Origin: Chrysemys picta bellii
Lineage: Eukaryota
Reading direction: 5' to 3'
Length of the DNA stretch: 64,000 bases
NCBI RefSeq assembly: GCF_011386835.1
Contig: NC_088803.1
Coordinates: forward strand, 11,532,001-11,596,000
The notes beneath the pieces are model-generated. The model did not search any database. It was not told the origin of the DNA and was given only the letters and a program-made list of their open reading frames with translations. A program made the position numbers and the translations under genes. This document shows positions 1-64,000 of the stretch, piece by piece. The first letter of the stretch is position 1. Each line of letters starts with the position of its first letter.

Positions 1-61
1 AATATGTGTAATCTTTAACCTTGCTTTTTATCCTGACTTTGCTAATATAGTCCAGGTGTCC

Positions 62-184
62 AGAACATAAGAATGGCCATACTGGGTTAGACCACAGGTC
101 CATTTAGCTCAGTATCCTGTCTTCCGATAGTGGCCAATGCCAGGTGCTTCAGAGGGAATGAACAGAACAGGTAAACATCAAGTG
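62..184 (-). mobile_element. CR1 LINE 3' end fragment
   Basis: Reverse complement of the 3'UTR/tail of the CR1 at 35150-36067 (agaacataagaatggccatactggg...gaacaggtaa). Confidence 0.85.
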
Positions 185-1044
185 AAAAGATTCCTCAACT
201 AATGCAAGTGTTTACAAACGTATGTTATAAAGAAAACTGGGTGATTGATGAGGGATATTTGTTATTGCAGATGGGTTCTGTCATGGAGGAAATAATGATC
301 CACTGAAAGATGTTTTAACTCATTGAGAACTGTGGGTTGTCACAGATGTTTGTAATAATGACCGGGTTAGAGATTCCTATTCACTCACCGGTCAGCTAAA
401 CTGAGAATCATAAAAGAAATTCCATCAGCAATTAGGAGTTTCTTTGTCTCACACGGTGTAAAAGACAGAGGGCTTGAAAATTGGGCTGGGTAGTGCAAAA
501 TGCTGGCATCTCTATTCTGTATAGCACGGTGCTAATCTCTGATGGATAATCTTTGCTTAAATAATTTCATTTGAGCCTGTTATTTGACAATAACGAATCG
601 TTATTAAATCGAAACATGCAAAATGTGGCCATCCTAGAAAGGATTCCTTATGCTGTCCTTATAAATGATGAAAAGTTTAATTTTCATGTTTTGAATGGCT
701 CATTGTTTTCAGATTGTCGAGGTCTCACTCTATTGTGTTTCTTTGTCTTTGGGCCATTAGCATTTAGAGAGTACTGTGTTATTTGTGTGGAATAAATACA
801 CATGGAAGTGTTAAAGAAAGCCTCCAGAGAAGTGTCATGCAATTTCATGTAACAAACCTTCCATTAAGTGGTTTTTTTTGGTCTAGTCATTAAAATTAGG
901 TTAGATTAGGGTTCTTTTATCATTATTCCACACCCCTAGGTATCTATTCAGCCATGGGTTCCTCAATCCCAGAACCATTGGTCCCAGATCACAAAGGAGA
1001 TAGTATCACTATGGTTCTGGAGAAACAACAGCTGGGATCTTATG

Positions 1045-1480
1045 CAGAGGTGCAGGAAGAACGGGTGTGGGGGTGCTGCAGCCCCCCAGGTTTTATGGGG
1101 GGTCCCGGCTGTCAGCTAGGCATGCGGAGTCCCAGCTGCTGGCCCCGCCCCAGGGTTCTGCTTCCGGCCCCGCACGCCGGGCTGCCGGCCCCACTCCTGG
1201 CCATGTATGTGGGGTCCCGGATGCCGGCTCCACTCCCAGCTGTGTATGCGGGGTCCCGGCTGCTGCTCCCGCACGCCGGGCTCTGCTACTGGCCCCACAC
1301 CTGCCCCCCGCCGTGGTCCCAGCCTTGGCCCCCTTACCCCTATCCATATCCCCCCTTCCTGGAGACACGGCCTTGCTCCCGGACTCAGCTCTGGGGTGGG
1401 GTGGGGGGCAAAGTAAAAAGTTTGGAGATAATTTTGCTGGACTTTAGCACCCCCACTATAAAAGCGTTCCAGTGCCACTG
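1045..1480. mobile_element. Non-autonomous hAT-type DNA transposon (MITE) with internal GC-rich ~40-bp degenerate tandem repeat
   Basis: Perfect 8-bp TSD ATCTTATG (1037-1044, 1481-1488); imperfect TIRs CAG(A/T)GG..GTGGGGGTGCT. Confidence 0.85.
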
Positions 1481-1654
1481 ATCTTATGCCCATATTGGAG
1501 CTCCTCAATCCCAAGGATTTCTCTTCTCTTCTCTGGTGCTGCAACTTCCCCTTTAATGATGGGTATAGCCTGATCCCATTGAAGTCAATGGAAGTTTTGC
1601 TATTGATTTCAATGGCGTTAGGATTTCCCCCTTTGGGTTCACTGCTAAACACTT

Positions 1655-1900
1655 GCTACCAGGAATATGTTGACAAACTGGAGAAGAACTGCGAAGATTA
1701 TCAGGGAGTTGGCAAATGATGTAGGAGGAAAGATTAAAAGAGCTAAATCCGGTTCAGCTATGAGACAACTATGGAGCAGGGATGGAGGGGGTATTCCAGA
1801 ATGTGTAAAGGCACAGCTAAAAGAGGAATTATTGAGAGATGTTATCTATTCCACAGTCATAGATATGGGAAAGGGACAATCTAACATGGGTGACAGTAAA
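1655..1900 (+). mobile_element. Ancient CR1/L3 ORF2 C-terminal remnant
   Basis: YQEYVDKLEKN resembles CR1 [11 protein letters not shown]; downstream frames are broken. Confidence 0.45.
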
Positions 1901-2016
1901 TATTCTCTTGGGAAATTGCAACCTGCTCTATTTTCAGCACATCCTCCCGTGAGAGTATCTTCTGGTCCTTGTCCTGTTACACCCTGGAGAGAGAGAGTTC
2001 ATATACACGAACAGAC

Positions 2017-2600
2017 TTAGGTGTTGCAACACCTCACTTTTAGATGCCTAGCTAACAAGTGGAGTCGCCAAATCCTCACTTTGGCATCCAGGCACCCTAT
2101 GTGGGGAGAGCCAGGGGCCTGAGAAGGAGATCCACAAAAGCCAGCATACTAGGTTGGGACCTGCCTAAGTTAGCCAATGGGAGATGTCAAGACAAGGGGT
2201 ATTTACTAAACCCTGCCCCTCTCAGGAAGTTCGGTGCCTACATCCAGGCAGACACCTCCCTCTGCTTGGGATTCTCAGCTGTGAACCCTCTCTTGGAGTT
2301 AGGTGTCTAGGTATTTTTTGCAATGATCTGGGGTGGGGGGGGAAGAACTTTTAGCATAGTTATGGCACTCACACAGGAGACCCCCAGCTTAAGCCCAGCC
2401 TGTGTTCAGAAGGGATTTGATGAGGGCTCTGCCATCTCATAAATGAATACTCTAGCTGGTGGGCTATGGGATATTGTAGGGTGAAGCTGTTCCACTCTAG
2501 ATAAATAATGAAAGATCCATTGGAGCAGAGGGACTGGATCTGGGGTTTCTGCATCCTGGATGGGTACTCAAACCACAAAGCTATAGAGTCATTCATATGC
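2017..2600. repeat. Unclassified interspersed repeat (TAGGCACCTAA-type family plus tRNA-like pieces)
   Basis: Motifs taggtgcct/aggcaccta and gttccac..gataaataatgaaaga recur at ~29600-29870, 51700-52960 and 53100-53860. Confidence 0.5.
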
Positions 2601-3413
2601 TGACCTTGCTTTCTCTCTCTCTAGTCCATTCTCTCTACTTATTCAATACAAAGTGGAACATCTTCCAAAGCAGAGATTGAAGGAGCTGTATAATAGCATA
2701 TCTCACAGTCTGGGGGCTAAGGCACTCAGCTGTGAGGTGGCTGATCCTTGCTGCTGCCAATAATGCAATGTACACGTCCTATTCATAACTTTAGCATTAA
2801 AATAAGTCCCAAAATGAAAAGTCATTTCAAAATGAAAGCTTCAAATGTGTCATTCTGATAAGATCTGAACAGAGTGTTTATCAAAATGCTTCATTTCATT
2901 TTTTTCCAAAGCAAAATTTCATGGAAATCAACATTTTCTCATGATTTCAATTAAACACCATTTTCCGGGGGGAAAGAACATTCCTTCCAAAAACTGTTGT
3001 CCAGCGCTAATTATTATTTGTAACTATCTTAGGATGATTCCCACCAAATTAGTTTAATTTAGCATCATCGGTTTTGTTTATTGTGGGAGTAGTGAACAAC
3101 GTACACATACAAGAGATTATTAACATTTCAATTTTGTTCTGTATTTAACAATAACACCTCTTGGAATGGATTCCATGCCCTGCACCCTTGTTGGGACACC
3201 TACCGTATCTTTGGAGGTCACCACCAAACTTTGGTGATTCAGCTGATCAAATTTAGGTTCCATCTTGATTCCCCTCAACCTGGCACCACCACCAAATGGA
3301 GTTAGCCAAATAGTCACTGAGAAGGGACTCAGGAGGTGACACTGCCGGGAACAAGCTGCTCTTTTGATGCCAGTTGCACAGAGCAGTTCAAACGGAGGGA
3401 GCTGGTACAATAA

Positions 3414-3730
3414 GCCACCCCTTTCCCATCCCCACCCACTGCTGCCCCTAGTGCCCATTATACAGTATAGCCTCCCCTTCCCCACCCCCACCCTCTGCTG
3501 CCCCTAGTGCCCATTATACAGTATAGCCGCCCCTTCCCCACACCCACCCTCTGCTGCCCCTAGTGCCCATTATACAGTATAACTACCCCATTCCCACCCC
3601 TCATCCGCTAGTGCCTATTATACAGCATAACAACCTTTTCCACATCCTTTCTCCTCTGCTGCCATCTGGTAGTCATTATATGGTCATTTTGTCATCAGTT
3701 GCCTTTTTGCCATCCAGTGGCTATTACAGT
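3414..3730. repeat. Minisatellite, ~56-bp period, about 6 units, CTCF-like core
   Basis: ctgctgcccctagtgcccattatacagtata at 3439, 3495, 3551; degenerate units near 3608, 3656, 3708. Confidence 0.9.
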
Positions 3731-3747
3731 GAATACATTAATATATT

Positions 3748-5570
3748 CCAAGGCCAGCAGGGACCATAGTGATCATCTAGTCTGACCACCTGTACACACA
3801 GGCCATAGAATTCCCTCAAAATAATTCCTAGAGCAAATTTTCTACAAAAACATCCAAACTTGAGTTAAAAATGGTCAGTGATGGAGAATCCACCACAACG
3901 TTGGTAAATTGTTCCAATGGTTAATTTCTCTCACTGTTAAAATATATATGCCATATTTCCAGTCTGAATTTTTCTTATTTCAACTTCCAGCCATTGGTTC
4001 ATGTTAGACCTTTCTCTGCTAGACCAAAGAGCCCATTATTACATATTTGTTCCCCATGTAGATACTTATAGAATGTGATCAAGTCATCCCTTAATCTTCT
4101 TTTTGTTAAGCTAAATAGATTGAGCTCCTGCAGGCTAGCATTATAAGTCATGTTTTCTAATCTTTTTATTATCATGACTTTTCTCTGAGCCATGTCCAGT
4201 TTATCATCATATTTCTTGAATATTGAGCACCAGACCTGGACACAGGATTCCAGCAGTGGGTTGCACCAGTGCCAAATTTAGAGGTAAAATAACCTCTCTG
4301 CTCCTACTTGAGATTCCCCTGTTTATGCATCCCAGGATCGCAATAGCTCTTTTGGCCACGGCGTGCTACTGGGAGCTCAAGTTCAACTGATTATCCAACA
4401 TGATCCCCAAAATGTTTTTCAGAGTCACTGCTTCCCAGGATAGAGTCCCCCACCCTGTAAGTATGGTCTGCATTCTTTATTCCTAGATGGATACATTTGA
4501 TGTTAGCCATATTAAAACACAAATTGTTTGCTTGTGCCTGCTTTACCAAGCAATCCAATTTGATCTGAATCAGTGACCTGCCCTTTTCATTATTTACCAC
4601 TCCCTAAATTTTTGGATCATCTGCAAACTTTATCAGTGATGATTTTAAGTTTCCTTCCAGGTTATTGATAGTTAAATAGTGTAAGGCCAAGACCCTATCC
4701 CTCCAGAATCTCTGCAGAAACAAACCCACACAACGGTGATTCCCCATTTACAATTACAATTTGAGACTTATCTGTTGACAGTTTTTAATCCATTCAATGT
4801 GTGCCATGTTAATTTTATATCATTCTAGTTTCTTAATCAAAATGTTGTGCGACACAGTCAAATGCCTTACAGAAATCTAAGTATATTACATCAACACTAT
4901 TACCTCTATTAACCAAATTTGTAATCTTATTAAAAAAAGATAATAAGTTAGTTTAACAGGATCTATTTTCCATAAGCCACGTTGACTGGCATTAATTACA
5001 ATAGCTTCATTTAATTCTTTATTAATACAGTCCCATATCAGTCACTTCATTGTCTTCCCCAGGATCGATCTCAGACCAACAGGCCTACAATTACCGAAGT
5101 CCCATTTACCTTTTTAAAAAATCTGCATTACTTTTTCTTCCAGACCTCTGGAATTTCCCCAGTGCTCCAAGACTTATTGAAAATTACCCAGATCTTTTAA
5201 AAATTTTGGATGCAAGTTATTTGGACCTGCTGGTATAAAAATGTCTAACTTTAGTAGCATCTCTTTAACATCCTCCAGAGATACTAGAAGAATGGAAAGA
5301 GCTGTATAATCACCATATGATGAGACCATACCATCAGCTTCTTCCCAAATACAGAACAGAAATATTTATTGAACACTTCTGCCTTTTCTGCATAATTATT
5401 GATAATTCTACCATTTCCATCCAGTAATGAACGCATATCATTGTCAGAATTATTTTTGTCCCTGATATATTTAAAAAATCCTTCTTATTGTTCTGAACTC
5501 TGCTGGCCAGAGATTTCATCTTCAGTCCATTTGCTTCCCTTATCACTTTTCTGCAATTCCTAACTTCTAA
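3748..5570 (-). mobile_element. Old CR1 LINE, 5'-truncated (~1.8 kb)
   Basis: Degenerate ORF2 peptides (3999-4193 LQELNLFSLTKRRLRDDLITFYKY; 4391-4600 KCIHLGIKN) and CR1 3' end near 3750. Confidence 0.85.
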
Positions 5571-6242
5571 ATAAAAACCTATTTTTTAATCCTTACCTTC
5601 TGTTTGCAAGTTCAGTATATTTTGAGTGGTAGAAGGCATAAGAATTTAAAGAATAAATTCAGGGTGGCATAATTATGAAAGGTGGAAGAACTGTCTAGTA
5701 TATAAGTCACTGGTCATGAGCATTGGGGATTTGATTACAATTACTGGCTCAACCACAGATTTTCTGTGGCAACTGCCCTGCTGTAAATTGAGATAATAAA
5801 TTTGAAATACTTCCCTACCTCAGCAACCAACCATCCCTTTGACCTAGATTAAGGAATATTGGGTTGGTAGCCAGGAGGTGCCACATAGGTGCAAATAAGT
5901 CTATGAATTTCATAGCATATATTATTGTGCAATGCCTCATAACTCCCTTAGAATCATTTGAGAATTCAAGACTAAACTCTTATTTTACTTTATATTCTCA
6001 CTTTGGCTGGGTGCAGGGATTTAGCTAAAATATGCCTTCCCATGATCAATAAGTAAAACACAGTTCATTTTTTTTAATTTTAGTTTTTAGTATTGATGGA
6101 TATTACACTATCAAATCTTTGCCCCTCCTCGCGTGTTATAAGCTCACACTACCAAAGACCTACCAAGAAATAAGCACTTCACAGATCTTGGGTATTAAAC
6201 AGTGCATCATCTCCGCTCATCACCTTTCAGTCTTAAAAAAAA

Positions 6243-7202
6243 TCAGTTGGGAATTCTTGTAAAATCTGAACATTTACAGACAATTTTTCTCAGCGCCTCC
6301 TTCACCTTTTTGTTCCTCAGGCTGTATATGAAGGGATTGGTCATAGGGGTCAGGATTGTATAGAAGACAGAGAACACTTTGTTGAGGTCTCTGAGCGTGT
6401 TGGTTTTGGGCAGCAGATACACGATCATTAGTGTCCCATAGAACATTGTCACCACAATAAGGTGCGAGGAGCAGGTGGAAAATGTCTTCTGCCTCCCGGT
6501 GGTGGAAGGGATGGTCAGGATAGTGGAGATGATACAAACATAGGACACCACTGTTAATGCGAATGGAGGCAGGGTGAATAGAACAACCAGGATTGTAATG
6601 ACAAGCTCTATCAGGTAGGTGTCAGAACAGCAGAGATTGATTATTTGTGTGGATTCACAGAAGAAATGATCAATTTCATTGGGACCACAGAAATTTAGTT
6701 GTAACATAAGGCATGTTATGATGGCAATAGCCAGACATCCATTTATCCATGACCCAGCTGCTAGCTGGCGGCACAATCTGCCATTCATAAGCGTTGCATA
6801 GTGCAGAGGTTTGCATATTGCTAAATACCGATCGTAAGACATCATTGCTAGGAGGTAGCACTCAGTAGCTGCAAAGAAACTGGCAAAATAAAATTGCGCA
6901 ATACAGCCACTGACAGAAATGGTTCTGTCTCCAGTCAGGAGACTGGCCAGCATCCTGGGCAGGATGGCTGAGCTGTAGCAGGTCTCCAAGCAAGACAAGT
7001 TCCCCAGGAAGAAGTACATGGGGGTGTGAAGGTGCTGATCAGCCACAATTACCACCACAATGAGGATGTTCCCGGCAATGGTCACAATGTATATCATGAA
7101 AAACAGCAGGAAGAGAAGGATCTGCAGTTGTGGGATATTCCTGAACCATAGGAAGATGAACTGTGTGACAGCTGTTTCATTTTCCCGTTCTCTGTTTGCC
7201 AT
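6243..7202 (-). CDS. Olfactory receptor, class II, OR11-like; intact, 319 aa
   Basis: [41 protein letters not shown] motifs; GCCATGG Kozak; pyrimidine tract plus AG acceptor at 7213-7212. Confidence 0.96.
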   Translation of the reverse strand: MANRERENETAVTQFIFLWFRNIPQLQILLFLLFFMIYIVTIAGNILIVVVIVADQHLHTPMYFFLGNLSCLETCYSSAILPRMLASLLTGDRTISVSGCIAQFYFASFFAATECYLLAMMSYDRYLAICKPLHYATLMNGRLCRQLAAGSWINGCLAIAIITCLMLQLNFCGPNEIDHFFCESTQIINLCCSDTYLIELVITILVVLFTLPPFALTVVSYVCIISTILTIPSTTGRQKTFSTCSSHLIVVTMFYGTLMIVYLLPKTNTLRDLNKVFSVFYTILTPMTNPFIYSLRNKKVKEALRKIVCKCSDFTRIPN

Positions 7203-8011
7203 GGCATGTGTCTAGGAGGGAAAAAGAAGAAGAGAGAAATAGCTCTTGAATTTGATCAGGCAAAACATATTTAAATTTTACTCCATCCTATTGTGCCATA
7301 CAGGTGGGGACACTGAAGCTGAAGGTTCAATAACAGAGCTTGCATTTTGACTCAGCTTACAAAAAAAGTATTGATAGGCTTTTCTCAGCAGGTTTAACAA
7401 CCTGTCATCCTCTCTCAGCTCAGACAAGGGACTCATTATGATGGTCAAGGGTCTGAGTACTGGATGGCTATCTAGACTCACATACAGCTTTGGTTTGTGT
7501 AGCCTCATATTTCAGCTCCTGACATACTAAACCAGGACAAATTTTGTCCAAGTGTGGGAGACCATTTCTGAGAAGTGTTTGACACCACAAGTCTAGGCGT
7601 GGTGGTCAGATTAGGTGTGGCTATATCTAACTGTCCTTTCTGTTCTTCAGATCTATGAATCTAGCAGATCTATGAATCTATCTCTATGGTTATTTCACAT
7701 TATGACCAAGTTCTAAAATACAAAAATATCTGAGTGGACAATGTATTAGTATTATGACAATACTAATAATGGCTAAAAACACTTTTCATTGTGTGAGTCG
7801 GAGAAGCTGAAAGTGTGATTAAATTATGCACAGTCCACAGCTGAGAATCCACTCTCTAACATGAATATGTCATATATTCAGGCTGTGATTTTCACAGCAT
7901 ACTAAGCAAATTAGGTACCCAACAAGTTGTCCACCATAGTCCGAGTTGGGAATTTTTCAGTGAAATGTGTTGTTGAAACCAAAACTTCCCATCAAAATGT
8001 ATCAAATTCAA

Positions 8012-8337
8012 CTTTCAAGTACATAAAAGGTTGTTACAATGAGGAGGGAGAAAAAATGTTCTTCTTAAACTCAGAGGATAGGACAAGAAGCAATGGGCTT
8101 AAATTGCAGCAAGGGAGGTTTAGGTTAGATATTAGAAAAAACTTCCTAACTGTCAGGGTGGTTAAGAGCTGAAATAAATTTCCTAGGGAAGTTGTGGAAT
8201 CTCCATCATTGGAGATTTTTAAGAGCAGATTGGACAAACACCTGTCAGGGATGGTCTAGATCATACTTAGTCCTGCCATGAGTGCAGAGAACTTGACTAG
8301 ATGACCTCTCAAAATGTCTTCCAGTCCTATGATTCCT
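8012..8337 (+). mobile_element. CR1 3' end fragment
   Basis: KYIKGCYNEEGEK...[22 protein letters not shown]; tail ccagtcctatgattcc. Confidence 0.9.
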
Positions 8338-8949
8338 TCAACAACATTGATGGGGAAAGAGAAGGGATTTGAACTTGGGCCTTCTAGTTCCTAGCTGAGG
8401 GCCTTAACCACAAGCTATAGAACCACCCTCCCTTGGGGTCCTGGGCCCAATGACTATTCATGCTCATTCACAGTGGCACTTCCTAGTCATGTCTCATTTG
8501 ACCGTAAAGGGAATTTCTTTTGATTAACTGAAAATTTTCATAATTGTTGATTCAGGTGCATCCAAAATGATTTATTTTTCCTGATAGTTTTTGGCCCTGC
8601 CAGTGAACCAGAAAATGAGTTATTTGCTTAGCTCCAGTTTCAAGATCTCCCGCTGTTAAAGGCTGATATTAATACTGCCTGGTGTTGCTATGGGACGATG
8701 GTATAGCTCAGGGGTGCTCTGTGCCTCAGACCATGCTCTCCTCCCCAAGAGACAGGCCTACACCTGAACTCCTCTCAGAGTGGAACCCCGTGGGTTACCC
8801 CCATTTAGACCGGGTCACCAGGTTTACAGCACCCCTTGTTTCACCAGCCATGTTTACCAGCTGGATTTGGCCCTGCTATGGAATCCTCTCTGGGAACTTG
8901 CGATCAGCATGACGTTGCGTTTACTCAGGCTGGTATGATTGATTGGTAC

Positions 8950-9226
8950 ATAGAAATGTGATTCAAGCAATAAAAGCCTAGGGGCATATTGTTTTAAGGA
9001 ACAACATGAAAACCAGCTGAAATAAAACAGAGTATATGGTCTGTAGATTCAGCGATACCCTGTCAGAACACAACGGGAGCCAGTCAGCCATTATCAAAGG
9101 TACAGAAATTCAAGTACCTAGGTTTGATCATACAGAATAATGATGAACTCAACAATGAATAGGAGAACGCCTATCAAATTGAAAAGCAACATCCACAAGA
9201 CAGTAATAAGGCTTATACTTTCATAT
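8950..9226 (+). mobile_element. RTE-clade LINE fragment 1 (RT region)
   Basis: KTEYMVC, FKYLGLIIQN and LKSNIHKTVIRLIL resemble RTE RT C-terminal motifs. Confidence 0.65.
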
Positions 9227-11067
9227 CATAGAATCATAGAATATCAGGGTTGGAAGGGACGTCAGGGGGTCATCTAGTCCAACCCCCTGCTCAAAGCGGG
9301 ACCAATCCCCAAATAAATCATCCCAGCCAGGGCTTTGTCAAGCCTGACTTAAAAACTTCTAAGGAAGGAGATTCCACCACCTCCCTGGGTAACCCATTCC
9401 AGTGCTTCACCACCCTCCTAGTGAAATAGTTTTTCCTAATCTCCAAACTAAACCTCCCGCACTGCAACTTGAGACCATTACTCCTTGTTCTGTCATCTGG
9501 TACCACTGAGAACAGTTTAGATCCATCCTCTTTGGAACCCCCTTTCAGGTAGTTGAAAGCAGCTATCAAATCCCCCCTCATTCTTCTCTTCTGCAGACAC
9601 AATAATCCCAGTTCTCTCAGCCTCGAGTCATAAGTCATGTACTCCGGCCCCCTAATCATTTTTGTTGTCCTCCATTGGACTCTTTCTAATTTTTCCACAT
9701 CTTTCTTGTAGTGTGGGGCCCAAAACTGGACACAGTACTCCAGATGAGGCCTCACCAATGCTGAATAGAGGGGAATAATCACTTCCCTCTTTCTGCTGCT
9801 GCATGGGATTCTTCCGTCCTAAGTGCAGAACTCTGCACTTGTCCTTGTTGAACTTCATCAGATTTCTTTTGGCCCAATCCTCTAATTTGTCTAGGTCCCT
9901 CTGTATCCTATCCCTACTCTCCAGCATATCTACCACTCCTCCCAGTTTAGTGTCATCTGCAAACTTGCTGAGGGTGCAATCCATGCCATGTTCCAGATCA
10001 TTAATGAACATATTGAATAAAACTGGCCCCAGGACCGACCCTTGGGGCACTCCACTTGATACCGGCTGCCAACTAGACATGGAGCCATTGATCACTACCC
10101 ATTGAGCCCGATGATCTAGCCAGCTTTCTATCCACCTTATAGTCCATTCATCCAGCCCATACTTCTTTAACTTGCTGGCAAGAATACTGTGGGAGACCGT
10201 ATCAAAAGCGTTGCTAAAGTCAAGGAATAACACGTCCACAGCTTTCCCCTCATCCACAGAACCAGTTATCTCCTCATAGAAGGCAATTAGGTTAGTCAGG
10301 CATGACTTGCCCTTGGTGAATCCATGCTGACTGTTCCTGATCACTTTCCTCTCCTCTAAGTGCTTCAAAATTGATTCCTTGAGGACCTGCTCCATGATTT
10401 TTCCAGGGACTGAGGTTAGGCCTGTAGTTCCCCAGATCCTCCTTCTTCTCTTTTTAAAAGATGGACACTACATTAGCCTTTTTCCAGTCATCCTGGACCT
10501 CCCACGTTTGCCACGAGTTTTCAAAGATAATGGCCAATGGCTCTGCAATCACATCCGCCAACTCCTTTAGCACCCTCAGTTGCAGCGCATCTGGCCCCAT
10601 GGATTTGTGCTTGTCCAGCTTTTCTAAATAGTCCTGAACCATTTCTTTCTCCACAGAGGACTGGTCACCTCCTCCCCATACTGTGCAGTAGTCTGGGAGC
10701 TGAACTTGTTCGTGAAGACAGAGGCAAAAAAAAGCATTGAGTACATTAGCTTTTTCAACATTCTCTGTCACTAGGTTGCCTCCCCCATTCAGTAAGGCGC
10801 CCACACTTTCCCTGACCTTCTTCTTGTTGCTAACATACCTGTAGAAACCCTTCTTGTTACTCTTAACATCCCTTGCTAGCTGCAACTCCAAGTGTGATTT
10901 GGCTTTCCTGATTTCACTCCTGAATGCCTGAGCATATTTTGATACTCCTCCCTGGTCATTTGTCCAATCTTCCATTTCTTGTAAGCTTTTTTTGTGTGTT
11001 TAAGATCAGCAAGGATTTCATTGTTATGCCAAGCTGGTCACCTGCCATCTTTACTATTCTTTCTATA
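9227..11067 (-). mobile_element. Relatively young CR1 LINE, 5'-truncated, with internal deletions
   Basis: RT ORFs 9652-10395 (LDFSNAFDTV, GVPQGSVLGP, KFADD), 10454-10975, 9318-9782; (ATTCTATG)n tail; possible TSD CATAT (9222-9226 / 11068-11072). Confidence 0.95.
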
Positions 11068-11100
11068 CATATTGCTCTGAATGGTGGGCAGATCTTTAAT
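11068..11100 (+). mobile_element. RTE fragment 2, between two CR1 insertions
   Basis: Joined to fragment 1 it reads RLILSYCSEWWA, like RTE LYGSECWA. Confidence 0.5.
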
Positions 11101-12211
11101 AGAATCATAGCATCATAGAAGATTAGGGTTGGAAGAGACCTCAGGAGGTCATCTAGTCCAACCCCCTTCTCAAAGCAGGACCAAGCACAACTAAATCATC
11201 CCAGTTAGGGCTTTGTCAAGTCGGGCCTTAAAAACTTCTAAGGGTGGAGATTCCACCACCTCCCTAGGTAACCCATTCCAGTGCTTCACCACCCTCCTAA
11301 TGAAATAGTTTTCCCTAATATCCAACCTAGACCTGCCCCACTTGAGACCATTGCCCTTTGTTCAGTCATCTGCCACCACTGAGAACAGCCTAGCTCCATC
11401 CTCTTTGGAACCCCCCTTCAGGTAGTTGAAGGCTGCTATCAAATCCCCCCTCACTCTTCTCTTGTGCAGACCAAATAAGCCCAGTTACCTCACCCTCTCC
11501 CCATAACTCATGTGCCCCAGCCCCCTAATCATTTTAATTGCCCTCTGCTGGACTCTCTCCAATTTGTCCACATGCTTTCTGTAGTGGAGGGCCCAAAACT
11601 GGACACAATACTCCAGATGGGGCCTCACCGGTGTCAAATAGAGGGAAATAATCACTTCCCTCTATCTGCTGCCAATGCTCCTACTAATGCAGCCCAATAT
11701 GCCATTAGCTTTCTTGTCAACAAGATCACGCTGTTGACTCATATCCTGTTCTTGCTCACTGTAACCCCTAGGTCCTTTTCAGCAGAACTGCTGCCTAGCC
11801 ACTCGGTCCCTAGTCCGTAGCAGTGCATCGGATTCTTCCTTCCTAAATGCAGAACTCTGCATTTGTCCTTGTTGAACCTCATCAGATTTCTTTTGGTCCA
11901 ATCCTCTAATTTGTCTAGGTCCCTCTGGACCCTATCCCTACCCTCCATCGTATCTACCTCTCCCCCCAGCTTCATGTCATCCATGAATTTGCTGAGGGTG
12001 AAATCCATCCCATCATCCAGATCATTAATGAAGATGTTGAACAAAACCAACCACAGGACGGATCCCTGGGGCACTCTGCTTAATACCATCTGCCAACTAG
12101 ACATTGAGCCGTTGATCACTACCTGTTAAGCCCAACCATATAGCCAGCTTTCTATTCCCCTTATAGTCAATTCATCCAATCCATACTTTTTTAACTTGCT
12201 GGCAAGAATAC
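11099..12211 (-). mobile_element. CR1 LINE, second subfamily, 5'-truncated
   Basis: RT ORF 11739-12119 ([25 protein letters not shown]); tail agaatcatag..gaagattagggttggaagagacc. Confidence 0.95.
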
Positions 12212-12530
12212 AACAAAAATGAAAATATTAAGATGGATGCTTGAAGTCACAAGGATGGACCATGCTTGGAAGTGCAAAGGTGGTACTGATTATTCAAAGG
12301 CTGAGGGAATCCCGGCGTAGGTGGTTTGGAAGTGTGAAGAGAAGATTGGAAGAATATGTAGGATAAAATAGAGTGTCAAATTTAGAAGTGGAGGGCAAGA
12401 CCCAAAACTATATGTATAAATGTTATAGAAAAGGATCTGATTAGCTGAGTTTCCAAGGAACTGGGACAAGACAGACTGGAATGGAGAAGAAGAACTCAAA
12501 GAGCCAAGCCCATATGGATGGAACGAAGAC
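12211..12530 (+). mobile_element. RTE fragment 3 (C-terminal end)
   Basis: KMKILRWMLEVTRMDH...RLRESRRRWFGSVKRR...DRLEWRRR resembles the RTE C-terminus. Confidence 0.7.
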
Positions 12531-12630
12531 TAGAATTATAGAATCATAGAATATCAGGGTTGGACAGGACCTCAGGAGGTCATATATTCCAACCCCCTGC
12601 TCAAACAGGACCAAACCCCAACTAAATCAT
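12531..12630 (-). mobile_element. CR1 3' tail fragment
   Basis: Matches the terminus of the CR1 at 9227. Confidence 0.85.
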
Positions 12631-12639
12631 ATTGTCTTA

Positions 12640-12877
12640 GGGCTTGTCTATACTTACCGCGCTGGTTCGGCGGCAGGCAATCGAACTCAGAAGTGCTCCC
12701 CGTCGACTCCGGTAATCCTGCTCGCCGCGAGGAGTACGCGGAGTCGACGGGGGAGCCTGCCTGCCGGGTCTGGACCGCGGTAAGTTCGAACTAAGGTACG
12801 TCGACTTCAGCTACGTTATTCACGTAGCTGAAGTTGTGTACCTTAGTTCGATTTGGGGGTTTAGTGTAGACCAAGCC
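12640..12877. mobile_element. PIF/Harbinger-type MITE, CpG-rich
   Basis: TIRs GGGCTTGTCTATACT / AGTGTAGACCAAGCC; TTA TSD at 12637-12639 and 12878-12880; internal hairpin 12786-12851. Confidence 0.8.
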
Positions 12878-13384
12878 TTAGTTAGAAGATGCATATTGTC
12901 TTAATTAAATGTAGCCTTTCCTTGCCAGTTTAAGCATGTTTCACTTAACCCAGGAACACCTGCAAGCAGTGGGGCTAGATGAGACAGGTTGCCCCCTGCA
13001 ACCATGGCCTCTCAGCCAGTCTGGTATGCCAGCCAATGCCTCGCTCCCCCCTTATTCACAGATGCACAGATTTTAAGACAAGAAGGGACCATTGTGATAA
13101 TCTGTCCTGCTGTATAACATAGGTCTTGGGACTTCCCTGAATCAATGTCTGTTTGAATTAGAGGAGACCTTTTAAAGAAACATCCAATCTTGATTTAAAA
13201 GTTGTCAGTGATGGAGAAGCCACCCCAGCCCTAGGTCAGCTGTACCAATGGATAGTTACCTTTACAGTTAAAATTTACACCTTTTTCCAGCTTGAATTTG
13301 TCTAGTTTTAACCTTTAGTCATTGGATCTTGTAACACTTTGGTCTGCTAGATAATTCCTAGAGCAGATCTTCCAGACTGTCAGC

Positions 13385-14100
13385 TGAGGGGAGATATGAT
13401 TGCTCTTTATAAATATATCAGAGGGATAAATATCAGGGAGGGAGAGGAATTATTTAAGCTTAGTACCAATGTGGACACAAGAAGAAATGGATATAAACTG
13501 GATATTAGGAAGTTTAGACTTGAAATTAGACAAAGGTTTCTAACCATTAGAGGAGTGAAGTTCTGGAACAGCCTTCCAAGGGGAGTAGTGGGGGCAAAAG
13601 ACATATCTGGCTTCAAGACTAAGCTTGATAAGTTTATGGAGGGGATGGTATGATGGGATAGCCTAATTTGGGCAATTAATTGATCTTTGATTATTAGCAG
13701 GTAAATATGCCCAATGGTCTGTGGTGGGATGTTAGATGGGGTGGGATCTGAGTTACTACAGAGAATTCTCTCCTGGGTGCTGGCTGGTGAGTCTTGCTCA
13801 CATGCTCAGGGTTTAACTGATCACCATATTTGGGGTCGGGAAACAATTTTCCTCCAGGGCAGATTGGCAAAGGCCCTGGAGATTTTTCGCCTTCCTCTGC
13901 AGCGTGGGGCATGGGTCACTTGCTGGAGGATTCTCTGCACCTTGAGGTCTTTAAACCACGATTTGAGGACTTCAATAACTCAGGCATAGGTTAGGAGTTT
14001 GTTACAGGAGTGGGTGGGTGAGATTCTGTGGCCTGCATTGTGCAGGAGGTCAGACTAGATGATCATAATGGTCCCTTCTGACCTTAAAGTCTATGAGTCT
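13385..14100 (+). mobile_element. CR1 3' end with long 3'UTR
   Basis: ORF 13396-13653 (ALYKYIRG...FWNSLPRGVV); ends gaccttaaagtctatgagtct. Confidence 0.9.
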
Positions 14101-14212
14101 TTAAGAAAATTTCTGTTCCCTGTGGAGGTCCTTATAGACTGTGATTGAGTCACCCTTTCACCTTCTCTCTGTTAAGCTAAACCAATTGAGCTCCTGCAGT
14201 CTTGCACTCTAC

Positions 14213-14373
14213 GGCCTTGTCTACACAACGAGAACTACCGAGGCACAGCTGTGGCACCGTAGCTATGCCGTGCTGATCCTGTAGTATAGATGCAGCTTGC
14301 TGCAATGGGAAGTACTTTTCCACCCCTGAGCAATGTATCTGTGTCAATCTAAACTTTAAGTATCAGTCAGGCC
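14213..14373. mobile_element. Degenerate Harbinger-like MITE
   Basis: Starts ggccttgtctacac, ends aggcc; flanks TAC / TAA. Confidence 0.5.
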
Positions 14374-15169
14374 TAAGGCAGATTTTCTAATCTTTAATCA
14401 TTCTCTTGGCTCCCTCTGAACCCGCTTCAATTTCTCCGCATCCTTCTTGAATTGTGGACACCAAAACTGGACAATTAGCAGTTGCAGCGGTGTCAAATAC
14501 AGATTATATTCGCCCTTCTCCCACTTGAGATTCTCCTGCTTATACAACTGAGGATCAGATCAACCCTTTGGTCACAGGCCATCCTTTTATCCACTACAAA
14601 ACTCAAAGCTCCTGCCAGCAGATCCCATGTAGATTTGGAGAATGGCCCCTTGCTCCTCCCGACTGGTTGCTTGACATTGGCTTGAAAGAGGAGATAGGTA
14701 GCCTTCCAGTATATGCTCATATACTACACTCCCCCATACCCTGTAATACTTTAGCTCTATCCCTTATCTTTTCTCATTGTACTAAAAGCCCCATCTGGTT
14801 GTGGGAAATGCAACACACAGTGTCTTTGTTCACTGTTTACACATATTAGTAAGGATCCCTTTGTTCACCTATATTAGTATAAGATATAAGAGTATCAAAA
14901 AAGTCAAACCAAAAATTCTATCTCAGGCTGACAAACAAGCCTATATACTAACACAATGTAGTAGCAATCTGGGATTGGATGCTCACCTCTAACCACAGGA
15001 TAGCTCAAACTTGACTCAATGAGCTATTATTTCTCAGGGTTTGGTGTCCATCACTCTGGTTCCATGGCTAAGATTCTTGTCAATCCTCATTCTTCAGGAA
15101 CTTGATTTTCTCAGTAAAGAGACCTGCATCTCTCTGAAGGAACAAGTATATTTGGAAATATACTTCTCC

Positions 15170-15620
15170 CTCTCTATTGACAAAGAACAGTTTTGTGTTA
15201 TCTGGTGATGCCTTCACACTTTTTAAATAAGACCCCACTGTAACCTAGCTCCCTGTTGATTAATTTTAGGCTTCCAAAGCTTTGTTGCTAACAATGCCCA
15301 GTGTGATTTATTTAAGATATATTTATTTATTTATTTAAGTCAAATAATCCCAATGGGAAACATTTCAGATAATGATGAAATGCTAGTTTGCATTTTTTTG
15401 GAAGACACTTGTCCCAGGTGATGAGTTGTTACAGTGCACTATCCCTTTATTAATGTTCAATAATCTCGGCCATCTAGTGGGCATTTCAGAACACAGCTAC
15501 TCATTTCTCTTCTAGTGGACATTTTGCCGTATAATTGCCCCTTTCTCATTATTTTATCTTCTACTGAAATCTGTTGGTCAATATTCAATATGGCGGACTC
15601 TTTCTCATGTCTTTCACTCT
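15170..15620 (-). promoter_or_regulatory. Conserved non-coding block ~8 kb upstream of OR 6243-7202 (candidate promoter/5' exon)
   Basis: Aligns by eye with 26400-26760; TAATGA at 15370; palindromic TCCCAATGGGA at 15348. Confidence 0.5.
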
Positions 15621-15733
15621 GCTGCAACCTAGTGTAGATTATGCAGCATAACAGCATCCATCTTTACCCTCTGCTCTCCTCTCTAGTGCTTATTTTTTGC
15701 TATATTGGTCTCTTTCCTACCCTAGGCTACCTT

Positions 15734-15747
15734 CTGCCACCTGGTGG
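15734..15747 (-). promoter_or_regulatory. CTCF consensus motif
   Basis: Reverse complement CCACCAGGTGGCAG matches the CTCF core CCASYAGRKGGCRS. Confidence 0.5.
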
Positions 15748-15929
15748 TCAATGAGCAGTATAACAGCTCAGTTCCCACCCCTAACATGCTGCTATCCAGC
15801 GGGCAATGCATAGCATGGCGGTCCATGTCTTTCCTGGCCACTTACACTGATGCCCTCTAGTCTCTGTTGTAAAGCTTTATTTCTCTTGTTACTTTCCTCT
15901 GACGACCATTTGACAGTGTAACTTCCTCT

Positions 15930-16480
15930 TTCTTGCCTCTTCCTGTATTAGTAAACAGTGAACATTCAACTATCCATCCAGATATAGCCACGGCCAGAGA
16001 ACTTAAATGTGCCGAAGACTACCCAGAACTTCCTATCCAGCAGGTAATGTATAACATACCCCAACAAGGCCTGAAATCACAAGAAACACTATGGAGCACA
16101 CGTGACCACCTCACGTCTCTGGATCTGGTCAAGGAATGGCAAACTGTCTGGACCTTATCTACCCTTCCAAGTAATTACTGACTTAACAAGCCACTCTCTT
16201 GGTTTCAACCTGCCATGAAGACTTTGGACAACATTGACCTGCATCTGATCAAACCATAAATGATGTGGCTACTTGATGCACAAGTGGGAAATTAAAGACA
16301 CACCTATGTGCAACTGCAGTGAGACCCTCCAAACCATTGACCATACCATAACATAGTGCCCCAAATACAGATTCCCAGGTGAATTGGGTGATCTCCACAA
16401 CTTCATGGAGAAGGTCTTGAAATGGCTTCTGGACCTCCACCTCCATCTGTAGAATGTTGCTTTGCAGATGCCATATGTGC
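15930..16480 (+). mobile_element. RTE-X-like LINE 3' fragment
   Basis: LPVLVN..DIATARELK...GFNLP..MHKWEIKDTPMCNCSETLQTIDHTI..CPKYRFPG..KWLLDL; ends gccatatg. Confidence 0.65.
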
Positions 16481-17869
16481 TTGAGGGAGAGACCTCTCTT
16501 GCAACTGCCTTCTGATGGTCATTTGGCAGTGTAGCTTCATCTTTCTTGCCCTTCCATTTCAGCTGCTATCCACTGGCCATTGTACATCACTGCCACACCT
16601 TTCCCAATCCTGACACAGGTCTGCCCACTAGTGGTCTTAAAAAGCACATCTGCACCTTTCTCAAGTCTTCTCTTCTGTTGGATATGCTCTATTCTGAATG
16701 ATAGCCACTGGGAACTAAATCACACAACAGCACGATTACAGCAATAGTGAGTATCATAGCTGGTACAACAGCAATTGCTCTTGGTCGTTGAGCAGTGGGT
16801 TTCCCCTCAATCCAATGCATTTCCATGGTACTGGCTAAATGTAGGCTACTTTGAGTGACCCCCCAGTGGGCAGACAGACTGAGATAGTCAATTGGATCTA
16901 AGGGAGTTAGTACCCAAACTCCCATAGGCCCCTAGGATAATCCCATTCCCAATGTTCAGGCCCCACAATTCTTCTCACTGGTGGCCAGTTTCTCTGCCCA
17001 GGCCATGCCCTGATATGTCCCAGTGACTGAGCCAGTGCTGCCGTGTTTGGCATCACAGGAGTTCTGCGTGTTGGGAGGTGGTAGCCACTTCCTCTAGCCA
17101 CACCTTGCCTCACTCCAGAGGAGAAGGCTGCATGGAGCAGTAGAGCTATTCACAGCACCCGGGAAGGACTGGAGACCGTGCACTGAGAACTAACCCTCAC
17201 CGGCTTTGCACTTGTGGCAACCATTTTTGGGAACATTCATTGTACCAGCTCCCTCCCTTTGAATTGCTCTGTACAGCTGGCATCAGCAAAGCGGCTTGTG
17301 CCCAGCAGCATCACCTGCTGAGTCCCTTCTCGGTGACCATTGGACATGCCCAGCCACAGGAACAGCCTCGGTTCTATGTGGTAGTGTCCCAGCAAAACCC
17401 CAGCTGGATCTGGACTGTCTCCATTGACCTGTGATCTGAGTCTGCGTCTTTGTGTTTGCCCAACCTCCCCACAACCCTGGGCCCAGTGAGCCTTCTTCTC
17501 TTGCCTCTCCTGAATGGTTACAGCTGGGCTTAGCTCAGGTGACAGTGATAACAGTGCTTCCGGATGAAGTGTGCAGGCTGGCTGTTTGCATCTGCCATCT
17601 GTGAATGCAATGAAGGGTCGTGATTTGGTGGGGGGCATGTGGCATAGATGGTGAAAGGCTCAGGTTCAGGTGTGGGAGATTTCTCCTGCTTATGTCCCTA
17701 CATAAGGTCCAAACATATTTGTGTCTATTAAACATGGCTTTTGTGTTACCTAAACAATTTTTGGTGGACAATTTTGGTCAGCGTTTTACTTTCTTCTCTT
17801 TTTTCAGTGAAATTAATGATGATTTTTGTCTGCTGTTCTCAAAAACTAGAAAAAAAATCTGTTTTTTCT

Positions 17870-18235
17870 TATCCTCCCTTTCCCCATTCCTCCCTTCTTT
17901 TCCAGTTTTAAAAAAAAAAAGAAACAGGAAAAATCCAATTTTGTTTAATTGAAAAACTGAACAAATTCCATGAAAAATATCCCAAATAGATAATTTAATT
18001 TGAAATTTTTTCATGTAAAATCCATTGCAATTTTTATTAGCTCAACTGTAGCCATTTGAATATCTCTTCATGGTCAATTTTTTGCCAGCTATTCTTCCCA
18101 TCTGGTAATTCTGTTATTTTTTTAATCCTTCCCTTTTTCCTTTCCACTTAAAAAAACCCAGAAAGGAAACAAGAAAAATCCATTGTTGTTTCATTGAAAA
18201 ATTGAAAAAAAAAGTCCATGAAAAGTATCCCAAAT
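17870..18235. repeat. Local direct duplication (~250-bp offset) within an AT-rich repeat
   Basis: gaaac(a)ggaaaaatcc..ttgaaaa..tccatgaaaa.tatcccaaat at ~17920-17985 and ~18165-18233. Confidence 0.6.
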
Positions 18236-18290
18236 CATAGAATCGTAGAATCATAGAATATCAGGGTTGGAAGGGACTTCATGGAATACT
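18236..18290 (-). mobile_element. CR1 3' tail fragment
   Basis: catagaatcgtagaatcatagaatatcagggttggaaggg. Confidence 0.8.
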
Positions 18291-19208
18291 TTCAAAAGCC
18301 ATACAACATAAGATTTACAGGTCCACGGTTAATGAAAATACAGCCCGTTGTGTTAATCACTTTTATTTAATATTAGGAATCTGCTAACATAGAGAAATAT
18401 TAAAATACGACTGGTAAAATGCACAGAAATTATCCTTTGCTGTTAAGCATCCCTGACTTAGCACCTATCCCTTTATATCAACTTGGCTTGAAACATTCTC
18501 AGAATTTAACAACTATCTCTACCACTATCTGAATTTACCACCACTACCAAGAAAAAAAAATAGACTGTAAATATGAGGCTCAAAACATAAACAGTTTGAA
18601 AAATAGTAAAGAGTGTCTGGTGAAAGTTTTGGAATAAGTTTCATTTTGCAGCTTTCAGAAAGAAGGGATTTTTCATGTATTTGAAACATTTTGGACTTTT
18701 TTTTTAACATTTGGTGTTTTGTCACTGTTTTTTGTTTGTTTCTCTGCCTTGTTCTCCTCTTATTCTCCCTGCTTCCTCATCCCTTAATTCTTTTTTTTTT
18801 ATGTTACCACTGGAAATTAGGGAAAAAGAGGTGAAAAATGGGGGAGTGGAAGGCAAAGAAAAAGCAAACACTGATATAAAAAAAGCCCAAACTTGAAAAC
18901 ATACACACTTTAATTTTGGGGTGTCATGAACATATTGGAAAAATAATAAATTATAAAATTTCTGTTTCAAAAAGAAAATTTTCCATGGGATGTGGGGGTA
19001 GGCATTCAATACCTGCTCTGCCAAAAAGAGAATGCATGTCAGAAATTCTCAGTGTGTCATCACTTTAGTAACTCCTCTTTCATTTGGCCTAAGATAGAGA
19101 TGAAATAATATGAAATCCAGCCCCACTGAAGCCAAGGAGGGTATTTATCATTGACATCAATAAGTCTAAGATTTCATTTCATGGACTTTGTGCCTATAAC
19201 TCAGTAAA

Positions 19209-20216
19209 TCAACTCAGGTCATCTCGGTTTGTTTTCAACCTAAAAGAACTGGCTAGGGATGTCTGAGTTCTTGAGAAAGCCACACATTTATGGATCATTC
19301 TGCTCAGGGCCTCCTTGACCTCCTTGTTTCTCAGGCTGTAAATGAGGGGGTTGATCAGCGGGGTCAGGACAGAATAGAAGACAGAGAACACTTTGTTCAG
19401 GTCTCTCAACGTGTCAGATTTCGGTAGCATGTAGACAATAATGATAGTCCCATAGAACGTCGTCACCACGATGAGGTGCGAGGAGCAGGTGGAAAAGGCC
19501 TTTTGTCTGCCGCCGGTGGAAGGGATTCTCAGGATGGTGACGATGATATAAACATAAGACAACAGAGTTAACAGAAACGGGAAGAGTGTGCAAAGAGATG
19601 CCAGGAGCAAATCCAACACCAAGATCAGGTTGGTGTCACTGCAGGCCAGTTTTATTATTGGGGTGAAGTCACAGAAGAAATGGTCAATTTCATTGGGGCT
19701 GCAGAAGGTTAGCTGTGACATCAAGCATGATATGATGAGAGTGGCCAGACAGCCGCTTAGCCAAGATCCAGCTGCTAGCTGGAGGCAGAGCCGACCGTTC
19801 ATAAGGGCTGCGTAGTGCAGGGGTTTGCATATTGCTAAATACCGGTCATAAGACATCGCGGACAAGAGACAACATTCTGTAGCTGCCAGTGAAGCAAAAA
19901 AATAAAATTGTGCAATACACCTAGGGACAGAAATGGTCCTGTCCCTAGTCAAGAGACTGGCCAGCATCCTGGGCAGGATGGCTGAGCTGTAGCAGGTCTC
20001 CAAGCAGGACAAGTTCCCCAGGAAGAAGTACATGGGGGTGTGAAGGTGCTGATCAGCCACAAGTAGCACAACAATGAGGATGTTCCCAGCCATGGTCACA
20101 ACATAGATCACTAGGAACAAAGGGAAGAGAAGGATCTGTAGTTCAGGGACCTTCCCAAATCCCAGGAGGACAAATTCCGTGATGGACGTTTTATTTCTCC
20201 AGCCTGTGTCTGCCAT
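19209..20216 (-). CDS. Olfactory receptor, OR11-like; intact, 335 aa (start MADTGWRNKTS)
   Basis: All canonical OR motifs; close paralog of 6243-7202; likely ATG at 20216, downstream of a candidate acceptor near 20247. Confidence 0.96.
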   Translation of the reverse strand: MADTGWRNKTSITEFVLLGFGKVPELQILLFPLFLVIYVVTMAGNILIVVLLVADQHLHTPMYFFLGNLSCLETCYSSAILPRMLASLLTRDRTISVPRCIAQFYFFASLAATECCLLSAMSYDRYLAICKPLHYAALMNGRLCLQLAAGSWLSGCLATLIISCLMSQLTFCSPNEIDHFFCDFTPIIKLACSDTNLILVLDLLLASLCTLFPFLLTLLSYVYIIVTILRIPSTGGRQKAFSTCSSHLIVVTTFYGTIIIVYMLPKSDTLRDLNKVFSVFYSVLTPLINPLIYSLRNKEVKEALSRMIHKCVAFSRTQTSLASSFRLKTNRDDLS

Positions 20217-20322
20217 GGGGTGAACGTAGAGACAATTAAAAAAACCCTGTAGTATAATCACAAGAACAAAGTTAAAACAGGACTCAAGTGTTGGCAATTA
20301 ATCCTATAAATGTTCAAAAATT

Positions 20323-20417
20323 CATAGAATCATAGAATATCAGGGTTGGAAAGGCCTCAGGAGGTCATCTAGTCCAACGCCCTGCTCAAAGCAGGACCAA
20401 TCCCCAACTAAATCATC
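20323..20417 (-). mobile_element. CR1 3' tail fragment
   Basis: Matches CR1 terminus at 9227. Confidence 0.85.
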
Positions 20418-21139
20418 TACCACTCATTGTTACCAGTCCATCTTTTGAATCCAAATCACAGAGGTAAATGCTGGCTATCTCATGGCTAGAAACCAGACCT
20501 TTATTACCACCCCTATCTTATCAGATCATGAATCAATGTAACAGCAGTCCATTTATCTGGTGGCTCAAGTACAGACATGGCAGCTTAGACCATTTATTGA
20601 TCATATCCCATTTATCCTGCCATACTGGAGAAGGGCAATAATAGTTCAAGCCTGAATATGCACTTCACTCAGTGAGTGGAATGTGATGGGCTAGGGAAAG
20701 AACAAAAGCAAAGAATATTAAACAGTAAAGACCAATTTTTTTACGGTATTTAGGCTCCTAACACCTATTGAAATCAATAGACGTTAGGTGTCTAAATACC
20801 TTTAAAAATCTGACTGTAAGTGACTCTCAACTTGAAGAACAGCAGAGGTACTTTGCTATAATACCCAATAAGATGAAGATTTTCAAAAGAACCTAAGGGA
20901 GTTGGGTACCAAATTTCCCATGACTATAATGCAATTTGAGCTCCTAACTCACTTAGGCACCTTTGAGAGCTCATCTTAAACATGAAGAATGAACTTTCCT
21001 ATGTAATCTAGTGGATTTAGACCATTTCTTCCTTGGAATGAATGGAAATTAATATCTGCCTATGGCTTTTTGGTCAATATGTCACTGTTCTTTCTGGAAA
21101 GAGTTAATTCCATCCATACTCTCACTAGAGATCATCTTA

Positions 21140-22380
21140 ACATAGAATCATAGAATCATAGGACTGGAAGGACCTTGAGAGGTCATCTAGTCCAGTCCGC
21201 TGCATTCATGGCAGGACTAAGTATTATCTACATAAGAACGGCCATACTGAGTCAGACCAAAGGTCCATCTAGCCCAGTATCCTGTCTTTCAACAGTGACC
21301 AATGCCAGGTGCCCAAGAAGGAATGAACAGAACAGGTAATCATCAAGTGATCCATGCCCTGTCGCTCATTTCCAGGTTCTGGCAAACAGAGGCTAATAGC
21401 CATAAACAGAGCCATAAATCTAGACCATCCCTGACAGCTGTTTGTCTAATCTGCTCTTAAAATCTCCAATGATGGAGATTCCACAACCTCCCTGGGCAAT
21501 TTATTCCAGTGCTTAACCACGATGACAGTTAGGAAGTTTTTCCTAATGTCCAACCTAAACTGCCCTTGCTGCAATTTAAGCCCATCGCTTCCTGTGCTAT
21601 CCTCAGAGGTTAAGGGGAACAATTTTTCTCCCTCCTCATAACAACCTTGTATGAACTTGAAAAATGTTATCATGTCTGTTATCATGACTTACGAGGAGAG
21701 GCTGAGGGAACTGGGGTTATTTAGTCTCCAGAAGAGAAGAGTGAGGGGTGATTTGATAGCAGCTTTCAATTACCTGAAAGGAGGTTCCAAAAAGGATGGA
21801 TTTAGGCTGTTCTCAGTGGTGGCAGGTGACAGAACAAGAAGCAATGGTCTCAAGTTGCAGTTGGGGAGGTCTAGGTTGGATATTAGGAAACACTATTTCA
21901 TTTGGAGGGTGGTGAAGCACTGGAATGGGTTATCTAGGGAGGTGGTGGAATCTTCATCCTTAGAGGCTTTAAAGGCCCAGCTTGACAAAGCCCTAACTGG
22001 GATGATTTAGTTGGTGTTGGTCCTGCTTTGAGTAGGGGATTGGACTAGATGACCTCCTGAGGTCTCTTCCAACCCTAATATTCTGATTCTGTGATTCTAT
22101 TTCCCCTCTCAGTCTTCTCTTCTCCAGATTACGGAAACCCAATTTTTTCAATCTTCCCTCATAGGTCATGTTTTCTAGACCTTTAATCATTTTTGTTGCT
22201 CTTCTCTGGACTTTTTCCAGTTTGTCCACATCTTTCCTGAAATGTGGCACCCAGAACTGGCCACAATACTCCAACTAAGGCCTAATCAGCGTGGAGTAGA
22301 GTGGAAGAATTACTTCTCGTGTCTTGCTTGCAACACTCCTGCTAATACATCCCAGAATGATGTTGAGTTTTTTTGCAACA
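21140..22380. mobile_element. Nested CR1 cluster (minus-strand host; minus 3'-end insert ~21230-21395; plus-strand insert ~21683-22097)
   Basis: ORFs 21446-21685 (-), 21651-22010 (+), 21993-22274 (-); three distinct CR1 tails. Confidence 0.85.
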
Positions 22381-22809
22381 TGGTTAAATAATGAAGTCAG
22401 AGAAAGTGTTTGTAATGTCCTAGCTAAAAAATCAGGTGAAGAATGATTCCCTCACACACTCACAACCATCTTTAGCTTTATTTGAGGGAATGTTTCTGAT
22501 GTGTCAACTCTAAACTGAAGGAATAAATATGGCTATTTCCCCTCCTCCCCCAATTTTGGCCATGGGCAAAATTGGGCTCATTTAATACTTCAACTCTGGA
22601 GTGTCAGTCACTGTTTCAGAATCAGCATCAGCTGCTAAGATACAGACATGAAGACGACTATGCGAAGGAGATATACTGCCCCTAACATCACAGCAGCAGA
22701 GATACTACAGATTTGTTACACTATGGCTTTGATCTAGAAAAACAATGTAAGTTTGGGCTTCACTTTCATCATGCGAAAGGTGTAAATGCTTTGCTAGTGA
22801 TACTCTTCA

Positions 22810-23400
22810 GTAGAGTTTAAGGCCAGAAGGGACCACTGTGATCGTGCAGTCTGACTTCCTGCATAAAACAGGCCAGAGAACTTCCCACAAATAATTCCTA
22901 GAGCAAAGCTTTTAGAAAAAACATCCCGTCTTGTTTTTAAAATTGTCAGTGATGGAGAATCAACCACAACCCTGGGTAAATTTTCCAGTGGTTAATTACT
23001 CTCACAGTTGTAAATGTGTGTCTTAATTTCTAGTCTAAATTTGTCTATCTTTAATTTCCAGCCATTGGATCATGTTAGACCGTTCGCTGCTAGATTATAG
23101 AGACCTTTATCAAATATTTGTTCCCCACATTGCTCCTTAAAGATTGTAATCAAGTCACCTCTTGACTTTCTCTTTGCTAAGCTAAATAGAGTAAGCTTTT
23201 TGGGTCTCTCGCTATAAAGCAGGTTTTCTAATCCTTTAACCGTTCTTCTGGCTCTTCTCTGAACTGTCTCCAATTTGTCAACATCCTTCTTGAATTATGG
23301 GCACCGGAACTGGACCCAGGATTCCAGGAGCAGTTGCACCAGTGCCAAATACAGAGCTATAATAACTTCCCTACTTCTACTCGAGATTCCCTGTTTAGTT
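22810..23400 (-). mobile_element. Old CR1 3' fragment
   Basis: ORFs 23070-23273 and 23295-23498 (IALYLALVQLLLESWVQF). Confidence 0.85.
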
Positions 23401-24843
23401 GATTCCATCAGTTTTATGGAAATCGATTTAAAAGCTGACATAATTAAGCCACTTATGGACACGTCTCTGTTTAAAACTGTTATTGGTCTGGTTTGCATCT
23501 ATAAGTACCAACGCCAGCTAAACAGATATAAGCCAGGGTTTAAATTGAGTTAAGAGTGTCTGTAGTGCACAGGCTGTCTTGTCAAGGAAAATTGGTTGAG
23601 TTTAGGTTATTGTGAACTAACACGTGCTAGCCAAACCTGACCGGAATGTATTGTTTTTTTCCTGGCATAGATGCAAGCTAAAACATTTAGCTCAAAATTG
23701 CTCTTGTCATATTCTAGCCTAGGCATGGCATGTGTTCAGGAGAAAGCAATAGAGCGTATGTCTGTTAAACCCATCTGCTTTCCCTATTCAATGCAAACAG
23801 GGGTTTTGCACCAATTTAATTAAATTGATTTTAATTCACACCTGGCACTAAATCACTGCAACTTTGTGGGTAGAACAGACCTTAATGAGTCAGATTTTTA
23901 AAGGTATTTAAAATTATATCAATGGGTGATAGGCATCTAAATGCTTTTGAAAATCCCACTGGGTTCCTATTGCCTTTAAAAATCTGGCCTGGTGTTGTTA
24001 GTTCTTTCAGGCTGCAATTTCTTAGTGCTTAGTTATTTAGACCTGTGCAGAGAATTCAGATCTACTGAGTCAGAATTCCCCAGGCTCTTGCTCTGGCGGA
24101 AGGCTTTTCTGAACTCCCTCAGTAAAAGCAAGAACAGCTCAATAAAGCAGATGGTATTGGAAGATTAAGCTTTTCACTATCTATTGCATGTTGTTTAATG
24201 GCAAAATAAGGTGTGACATGGGCATCAAATCAAATCAAATTAAAAAAAAAGGAAGACATCTATAATAGTATTCCAGGCTCCACCATGAACTTTTGATCAA
24301 TATCTTCACTTTAAAGCTTGATAATAACAATAACAGGCAGCTGAACTAAAATTGCTAATGTCCCTAAATCTCTTACTGAGAATGTGTTTTATCAATGCAG
24401 TGTCAGGGTAGGGATCATGATTACCTTGAAGCCAATATCAGCTGAGGTTTTTCTCTCTTGCTGTTCCTCAAAAAGTCGGATTCTGGTAGTAAAGATACTT
24501 GTGTATTCCTGACGGGATGAGCAGGCGCTGCAATCTTGTGCCAAAGATACTCTCTTTACAAGGTGCAGAATGCCTTCTTGTATTTGTACCCTTGACTGAA
24601 GATAGTGGTGCCTCCCTTGAGTCTACATCTGAAGGGAACTTGCAATGCTGGAGTCTGGGGAGCTACTGCTCTGTTTTCTGTGCAAACAAGACAAACAATG
24701 ATCCTGATGCAACCAGCCTCCCATACTCAGAGAACACCTGACATCTGCTGCCTGATGTACATGATGATTGCTTTGTATGAACATGAGTCAGGCCTGAAGA
24801 ATCAGGTGCTCAGGGCTTCACAGTGTAATCAACACATAGTAAG

Positions 24844-25642
24844 TGTGACAAAGTTCCTCCACTGCCTTGATGGGTCCTGCGCTCTCTGGTGGATTTGCTC
24901 GTCTCAGAGGTTCACGGCAGCCCTCAGTTTGGCCGCTTCTGCTAGAGGCTCAAACCTGCCGTTCACTCAGCTAACCTCATCACTGGCCAGCATGGGGGAA
25001 ACGGAGAACAATCCCCACAGTCTCTGTGTCCCACCTAAAGAGTGGGGGACAGGCCAGATCCTTTCCCAAAATTAGACCTTCCCTTCTGGTGTTTCTCACA
25101 GACCAGGTCAACTCCTCCTGAGTCCGATCAGGAGTTGGGGGAATAGGGGGAACCCGGGCTTGCTCTCTATACCGGGTTCCAGCCCAGGGCCCTGTGGATA
25201 GCAGCTGTCTACAATGTCTCGTGTATCAGTTGCGTGACAGCTACAACTCTCTGGGCTACTTCCCCATGGCCTTCCCCCAGCACCTTCTTTATCCTCATCT
25301 CAGGATCTTCCTTCTGAAGTCTGATCATGCTTGTACTCTTCAGTCCTCCAGCAGCACGCCTTCTCACTCCCTGCTCCTTGCACGCCCCCCACTAACTGAC
25401 AGGAGGTCCTTTTTAAACCAGGTGTCCTGAAGAGCCTGCCTGCCATAATTGATTCTAGTAAGTTCTAATTGGCTCCAGGTGTCTTAATTGGCTTGCCTGT
25501 CTTAATTGGTTCTAGCAGGTTCCTGATTGCTCTAGGGCAGCCCCTGCTCTGGTCACTCAGGGAACAGAAAACTATTCATCCAGTGGCCAGTATATATGCC
25601 TTCTACCAGACTCCTGTACCCCACTGGTCTGAGTCGGTCACA
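24844..25642. mobile_element. Solo LTR (Gypsy/ERV1-like), 799 bp
   Basis: TGTGAC...GTCACA termini; perfect 4-bp TSD TAAG. Confidence 0.9.
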
Positions 25643-26399
25643 TAAGTTAAATGTAAGGTCAATTTAATACATGGAACACTCTGCAAACAGACTTTCCTAG
25701 CATCAGCTCCAGTTCCAGCTTTGTCTCTGTTGTTTACCAGGCCTCATGCCTTGCCTGGGACTCTAGACAGAGACATCTAGTGGCTGAAAGATTTAGGGGG
25801 ACAATGAAAAAATATATTTTCCCTAATTTGACTTTGATCTTATTGATATTTATGTATTCCTTCATTCAGGCAGCTCATTTGCTTACAGCACATTTTCAGT
25901 GCATTCCTTAGTTTCAAAGCAATCAAAGACATGGGCATCTGCTACATGAGGCTCCATTTTGAATCAGACACCTCTCAATACAATGAGTCCTTGGGACAGG
26001 ATCTTGATAGCAGCACAATCTGTAAATCCTTGGAGTACTCTTGTTCCACAAGCAAAGAGAATCAACATTAGCTCTTAGCAGCAGAGAACATGCTTACGTG
26101 GCATATCCTATGCCTCTAACAGGTCATGCTGATTCTCTTTATGAGTTGAAGGCAGATCGTCACATGCACACACATGCACAGACTAATCATTTATTTAAAA
26201 TATTTTGATGTTGTCTATATAGCCATTGCATTTGGCCATCATGGGATTTTCTCCAGAAACTGGTGATCCAGGAGCTGATATGTTTAGCACGACAAGAGCT
26301 GTCCCACGATTACCTTAAGAACAATGTTGGTCTAACCTCTGCGGAACAATAAGATTATACCCACATATAAAGATTATACCCATTTATTTTTTACTGTAA

Positions 26400-26760
26400 A
26401 ATAAAGCTCTATTATTCCCTCCCCTTTTCAGAGAAGTTTTTTTATTGTAATGTCCTCAAACTTTTAATAAGTTTTCATTTCAGCCTACCTCCCATTTGAA
26501 TCATTATTGGTCTCCAAAGCTTTGTTGTTAACAATGTCCAATGTGATTTATTTAATTTCATCTCTTTTTTTAAAGTCTTATGATCTTCTGGGGGAAAATA
26601 CTTCAGATAATGAAGAAACACTAGTTTAAATGTCTCCGGATGCTGGTCCAAGTTGCAGTCTCTTATGTGATACTTCTAATCAATATCTAGTGGGCATTCC
26701 TGAGTAATAATGTCTCCCTTCTCATGACATGGCCGTACTGAACTATAATGGTCTGTAAAT
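26400..26760 (-). promoter_or_regulatory. Conserved non-coding block ~6.3 kb upstream of OR 19209-20216
   Basis: Paralog of 15170-15620 (ccaaagctttgttg.taacaatg.cca.tgtgatttatttaa; cagataatga; atctagtgggcatt); TAATGA at 26608. Confidence 0.5.
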
Positions 26761-26824
26761 AACATATCCAAGGACTTCACAGTCCTTTACCCTTCCATCC
26801 TCTCACATAGTGCCTCTGATCCCC

Positions 26825-27000
26825 AACCAGGGATCAGTACTCCATTGTGCCAGGCACTATACAGAAACAGAACCAAAAGATAGCCCCTGCTCCAACAAAC
26901 TTACAAACTAAGACAAGAGAAGGACACAAACAGACCAATGGGGGAGCACAGGAAGAAAGACAATCTTGGTCTTATCTACTTATACCACTCCCGTCACCAT
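26825..27000 (-). mobile_element. L2-like LINE 3' end
   Basis: cattgtgccaggcactatacagaaacagaac..; related pieces at 27370-27445 (-) and 29900-30012 (+). Confidence 0.55.
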
Positions 27001-27050
27001 GGCATAGCACCAGATTCTGGCAATGCATTCAACAACATGAGTAATACACC

Positions 27051-27051
27051 T

Positions 27052-27111
<60 letters not shown>

Positions 27112-27113
27112 TC
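27051..27113. repeat. (TTTC)n microsatellite
   Basis: Direct reading. Confidence 0.98.
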
Positions 27114-27115
27114 AG

Positions 27116-27326
27116 CAGTGGTTTTCAACCTTTGGTCTGTGGACCCCTAAAGGTCCACAGACTATGTCTGAGGGGTCTACGAACATTTGTAGTTATCATA
27201 GAACAGCAGTTTTCAACCTGTGGCCTGAGGATCCCCAGGGGTCTATGTCTAAGATTTCTGAAGGGAGCCGCACCTCCATTCAAAATTTTTTAGGGGTCTG
27301 CAAAGGAAAAAGGCTGAAAACCACAA
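27116..27326. mobile_element. hAT-Charlie-like MITE
   Basis: TIR CAGTGGTTTTCAACC / GGCTGAAAACCACA. Confidence 0.7.
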
Positions 27327-27577
27327 TACGAAAGTAATAGGCAGGGGCCCCAGTCATGAACCAGCAACCCCCATGGTGCTACGCGCTGTACAAACACAGA
27401 ACAATATGATGGCCTCTGCATCAGAGAGCTTCCAGTCTAAGCAATGAGTTGTGAGATTGGACCCATTTCCTGAGCTTACTTCCCCATCTGCATCCTGCAA
27501 ACCGAGTGGTTAAATCAACCACGGTGTCTATCACTTCACATTGCCTTTCATCAGACCACTGGTGTGCTTCCCCCCAT

Positions 27578-28952
27578 TTGTGACAGAACATAAAAGTATT
27601 GAAAAACACAGGGAAAATAATGAGGTGGCTGCAAAGCAAAGCTGCACATCCCTGGAGCTGGTATGTTTTGGGAAAAGCTAAAAAGGCCACAAAAAACCAG
27701 TTTGAACTGGTACAAAAAGCACCAGGAACAGAGAGCCCTAAACAAAAACACCCCCCCCCCAAAACCCCAAACTTAAAAATCCTCCTAAAAGCCAAAGGGC
27801 AGAACATCTTGGCATTTCATGTTTGCTCTGTCCAGTACTGTTGGTATTTCATGTTGAGGATTTTATAATTACAGGTGTGCCCCACCCTCAGTTGTAGCAT
27901 AGCTGAGAAATGGAGGGAGGTTTAGCATTCCTCTCTCCACCCCAGTAGGCGGGGAAATGGTGCAGGTGGGTCTACTCCTGGTCACAGAAGTGCCGCGTAA
28001 TAGGAGGTGGGCTTAAAGACCCTCACTCCACAGTATCCTCCATGCATACACCCTCAGCCATAGTATGACTGAGTAGAAGGGGAGAGCTTTGGGTTTCTTG
28101 CTCAGCCCAAAAGGGGCACTTAAACAGGAAAGCTTAGGGTTTCTTGCTCAGCCCAGGGGGGGGCATTTGGTGTATGGACCCTCGGTGGCAGGGAACCACC
28201 AAGTAAGACAGGGGGAAGCATAGTGCTCCTTCCTCTGGCCCAGTGGGGTAACATTGTAAGTCCCAGTGCCGGCGTGAGCTACGTAAAATCTCAAGTAATT
28301 AAAGTTCTTAAAAGTGGTACTAACAAATTGTAATAACATGTTCAAAAACCAAAAAAATACAGCTGCAGACTCGGGAATCCAGCAGTCAGAGGCAATGTCA
28401 TCAACAATGGGTTCAAGGCTGAACTCACGGGCATTAGAAAGAGTGGACATGGCAGTCTGACTGCCCAGCCTGCTGGTGTCACGGGAGGCTGGCGGACCTA
28501 ATGCCCGAGCCACGGGGGAAGCAGCAAATAGGGACAGAACACCAAAACCAAAAAGCCCTTAACAAAAACACCCCCCCAAAAATCCAAAAGTTAAAAACCC
28601 TCCCAAAAGCCAAAGCAAATAAAAAATTACAGCAAACCCCAAACAACCTGGGCCTAAAACAAAACTCCCATCCACCCTTCCCCCTCTTCTACTTATGTTA
28701 CACCCAAGCTTAGCCAGCCATAAATAAAACATATATAAATTTAAAAATAAATTAAAGCTTAGGGCACTTTCTTCCTTCCTCTAAATAACATAAAAAACAC
28801 CCAACACTCTCCGCTGTTATTTTATTATTTTATTAATAAAGCTTTAAAATTTAAACCCTTAGTGTATTTTGTCATCTCCTCCCCAAACAATCCTGTGGCC
28901 TCAGCCTCATCATCTAACTCCACAAGCAAACTGGCAACTAAAATCTGTCACA
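27578..28952 (+). mobile_element. LTR-like element with patchy G-to-A hypermutation
   Basis: TGTGACA...TGTCACA termini; AATAAA near 28835; G-depleted tracts; no TSD found. Confidence 0.65.
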
Positions 28953-29509
28953 AAAGAACCTACACCAATGCTAATCAGCAGAGATCACCCCAACTCCAAC
29001 AAGGCTCCTATTGGTGGTGAGTCCCTCAAAGCCCATACAGGGCTGCACCCTGTCATCACATGTTCCTCACAGCTTCAGCTCTGAACAGGCCCTCAGTCTT
29101 ATGGGGCCTCAGTGGGCTAAAGTCCTACCAATTCTTCCCTAAGGATTGGGTCCCCCTTGGAGCAGAGGTTCTGCCCAGGTGCTGGATCACGAAGATGGCC
29201 TAAACTCAGGCTGTTTAGTTAAAAGTCCTTTCTTGGTCTGGTGATCCCTGGAGTATCCAGTTTGAGCCAGCCTCTGTGGTAGCTCTCTGGAGGTGTTACA
29301 ACCTGAGCAAATTTGCATAATCACCTTTCTACCCCCCCCCCCCCACCATTGTTCTTAATTCCTGGAGGATCTGTGGTCATCCTCTCCCAAAGAATTACAT
29401 AGAGTCCCTCAATAGTACACACACATTTGCATTTTTAACACAGTGAACTGATAAAATACTTATACTTAATTCAAGAAGGTTTGTCCAGGATATTGTTATA
29501 TCCGTCACA
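28953..29509 (-). mobile_element. Second LTR-like segment; left boundary unresolved
   Basis: Reverse complement begins TGTGACGGATATAACAATATCC, an LTR-type start. Confidence 0.5.
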
Positions 29510-30019
29510 ATGGTCTCTTAGCACCAGAAATTCCCCCTTCTTATATCAAAGGAGTCTATTTACACCCGATCACAGCAAAATCCCATATTTAAGCACCACT
29601 GCAATCCATAAAACCCTGCTTGGCTGACACCGAGCCCTGTAGGTGCCTAAACTCCATGGGTGCTGATATTTCCTCCCTAAAAGTTCCCTGCTCACCTATG
29701 TTTCTGCCTATGGGCATGTGTGTTCCTGCCTCACTCTAGATGTCCAGGTGCCTATCTCCCACCTAAACCCCAGGATGATCCTCAAACCAGGGAAATATAG
29801 TGGTCCCTCCGCCTACCTCGTGTGTGGGGCCTGATCAGGTAGGCATGCTCTGAGCATGCTTAATGGCCCATAAAACAGCAGTGAGCTGGAGGGTGGGGAA
29901 TACAGTTGAGAAGGCCGACCTAGACTATAATTTACCAAGTGCCTAGCACAATGGAGCTCTGATACAAGATTGGGGTTACTAGGATTATACAGTCATAATA
30001 AAATAATAACAATCATAAT

Positions 30020-30290
30020 TCACAGATTCATAGATTCCAAGCCCAGAAGACACCATTGTGATCATCCAGTCTGACCTCCTGTATATCACAGGCTAGAGAA
30101 CTACCCCAAAATAAATCCTAGAGCAGATCTTTTAGGAACGCATCCAATCTTGGCTTAAAAATTGCCCATGATGGAGACTCTACCAAGACCATTGGTAAAT
30201 AGTTCCAATTATTAATTACTCTCACTGTTAAAAAATAACGTCCTCTTTCCAGTCTGAATTTGTCTAGCTTCCACTTCCAGCCTTGAGATT
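30020..30290 (-). mobile_element. CR1 3' end fragment
   Basis: ORF 30118-30345 (WKLDKFRLERGRYFLTVRVINNWN); tail cacagattcatagattcc. Confidence 0.85.
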
Positions 30291-30384
30291 CCAAAATGGA
30301 ACATTGCTCACAGAACACTGTGGATATGTTCTTACTAGGATCCACTTAGGATCCCCAGGGGTCTATGTCTTTTGACCCACTTAG

Positions 30385-31370
30385 CTGTAATTGGGGCATT
30401 TAGTGCACTGGAGGAGGTTCACTACAGGTAGTGACAGGCATGTGTAGGAGCTATGGATATCAAAAGATGTGTTGTGAGAGGTGTTGATCATTGTAGCAAT
30501 GGAGATATGTCTACAGGTTTTTCATCTGTTCTGGTAGGACCTGGGCTGCTTTGAGTTAATGGGTATTCGTCTGTGGTGAGCTTTGAGTTGGTGGGTCCTG
30601 GTCTGTGTGGAGTTTGCTTCTGATGATGATCTTGGAGAATTTGGGAGCTTGTGTGAAGGCCAGAAGAGGGGGTTCAGGAAATATTTTTTTCCGGACATGG
30701 CTGGAGGGGGTTTTATTTCTGTATTGAAGCAGGTTCACTCTGGGTATTTGGGTGAACCATTCCATGGTGTTTATCTACTTCTCTGGGGAAGCGTCCTTCT
30801 TAGATGTGTGGAAGTAGAGAAAAGGATAAAGGGAATTTGAACACAGATATCTTAGTTTCTAGGAATAGAGCAAGAGTCAGACTAACAAAGTCAGGCTGAT
30901 ACTGACTCTAATAACGCGAGACTTGAAGGCAGGGCCTAGGTGGGTGGGAAGCGAGAAAGCGAATGGGAACAGACTGTAAGAGACCTTGTGTTAGATAAGA
31001 ATAGAATGTAGACTGTGGCAGAAATTAATGAGAAAAGTGAGATATCAGGAAGAAAATGTATAACAATGCAGCTGTTGCTCATTATTGTATGCAATGAAAG
31101 GTATAAAAGCTGCCTAATTTTTTATCTAACGGAGACCTGCCCGTTTGTACTCTCCCGTGCATATTGCAATTGCTTGAAATAAAGCTGCCTCTGGCTTCTT
31201 GCTCCAAATTCAGAGTGAGGACTTTGTTTTGCTCCACAGATGAATGCAGTTTTAAGTGTGCTAAGATGCACTCTCTCCTTGGAGCATATTCTGGGGTTTT
31301 TGGCTGCCTGTCTCTAGACAACAGATTTCTTGGTGTGCTTTGGGTATCTTCACAGATCCAGGTCCAGGTC
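30385..31370 (-). mobile_element. Penelope-like element remnant (RT C-terminus into GIY-YIG region), split by a solo LTR
   Basis: TQIPRVNLLQYRNKTPS, IFPEPPLLAF, TCRHISIATMINT..HSSYTCLS..LQCTKCP; reading continues across the LTR. Confidence 0.75.
30807..31238 (+). mobile_element. Solo LTR, 432 bp (ERV1/Gypsy-like)
   Basis: TGTGGA...TCCACA; perfect 4-bp TSD GATG; TATAAAA near 31102; AATAAA near 31178. Confidence 0.92.
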
Positions 31371-32663
31371 CAGATCCACCCCAACCCCCCAGTAGCAGGT
31401 GTACTGCTATAGAATTTTAAGTGTACTCGTACCCTCAGATACTACCATGATGGAGTCTATTTAAGTATTACTGTAGACTATCTAAGGAAATGTTTGCACT
31501 GTAATTCTTCAGAGTGATTTACAAATGTCACTTAAATCAATCTCACATTATTTGGGCTGTAAGACAAGTAAGTCAATGTTCTTATACTCATTTTTTTGGT
31601 AGCCAGCACTTCCAGTGAGGACCCTGGCTTTTGGGTATCTCAATTTCTGTATCACCAATTTGAGCCACCTTGGCTGGGATTTCAAAAGATCTTAGTCTTG
31701 AGATGACTTAGCTTATATGATCAAGTGACTTTCTCTGTGTGATAGAAAATAAAGTATCTCCAAATATTGCTCCAGTCTCCAAAATCTTTCTGAGCAAGTG
31801 GGCAAGCTGGTTCTTTGCTTTTATTTATCACAGAAAAGTGAAATCATTTGAACTGCTCCCCAGCTAACAGTGTGAATCAGCACAGTTAATAGAGTCAACG
31901 TGCCATCTCCTTACTTGGTGTAAATAGGTGTAGCTCCATTGAAGTCAACATGACCTAGTGTATATCAGCCATAGCTCCAATGGAGTCAGTGGTCAGATCC
32001 CCAGCTGGTATATAGTGACAAGGCTCCATTTATGTCAATGGAATGCCGGCTGATGATTTATTCCATTTTTTAAATTATGGTTTTAGTTCAGAAGTAAATT
32101 TTTCCTCTGTATTACACCAGCATAGCTGGGAAACCAATTTCGTTTTAAAGCAATGCGGGCTGGAAGCAAGAGACTATAGAATGTCCTATGTTCTAAAACT
32201 GAGTCTCTCTGTATCTCCAGTGATGAGATGTTTTTACCTATATTGGCCCATTGACTTCAGGGGAGTTTTGTGCAGATCACTTACTGGTTATAAAGTGATT
32301 CATAAAGGATTAAGTGTTAGAATCTGCCATATTCTCTCCCCAGATCCATGTCAATGGATTGCTGCAGTACAATGATTAGGTAAGAAATTGTCATGATGCG
32401 CTCAGTAGATATCGGCTCATAAATTAAGTGAGTTGAATTAAAAATTCGCAAAGTGTTTCAGAAAATAAAAATTGCTGAGCTCTATAAAGTAACTGCCCCT
32501 CCCTCTACCTCACCATTTGAACATTTCATCAACTGGTTGTGCAAAGGTTTTGCCTGTTGATTTAATTATTGATAGCCAGGAGCAGAAGTTTATAGGCTCT
32601 TTATGTATGTGTGTATTTGCGAAACATTGAGAATTATTCCTCTTTTGGTTTCCAAGAGCATCA

Positions 32664-33622
32664 ATGAGAAACCAAACTCAGGTGCCAGGGTTCATTCTGT
32701 TGGGGCTCACCAGTATCCCTGAGCTGAAACGACTCCTCTTCGGGGTGCTTTTCTTAGCCTACACATTGACCTTAATGGGGAATGTCCTCCTCATCATCAT
32801 CACCTGCACTGACTACCGCCTCCACAGCCCTATGTACTTCTTCCTCCAGAACTTGTCCTTCTTAGAGATCTGCTTAACCACAGTCGTCGTCCCCAGGATG
32901 CTGACAGATCTTAGGACAGAGAGGAGAACAATATCCTTTGCCGCTTGCCTCTCACAGTATTTTTTCCACTTCTTCTTTGGGGGTACGGAATTTTTCCTGT
33001 TGACAGCCATGTCGTTTGACCGCTAGGTGGCGATATGCTGCCCGCTCCGGTATACGTCCATCATGAGCCAAAGGCTGTGCTTCCTGCTGGTTATTTTCTC
33101 CTGGGTGGGAGGTCTTCTCCTCATCCTTACACCTATTGTCCTGACCAGCCAGCTCTCGTTCTGCAAATCCAACGTAATCAACCACTTCTTCTGCGACTAT
33201 ACCCCTCTGCTGTAGATCTCCTGTGGGGACAAGCATCTCCTGGAGCTTATCCATTTCCTGCTGGCTTTCTTCACCCTGCTCAGCACCTTATTGCTAATAT
33301 TAGTGTCCTACACCTACATCCTCATCACCATCATGCAGATCCCCTCTGCCAAGGGGCTTTCTCCACCTGCTCCTCCCACCTCATTGTCATCTCCATCTGC
33401 TATGGCAGCTGCATTCTCATGTATGTCAGGCCCATTCAGGAAGAAGACCTGGACCTCAACAAAGGCCTCGCCATCATCAACACCGTGCTTGCCCCCTTGC
33501 TGAACCCTTTTATTTACACACTACGGAACCAGCAAGTGCAGGAAGCACTGAGAGAAGTGGCAAGAAAGTTGTTTTATCCCAAGGACATGAGAGTCTCTAT
33601 GCAGTGCAGAAATAACAATTAA
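32664..33622 (+). pseudogene. Olfactory receptor pseudogene, OR6-like
   Basis: TAG replaces Tyr of DRY (33024-33026); second TAG (33213-33215); ~10-bp frameshifting deletion near 33355 before AFSTCSSHL; acceptor AG at 32655-32656. Confidence 0.95.
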
Positions 33623-34190
33623 TTAAAAGAAGCAGTGAAAGGAAAATGGCCCAATTCTTTATTTTCTATACACTGTGGTTATTCTGTCAGGCAGTGAGCC
33701 AGTGTCCTTGTAGGAGGCACTATGTAGCACAGCTGTCATGGCCTCATGGAGAGGGATTTTACCATTGTAAGTAGGGAGGGGAAGGCCACTGGGATAATCC
33801 ACTCCTGGAACTGGTGGGAAATGAATTTTTTCTGACATGAATAATTTTGATTCAAATATTCTCTTCACATTTTTTGCTGTTTTTTCAGGTATTCATTGAA
33901 AAACTGAAACATGAAAGTTTGGCAGGGGGAAGAGGTTGGTTTGTTTTCAGCAGCTAAACAAGTGAAAGAAAAATGTATTTTAGCAAGCCAAAATGTAAAC
34001 TGATTTTCAGTTTGCAGCAGCCAAGAACTGGGTGTTCTTTCACAACGTTTTGATGGAGAATTTCCTCTGGGTTTATTTGCTCCACAGTCCTTCCCCTCTG
34101 ACACTTCAGAGAGCTGACAGGTTGTTCTTCTGCAGGAATACCCGATGGGGGGTAACTCTGTAACTAATCTGCACCCTAGACATGAAGTTA

Positions 34191-34385
34191 GGGAGGGATG
34201 GCTAGCTCAGTTGTTTGATCATTGGTCTGCTAAACCCAGGGTTGTGATTTCAATTCTTGAGGGGGCACTTAGGGATCTGGGGCAAAATCAGTACTTGGTT
34301 CTGTTAGTGAAGGCAGGGAGCTAGACTTAATGACCTTTCAGGGTCCCTTCAAGCTCTGTGAGATAGGTAAAATCTCCATGTACTT
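34191..34385 (+). mobile_element. tRNA-derived SINE (tortoise PolIII/SINE-type) with CR1-like tail
   Basis: A/B-box head (tagctcagt..; gatttcaattc); tail gacctttcagggtcccttc resembles CR1 3' ends in this window. Confidence 0.9.
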
Positions 34386-34483
34386 GCATGATTCCATGTT
34401 TTTCCAAAAGCTCTGCTGTAGAAATTATTTTGGGGAAGTTCTCTGGCCTGTGTTATACAGGTCAGACTAGATGATCACAATGG

Positions 34484-35045
34484 TGTAGACCTGTCTTAAC
34501 ATCAGTAACTTGCCTCATTTCTGAATGGGTATGATCGGGAAGGTGAATGGAAGTTTAGGTTGTAAACAGGGGCTTGACAAGCAGCATGCTGGAGTCAGGA
34601 TGTCATGCTAGCTAAGATAAGCTGCCACACCCTGATGCTAGGGACAATGGACAAGATAAACCAGGAATGGAAAGATCAGGTTCCACATGAACAGCACATG
34701 GACAGGGCATCTTATACAGGGAATGGTTCCAGCAAAGTAACCAAACTGATCCAAAACTGTGTGGTGTAACGTACAGCAAATTGAATGAAACGTGTAAATG
34801 TATGTAAAGGAAGAGGTTGTCTCTGTAACTTTGGAGGTGTGGTGTGCCCTATACTCATCCCTACACTTGATTTTGATCAACTCAGAGTAGCTGTGCTGTA
34901 TGCCAGATAAAGGAACCTGAGTGATGAAATCTGGAGTCGAACTGAGAGCTTTGGATCCCAGAGAACTGGATGAAGTGTTCTCCCAGAAGTAGACAAGGTG
35001 TTATGGATAGGCTGAGTGGAAAAGGTCCCAGAGGGAATCCCAACA
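34484..35045 (+). mobile_element. Solo LTR inserted into a CR1 3' tail
   Basis: TG...CA; flanks AATGG / AAGGG (4 of 5 match); host tail gatgatcacaatgg resumes as tcccttttgacttggaatctatga. Confidence 0.65.
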
Positions 35046-35149
35046 AAGGGTCCCTTTTGACTTGGAATCTATGAGTTATTGCCTAATCAAGTTACTTAGG
35101 CTGGGTTCAAAGGGAACATGTGATGGTTAAGGAGAAGATTGTCAATGGC

Positions 35150-36067
35150 AAATGAAATTTAATGTGGATAAATGTAAAGTAATGCACATTGGAAAAAATA
35201 ACCCCAACTATACATACAAGATGATGGGGGCTAATTTAGCTACAACAAGTCAGGAAAAAGATCTTGGAGTCATCGTGGATAGTTCTCTGAAAATGTCCAC
35301 GCAGTGTTCAGAGGAGGTCAAAAAAGCAAACAAGATGTTAGGAATCATTAAAAAGGGGATAGAGAATAAGACTGAGAATATATTATTGCCCTTATATAAA
35401 TCAATGGTACACCCTCATCTCAAATACTGTGTACAGATGTGGTCTCCTCATCTCAAAAAAGATATACTGGCACTAGAAAAGGTTCAGAAAAGAGCAACTA
35501 AAATGATTAAGGGTTTGGAACGGGTCCCATATGAGGAGAGTTTAAAGAGCCTAGGACTCTTCAGCTTGGAAAAGAGGAGACTAAGGGGGGATATGATAGA
35601 AGTATATAAAATCATGAGTGATGTGGAGAAAGTGGATAAGGAAAAGTTATTTACTTATTCCCATAATACAAGAACTAGGGGTCATCAAATGAAATTAATA
35701 GGCAGCAGGTTTAAAACAAATAAAAGGAAGTTCTTCTTCACGCAGCGTACAGTCAACTTGTGGAACTCCTTACCTGAGAAGGTTGTGAAGGCTAGGACTA
35801 TAACAGAGTTTAAAAGAAAACTGGATAAATTCATGGTGGTTAAATCCATTAATGACTATTAGCCAGGACGGGTAAGGAATGGTGTCCCTAGCCTCTGTCT
35901 GTCAGAGGATGGAGATGGATGGCAGGAGAGAGATCACTTGATCATTGCCTGTTAGGTTCACTCCCTCTGGGGCACCTGGCATTGGCCACTGTCGGTAGAC
36001 AGGATACTGGGCTAGATGGACCTTTGGTCTGACCCGGTACGGCCTTTCTTATGTTCTTATGTTCTTA
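35150..36067 (+). mobile_element. CR1 3' portion with unbroken 236-aa ORF2 C-terminus and (TTCTTATG)n tail
   Basis: [13 protein letters not shown]...[11 protein letters not shown]...[10 protein letters not shown]. Confidence 0.95.
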
Positions 36068-36084
36068 AAGCTGAATAATTGCAG

Positions 36085-36365
36085 TGTTGCGGTAGCAGTG
36101 TTGAATACAGAATATGAGAGAGACAAGGTGGACGAGGTAATATTATTTACTGGTGTTAATTGCCCATGTCATTTTAAGTTTCCTCCTGCAACATGAGTTT
36201 ATTCCTCATGATGAACAATCTGCCCCACTGTGTGTTTAGCTGTAACACTCTGAGTAATTTCCCCGTACCTGAAGAAGAGCCCTGTGAAGTGTGAAAGCGT
36301 GTCCCTTCCACCAACAGAAGTTGGTCCAATGAAAGATATAACCTCACCCAACTTGTCCCTCTCAA
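36085..36365. mobile_element. Penelope 3'/pLTR fragments in inverted arrangement, with decayed hammerhead motif
   Basis: Minus copy ~36085-36150, plus copy ~36150-36365; CTGAAGA at 36269, GAAA at 36293. Confidence 0.7.
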
Positions 36366-37354
36366 AGATGGATAAGGTATTTGAGGAATGGGGCAGCCCA
36401 TAGGAGGTTTTGAAAATCTCAGTGTGGAGGAGCAAAAGAAGTTCACATCTCCATACTGTTTCCTGGGTAAACACCAGAGGTGGTGAAAAGTGGGTACATA
36501 TTTTCCATGAAAAATGTTGAATGGAATTAAAAAACAAAACAAAACATTTTTTCCCACCCAAAACCCCCAAATGCTTTGTGGAATTTTTCCAATTTTGCAA
36601 TGAAAAACAAAAACTAGAAAATATTTTGCTTTTTGTTTAAAAAAACCTTGCACAAAACACTGCCACAAGAGGAGATGCTGCTGCCCTCCTCCACCAACCC
36701 AATCCAGTGGTTACAGCACTCACTAAGTGTGTGTGAGACCCAAGTTTGAATCCCCACTCTGCTAGGAATTGAATCTAGATCTCCTGTCTCAGAATCCTAA
36801 TCACTAAACTATTGGGGATTCCAAAGCAGACTTTTCTCAGTCTCTCCTGTCAAAGCTGTTCCACATTATCTAACATAATTAAACAATCATTGGAGCAGGA
36901 ACTTGAGTCTTTTACATCCCAGCTGAGTGCCTGAAACACCAGGCTATATAGTCAATCTGCTGTATTCTCCGGTCCAGTGTGAGATCGGGAAGTCCTATAA
37001 ACCCAATTTAGCGACATTGAACCACAGAGAAGCTAAGTGACTTGCTTAATGTCACACGAGAAATTAAACACAGGTGTTTCAAGTGCCAGGTTAGCACCCA
37101 AACCACTGGAGCCTTGAATACCTCCCTCACTTCTGGTGTAGTATAGATGGCTTTCCACCTTGGGTTTCAACCCAAACCCGGCATCTTTTTTATATGATCC
37201 TCACACTTCCACCATTATCTGGATGAGAATGGGTTATTGCCTTTTGAAGTGAGCAAAAAACGTGGAATCGCTGCACAAATTGCATCAACCCACCCTTGGG
37301 GAGGCAGGGCTAGAACTATTGCCCCTCAGCTCCTAAAGCACAGAACTTGACCAA

Positions 37355-38000
37355 TAGGGTTGCCAGGCATCCCGTTTTTGACAGGAACGCTCGGTTGAAA
37401 AGGGACCCTGGTGGCGCCATTTGGCATCGCCAACTGGACCATTAAAAGTCTGGTCGGTGGTGCAACTCCCAGAAGCAGCCACCAGGTCCTTGTGGCACAT
37501 AGGTGGCCAGCGTGGCCCTCGTTCCCACAGGTGCCACATCGCAGCTCTCATTGGTCGCGGTTCCTGCTTCCTGGGAGCTGCAGTAAGCACATCAGGGACC
37601 ATGCACCCCGATGGCCCTGCCCCAGTCCAGAGTCCCCTCCCACATCCAAACTCCATCCTGCAGCCTGTACCCCCAACACCCCAACTCCCTGCTCCAGTCC
37701 TGAGCCCCATTCTGCACCCCAAACCCCTCATCCCAGCACCACCCCAGAACCTGCACCCCCAGCTGGAGTCCTCACCCCTCCCAAACCCTGCACCCCTAAT
37801 TTCTGGCCCCACCCAGAGCCTGCATCTCCAGCCCAGAGCCCATACCCCCCCAGCACCACAGCCTCCTGCCCCAGCCTGGAGCCTTCTCCCCCACCCCTCA
37901 TCCCCCACCCCCACCCCAGAGCCCGTACCCCCAGCCAGTGAGAGAGGGTGGGAGAGAGTGAGTGACAGAGGGAGGGGGAATGAAGCGAGTGGGGGCGGGG
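37355..38000. mobile_element. GC-rich hAT-like non-autonomous element, right end missing
   Basis: Starts TAGGGTTGCCAG (compare TAGGGTGACCAG at 53356); C-rich low-complexity interior; no right TIR seen. Confidence 0.55.
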
Positions 38001-38458
38001 GCCGTGTAGAAGGTGTGGTGAAGGTGCATCGTTGCTCATGTAGGTACACAGCCAGAGTACACTCCCACTGCCTCCACCTTGGCCATAGCCACCTTCCCTT
38101 CTACACTACTCATGCCCATGGCCACCCCCTTCCCAAATGAGGCCTCACTGTAATTGGGGAAGTGGTGGCAACTATTTCCATCTATCTGGAGCTGCGAACT
38201 CAGAGCCAGTGTTCTGCACCATGCCACCGTTTTTGGGGAGACCAGCCAAGGTCTCAGCGTAAAATTAGCTCCCTCTGGCTCTGGAAAGCCCCCACCTCAA
38301 AGGTCCATGATTCAGGGTTTTCCTGGAGCCGGTGTAATGCATCGGCTTTGCAAGTATGAGTTAGGGTGAGATGTTGCCCCCTAGTGGCTGATGACAGTAG
38401 ATTTTGTGTTTCTTACAGGCACATGAATTTTGTGGTGGAAAGGACTGGCATTTTGGTG

Positions 38459-39230
38459 CTGAAGAACCCAGGGTTCTTAATCCCCTGTCTATATGTAACG
38501 CAGACACCTCCTGGGTGTGGTGTTGTGTCTCATCTAGTGGCCCCGAGACCACTTAAGAGATAAAAACTCTATAGCCTTAGCTAATAGCCAGTTGGCTCTT
38601 AGCTCATGCAGTAGAGGCTCATGCAGTAGAGGCTCATGCACTAAACTCCTGAGGCCGCAGGTTCCATCCCACCTGCTGACAACCAGGGTCTGTCACTCTT
38701 AGATATGTATTTGTGTAGTATTCATATCAATTGGGTTGTCTCATGAATATTAATCATCAGAAGACCATTAATCCCCCTGAGCTGTACCAGGTTGGCTGTG
38801 CAGAAATCAGGAAGAACAATGCACAGAAAAATACACAATAAACCACTTTACCCTAATCACACTCAGGTCCCTGAAGATGAGAGAGGAGAGGAATCAATCC
38901 CATTGACTCCAATGGAGTTACTACTGATTTGAAAGAGAGGGGAATCAGCTTACTTCTAATTTACAGCAGTGGAATTGACAACAAAATCAAATGAATGCTA
39001 TTGTATTTAATTTCTATTTTGGATCAATCTGATTTCTTACTTTGTTTTCCAGATAAGACTCAAAAGCAATTAACCTGGAGCTCACCAGCAGAGAAGGACT
39101 TCAGAGTCACCCCTGACATGCATTAAAAGTAATAGGCCAGACTTCAGCTGGTCCTTCTGCTGATTTTAATGGTGTTATGCCAATTTACACCAGCTAAATA
39201 TTTTCTTTGTTGTTGTGAATGTTGCAATGC
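38459..39230 (+). repeat. Segmental duplication block, copy A
   Basis: Colinear with 40990-42690 once each copy's private insertion is removed. Confidence 0.9.
38494..38703 (+). mobile_element. 210-bp LTR-like mini-element with internal tRNA-Ala-like segment
   Basis: Absent from paralog B; TGTAAC...TTAGA termini; flanks TATA / TATG; tRNA-like 38600-38670. Confidence 0.6.
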
Positions 39231-39239
39231 TTCGCATTT

Positions 39240-39775
39240 CTTGTGTATCTGAATTAATGATTTGAGATTGTTGAAATAGGCTCAATTGAAATTATTTAAT
39301 CTAAGATTATTAATCAGAGATTAGTACAGCACTAGAGAGAATATAGAAATAAATAGATACATTATCACCCTTTGTTGTCAGACTAAGAGTTGAATCTGTC
39401 TCTCTCCTGCACCTGGAAGAGCTGTGCAGTTTTCATTCCCTCCACTAAATTATCATATCAGTATCATTCTACAGGGTTTCAGACAAAGGAAACCTAGTTG
39501 CCAAGAATTTTCTCCCAGAAGCATATGTTGTGATGTCATTTCTATACAGTCTCAGTTTACCTGACTCATGTGAGAAGGCATGATTATTTACTACTGAGAG
39601 ACCTAACAATTCCTGAAGGTAATATCTCTTAGTGGGTCTTGCTTACCCCACAATCATTCTTCCATGTTGATTTCCCCAACAGAAAACATCTGCTATAGCA
39701 ATAATCTCTCATTAGTTTCCCTAGTCTATATATGCTTATGTTAGCATTTTACATATATGTTAAGAAGCTGGCTTC
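39240..39775 (+). repeat. Non-coding block paralogous to 61330-61775
   Basis: Shared gatgtcatttctatac, agtttacctga, gaaggcat.attattt, cctaacaattc, cacaatcattcttcc, tatgttagcatttt. Confidence 0.85.
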
Positions 39776-39784
39776 CAAGAATAG

Positions 39785-39975
39785 AATGGATAGCTCAGTG
39801 GTTTGAGCATTGGTCTGCTAAACCCAGGCTTGTGAGTTCAATCCTTGAGGGGACCCCTTAGAGATCTAGGGCAAAAATCAGTATTTGGTCCTGCTAGTGA
39901 AGGCAGGGGGCTGGACTCAATTACTTTTCAAGGTCCCTTCCAGCTCTATGAAATAGGTATATATCTCCATATATT
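39785..39975 (+). mobile_element. Tortoise PolIII/SINE-type element
   Basis: gatagctcagtggtttgagcattgg...gagttcaatccttgagggg; CR1-like tail. Confidence 0.92.
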
Positions 39976-39989
39976 AAAAGATGAGTATT

Positions 39990-40380
39990 GGAGGTTAAAT
40001 TCATAACTTGCTAAACAGTAAAAATCATGGCCTGAACAGAGACATGGATTTACGGTTTATTACAACAATGTGTAACCCACTAAAACCCATCCCCCCAGCT
40101 TTTTTTCCTCTCTTCCCTCTCCCCCCGCCCATGACTAGAGAGGTGTTAACTGACCATTTCAGTTTGAACAAACCCTTGAAATATATGGTAACTCCTTATG
40201 CTAACCAATCTGTTCCATTTTACCTGTGACAATCTCAATCTCTTTCCCAGACCTGAAGAAGATCTCTGTGTAAGTTCAAAAGCTTGTTTCTCTCACCAAC
40301 AGTACTTGTTTCAATAAAATATATTACCTCACCCATCTGTCTCTCTAATATCCTGGAACCAACAGAGCTACAACACTGCA
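39990..40380 (+). mobile_element. Penelope 3' end with decayed hammerhead ribozyme
   Basis: LLNSKNHGLNRD C-terminus; agac-CTGAAGA...AAAA-GCTT-gttt at 40249-40289. Confidence 0.75.

Positions 40381-40454
<74 letters not shown>
40381..40454. repeat. (TATC)n microsatellite
   Basis: Direct reading. Confidence 0.98.
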
Positions 40455-40989
40455 ATGTTTTCTCTGCACATCTCCTTCTCTCTCAAACTGGACCTATTTT
40501 AATCTCTTATTAGTCCTTCTCTCTCCCTACTGATCTCTTCACTGTTTCCAAAACTTAAGTCAATTGGTTTATGCCCCCGTTTAAATGTATTTTTCCAGTT
40601 ACACCTGAGACCAGTACTGACCTCATCTCACACCAATTTTGCTGTAGATTCAAATGAACAGTGGTTTGTTGAAGTTATTTATTTCATCCCCTCTGGAGTC
40701 AACATGGGGACATTTCTAACGGACAAACATCCTTTTTCTCATAAGACTGTCTTACAAGGGAAGTGTGTTTGAATCCAACCAACTCTATAATTAATGGGTG
40801 GTGGGAAATAATGACCAATGTTAAAAATATCAAAGAGGAAGGGTGGGGGAGAATTGAGAATCCAAATCCCTTTGGTGCTTGGAAATCTGAATTAGATAGA
40901 TAGCGAGCAAAGACCAGGTGTATCAGGAGGGATGTATGGATGGATAGATAGAGTTTTTATAGTGTGCTCATCACCATAGTATATGAGCA

Positions 40990-42690
40990 CTGAAGAACCC
41001 AGGGTTCTTATCCCCTGTGTATGTATTTGTGCAGTATATATAGTGATTGTGTTTTCTCAACAAATATGAATCATCAGCAGATTATGACGCCCCCCTCCCG
41101 TACTGGGTTGGCTGTGCAGAAATCAGGAAGAACAGTGCACAGAAAAGTACACAATAAACCACTTTGCCACAATCACACTTAGGTCCCTGAAGATGAGAGT
41201 GTGAGGCTTTGTACCTCGGGGGAACACCCTACACCCCCATGTTCATCTTTATAAAATGATTGTGTGGTATCCAATGGAAAGTTTGTCATGTTGGGTATCT
41301 TCGGAAGGCTCATGATGCACTGAGCATGGTTGTTATAGTGATGTTACAGTAATTGTTACAGTAATGTTATAGTAATGTTACACATTATAATTTCATGTAT
41401 ATAGTTATGAGGCCGAAAATGTATCCTCATGGCTTAAAGCAAACTCAGGCAATAACTCTCCAAGAGCAGAGAGGCCATTCACACCTCATCAGGGCAGGTA
41501 TGGGATAAACCCAGCCCAGCTTCACAGGGACAAAGGACGCTGGCCTAGGCAGCAACAAAAGATTCTGTTGGACTTCGAGTGAGTCACGCCCCTTCCTTTG
41601 GTCAGTTTGGGACTGTGATGAGGTAATGCTCACCTGACTCTGAAGGTGGGGGGGCAAAGCCAAGAGGGAAGAAAGGACATGATAAAAGGGAGAGATGTTT
41701 GCCATGCTCTTCCTCTCTCTTCCACCTCCATCTACAGACATCACCACCAAACGACTGAAGCACTGACCAAAGGGGAGAGCCTGGCTGAAGGGCAACCAGA
41801 CAGCCTGTGGTGAGAAGCATCTAAGTTTGTAAGGGCACTGAAAGTGTTAACGTCAGCTTAGAATGCATTTTGCTTTTATTTCATTTGACCAAATCTGACT
41901 TTGTTATGCTTTGACTTATAATCACTTAAAATTTATCTTTGTAGTTAACAAATCTGTTTGTTTATTCTACCTGAAGCAATGGGTTTGGTTTGAAGCATGT
42001 CAGAGTCTCCCCTTGGGATAACAAGCCTGGTACATATCATTTTCTTTGTTAAATTGAAGAACTCATATAAGCTTGCAGCGTCCAGCAGGCATAACTGGAC
42101 ACTGAAAGACGGAGTTCCTAGGGTTGTGTCTGGGACCAGAGATATTGGCTAGTGTCATTCAGTTGCACAACCCAGGGAGCAGCTTACATGCTACAGGCTG
42201 TGCGTGAACAACTCAGGAGTGGGGGTTCTCACAGCAGAGCAGGGTAAGGCTGGCTCCCAGAGTCAAGGATTGGAGTGACCTAGCAGATCACCGGTCCAGA
42301 TAACACCAGAGGGGAACATCACAGAGAGAGAGAGCGGAATCAGTTCCATTGTCTCCAATGGAGTTACTCCTGGTTTACATCAGGGTGAAAGAGAGAGGAA
42401 TCAGCTTACTTCTGATTTACACCCGTGCAAGTGAGAACAAAGTTAAACAAATGCCATTGTATTTAATTTCTATTTTGGATCAATCTGATTTCTTACTTTG
42501 TTTTCCATATGAGACTCAGAAGCAATTAACCTGGAGCTCGCCAGCAGAGAAGGACTTCAGAGTCACCCCTGACATGCATTAAGAGTAATAGGCCAGACTT
42601 CAGCTGGTCCTTCTGCTGATTTTAATGGAGTTATGCCAATTTACACCAGCTAAATATCTGGTTTGTTGTTGTGACCATTGCAAAGCTTAA
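40990..42690 (+). repeat. Segmental duplication block, copy B
   Basis: Paralog of 38459-39230; carries a private 1.1-kb LTR. Confidence 0.9.
41200..42323 (+). mobile_element. Solo LTR, 1124 bp
   Basis: TGTGA...TCACA; GAGAG on both flanks; empty site in copy A near 38880. Confidence 0.9.
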
Positions 42691-42974
42691 GGATGAACCT
42701 GGCTGAACTGGGTATCGTCTTGTAGGAATCTTTAGCAGAGTTTGCAAATAATGAAGGAGTTTTACTCACTAGGTTTTCAAACATATCGTATGCACCACAC
42801 TCAGTTTGATCATTCTTGGTGCCATGAATGAGGGATTATGAAGATCAGAATTCACTCATGAGGGGTAGGAGAATTTCCATAATTTTCTGTTAATGCCATG
42901 AGCTGTTAAGCTTCCATTCCTGCATCAGTACATAATACTCATGAGGCACTCCAGCTGGCAGCCAGATGATGATT

Positions 42975-43320
42975 TATAGGTTCATAGATTCATATATTCT
43001 AAGGCCAGAAGGGACCATTTTGATCTCCTATATAACACAGGCCAGAGAACTGCCCCAAATTAATTGCTAGAACAGATCTTTTAGAAAAAAACGTCCAATC
43101 TTGATTTAAAAATTGCCAGTGATGGGAAATCTACCATGAACTTTTGTAAATTGTTCCAATGATTAACAACATAAGAACAGCCAGATTGGGTCAGAACAAT
43201 GGTCCATCTACCCCAGTAACCTGTTTTCCAACAGTGGCCAATGCCAGGTACTTCTGAGGGAATGAACAGAACAGGTAATCATCAACTGATTCTATCCTTG
43301 AATGGCTAATTATTCTCACC
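42975..43320 (-). mobile_element. CR1 3' fragment with a nested second CR1 3' end (~43168-43290)
   Basis: catagattcatatattctaaggccagaaggg; insert acataagaacagccagattggg. Confidence 0.8.
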
Positions 43321-43779
43321 ATTAAAAAAGATTCAAATCACTCTGAGTCAGTGTCCTGTCCTCTTCATTATTTACTAATAAAAATAAATAGTACCTAGAC
43401 ATATATCTGAAATACACCACTATTTTAGATTTCTGTTGTCTATGGCCACCATATCGGCAAACAGATGTAGGCCTCAGCCCTGACAAATGCAAACCAGATA
43501 CCCAAACCCCTCTCCCTTCAGTCCCCTTCCTTCTGCATAAACAAAGATAATAGTCCAGATTCAGCTTGGTTGAATGGATACAATACCAGATACTTCAATT
43601 TAGCCTAGTGATTATGGGATTAAAACTTTTATAAGTCTTGTGTTTTTATGTTTGCTCAATCAGACACAATCTGCAGCTTGGAGAACAGCAACACAAGTGG
43701 CACAAGGCTTCACTGCTGTTGTGTCACTGTTGCGTGACTTTGCAACTGCAAGCCAGATACTTTTCTCACTTCCCAGGGT

Positions 43780-43998
43780 GAAAAACTCACAGAGCTGTGT
43801 TAGCTGGGGTCTGCTGGTATTAGTGAGAGCAGATTGGAGGCCTTTTATCACAAGGCTTTCTTGTTTGGTTTTGATTTGGTTGAAGAATGCTTGAGGGACT
43901 GGTTCCCTTGACTATAACTAACATCATTAAAATACCCCTGCCTGATACCTACAAAGTCCCATGGAGTCAGTGCAGTTTCCTTCATAGATCAGGTAAGG
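43780..43998 (+). promoter_or_regulatory. Candidate promoter/first exon of OR 47656
   Basis: TTTTAATGA on minus strand (43924-43932); TCCCATGGAG (43957-43966); donor CAG|GTAAGG at 43992/43993; homologous to 56300-56545. Confidence 0.55.
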
Positions 43999-45269
43999 AA
44001 TTTGTTTTTCACAGGATACATTGTCAATGAGATAATTTGCCAAAGAATGGTGCATTATCAGGAATGCTATCCTGGTCATTTGTTGGCCACCATCTGACTC
44101 TGCTGTGTTAGCGGTTCTGATACACTTACTCATGTCGAGTAGCCTCTTTACTTCTCCATCAGCTTCAGTGGAGCTTCTTGTGAAGTAAGGCACTCTTCAT
44201 GAAGAATAAGGGTATCAGAATTTGGTCCAGTAGGAACAGTTCTGCTTTCCGTTTCACTGGCTTAACCCAGGATCTAACTAAAATGACATCCATGGAAGAT
44301 TGAGACACATCTTATGGGCCCATCTATAAATATGAATACATGCTTAGATGTTTTAATAAAAAGTTAATCAATTGTTTTAGATGGTTATAGAGCACAACAA
44401 GTTGCTCAGAAGAATGGGGATAACTAGATTTGGCTAGAGATCAATTCCACTTCGTGAAGACATTTGAGGTTTCCAAAAAACATTTCATTTGGCTTTGGAA
44501 CAAAACCCAAACTTTTTGAAAGATTTTGTGAAACAGAATTTTGTTGAAACATCTTTTTTTGGTTCTTCCTCTCTCTCTCTGACATTTTTCAATGACAAAA
44601 GTGTCATTGAAATCAATAAGTCACCATGAAACTTTTTGGTTTCCACAAAACCATCTAGAAATGTTTAATTAAAAATGTTCCGACCACTGCTATTTATAAT
44701 CATCTGCAACATTTTCTTGTGCTTATAGCCACCTGTAACTCATGCTACCTAGTCCAGAATATGCTTATGATATCTGCCAATCATTCACAAAACCTTTATA
44801 AATAATCGCTAAATGGAAAGCTTACTGTACAGTGTAACAAAAAATATGAGATTTTTGTGATTGTATAACACAATATTAATACTGGATTTAATATACAGTC
44901 TTTACAAAGAGGCAAAAGAAGGGATGGAATTTGCTATCTTTGCCCTAATACTCATCGTACATAAGTTTTCTGGTAGATTAGCTTTCCACAGTATCTATCT
45001 ATCTATCCATCCTCTTTCTTTATACTGCACCTCTCTCCATACTATGCAAGTGCTTTATAGAGATGTGTCCTGGATGGCTAAAGAGTTGCTTTGCCTGTTC
45101 ATCTGATGTTGGCTACTGCCACTAGGAGAGAAAAGGGAAGCTTTGTCCAACAATAGGACATTACCTCTGGTTCAGCCTTTCTCAATCTGCCATAAGGTGG
45201 TCCAGCGTATCTTACTGTGCAAGCAGAGAACCATGACTCCAGCCTGAAACTGAGAACAATCACCTCCCA

Positions 45270-45440
45270 AGAATCAATGACATATGATCTGCACCGGCTG
45301 CCTATTGGTTTCTGAGTTGATTTTAAAATTTTGGACTTGTCCTATAAAGCCCTAAATGGCCTGGGAGCTGCTTGTGTAAGAGATGTCTTTATTCCTATGA
45401 CATACGTCCAGAATTGGAGTCATGGAAGGATCCTGAAGGG
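45270..45440 (+). mobile_element. L2 LINE remnant
   Basis: LHRLPIGF*VDFKILDLSYKALNGLG resembles the L2 C-terminal motif. Confidence 0.65.
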
Positions 45441-45566
45441 ACATAAGAAAGAGAGAGGGGATGTCTAGTATGGTCAGAACGTTTTTTGACAAAATGAAAT
45501 TTTAACAAAATATGATATTTTGTCAAAACTGAAATGTTTTACTGGGAGGTATCAGTTTCCACAAAA

Positions 45567-45822
45567 GGGTTGTCCACATTGGAGCTGTAATTTCCATCTC
45601 GGGTAGACATACCTGTGCTAGCTCTGATCAGCATAGCATGCTAAAAAAAGAAGTGTAGACACAATGGCATGAGAAAGGTGTACCTGCTTGGGAGCCTAGG
45701 TATGTACTCAGGTAGCTAGTCCCTCATGCCACCACTTTAGCTTGCTAGCTTGAACAGAGCTAACATGTGTATGTCTCCTTGAGATGAAAATTATGCCTTC
45801 CAGCACCAGTGTAGACAAACTC
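45567..45822. mobile_element. Old MITE with long imperfect TIRs
   Basis: gggttgtccacattgg / ccagtgtagacaaactc; ~60-bp arms are reverse-complementary. Confidence 0.6.
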
Positions 45823-47655
45823 AAAATGTTCATTGGGAAGGTTTTTATGGTTCAGAGTTCTCTGTCCCTTCAGAGAGGGACCCAAATTGATACACTCAGG
45901 TTTTCATACTGAAAATGGACATTCTGACACAATTCTGTTTCCTGAAAACATTTGAATGTTTTAATTTTCAGCCCAATGCAGAGAGAAAATAAAAGTTGAA
46001 CCCTCAAAAGTTGCTGTGAAATGAAATTCTCATCTTCCGGTCCACTCTAATGGCTGGCATGACATTCTCCATTGGAATCCCTGAATTTTTAGAATTCCCT
46101 TCCTCCCCTGGTTCATAACAGTCCCAGTTTGTCAGACTTCTAGTCATATGGCACTGTTCACCTTTTGTCTCTTGCCCAAAGAAAAATGAGTGTTGGATTG
46201 GGCTGGGTAGCAGTATTGTAAGACTATGGTGAGGAGTTCTCTCGATTAACTCTTGTTATGTTTATGCTGTTGCTGGGTTGATTGAATTGATCTGGGAGAC
46301 CTGTTCAGTCTCTGTGTTTATTAGCAGTGCTGGCCTTTATATTTATAAATTGGGATTTTCAACAGAAAATCAAATTTTTGATGAATCAATGATTTTCACA
46401 GAAAGTGTCAGTTTCCCTCAAACTTTTTCAATTTTTCCTCAGAAAACCCCAAAATTTCAGCCAAAAACTGGAAAAATTGGGGTTTTCAGATGAAAGGATT
46501 TTTGTTTTGTTTTTTATTTTTGGAAGTTTTCAACTGGAAATGTTTAGTTTTAAACTGTTTTGAGCTGAAAATGTGTGCACTACTAGTATTAGTAGTAGTA
46601 GTACATAATTCCACTAGAGATGGTTGAAAAATGGAATTTCCATTTCATGGGAAATTCCAACATTGCAAAATTTGTTTTCATTCTTAATTCGAATAAAAAG
46701 TCAAAATTTCCATAGAATGGGAAAGTTAAATGAAACATTTTTATTTCATTGAAATGAAAGCTTTCGACATGATTGAAACAAAATCAGAAAGTCAAAACCA
46801 TTCATTTAGACTTTTTACCAATGAAAAAATTGTTAAAATCAATACATTCCTGTGAAATGTTTTCATGCTGATGAAAATGTATCTTCCGATGGAGAGCTGC
46901 CCTATTGAAAAATTTTCAACCAACTTTAATTTTCACCATTTAGGACAAAAGCTAAGAAATAAAAGTGCATTTGTAATTTAATATTGTTTTCCTGCACAAA
47001 ACTGAAGTCAATTTATCAGAATTTGGAGTCTTTGAATTAAGATTGAGAGTTTATCTTAAAGTTCTTCCAGCTGACCTGCAACTTTTTCCTGTTGATGCAG
47101 GAATCATTGGATGAAATTCTCTGTCCTGTGTTATGATCCCCATGTTGTTTTCTAGCCTTAACGTCTATCATGATGTGAATTTTTGGTGACACTTTTATAA
47201 TGTTTTCCAACATTTCTAATTTACATAAAACATATGCGAATAAACATCAGGACTGTAGAAGAAATGAAAATAACAAAAAATAATTTCTTATTTTCATATT
47301 AGGATGGAATTTTTCAAAGAAGCATAAGAGAGTCAGGCACTTGAAATGCAATGGAAGTCAAGTGCCTAACTCCCTTAGCTCAGTAACTCCCTTAGGATAC
47401 TTTGAAAATCCCAGGTTTACTAGTTATTTTTATGGATCAGCTTTGTCTTCCTCAATCATGAGGATTTAAGAAGATGACATTACTCAGGCTGGTGAAACCT
47501 GTCTCCTTATGTCCTACCAATCAATACTGTAACCATAACACAGTGCCCAGTAACGAGCCCACAGGTTCATTGAATTTAATGGGAACTTGAGGCAATGTTG
47601 ATTACTATCTTTGCACAGGTACAAGGCTAATGCTGAGGAGACCACAACCGAAAGG

Positions 47656-48591
47656 ATGCCAGGGAATCACACAGATGCCTTCAGATTCATTCTCCTAGGA
47701 TTCTCTGACCATCCCCAGCTGCACCTGCTATTCTTCTCCATGTTCCTCGCAACCTACATGATGACCCTCACTGGGAACCTTCTCATCTTAACCATCACCA
47801 TGGCAGATGCTGCTCTTCACACCCCCATGTATTTTTTTCTCAAGGTCCTGTCCATCCTGGAGATCTGCTACACCTCAGTCACAGTCCCCAAGATGTTGGT
47901 GAACCTCCTGTCCGGGGATAAAAGCATCTCCTTCCTTGGCTGTGCCACACAGATGTATTTCTTTGTGGCCTTAGGGGGTGTGGAATGCTTTCTGCTGGCT
48001 GCCATGGCTTATGACCGATACGTGGCCATATGCCACCCTCTGCATTATCCGAGCATCATGAACCACACAAAGTGCATGGGGCTGGCCTCTGGCTCATGGC
48101 TCAGTGGTCTGGTTGGATCACTGGGCCACGTTATAATCATATTCAACTTGCATTTCTGTGTTTCCCATGAAATCAACCACTTCTTCTGTGACATCACCCC
48201 AGTGCTGAAGCTGGCCTGTGGCGTCACCTTCCTGAATAAAGTGGTTATCTTCACCATTCTCCTGATTTTCATCCCCTTGCCCTTCATTCTCATCCTGGTC
48301 TCCTACCTACTCATCATCTTCACCATCCTGAAGATACCGTCAGTTCAGGGCAGGGATAAAGCTTTCTCCACCTGTTCCTCCCATCTCATTGTGGTGACTC
48401 TCTTCTACGGGACAGGAATCATTAACTATCTGCACCCTAGTTCTACTTCTGTGTCAGGGATGGGGAAAATACTTTCTCTTTCCTACTCTGTCATCACTCC
48501 CATGTTGAACCCCATTACATACAGCCTGAGGAACAAGGAAGTGAGAGATGCTCTGAAGAGAACAATCATCAGGAAATGTTTTCTTAACTAA
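47656..48591 (+). CDS. Olfactory receptor, OR10-like; intact, 311 aa (start MPGNHT)
   Basis: [38 protein letters not shown]; acceptor AG at 47617-47618. Confidence 0.96.
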   Translation: MPGNHTDAFRFILLGFSDHPQLHLLFFSMFLATYMMTLTGNLLILTITMADAALHTPMYFFLKVLSILEICYTSVTVPKMLVNLLSGDKSISFLGCATQMYFFVALGGVECFLLAAMAYDRYVAICHPLHYPSIMNHTKCMGLASGSWLSGLVGSLGHVIIIFNLHFCVSHEINHFFCDITPVLKLACGVTFLNKVVIFTILLIFIPLPFILILVSYLLIIFTILKIPSVQGRDKAFSTCSSHLIVVTLFYGTGIINYLHPSSTSVSGMGKILSLSYSVITPMLNPITYSLRNKEVRDALKRTIIRKCFLN

Positions 48592-48718
48592 AGAAAATTA
48601 CTTTACTATCAATATAATTCTGGAAAATGGGTAGTGTGTAAAGGGCTCAGAGACTGACCTGGTATTTATACAACAGGCATCAGGAACTGAATTTCCAACA
48701 AAGCCTTACTATTGTAGT

Positions 48719-48885
48719 TGTAGCTGTGTTGGGTTGTCCCAGGATTTGTGAGAGAGGAGGTCAGGGAGAAGGTCTTTTATTGGACCAAACTTTTGTTGGT
48801 GGAAGAGACAAGCTTTTGAGATTCACAGAGTTCTTCTTTAGGTCTGGAGAAGGTAACGCGAGTGTCCAACCTAAATATATGTTGG
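48719..48885 (-). mobile_element. Penelope 3' fragment with decayed hammerhead (48806-48845)
   Basis: Reverse complement agac-CTAAAGA-agaactctgtgaatctc-AAAA-GCTT-gtct. Confidence 0.7.
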
Positions 48886-48889
48886 TACA

Positions 48890-49411
48890 GGTATAGGCCT
48901 GGTACAGAGTACTTACGCAAACACTTCCTGATATTAAGTGGTACCAGAACATCCCATTATTAAGGATGGTACAAAAACATTCCCCAAGGATAACAGGAAC
49001 ATACTGACCCTTCCTAAAAGATAATGTCAGTATGACAGTACATAATAAAGATGTTTTGACTGAACGAAGGGGGCAGTAACTAACTATGTTGAAGGGGCAG
49101 TACTAACTTGTTTCTATTGTGGTATAAAAATGTATTTCAAATGTATTGTCTAGCCTAGGGAGGAATGGAAAGTCCCAACATTCACTGAGCTGGTCCATTG
49201 TTATGGGCACACATGTATTAGTGGTCCGGTAGAGTCTGCAGGATACTAGTACTGTGCTTCATTGGCAATTAACCTGGCTGTGTGCCTTCATCCCTTAACA
49301 TATCATGTGGTCATTGGGTGGTTTGCTCAAGGTCTGCCATGCCAGCTGTCTGCTCAGGGCTGGGATGGCACACAGAGGGAACACACACATGCAGCAAAAC
49401 ATCTATCAACA
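48890..49411 (+). mobile_element. LTR, 5' part missing or displaced; same family as 55378-56093
   Basis: Aligns with the reverse complement of 55378-55900; ends catctatcaaca. Confidence 0.8.
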
Positions 49412-49419
49412 TCTAACCA

Positions 49420-50425
49420 CAGTTGGTACACAACTGATTGACTGTACTCAAAGAGTAGTTATCAATGATTTTCTGTCAAACTGGGAGGGCATATCTAGTG
49501 GGATATGCAGGGTTCAGTCCTGGGTCTAGTATAGTCAATATTTTCATTAATGACTTGGATAATAGAGTGGAGACTATGTTTATAAAATTTGCAGATGACA
49601 TGAAGCTGCGAGGCATTGTAAGCTCTTTGGAGGACAGGATTACAATTCAAAACAACTTTGAAAAATTAGAGAACTGGTTTGAAATCAATAAGATGAAATT
49701 CAATAAAGAAAAGTGCAAAGTACTACACTTAGGAAAATGGGGAATAACTGGAGAGGTGGTAGTACTGCTGACAAGGATCTGGAGGTTCCAATGGATCACA
49801 AATTGAATATGAGCCAACAATGCAATGCCGTTGTGAAAAAGGTTACTATCATTCTGGGGTGCATGATTGACAGGGGCGTATGTAAGTTTTGGGAGGTAAA
49901 GATCCTGCTCTCCTGGACACTGGTGAGACCTCAGCTGGAGTACTGTGTCCCTTTATGGTCACCACACTTTAGGAAAGATGTGGATGAATTGGAGAGAGTT
50001 TCAAGGAGAGCAACAAAAAAACATTTAAAACACCTGTCCTAAGAGGAAAGGTTAAAAAAACTGGCCATGTTCTTTTGAGAAAAGAAAACTGAAGGAGGAC
50101 CTGATAACACTCTTCAAATATGTTAAGGGCTGCCATAAAGCTGATGGTGATCAATTGCTTTTCATGTCCACTAAAGACAGGACAAGAGGTAATGCGCTTA
50201 ATCTGTAGCAAGGCAGATTAAGGTTAAATATTAGGAAAAGCTTTCTAACTCTAAGGGTAGTTCAGCACTGGAACAGGTGACCTAGGGAGGCTGTGGAATC
50301 TCCATCACTGGAGGTTTTTTCTGCACAGGTTGGACACAGGGAGGGTCTAGGGCTACTTGGTCCTGTGTGCGGGGGCTGGACTTGATGATCTTTTCAGGTT
50401 TTTTTCAGCCCTACATTTTTATGAA
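49420..50425 (+). mobile_element. Old CR1 3' region
   Basis: NIFINDLD..KFADDMKL; [27 protein letters not shown]. Confidence 0.9.
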
Positions 50426-50459
50426 AATGCCAGGGGGATCTGGGTTTTGAACTCCCTGC

Positions 50460-50733
50460 GGGCTTGTCTACACTTACTGGGGGATCGACATGAGGCAATC
50501 AATGCATCAGTGGTCGATTTAGTGGGTCTAGTGAAAACCAACTAAATTGACTGCAGATCACTCTACCGTTGACTCCTGTACTCCACCAGAAGGAGAAGAG
50601 TAAGGGGAGTCGATATAGCATAGTGCGGACCCCGTGGTAAGTAGATCTAAGCTACGTTGACTTGAGTTACGCTACTAATGTAACTAGAACTGCATAGCTT
50701 AGATCGATTTACCCCCGTAGTGTAGAGAAGGCC
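50460..50733. mobile_element. Harbinger-type MITE, older relative of 12640-12877
   Basis: GGGCTTGTCTACACT...AGTGTAGAGAAGGCC, TTA on right flank; same internal hairpin, CpG-decayed. Confidence 0.7.
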
Positions 50734-50984
50734 TTAGTCTCCTTTGGAATCCCAGGCTCCAAGCCAATGAGCAGTGAAGAAGACATCACCAGGGTCCAGT
50801 CCTTGTTCATTCCAGGACAGACACAGGAATACCTCAAGTGGTGATACAATGATGCACAGGGTGTGTAAATCAGTCTCAGGTCCAGAGACCCTGAGAGATA
50901 CACTGGATCTGTCTGTGTCCAGCTGCTATTATATATTCATTATACAAGAGTCTTGTCTTTTTTTTTACTAGGAGGAGCAGTTCA

Positions 50985-51395
50985 GTGAAGTTTTGGTCGA
51001 AGGACATTTAATTAAAAGGTGGTAAATTCAATGCTAATAAAAGGAAATACATTTTTACAGAATACATAATTAGACTGTGGAACTCTTCACCACATGATGT
51101 TCTGGAGGCCAAGAGTTTAGCAAGATTCAAAGAGGCATTGGCCATTTATGTGGACAACAAAAATATCCAGAGTTAATGCAAAGCAAAGGGTTTTGGAAGG
51201 TTTAAACTCATGCTTCATGGTTTAAACCCATCTCTATTGGGAATTAGGATGAGACCTTCATGGGGGACAGATTTCCCCACACCTTCCTATGGTGGGGTAC
51301 TTTCATCTTCCTCTGAAGTAGCTGGTGTTGACCATGGTTAGAGCAAGGATGTTGGAGAAGATAGGCCATGGGTTTGAAATTCCTATGCTCCTATG
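50985..51395 (+). mobile_element. Old CR1 3' end
   Basis: Similar to the C-terminus and 3'UTR at 35690-36067. Confidence 0.65.
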
Positions 51396-52094
51396 TCCCA
51401 GTCCTCTTTCAGGAGCAAATTCTACAACATATTTTCTATTTTATCACCTCTTTTTTGTGTGGAATTAGGTTGTTTATGAGCCCTGTGTTGGACCAAAGCG
51501 AATGCCCAGCAGACTAATGATTATTGGTCAAGATTACTCAGCAAATACTGACAGATACTGACAAATATATTCACAGGAATCCGGGTGATGGGGAGAGGGA
51601 ACTGAGGAGTTACTGGGAGAAGAAGAATGGTAGGGCAAACCAGATAAACTTCTCCACAATGCTCCTGCGAATCAGGTAACTTAGAATGCAGTTTTGAAAA
51701 GTACCTAAGACATGGGGTTTGAAATATATTTAAGTGCCTAAAATGCAGCTAGGTGCCTAGTGGGATTTTGATTTCCAGAAGTATAGGTTCTTAATGCCCA
51801 TATTAGGTGGCAAGGAGTTTTTGAAAATCCCACTGAGCCTCTATCAGCTCCTTTAGGCACCAAAATGCCTTTGAAAAGCTGGCCCTTAGGAACCTAAGTC
51901 TCTTTGAAAATAAATTGGAGTCAGGTGCCTAACTCACTTAGGCACTTTTGAAAATCCCACTCAGTTCATATCTGTATCTTTAGATGTCCAAAGACCTTTA
52001 AAAATCAGGCCCTCCATCAGGTTTGAAACCATCCTGCATCTTGCATGGCTCCCTCTACCAAAAACTGCATAACAAAAGCTAACAACAACAAAAC

Positions 52095-52285
52095 ATATAA
52101 ATAAATGGAAATATTCTATCTCCTAGAACTGGAAGGGACCTTGAAAGGTCATTGAGTCCACCCCCTGCCTTCACTAGTAGGACCAAGTACTGATTTTGCC
52201 CAGATCCCTAAGTGGCCCCCTCAAGGATTGAACTCACACCCCTGGGTTTAGCAAGCCAATGCTCAAACCACTGAGCTATCCCTCC
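52095..52285 (-). mobile_element. Tortoise PolIII/SINE-type element
   Basis: Reverse complement of the 34191 and 39785 copies. Confidence 0.92.
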
Positions 52286-52649
52286 TCCCCCCCATAGCTA
52301 AACATTTGCTCATTCACTAAGAAAAATAACTTTTAATACTATGTGTAACAGCACTACCTAGTGATGTCTGCCATAACAACATTACTCCTTATTGAAAGTC
52401 AACAGGATTTAGACCTAAGTGCTTAAAGGCTAGATTTGTAAGTGTTAAGGTGCCTAAAGATGTAGATAGACACCTAACTTCTTTTGATTTCAGTGGGAGT
52501 TAGGCATCTCAGGCTAGACTCACAAAAGGATTTAGGAACCTAACAGCTTCTTTAGGCACCTAAATACCAGAATCAGGTCCCAGTGGGATCCACAAAGTCC
52601 TTGCTCAGCTGCACCCAAACTCTGTAGGTGCCTAAACTGGTGCAGTGTC

Positions 52650-52744
52650 TACATGGTCTAGATAAAACCTAGTCCTGCCATGAATGCAGGGGACTGGACT
52701 AGCTCACCTCTTGAGGTCCCTTCCAGTTCTATGATTCTATGATT
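52650..52744 (+). mobile_element. CR1 3' tail fragment
   Basis: gaggtcccttccagttctatgattctatga. Confidence 0.85.
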
Positions 52745-53355
52745 TTTGCAGCAATTTTCCCAAGGCGCCTATGTTTCTACCTCAGAGCATGTGCACTCCA
52801 GTCCCATACCGGGCGTCCAGATGCCTAAGCCCCAGAGGGATTCACAAACTGGAGGAAAATAGCCATTCCTCTGCCTAACTTGCCTGCGGGCCTGATCTGG
52901 TAGGCATTCTCAGAGGTTACCTACCGAATCAGCGCCCTGTAGACGAGTCTAGACAAAAGGGTGGTGGTGGTGGAGGGGAAGGATCTCCCTCAGAACTTTT
53001 AGCCCAGTTGTTAGGGTACTTACCTGGGATGTGAAAAGCCTCCTATGAAATTTACCACTCTACCTGAGGGAGAAAACGGATCTACCACCACTCACACGAG
53101 TACCCTAACCATTGGGATATTCTGATCGGGGGCTCCCTCAATCTCTCTGGTTGAGGCTGTTCCACTGTGGATAAATAATGAAAGAATCCTTGGGACAGAG
53201 AGAGGAAGTCTACCCATGTACAAGAATGACTTCATATCCCTGTGGTTGGACTTGACAGCCAGAGAGGTGGTAGACCCGAAATCCAGTCCCACTGCTCTAG
53301 TGAAGTTTTAATTGATATATCCACAGTGGCACAGCTTCAAGAGGAGAAGTTGCGG

Positions 53356-53486
53356 TAGGGTGACCAGACAGAAAGTGTGAAAAATTGGGACACTTTTTTT
53401 TAAGGGGTGGGGTATAGTTGTGTCTATAAGACAAAGCCCCTGATATCAGGAAGGTCCCGATAATATCAGGACATATGGTCACCCTA
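53356..53486. mobile_element. hAT-type MITE, 131 bp
   Basis: TIRs TAGGGTGACCA / TGGTCACCCTA; degenerate 8-bp TSD AGTTGCGG / GGTTGAGG. Confidence 0.8.
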
Positions 53487-54717
53487 GGTTGAGGGAGGCC
53501 TGCATCAGAATATCCGATAGTCCAATAGCTAGGACATGCACCTGAAAGGTGCGAGGCTTCTGTTCAAATCCCTTCTCCCTCTCTGGCAGAGGAAGGGCCT
53601 TGAACCAGGCATTGCTCACATCCCAAATGAGCACCCTAACCCCAGAGCTAAAATGTAGTTGCTGCTCCAGTGTAGGCACCTAATACCAAGAGAGGGTTTG
53701 TATTTGAGCATCTCAAGCAGAGGGAGGTGCCTATCTCCAAGATAGGGGCATCTTTCATTGGCTCTCTTGGGCAAGGAGCTGCCCAGAGTGCTGTTTTTTG
53801 TGGATCATAATCTAAGGCACAAATCTCTCCCTTTTCATTGTACAGGGAGCCTAGTTGGTGAATTTAGACTTGGTGAATCCCAGTGGTTTCCTAGGCCCCT
53901 AAAAGTTAGGTGTGGTAACGCTGAGTGTTACCTTGATGAAGTTTCTTTGATAATCTAGCCAACAGTTCCTAAACTTTTTGCCGGCACCCCACCATTTTAA
54001 TGACTTATTTCTTCCTGGTACCCCAGACAGCATGAAGGATGCCTTTCTGGGGGGCAAAATGGCATCCTCCACAAAGTATGACCTCACAGGCAATTTTGCT
54101 CTACAAAATGAGTTCCTCCACACAATGGGGATGACCATGACTCCCTCTGCTTAAAGACATGACCCCACTTGGGGTGACAAGTCAAAGTTTGGGAACCATA
54201 CCTAGGTGGTCTAGAAAATCTGGTCCCTGGGAAAATTTTACCCTTAATGTTCTTGTATTGCTTTTTTGGTTCTTTGATGAAAAGCAAAATTTTTCATGGA
54301 GAAAATATCTCATCTATTCCAACCTACTCTAATTCCACATTCCAACTGAATCAAGGTGATTGCTCCTCTACATTACCAAAGCAGGCAATGAGCTCATGAA
54401 GAGTGGGACCAACCTAAGGAAGGTGCACTGAACTGGCAGCCAGGAGATCCTGGGTTCTGGTTTCACCTCTAATGACTGATGTTTATATTTCTATGCATTT
54501 AAGGGACTTTATTGAGGGATAAGGCCTCAGGCCATTTCCTAGAAGGCAATCAAATATCAGCACCTTGGGTCACTCATGCACTTCATTAATAGCTAATTGA
54601 GAGGTTTCAAAAGGCCATTCCTGGGAAAGTTGAGACTTGATCCCAGATCTCTCAAATGACAAACCCAAGGTTCATCTTTTTAGCCACACTAAAGAAGCTG
54701 GGAATGGGTGACATGGG

Positions 54718-54846
54718 CTGGATCATTTGATGATTACCTGTTCTGTTCATTCCCTCTGAAGTACCTGGCATTGGCCATGGTCAGAACACAGGATACTGGG
54801 CTAAATGGACCATTGGTCTGACCCTGTATGGCTGTTCTTATGTTCA
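54718..54846 (+). mobile_element. CR1 3'UTR fragment
   Basis: Matches 35940-36066. Confidence 0.85.
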
Positions 54847-55034
54847 CATTACCTTTCAAAAGGTGGACTCCGAGCCAATGGGAGCTGGGTGCCTATCCTG
54901 CTTAGTCACCTTTGCAAACCCCACTGGGCACCTTTCTGAATCTCTTGGCACTGAAAACATTTGAAAATCTGGCCCTCCTCTCTAAAAAACCTCTGTCCTC
55001 TCCACAGCACCCTCCATACCACCTTCCAGATACC

Positions 55035-55213
55035 CAGGGCTGGTGCAACCCATTAGGCGACCTAGGCGGTCGCATAGGTCACTGCGATTTGGGGGGCGGT
55101 GACCGCGGCAGTTTTTCAGTGGCGGGACCTTCTGCTGCCTCTGTGGGGGGGGCGGCATTTTGGGATGGGACCTTCCACCGCCTAGGGCGGCGGAAACGCT
55201 GGCAGTGCTCCTG
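55035..55213. mobile_element. hAT-type MITE, 179 bp, CpG-rich
   Basis: CAGGGC...CTCCTG; TSD CAGATACC / CGGATACC. Confidence 0.8.
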
Positions 55214-55377
55214 CGGATACCTGATCTACAGAACTCTATTGCTGTCTAAAAAAACATTCATGCTTGACTGGTAGAGGTCTGTTTTGAGGACCTGAAAGAC
55301 CAGGGTTCAAATCCTATTGAAAATACGTGCAAGGAGTCCTAATGGTTCCACATGATGGAATTTGCTTCACAAGTTTT

Positions 55378-56093
55378 TGTTGTTAGATGTTTGGCTGTGT
55401 GTGTGTGTTCTCCCTGTGTGCTGTCCCAGCTCTGCATAGACAGCTGGCATAGCAGACCTTGAGTGAACCGTCCAATGACCACAAGAACCATTAAGGTTCA
55501 AAGGCGCCCAGCCAGGTTTATTGTCAATGAAGCACAGTAATAGAAAGTAGTAGACTCTACGAGGATACTAAGACATGTATGCCCGTGACAATGGATGCAG
55601 CTTACTGAATGGCAGAACTTTCCACTGCTTCCTTGGCTGGACAAAGATACTCTCTCAGAGTTACCTCTTTATACCCTGATACAAACAAGTTAGTACTGCC
55701 CCTCTGACATAGTTAGTTACTGTCCCCTAATATGGCTAGTTATTACCCATCTCCTTGTACATGAAAACATCTCTATTTATTACACTGTCATCCTGACCTT
55801 ATCTTTTAGGAGGGGTCAGTGTGTTCCTGTTATCCTTGGGGAATGTTTTTTTTTACCATCCTTGATATTGGGATGTTCCGGTACCTCTCTTCTGGAATGT
55901 GTGTTTCTGCAATATCAGCCCTGTTCTTGCCAGATTCTGTGAATTTGCAAGCAGGCAGAGCCTGATGTTTATTCACAGCCTGACTTTTGCTAACTTTGCT
56001 TTAGATCAGTAAAGCTTGCCCACTACTTTACCTCAGGCCTCATAGCAGGCCTTTGACCCAAGGGCTTATATCTCAGGCTCTCTTCCTACTACA
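55378..56093 (-). mobile_element. Solo LTR, 716 bp (ERV-like)
   Basis: TG...CA; perfect 5-bp TSD GTTTT. Confidence 0.92.
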
Positions 56094-56299
56094 GTTTTCT
56101 TTTGAAAATCTGGTATATTTAATTTGCACAGTGAGAGGACGTACCTAAAAACAATTGCGTAGTTTAAAAAAACTATGTTGAGCCACACAACAATAACTAC
56201 AACAACAACTATGTTGAGACACACAACAAAAACCAAGTGTTCTGCATTTCATCACAGATTTGGATTGCTTGTTTCAACGCCGAAAGGTCAGACCATGGT

Positions 56300-56540
56300 G
56301 GAAAACTTTAAATTTATGAGCTGTGTTGAGTTACTCTCTATTAAGCTGATGTACATGAGAATCATGCCACTTAGTTACATATTTAGAACACGTTTTGTTC
56401 CTTTGGTATTGGAGTGTAAAATGATTGTGGTGTCATTTCCCAAGAGTACATCTAGCATGATTAAAAGACCTGTGCCCATACACAAAGACCGTGCAAAGTC
56501 AGTGAAGACGTCTCTCTGTGATCCAGATGAAGGTAAGGAA
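56300..56540 (+). promoter_or_regulatory. Candidate promoter/first exon of OR 57816
   Basis: TCCCAAGAG (56438); TGATTAAAA (56458); donor AAG|GTAAGG at 56532/56533; homologous to 43780-43998. Confidence 0.55.
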
Positions 56541-57815
56541 TACTGTATTTTGGGGAACCCAAGCAAATGTTAGTTATGGGTAACACTTTCAAAAGCACCT
56601 GATGTAATTAAGCACCCATTTCCCATTGATTTTCAATGAATACCAGTGTTTCAATGATTTACAAACCAGTCAATTTCAGGAAGACTGTCATTATGTAGAT
56701 GCCGTTCCATCATCTATGTCTGAATGTCACACACTGTTATAGGGTCGCTGATTCAGGACAATCTTCATTCACTAGTAAAAAGTAAAGGTAGTTATATTCT
56801 TTTTTTTCTTTCTTTCTTATAATAATAAAAAAGGCACTCATCCACATGACCCTGGATCTCCTTGACATAAGTGGCTAGCAAATGCAATTTCTGATCTTTC
56901 CCCATGCTGAAGCTAGGAGGGACAATAGTCGGAGGAGGATGAAAGTGACATGCAGGGACCCATATTGTGCAGAAACTAGGGATGGAACTGACAAATGGAC
57001 CTGATTCCTGTGCTGAAGCCAGGAGGTGGGGGAATTAACAATAGTAACTGTCTGCCTTTATATCTACCTACTCTGACAGAGCATCTCACTATCTTTTACA
57101 ATATACATTTTTCTATAAAATCTAGATGCCTTACAAAGAAATAACTTCCACAGTTAGAAAATGAACTAATTTCATCCATACTCCCCAGCGGCAATTTAAC
57201 TAAGAGAAGAATGGTCTTTCCTCTTCAGACAATTGCTATTGAACAAGGTAAGGTAAGAACTGATCCAAGTAATTTATCAGGCACATTTTGTCTCTTTTTC
57301 TTCTAAAGCTGTATCTGTGAGCAGACCATGATTTCCTGGAGTGGCTTCATGATTTAAATGTGTTAAATGAATGTGTAAATGAATTATTTTATTTGGATGA
57401 ATCACTCTGATAGGGCCTGATTCCCATTTACACAATAGTTTAATAGATTCAGAGTTTAAGGCCATATGATCCCCTACAGTTTTTGCAGGTGCCAGTATGG
57501 ATGATGACTATAAGAAAGTTGACCACCATTTTCCATTATTGATAATAGAAGTGAAGGTAAACTGCCCTGAGTCAAGATGGCTTTGATGACCAAATGTGGC
57601 CCAGGAAGGGCCCCGGGGAAGATTCAGGTTGAGGGGAAGGGAGACAAGCAAGGAGATGGGGAAAGAAAGGGACAGGATGGAGCTCCCTTCTTGTATAAGT
57701 TATCTAAGCTGCTTTGCTGTTTTTCCCTACCTGTCACTACATTCAGAAATTTTTACTATATTGCCTTCTATCTTTCCTCAGGAATAAATACTGTCCTGAG
57801 GAACTGAGAGCCCAA

Positions 57816-58829
57816 ATGGCAGGAAGGAATCACACCGTTGTCACTCAGTTCATTCTCCTGGGTCTTTCTGACCTTCCAAAGATACAGGCTTTATTCTTCC
57901 TGGTGTTTCTAGCTACCTACGTGATCACTCTGACCAGAAATCTTCTCATATTCACCCTGACATTGGCTGATGCTGCCCTCCACACCCCCATGTATTTCTT
58001 CCTCATGAACCTGTCCTTCCTGGAGATCTGCTACACCTCGGTCACCCTGCCCAAGATGCTGGCCAACCTCCTCTCGGAGGATAAAACTATCTCCTTCACT
58101 GGCTGTGCTGTGCAGATGTATTTCTTTCTATTTCTAGGGGGCACAGAGTGTTTTCTTTTGGGGGCGATGGCTTATGACCGCTATGTTGCAATATGCTACC
58201 CCTTACGCTATACGCACATTATGAACCATACCAGATGCTCAGAGATGGCTGCTGTGTCATGGATCAGTGGTCTCCTCACGTCCTTGGGACACACCTCAGT
58301 AATATTTACCTTGCCTTTTTGTGGATCCAATGAAATTAACCATTTCTTCTGTGACATCCCCCCAGTATTGAAGCTGGCCTGTGGGGTCACTTACCTGAAT
58401 GAAATCGCCGTTTTTATGGTTGCCCTGCTATTCATAACATTTCCCTTTGTGTTGATTCTGGTCTCCTACCTTCTCATCCTCCTGACCATCCTGAAAATGC
58501 CTTCGGCTCAGAGTAGGCATAAGGCCTTCTCCACCTGTTCCTCACATCTTCTGGTGGTGACACTATTCTTCGGGACAGGAATTGTCACGTATCTGCGCCC
58601 CAATTCTGCATATGCACCAGTAACCAACAAGCTGCTCTCTCTCTTCTACACAGTCATCACCCCCATGTTCAACCCCCTTATCTACAGCCTGAGAAACAAG
58701 GAGGTGAAGGGGGCTCTCAGGAGAACAATGGCCAGAAATTGCTTTCTTAAAGGAAACAAATGTATCATAATTATGGGGCAAGGTCCTCGAAGATGGATAG
58801 GTTTGTGTTTACAACACCTGAGGGTCTGA
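57816..58829 (+). CDS. Olfactory receptor, OR10-like; open, 337 aa (start MAGRNHT); GN-to-RN change and extended C-terminus
   Basis: Canonical motifs otherwise intact; acceptor AG at 57780-57781. Confidence 0.93.
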   Translation: MAGRNHTVVTQFILLGLSDLPKIQALFFLVFLATYVITLTRNLLIFTLTLADAALHTPMYFFLMNLSFLEICYTSVTLPKMLANLLSEDKTISFTGCAVQMYFFLFLGGTECFLLGAMAYDRYVAICYPLRYTHIMNHTRCSEMAAVSWISGLLTSLGHTSVIFTLPFCGSNEINHFFCDIPPVLKLACGVTYLNEIAVFMVALLFITFPFVLILVSYLLILLTILKMPSAQSRHKAFSTCSSHLLVVTLFFGTGIVTYLRPNSAYAPVTNKLLSLFYTVITPMFNPLIYSLRNKEVKGALRRTMARNCFLKGNKCIIIMGQGPRRWIGLCLQHLRV

Positions 58830-60290
58830 CCCATAGTTCAGACAAGTCAGCAATGACGTAGAAATTTTCAAACAAAGGGGAATATGGAGTGTGCTTGCAC
58901 AAAGCCTGTAGATGCAGTGATCGAGATATAGAGATGAGGGCTATACAGTTGGTATCAGTCCTTTACATGTCTGCTTTGTCCAAGACAGGATTAAGAGATA
59001 TCCCTCTTGATAAAACCAGTAGAGCTGGGGGTCAACATTTTTCTGCTAAAATGTTTTCCCCCATGCCAATTGGAAATGACTTTTCTTTTAAAGAGAAATT
59101 TTCACTCCCACCCAAAAATATTTTTTGGGGGGGGGGAGCAGTAGGGAGTTGGTGGAAAAGCCTAAAATATGGAAATGTTTCTCTTTCCTGTAACCAAGTT
59201 GCAAAATGTCAAAATCTCCAATAAATAAAGAAATATATTTTTCAGTTGTTGAAAGTACAACAACAAAACATGTTTTTTAGAGTTTTCAGTTTCTCAATAA
59301 AAAAATAAAAACAATTCTTGAACAAAAAAGTTATTTTTGGCATTTCCCACAGAACCCCTCCCCCCTCCTCTGCAATAAATATATAAAATTTGTGACCAAC
59401 TCTTGAAACCTGGCAGCAGAGAAAGGGAGCTAGAGAGCCAGAGGAAACTGTAGGGTCTGTCTGTGTCCAGCAGTCTCAATAAAGAATCTTTTCTACTGTG
59501 AAATTCATTATGGTGGGAGGAAGTTTTGGGCAGAAGAGGGTATGAAGGAGGTATGAAGGATGCCTGTAATATGTAATGAATATAATATGTACATCTTTGC
59601 ATTAGATTGTTATTGCATTGTTTGCTAGATAGCTATTAAGGGTTAAATCAGACACATCCACAAGAAAGGAGGTCACAGCCCAGATAGGAATTCCTCAGCA
59701 ACACTCTACATTTATTTTCTATGATATGTTATCTCTGCCTAGTGGGTTGCTTAAACTGGTTTGACCAGGCTAAAGAGACACAGGGACTACTGAGACAACC
59801 CTATTTCCCAAAAATGGGGGTGTTTGGCTAAGTCAAGTGAAGTCATGATTATTAATAGCCACTCAGCCATAGGCAAATGCACCAATATCAAAAGATATTA
59901 AAATAAGACTTAAAAACTAACACCAGTATTTTAAAATATTCATATATATTTAAAACCAACATAAATCATTATATCATATGTTATCACCAAGCTACTTGCT
60001 TTTTCTTTATTTTAGTGGCTGACCATGCAAAACAGGCAATAACTTGGATCGCAGATATATTGCCAATTCCTAGTAAATATTCCATTTTCTGAGCAGTCGT
60101 AGAAAAAGGGACAAAAACACAGAAAGCCATTTTGATCTCAAGTGGCAATACAAAGTACAATCCAATAAAAAATGCAGTAGGTCTTTCACCTGCCCAAAGC
60201 CTAATGGACAGAAGTAGTTACATTTCTCAGTGCCTGTATATCAGCCTTCTAAGTAAGCTGACGGCATAGATTGAAAGCAGAGAGCTGTAA

Positions 60291-60546
60291 CTTGACTTTA
60301 GCAAAGCTTTTGATACGGTCTCCCACAATATTCTTGCTAGCAAGTTAAAGAAGTATGGGCTGGATGAATGGACTATAAGGTGGATAGAAAGCTGGCTAGA
60401 TCATCGGGCTCAACAGGTAGTGATCTATGGCTCCATGTCTAGTTGGCAGCCGGTATCAAGCGGAGTGCCCCGAGGGTCGGTCCTGGGGCCGGTTATGTTC
60501 AATATCTTCATTAATGATCTGGAGGATGGCGTGGATTGCACCCTCA
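60291..60546 (+). mobile_element. Internal RT fragment of a young CR1 lacking both ends
   Basis: [31 protein letters not shown]; close to reverse complement of ~9965-10225; CpGs retained. Confidence 0.9.
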
Positions 60547-60597
60547 TATGTTTTGTGCAAATAAGAAATTGCCCCCTACTGGAAGGAATGAGACTTG

Positions 60598-60600
<3 letters not shown>

Positions 60601-60634
<34 letters not shown>

Positions 60635-60651
60635 CACACGCACACACACAC
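60601..60651. repeat. (TG)15 followed by (CA)n
   Basis: Direct reading. Confidence 0.95.
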
Positions 60652-61003
60652 TGCCCCCTGTCAGGGGAAAGATATTTTCTTGATGTGTATGGATGTCTCA
60701 TTTCTGTATCTGTGGGGAGTGGGGAGAGAAAGGGAATTGGGAAATCAGAGAGTTGTAAATAAGCAAACACTCAAAGCCACAAAGGGTTCACATGAGCAAT
60801 TCCATCAGGGACCATAGGAATAAACACAAGCGTTTACACTTGAATGTCCTGGATCTCGCTGGTGCTGGTAGCACGATGTTCCCATTGAGGTTAGTGGGAG
60901 ATGAAGGCCCTCCATCCAGCCATTCACAGGATAGGACCTTCTTATCTGTTGGGTTTATTTTTAAAGCTGAAGGATAAATGACAATTTACCTTTAAAAGAT
61001 ACC

Positions 61004-61130
61004 TAATTAAACCCAAAATATTTAAGGGAACTTGTCCCTGGAGACTCAGAAAGCAGCTGAAATACCTCTAATCCACCCAGACCTTCATTCACAGCAGATG
61101 CAGGAGTGCTGCCTGGATATAGAGGTAAAT
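61004..61130 (+). promoter_or_regulatory. Candidate promoter/first exon of OR 62858
   Basis: TAATTA at 61004 (within CTAATTA); TCCCTGGAGA at 61035-61044; donor GAG|GTAAAT at 61124/61125. Confidence 0.45.
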
Positions 61131-62153
61131 CTGTGGTGGTTTGAATTTCATCTGAGGGTTTGATATTCAGGGATCTGTTCTGCTCTGCTCCTGGTTAGAC
61201 TGATTCAAGCTTGCTAGGGTTGTCCTAGTCATCCGTGTAGCTGGGACGAGAACACGGGACATTTCATTGAGAATGAAACAGACTGAAATCAATGACAAAG
61301 CCTCAGCCTCTGCTCTTAGTTATTTGAGGGGGTTGCGTGTTCTGAGTCAATGATGACTCAGGATTGCTGAACTGGGATTATTTAATCAAAGATTTATCAG
61401 TCAGAGATTAGCACAGCACAATACAAAAGGATAGTTACATTACCACCTTTGATGTAAGATCAAGAGCTGGGTCTGTGTCTCTTCTTCACTGTAACTGGAA
61501 GGACACCCAGTTTCCATTTCCCAAATAAGTTCCCATACCTGGGTCATTATATAGGGTATCCAAACAAAGAAAACCTCTTTGCTAAAAGAAACACACATTC
61601 TGATGTCATTTCTATACATTCTAAGTTTACCTGATTTACGTGTGAAGGCATAATTATTTACAGCAGAGAGGCCTAACAATTCTTCAAGATAATATCTTTC
61701 AATGGGTCTTTCTTCCCTCACAATCATTCTTCCCTATCTGATGTAACGATATGTTAGCATTTTATACATATGTATGTGTGTGTGTGTTTTAAGGGGATGG
61801 TTCCCATGAATATCTGGAGGTTTATAGAGATAGGGACACTATGGATTATTATATTCAGTCTAAAGCACGGAATTCCTGAATAGGGTTACATATCAGCCAG
61901 GGACCAGTGTTCTGGCCTTAGAATTGAACATACTTTTTGTTAATATCCTAAAAATTCTAAAGAATAGTTAATATACAAATGAATCAAATATAGAGAACAA
62001 AACAGGACTAAAAGGGTTAGTATTTACTAACAGATACTCACAAGGGTAATCACTGAGTAACTACTCTGAATTGAAATGTCTGATTCCAGATTTACTGTGC
62101 GGCAATCTGAGTCTCATAGCAGGGTTTGTATTTTTCTTTTAATGGCCTGTTGC

Positions 62154-62155
<2 letters not shown>

Positions 62156-62202
<47 letters not shown>
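62156..62202. repeat. (GATA)n microsatellite
   Basis: Direct reading. Confidence 0.98.
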
Positions 62203-62454
62203 GTAAATGGGGCTAGCTAGCTCGATGGTGATGTACAGAGGCACAGCTTTGTTGAAGTTAGTGGGGCTACACCAGTGTATACCAGTTGATGAAACTAAAA
62301 AGACTAAGGGCTAGATTTTTTAAGATACGTAGATGCTGAGTGGGATTTTCTAAAGTACCTAGGCACCAAACACTCTTTGATTTCAATAGCTGTTGGGTGC
62401 CTAGCTGCTTTTTAAAATCCCACCAAGCAACTCAATAGCTTTAAAAAATCCAGC

Positions 62455-62807
62455 CACAAAAGACTAAAAGAACTTGGCTTGTTTAGCTTAGCAAAATGCA
62501 TGCTGAGAAGGGATCTGATTGCCCTTTATAAATGCACTGTAAACATCAGGCAGGGTAAATGCTGGCACAAGAACAAATGGAGATAAACGGTCTGTGAGTA
62601 CATTTAGTCTGGAAATTAGAAGAATGTTTCTAGCCATCAGAGGAGGGAGGTTCTGGAACAACCTCCCAATAGGGGCAAACAATCTAATTAGTGTTAACAT
62701 GGAGCTGGATCCTTTTATGATTTGGATTATACAATGTGGTTCCCAGTGAAAGCAGGGAACTGGACTCAATGAGCCAGGAGGTCTCTTCCAGTCCTATGTT
62801 CCTATGA
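62455..62807 (+). mobile_element. Old CR1 3' end
   Basis: KRLKELGLFSLAK..RRDLIALYK; tail ccagtcctatgttcctatga. Confidence 0.8.
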
Positions 62808-62857
62808 GCTGGCCCATAATGACCACATGGAAATTCTTTTTCCTCCTCCTTCCACAG

Positions 62858-63811
62858 ATGAGCTATACCAGTGAAATTGCACAGCGGAATCACAGCATGC
62901 TGACCCACTTCATTTTCTTCAGATTCTGGAGACATCCAGAGACCCGAGCAATATTTTGTATAGGTTTCTCCATTATCTATACCGTCGCCCTGACAGGAAA
63001 CATCCTCATCATCTTCATGACAGTACTGGACCCAGCCCTCCACACCCCCATGTATTTCTTCCTTCGGAACCTATCCTTCCTGTAGATCTGCTACACCTCA
63101 GTCACCGTCCCCAAGATACTGGTCAATTTAATCTCTGAGGAGAGAGTCATCTCCTTCACTGGATGCGCTGCCCAGATGTATTTCTTCCTTTCTCTTGGGA
63201 TGGCAGAATGCTACCTGCTGGCTGCCATGGCATATGACCGCTACAGAGCCATCTGCTCCCCTCTGCACTACGCCCTCCTTATGAACCATAGGGCCTGTGC
63301 CAAGATGGCCGCTGCCTGCTGGCTCTGTGGAATTCTGATGCCGCTGGGCAACGTGGCTTGGATCTTTTCCTTGCCCTACTGCGGCCCCAACGAGATCAAC
63401 CACTTCTTCTGTGATATCTACCCAGTGCTGAAGCTGGCCTGTGGGGACACGTTGAGGAATGAGGCCTCCATCCTAGCCCTCAGTGTTTTGATCAACCTGT
63501 CCTCCTTCTTGCTGGTTGTTGTGTCCTATGCTCAAATACTCTCCAGCATCCTGAAGACCCCATCAGCCAAGGGAAGACATAAGGCCTTCTCGACCTGCTC
63601 CTCTCACCTCACCATGGTCACCTTGTTCTACGGCTCAGCCTGTGCTATTTACCTGCGGCCGAAGTCCAACCACACAGTGGAGGTGGATATGTTGATCTCT
63701 CTTTTTTATTCTGTCCTCTCCCTAGTGCTGAACCCCATGATCTACAGTCTGAGGAACAAAGAGGTGAAGAGTGCCCTGAGCAGACTCAGGGGAAGAAGGA
63801 GGTTTTCATGA
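62858..63811 (+). pseudogene. OR10-like olfactory receptor with one premature stop (TAG at 63083-63085)
   Basis: Both halves share one frame; paralog 57816 has GAG here (LSFLEICY); acceptor CAG directly before ATG. Confidence 0.9.
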
Positions 63812-63959
63812 GTCACGGGAAAAAAATGGGGCTGTCCAGTTCAAAGTAGGGCTTTAAAAAATAAAGTTACCAAATTATTGAATCTACCGAGGTTTTTCTA
63901 TGAAATACACCATAGGTTCACTTCTCAGTTCAGCCACAGACTCCCTGTGCGATACATAG

Positions 63960-64000
63960 CTCCACAGGGAGACAAGGTGGGGGAGGTGATATCTTTTATT
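63960..64000 (-). mobile_element. Penelope 3' terminus, cut by window edge
   Basis: gagacaaggtgggggaggtgatatcttttatt matches the other Penelope ends. Confidence 0.7.

Follow-up and report, generated by a model that had tools for sequence, protein, structure and literature searches.

A deleted endogenous retrovirus in the genome of Chrysemys picta bellii with strand-specific G-to-A hypermutation, the probable footprint of an APOBEC1-like deaminase

The window, meaning the whole 64,000-nucleotide stretch of contig NC_088803.1 of Chrysemys picta bellii that was analysed, is an olfactory-receptor gene cluster with four full-length and two partial frames. A provirus sits between the receptor genes, consisting of two long terminal repeat (LTR) pieces that flank a leader. 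By position, the features are:

6243-7211, minus strand: olfactory-receptor frame
19209-20297, minus strand: olfactory-receptor frame
27592-27800, plus strand: middle piece of the 5' LTR (LTR positions ~357-560 of ~890), moderately edited; left boundary uncertain, 27575-27600
27801-27807, plus strand: deletion junction 1, with the remainder of the 5' LTR and the primer-binding site lost
27808-28540, plus strand: leader and start of the internal region, with light editing; in fuller copies this part begins ~60 nt past the 5' LTR
28525-28545, plus strand: deletion junction 2, joining the leader to the 3' LTR across a short stretch of imperfect homology
28536-28952, plus strand: second half of the 3' LTR, last ~417 nt (LTR ~455 to end), ultra-edited
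~32630-33620: olfactory-receptor frame
47602-48591, plus strand: olfactory-receptor frame
57708-58829, plus strand: olfactory-receptor frame
63086-63811, plus strand: olfactory-receptor frame

The element is what remains of a provirus that has lost its 5' end and undergone two internal deletions. A sequence-only reading had described 27578-28952 as an LTR; such a solo or single-LTR interpretation was rejected, given the two LTR pieces around the leader and the lack of a target-site duplication around the element (CATT versus AAAG). The 5' piece lacks the initial ~350 nt of the LTR, and TGTGACAG at 27579 does not match the family LTR start. Contigs from runs X3, X4, X6 and X15 read across junction 2, at which the polypurine tract was lost together with most of the internal sequence and the initial half of the 3' LTR. 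Since both priming sites are missing, the two deletions likely arose during or after the insertion of this copy. The 3' piece carries AATAAA near 28835 and terminates in CTGTCACA. The two LTR pieces share an overlap of 98 nt with 5 versus 1 G/A differences and 12 transversions, which is too short to prove their common origin in one provirus.

Comparison of the 3' part with the genome covered 594 first-look candidates, of which 40 were scored. LTRs of the family measure ~870-920 nt, start with TGT(C/T)ACA, end in CTGTCACA and commonly have 4-bp target-site duplications; a complete copy, locus L093, has both LTRs, a 4-bp duplication (CATG) and a purine tract. The pol pieces of family copies run in the plus sense of the window, thereby fixing the sense strand. 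A related Pol in the genome, 73% identical to one family pol piece, consists of reverse transcriptase, tether, RNase H and integrase, and among PDB matches MLV reverse transcriptase ranks first, followed by foamy virus reverse transcriptase, both above Ty3. The Gag of the related element gives weak coiled-coil-type matches and no zinc-finger match. By these domain comparisons, the family is a retrovirus-type element (endogenous retrovirus, ERV) rather than Gypsy; a Gypsy assignment, prompted by the LTR ends, is not favoured given the second RNase H and the PDB ranking. The idea of a Lokiretrovirus was also set aside, the open reading frame at the env position having no Pfam or PDB match, to a fusion protein or otherwise. 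The family's primer-binding site may be that of tRNA-Ala; the corresponding motif has three genomic matches, with no tRNA gene at any of them by ARAGORN. The domain order of the related Pol resembles that described for the Ovex1/SnRV-like and ERV4 non-class-I/II retroviruses (PMC2717909, PMC4299795), while the 4-bp target-site duplication of the family differs from the 5 bp given there for ERV4 and ERV3. Two further copies (L138, L139) carry a different pol with 32-46% identity to the related Pol, so the LTR family is mosaic. Between L061 and L138/L139, the same LTR family is associated with two pol lineages that are ~40-50% alike. Pol is lacking in most copies, and the family is largely non-autonomous.

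The second half of the 3' LTR is extremely poor in G. Positions 28561-28860 contain 125 A, 83 C and 18 G, the latter followed by C (11), G (4) or T (3) and never by A, in agreement with the hand count of the sequence-only reading. GA dinucleotides are likewise missing throughout 28541-28952 and return just outside, as it had claimed. The GA at 28537 is separated from the following one at 28956 by 419 nt, the window's longest interval free of GA; both flanks of the element have ordinary GA counts (15 and 13 per 300 nt). When the bases of 28537-28952 were shuffled, a mean of 12.2 GA was obtained, and none of 20,000 shuffles had zero. Another stretch without GA, 332 nt long, lies at 3399-3731 and derives from a C-rich tandem repeat of ~56 nt in which editing is not apparent. 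The existence of this repeat means that a GA gap by itself is no proof, which instead comes from the family comparison. In an edit-neutral sample, the matching LTR part of 76 family copies has a median of 24 GA and 89 G, compared to 1 GA and 31 G in the window copy. In this part of the LTR the sister copies are rich in both G and GA, which settles the concern that the family consensus itself might be A-rich and GA-free.

Compared pairwise with 48 copies, the window copy shows 1992 G-to-A, 100 A-to-G, 423 C-to-T and 403 T-to-C differences, a tally of non-independent pairs from which 12 duplicate or self loci are excluded. Sites were further scored where two natural G-rich copies, the witnesses, agree. 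With three witness pairs, the 3' piece has G-to-A at 53/80, 52/83 and 50/77 sites, with 4-5 C-to-T changes; A-to-G amounts to 0-1 versus 50-53 G-to-A, and A is the derived state. Outside CpG, two witness LTRs give G-to-A at 47/73 versus C-to-T at 3/95 sites (p=3e-19). The bias is therefore strand-specific, and CpG decay is not its cause, both as proposed from the sequence alone. Other changes number 12 in 339 sites. The mismatch spectrum that had been suggested as a check is dominated by G-to-A, with GA sites highest and the mismatches clustered in uninterrupted runs of 15, 12 and 16. Against a same-family copy, the window copy thus has the at least 10 clustered G-to-A mismatches that define an edited element in PMC4866542. 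Four other repeat or paralogue pairs within the window have no comparable asymmetry.

By context, the non-CpG sites of the 3' piece are edited at GA 16/17, GG 15/21, GT 8/13 and GC 3/15, forming the hierarchy GA>GG>GT>GC, whereas unedited copies retain G at 92-96% of such sites. The window copy is saturated, so that GG (71%) and GT (62%) are targeted too and the motif is not GA-specific there. The earlier equation of GA-to-AA changes with a TC target holds for the family as a whole and for a second ERV family, and falls short for the window copy, in which GG and GT are edited as well. GG sites whose following G is also A in the window copy are edited at 8/8, 10/10 and 10/10 with the three witness pairs, the remaining GG sites at 7/13, 5/11 and 7/10. 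This higher editing beside an edited G is in line with consecutive edits making new targets (PMC12548423). The 5' LTR piece is less affected (14/46 G-to-A; non-CpG GA 7/9, GG 1/13; difference from the 3' piece p=2e-4), with uninterrupted G-to-A runs of 10-12. The leader, with CpG included, has G-to-A at 31/196 versus C-to-T at 11/124 sites (p=0.09).

The stretch is found, whole or in part, in 19 of 24 listed runs, representing eight organisms. Eight runs were compared in detail, by contigs throughout rather than raw reads and with coverage gaps not counted; runs X20-X24 and those with a low share yielded nothing usable as evidence. Contigs of X3, X4, X6 and X15 cover 28536-28685 (X6 to 28834) with 0-6 differences each: X15 matches 28306-28685 and 28878-29300 with no differing letters, X3 covers 27917-28685 with 6 differences, and X6 covers 28306-28834 with 5. 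Inside the 3' piece, the differences listed for these contigs are A-to-C or indels; the A-to-G entries further to the right stem mostly from deep paralogue contigs. X11 spans both outer boundaries with a flank divergence of ~2%, and an orthologous-looking contig of X9 (record 31) has 18 differences over 28534-28901. No single contig piece covers the whole element. The A-rich allele is real and common to other organisms, as the same state recurs in independent contigs (contigs, not raw reads), which answers the earlier concern over an assembly artefact. Given the slow substitution rate of turtles and the 12 other changes in 339 sites of the 3' piece, the insertion may plausibly be some tens of millions of years old, a rough reading rather than a computed date.

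Editing extends well beyond the window. A purine-degenerate motif search gave 143 matches; 88 of the 100 listed were taken as an edit-neutral sample, which includes some segmental duplicates, and 85 of these LTRs had at least 150 witness sites. Six of the 85 are edited at p<0.001 and 11 at p<0.01, compared to none in the mirror C-to-T test. The edited LTRs pooled show GA 85/109, GG 30/115, GT 15/74 and GC 6/80, the unedited copies GA 74/924, GG 44/1160, GT 34/714 and GC 50/718 (4-8%). Among 119 LTRs compared, 25 are edited and the window copy is the heaviest. On a purine-masked tree (FastTree, short alignment), the edited state requires 24 changes versus 23.1 +/- 1.3 for shuffled labels, and the edited LTRs are divided between the chromosome strands (13 minus, 12 plus).

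Of the copies with internal sequence, 18/36 are edited and 0/36 respond in the mirror test. These comprise 8/20 copies found via the lightly edited leader and 10/16 found via an edited query, so that 18/36 gives no estimate of frequency. A second witness pair gives 12/29 edited internal regions, three near-duplicates and the witness copies being excluded. The edited internal regions overlap modestly above expectation, with many private edits both ways, while most non-GA edits of other copies fall within the set carried by the window copy. The choice of witnesses matters: edited witnesses (L102+L134, L136+L111) mask the signal of L093, which G-rich witnesses reveal. Editing is family-wide and was independently acquired by many copies. 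The sequence-only reading had treated one element; its claim of editing stands there and extends to many other copies and to two ERV families. Two copies are ultra-edited across the internal region, L146 (C25:2.50 Mb) at 81/86 and L140 (C2:61.37 Mb) at 66/80 GA sites. A link between heavy editing and deletions was dropped, the first LTR part being missing in 2/11 edited copies and, by eye, at a similar rate elsewhere.

A younger ERV family, with an LTR pair 99.8% alike and copies 95-100% alike, presents the motif more clearly. Among nine other elements, editing is clear in two (p<1e-10), weak in one (p=0.02) and absent from six. The three edited elements pooled give GA 175/495, GG 23/479, GC 5/348 and GT 1/282, and GGA accounts for 17 of the 23 edited GG sites. 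At the +2 position, GAA (74/169) and GAT (52/121) exceed GAG (29/114) and GAC (20/91), and the -1 position has no effect in the same pooled elements. This motif is a TC target and not the WRC of AID. Copies of this family at C8:5.21 Mb (L286, L289), C2:1.325 Mb (L287) and C2:268.60 Mb (L288) display clean GA-context hypermutation, with other differences at 1-2%. A third, older ERV family (19 loci, L290-L308) has no member edited at p<0.001, which may reflect family-specific escape or lack of exposure. With edited older and younger families beside an unedited third, the editor was active at two times and on some families only.

The distribution of edits along the copies bears on when they arose. 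In most edited copies, GA-site editing is low in the first kilobase past the 5' LTR and higher beyond (by kilobase, L134 6/36, 30/50 and 24/28; L093 5/34, 27/50 and 18/21), whereas L146 is saturated throughout. A rise away from the leader is predicted by the single-strand lifetime (PMC1635257). Seven two-LTR copies were compared, two duplicates and one short alignment having been dropped. The seven pairs have 92 A in the 3' LTR alone versus 33 in the 5' LTR alone (p=1e-7; polarised, 53 versus 23). The excess is significant in L093 (28 versus 6) and L099 (26 versus 4), not significant in L138 (16 versus 9), and near even in L134, L135, L146 and L102. In mouse Mtvs, G-to-A changes unique to the 3' LTR were put down to the minus strand being exposed twice, an effect that the authors call first shown there (PMC12548423). 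The extra G-to-A of the 3' LTR and the gradient are as expected for minus-strand cDNA deamination during reverse transcription.

The same copies (L093, L099, L134, L135, L138, L146, L102) show the opposite asymmetry for C-to-T, with 62 changes unique to the 5' versus 17 to the 3' LTRs (polarised, 44 versus 10), including 13 versus 1 in L134 and 10 versus 2 in L099. There is no TC enrichment in this excess (15/56 versus 174/858, p=0.24; L134 alone 8/14), and it is absent from a pooled comparison of 5' and 3' LTRs with witnesses. The internal regions of the 36 copies have no plus-strand C-to-T excess. Deamination of plus-strand strong-stop DNA is possibly the source. Plus-strand C-to-T in the 5' LTR has a precedent in HIV, although our literature search for such changes returned no paper. 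Some APOBEC1 enzymes are reported to cause plus-strand C-to-T via RNA editing (PMC5399452), from which a 5'-LTR-only excess cannot stem. We found no description of the reciprocal LTR asymmetry (3' G-to-A, 5' C-to-T) for endogenous proviruses.

Taken as a whole, we read the locus as a deleted ERV whose sense-strand G-to-A changes come from a TC-preferring deaminase, probably APOBEC1-like, acting before germ-line entry, with a probability of roughly 0.8. In the proposed mechanism, a TC-preferring cytidine deaminase would turn C into U on single-stranded minus-strand cDNA during reverse transcription, after which the copy would enter the germ line. On the sense strand, this would leave A where sister copies keep G. 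As has been suggested for mouse Mtvs, the minus strand of the 3' LTR would be exposed twice, and the GG edits would partly come from neighbouring edits creating new targets. That deamination acted on reverse-transcription intermediates is highly probable. Several observations count against the explanation as a whole: only 2/7 LTR pairs have a significant 3' excess; HIV work predicts a lightly edited LTR, while the LTR half in the window is the most edited part of the element; the motif of the window copy is not GA-specific; its two LTR pieces overlap too briefly to tie them to one provirus; the X9 contig has its 18 differences; and the third ERV family has no clearly edited member.

Searches with PF18769 and PF18778 identified eight APOBEC1-like catalytic exons in tandem at C1:136.73-136.89 Mb (the L148-L156 region, 136.73-136.90 Mb), one of them with a stop and seven with an intact HxE...SPCxxC motif, PF18769 being the best or near-best match of these seven. 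The evidence consists of catalytic exons rather than assembled whole genes; one exon is 90% identical to APOBEC-1 of the tortoise Chelonoidis. Among the APOBEC1-like paralogues, the loops that determine target choice vary. The cluster is adjoined by an exon that we read as AID. Elsewhere the genome has one exon each of APOBEC2-like and APOBEC4-like type, as well as a broken AID/APOBEC-like copy interrupted by four stops (C1:257.52 Mb, L158). Mouse APOBEC1 is reported to prefer TC (PMC7760323); this preference is common to several APOBEC3s and is thus not diagnostic of APOBEC1. By presence, expansion and TC preference, the APOBEC1-like enzymes would be the best candidates, and we consider it probable, though with less assurance than for the step of deamination, that the editor was an APOBEC1 paralogue rather than another deaminase.

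The same footprint and timing could come from a different deaminase, such as an APOBEC5/NAD-type or secreted-clade enzyme, APOBEC2 or APOBEC4, which we regard as unlikely. Reptiles are reported to have APOBEC5 (bioRxiv 2025.05.21.655229) and turtles expanded SNADs (PMC5889660), and our two family searches scored best candidates only. The opossum signature discussed with APOBEC5 is GY, however, the opposite of the turtle signature. The APOBEC1-like cluster is the only expanded one among the candidates scored, all other finds (AID, APOBEC2-like, APOBEC4-like and the broken copy) being single.

Under low dCTP, reverse transcriptase may put T opposite template G and thereby yield GA-context hypermutants without a deaminase. 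Such misincorporation also leads one to expect sense-strand G-to-A that is fixed at reverse transcription and biased towards GA, but errors of minus-strand synthesis pass into both LTRs and cannot produce GA-to-AA changes in the 3' LTR only, which outnumber those in the 5' LTR only by 20 to 0 in L093, 13 to 0 in L099 and 11 to 0 in L138. The rise of editing away from the leader is equally unexpected, and we consider this explanation very improbable. The odds for AID are slighter still: its exon adjoins the APOBEC1-like cluster and the saturated window copy is edited at 8/13 GT sites, yet WRC, which is GYW on the plus strand, is edited at 38/304 sites in 24 pooled LTRs versus 328/421 for GA, and GTA/GTT/GCA/GCT in the younger family at 5/393 versus 175/495. 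An A-rich subfamily, a multiplied edited master copy, post-insertion CpG decay or an assembly artefact has just as small a chance, for although many top BLAST matches are G-poor themselves and the nesting of non-GA edits noted above would suit a master copy, the edited copies are scattered on the purine-masked tree with private edits, the G-to-A excess remains with CpG sites excluded and tracks the element strand rather than the chromosome strand, the flanks and the four other pairs in the window are ordinary, and contigs of other organisms have the A-rich allele in common.

APOBEC-type editing of retroelements, the mechanism preferred here, is already known from mammals and birds and, in a preprint, from alligator and anole, and the turtle is a new lineage for it. 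The screen by Knisbacher and Levanon (PMC4866542) reports edited elements in 3/15 non-mammalian vertebrates, all birds, and lists 158,845 bp of LTR annotation (0.03%) for the painted turtle. The turtle copies resemble its edited mammalian and bird ERVs in their clustered sense-strand G-to-A changes, the C-to-T mirror control and the presence of ultra-edited copies; they differ in motif, which is GG in songbirds and GA in the turtle, with GAA/GAT on top. In alligator (22,417 sites) and anole (11,872 sites), LTR editing has been ascribed to APOBEC1, with up to six APOBEC1 copies in turtles (bioRxiv 10.64898/2025.12.03.692250, preprint), and L1 editing is known in lizards (PMC3880073). These cases, like ours, concern non-placental amniotes without APOBEC3 for which APOBEC1 is proposed; we found no turtle counts, motif, gradient or LTR asymmetry in the preprint, whose supplementary tables may hold a turtle row. 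A turtle report of APOBEC editing of ERVs was not found in a literature search that covered few subscription papers and left the preprint supplement outside its scope.

The account of mouse Mtv21 and Mtv17 with Apobec3 (PMC12548423) offers a further parallel in extreme G loss, consecutive edits creating targets and G-to-A unique to the 3' LTR. It involves a placental APOBEC3 acting on a betaretrovirus, in contrast to the reptile case with its additional 5'-LTR C-to-T excess. APOBEC3F-type hypermutation of HIV-1 (PMC1635257) is similar in its preference for TC over CC and in editing that tracks single-stranded time. The HIV LTR is described there as lightly edited, unlike the heavily edited turtle LTR, and APOBEC3, given as placental-specific in PMC4866542, is not expected in turtles. 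Tentatively, and at somewhat less than even odds, we postulate that turtles multiplied APOBEC1 beside AID into an APOBEC3-like antiviral array, a TC-specific member of which edited several ERV families from before related turtle species split until recently and acted on both nascent strands, as seen in the extra G-to-A of the 3' LTR and the extra C-to-T of the 5' LTR (44 versus 10).

With these in-vivo footprints, their defined motif and timing marks, turtles can be added to the map of APOBEC defence against retroviruses. Paired with seven candidate enzymes, the footprints make it testable, by matching the spectra of the paralogues, what took the role of APOBEC3 outside placental mammals. Editing distorts LTR-pair dating and ERV trees in turtles, and TC-specific turtle enzymes may serve as base-editor parts. 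The window copy itself represents an unusually heavy deaminase footprint, the tip of a genome-wide pattern.
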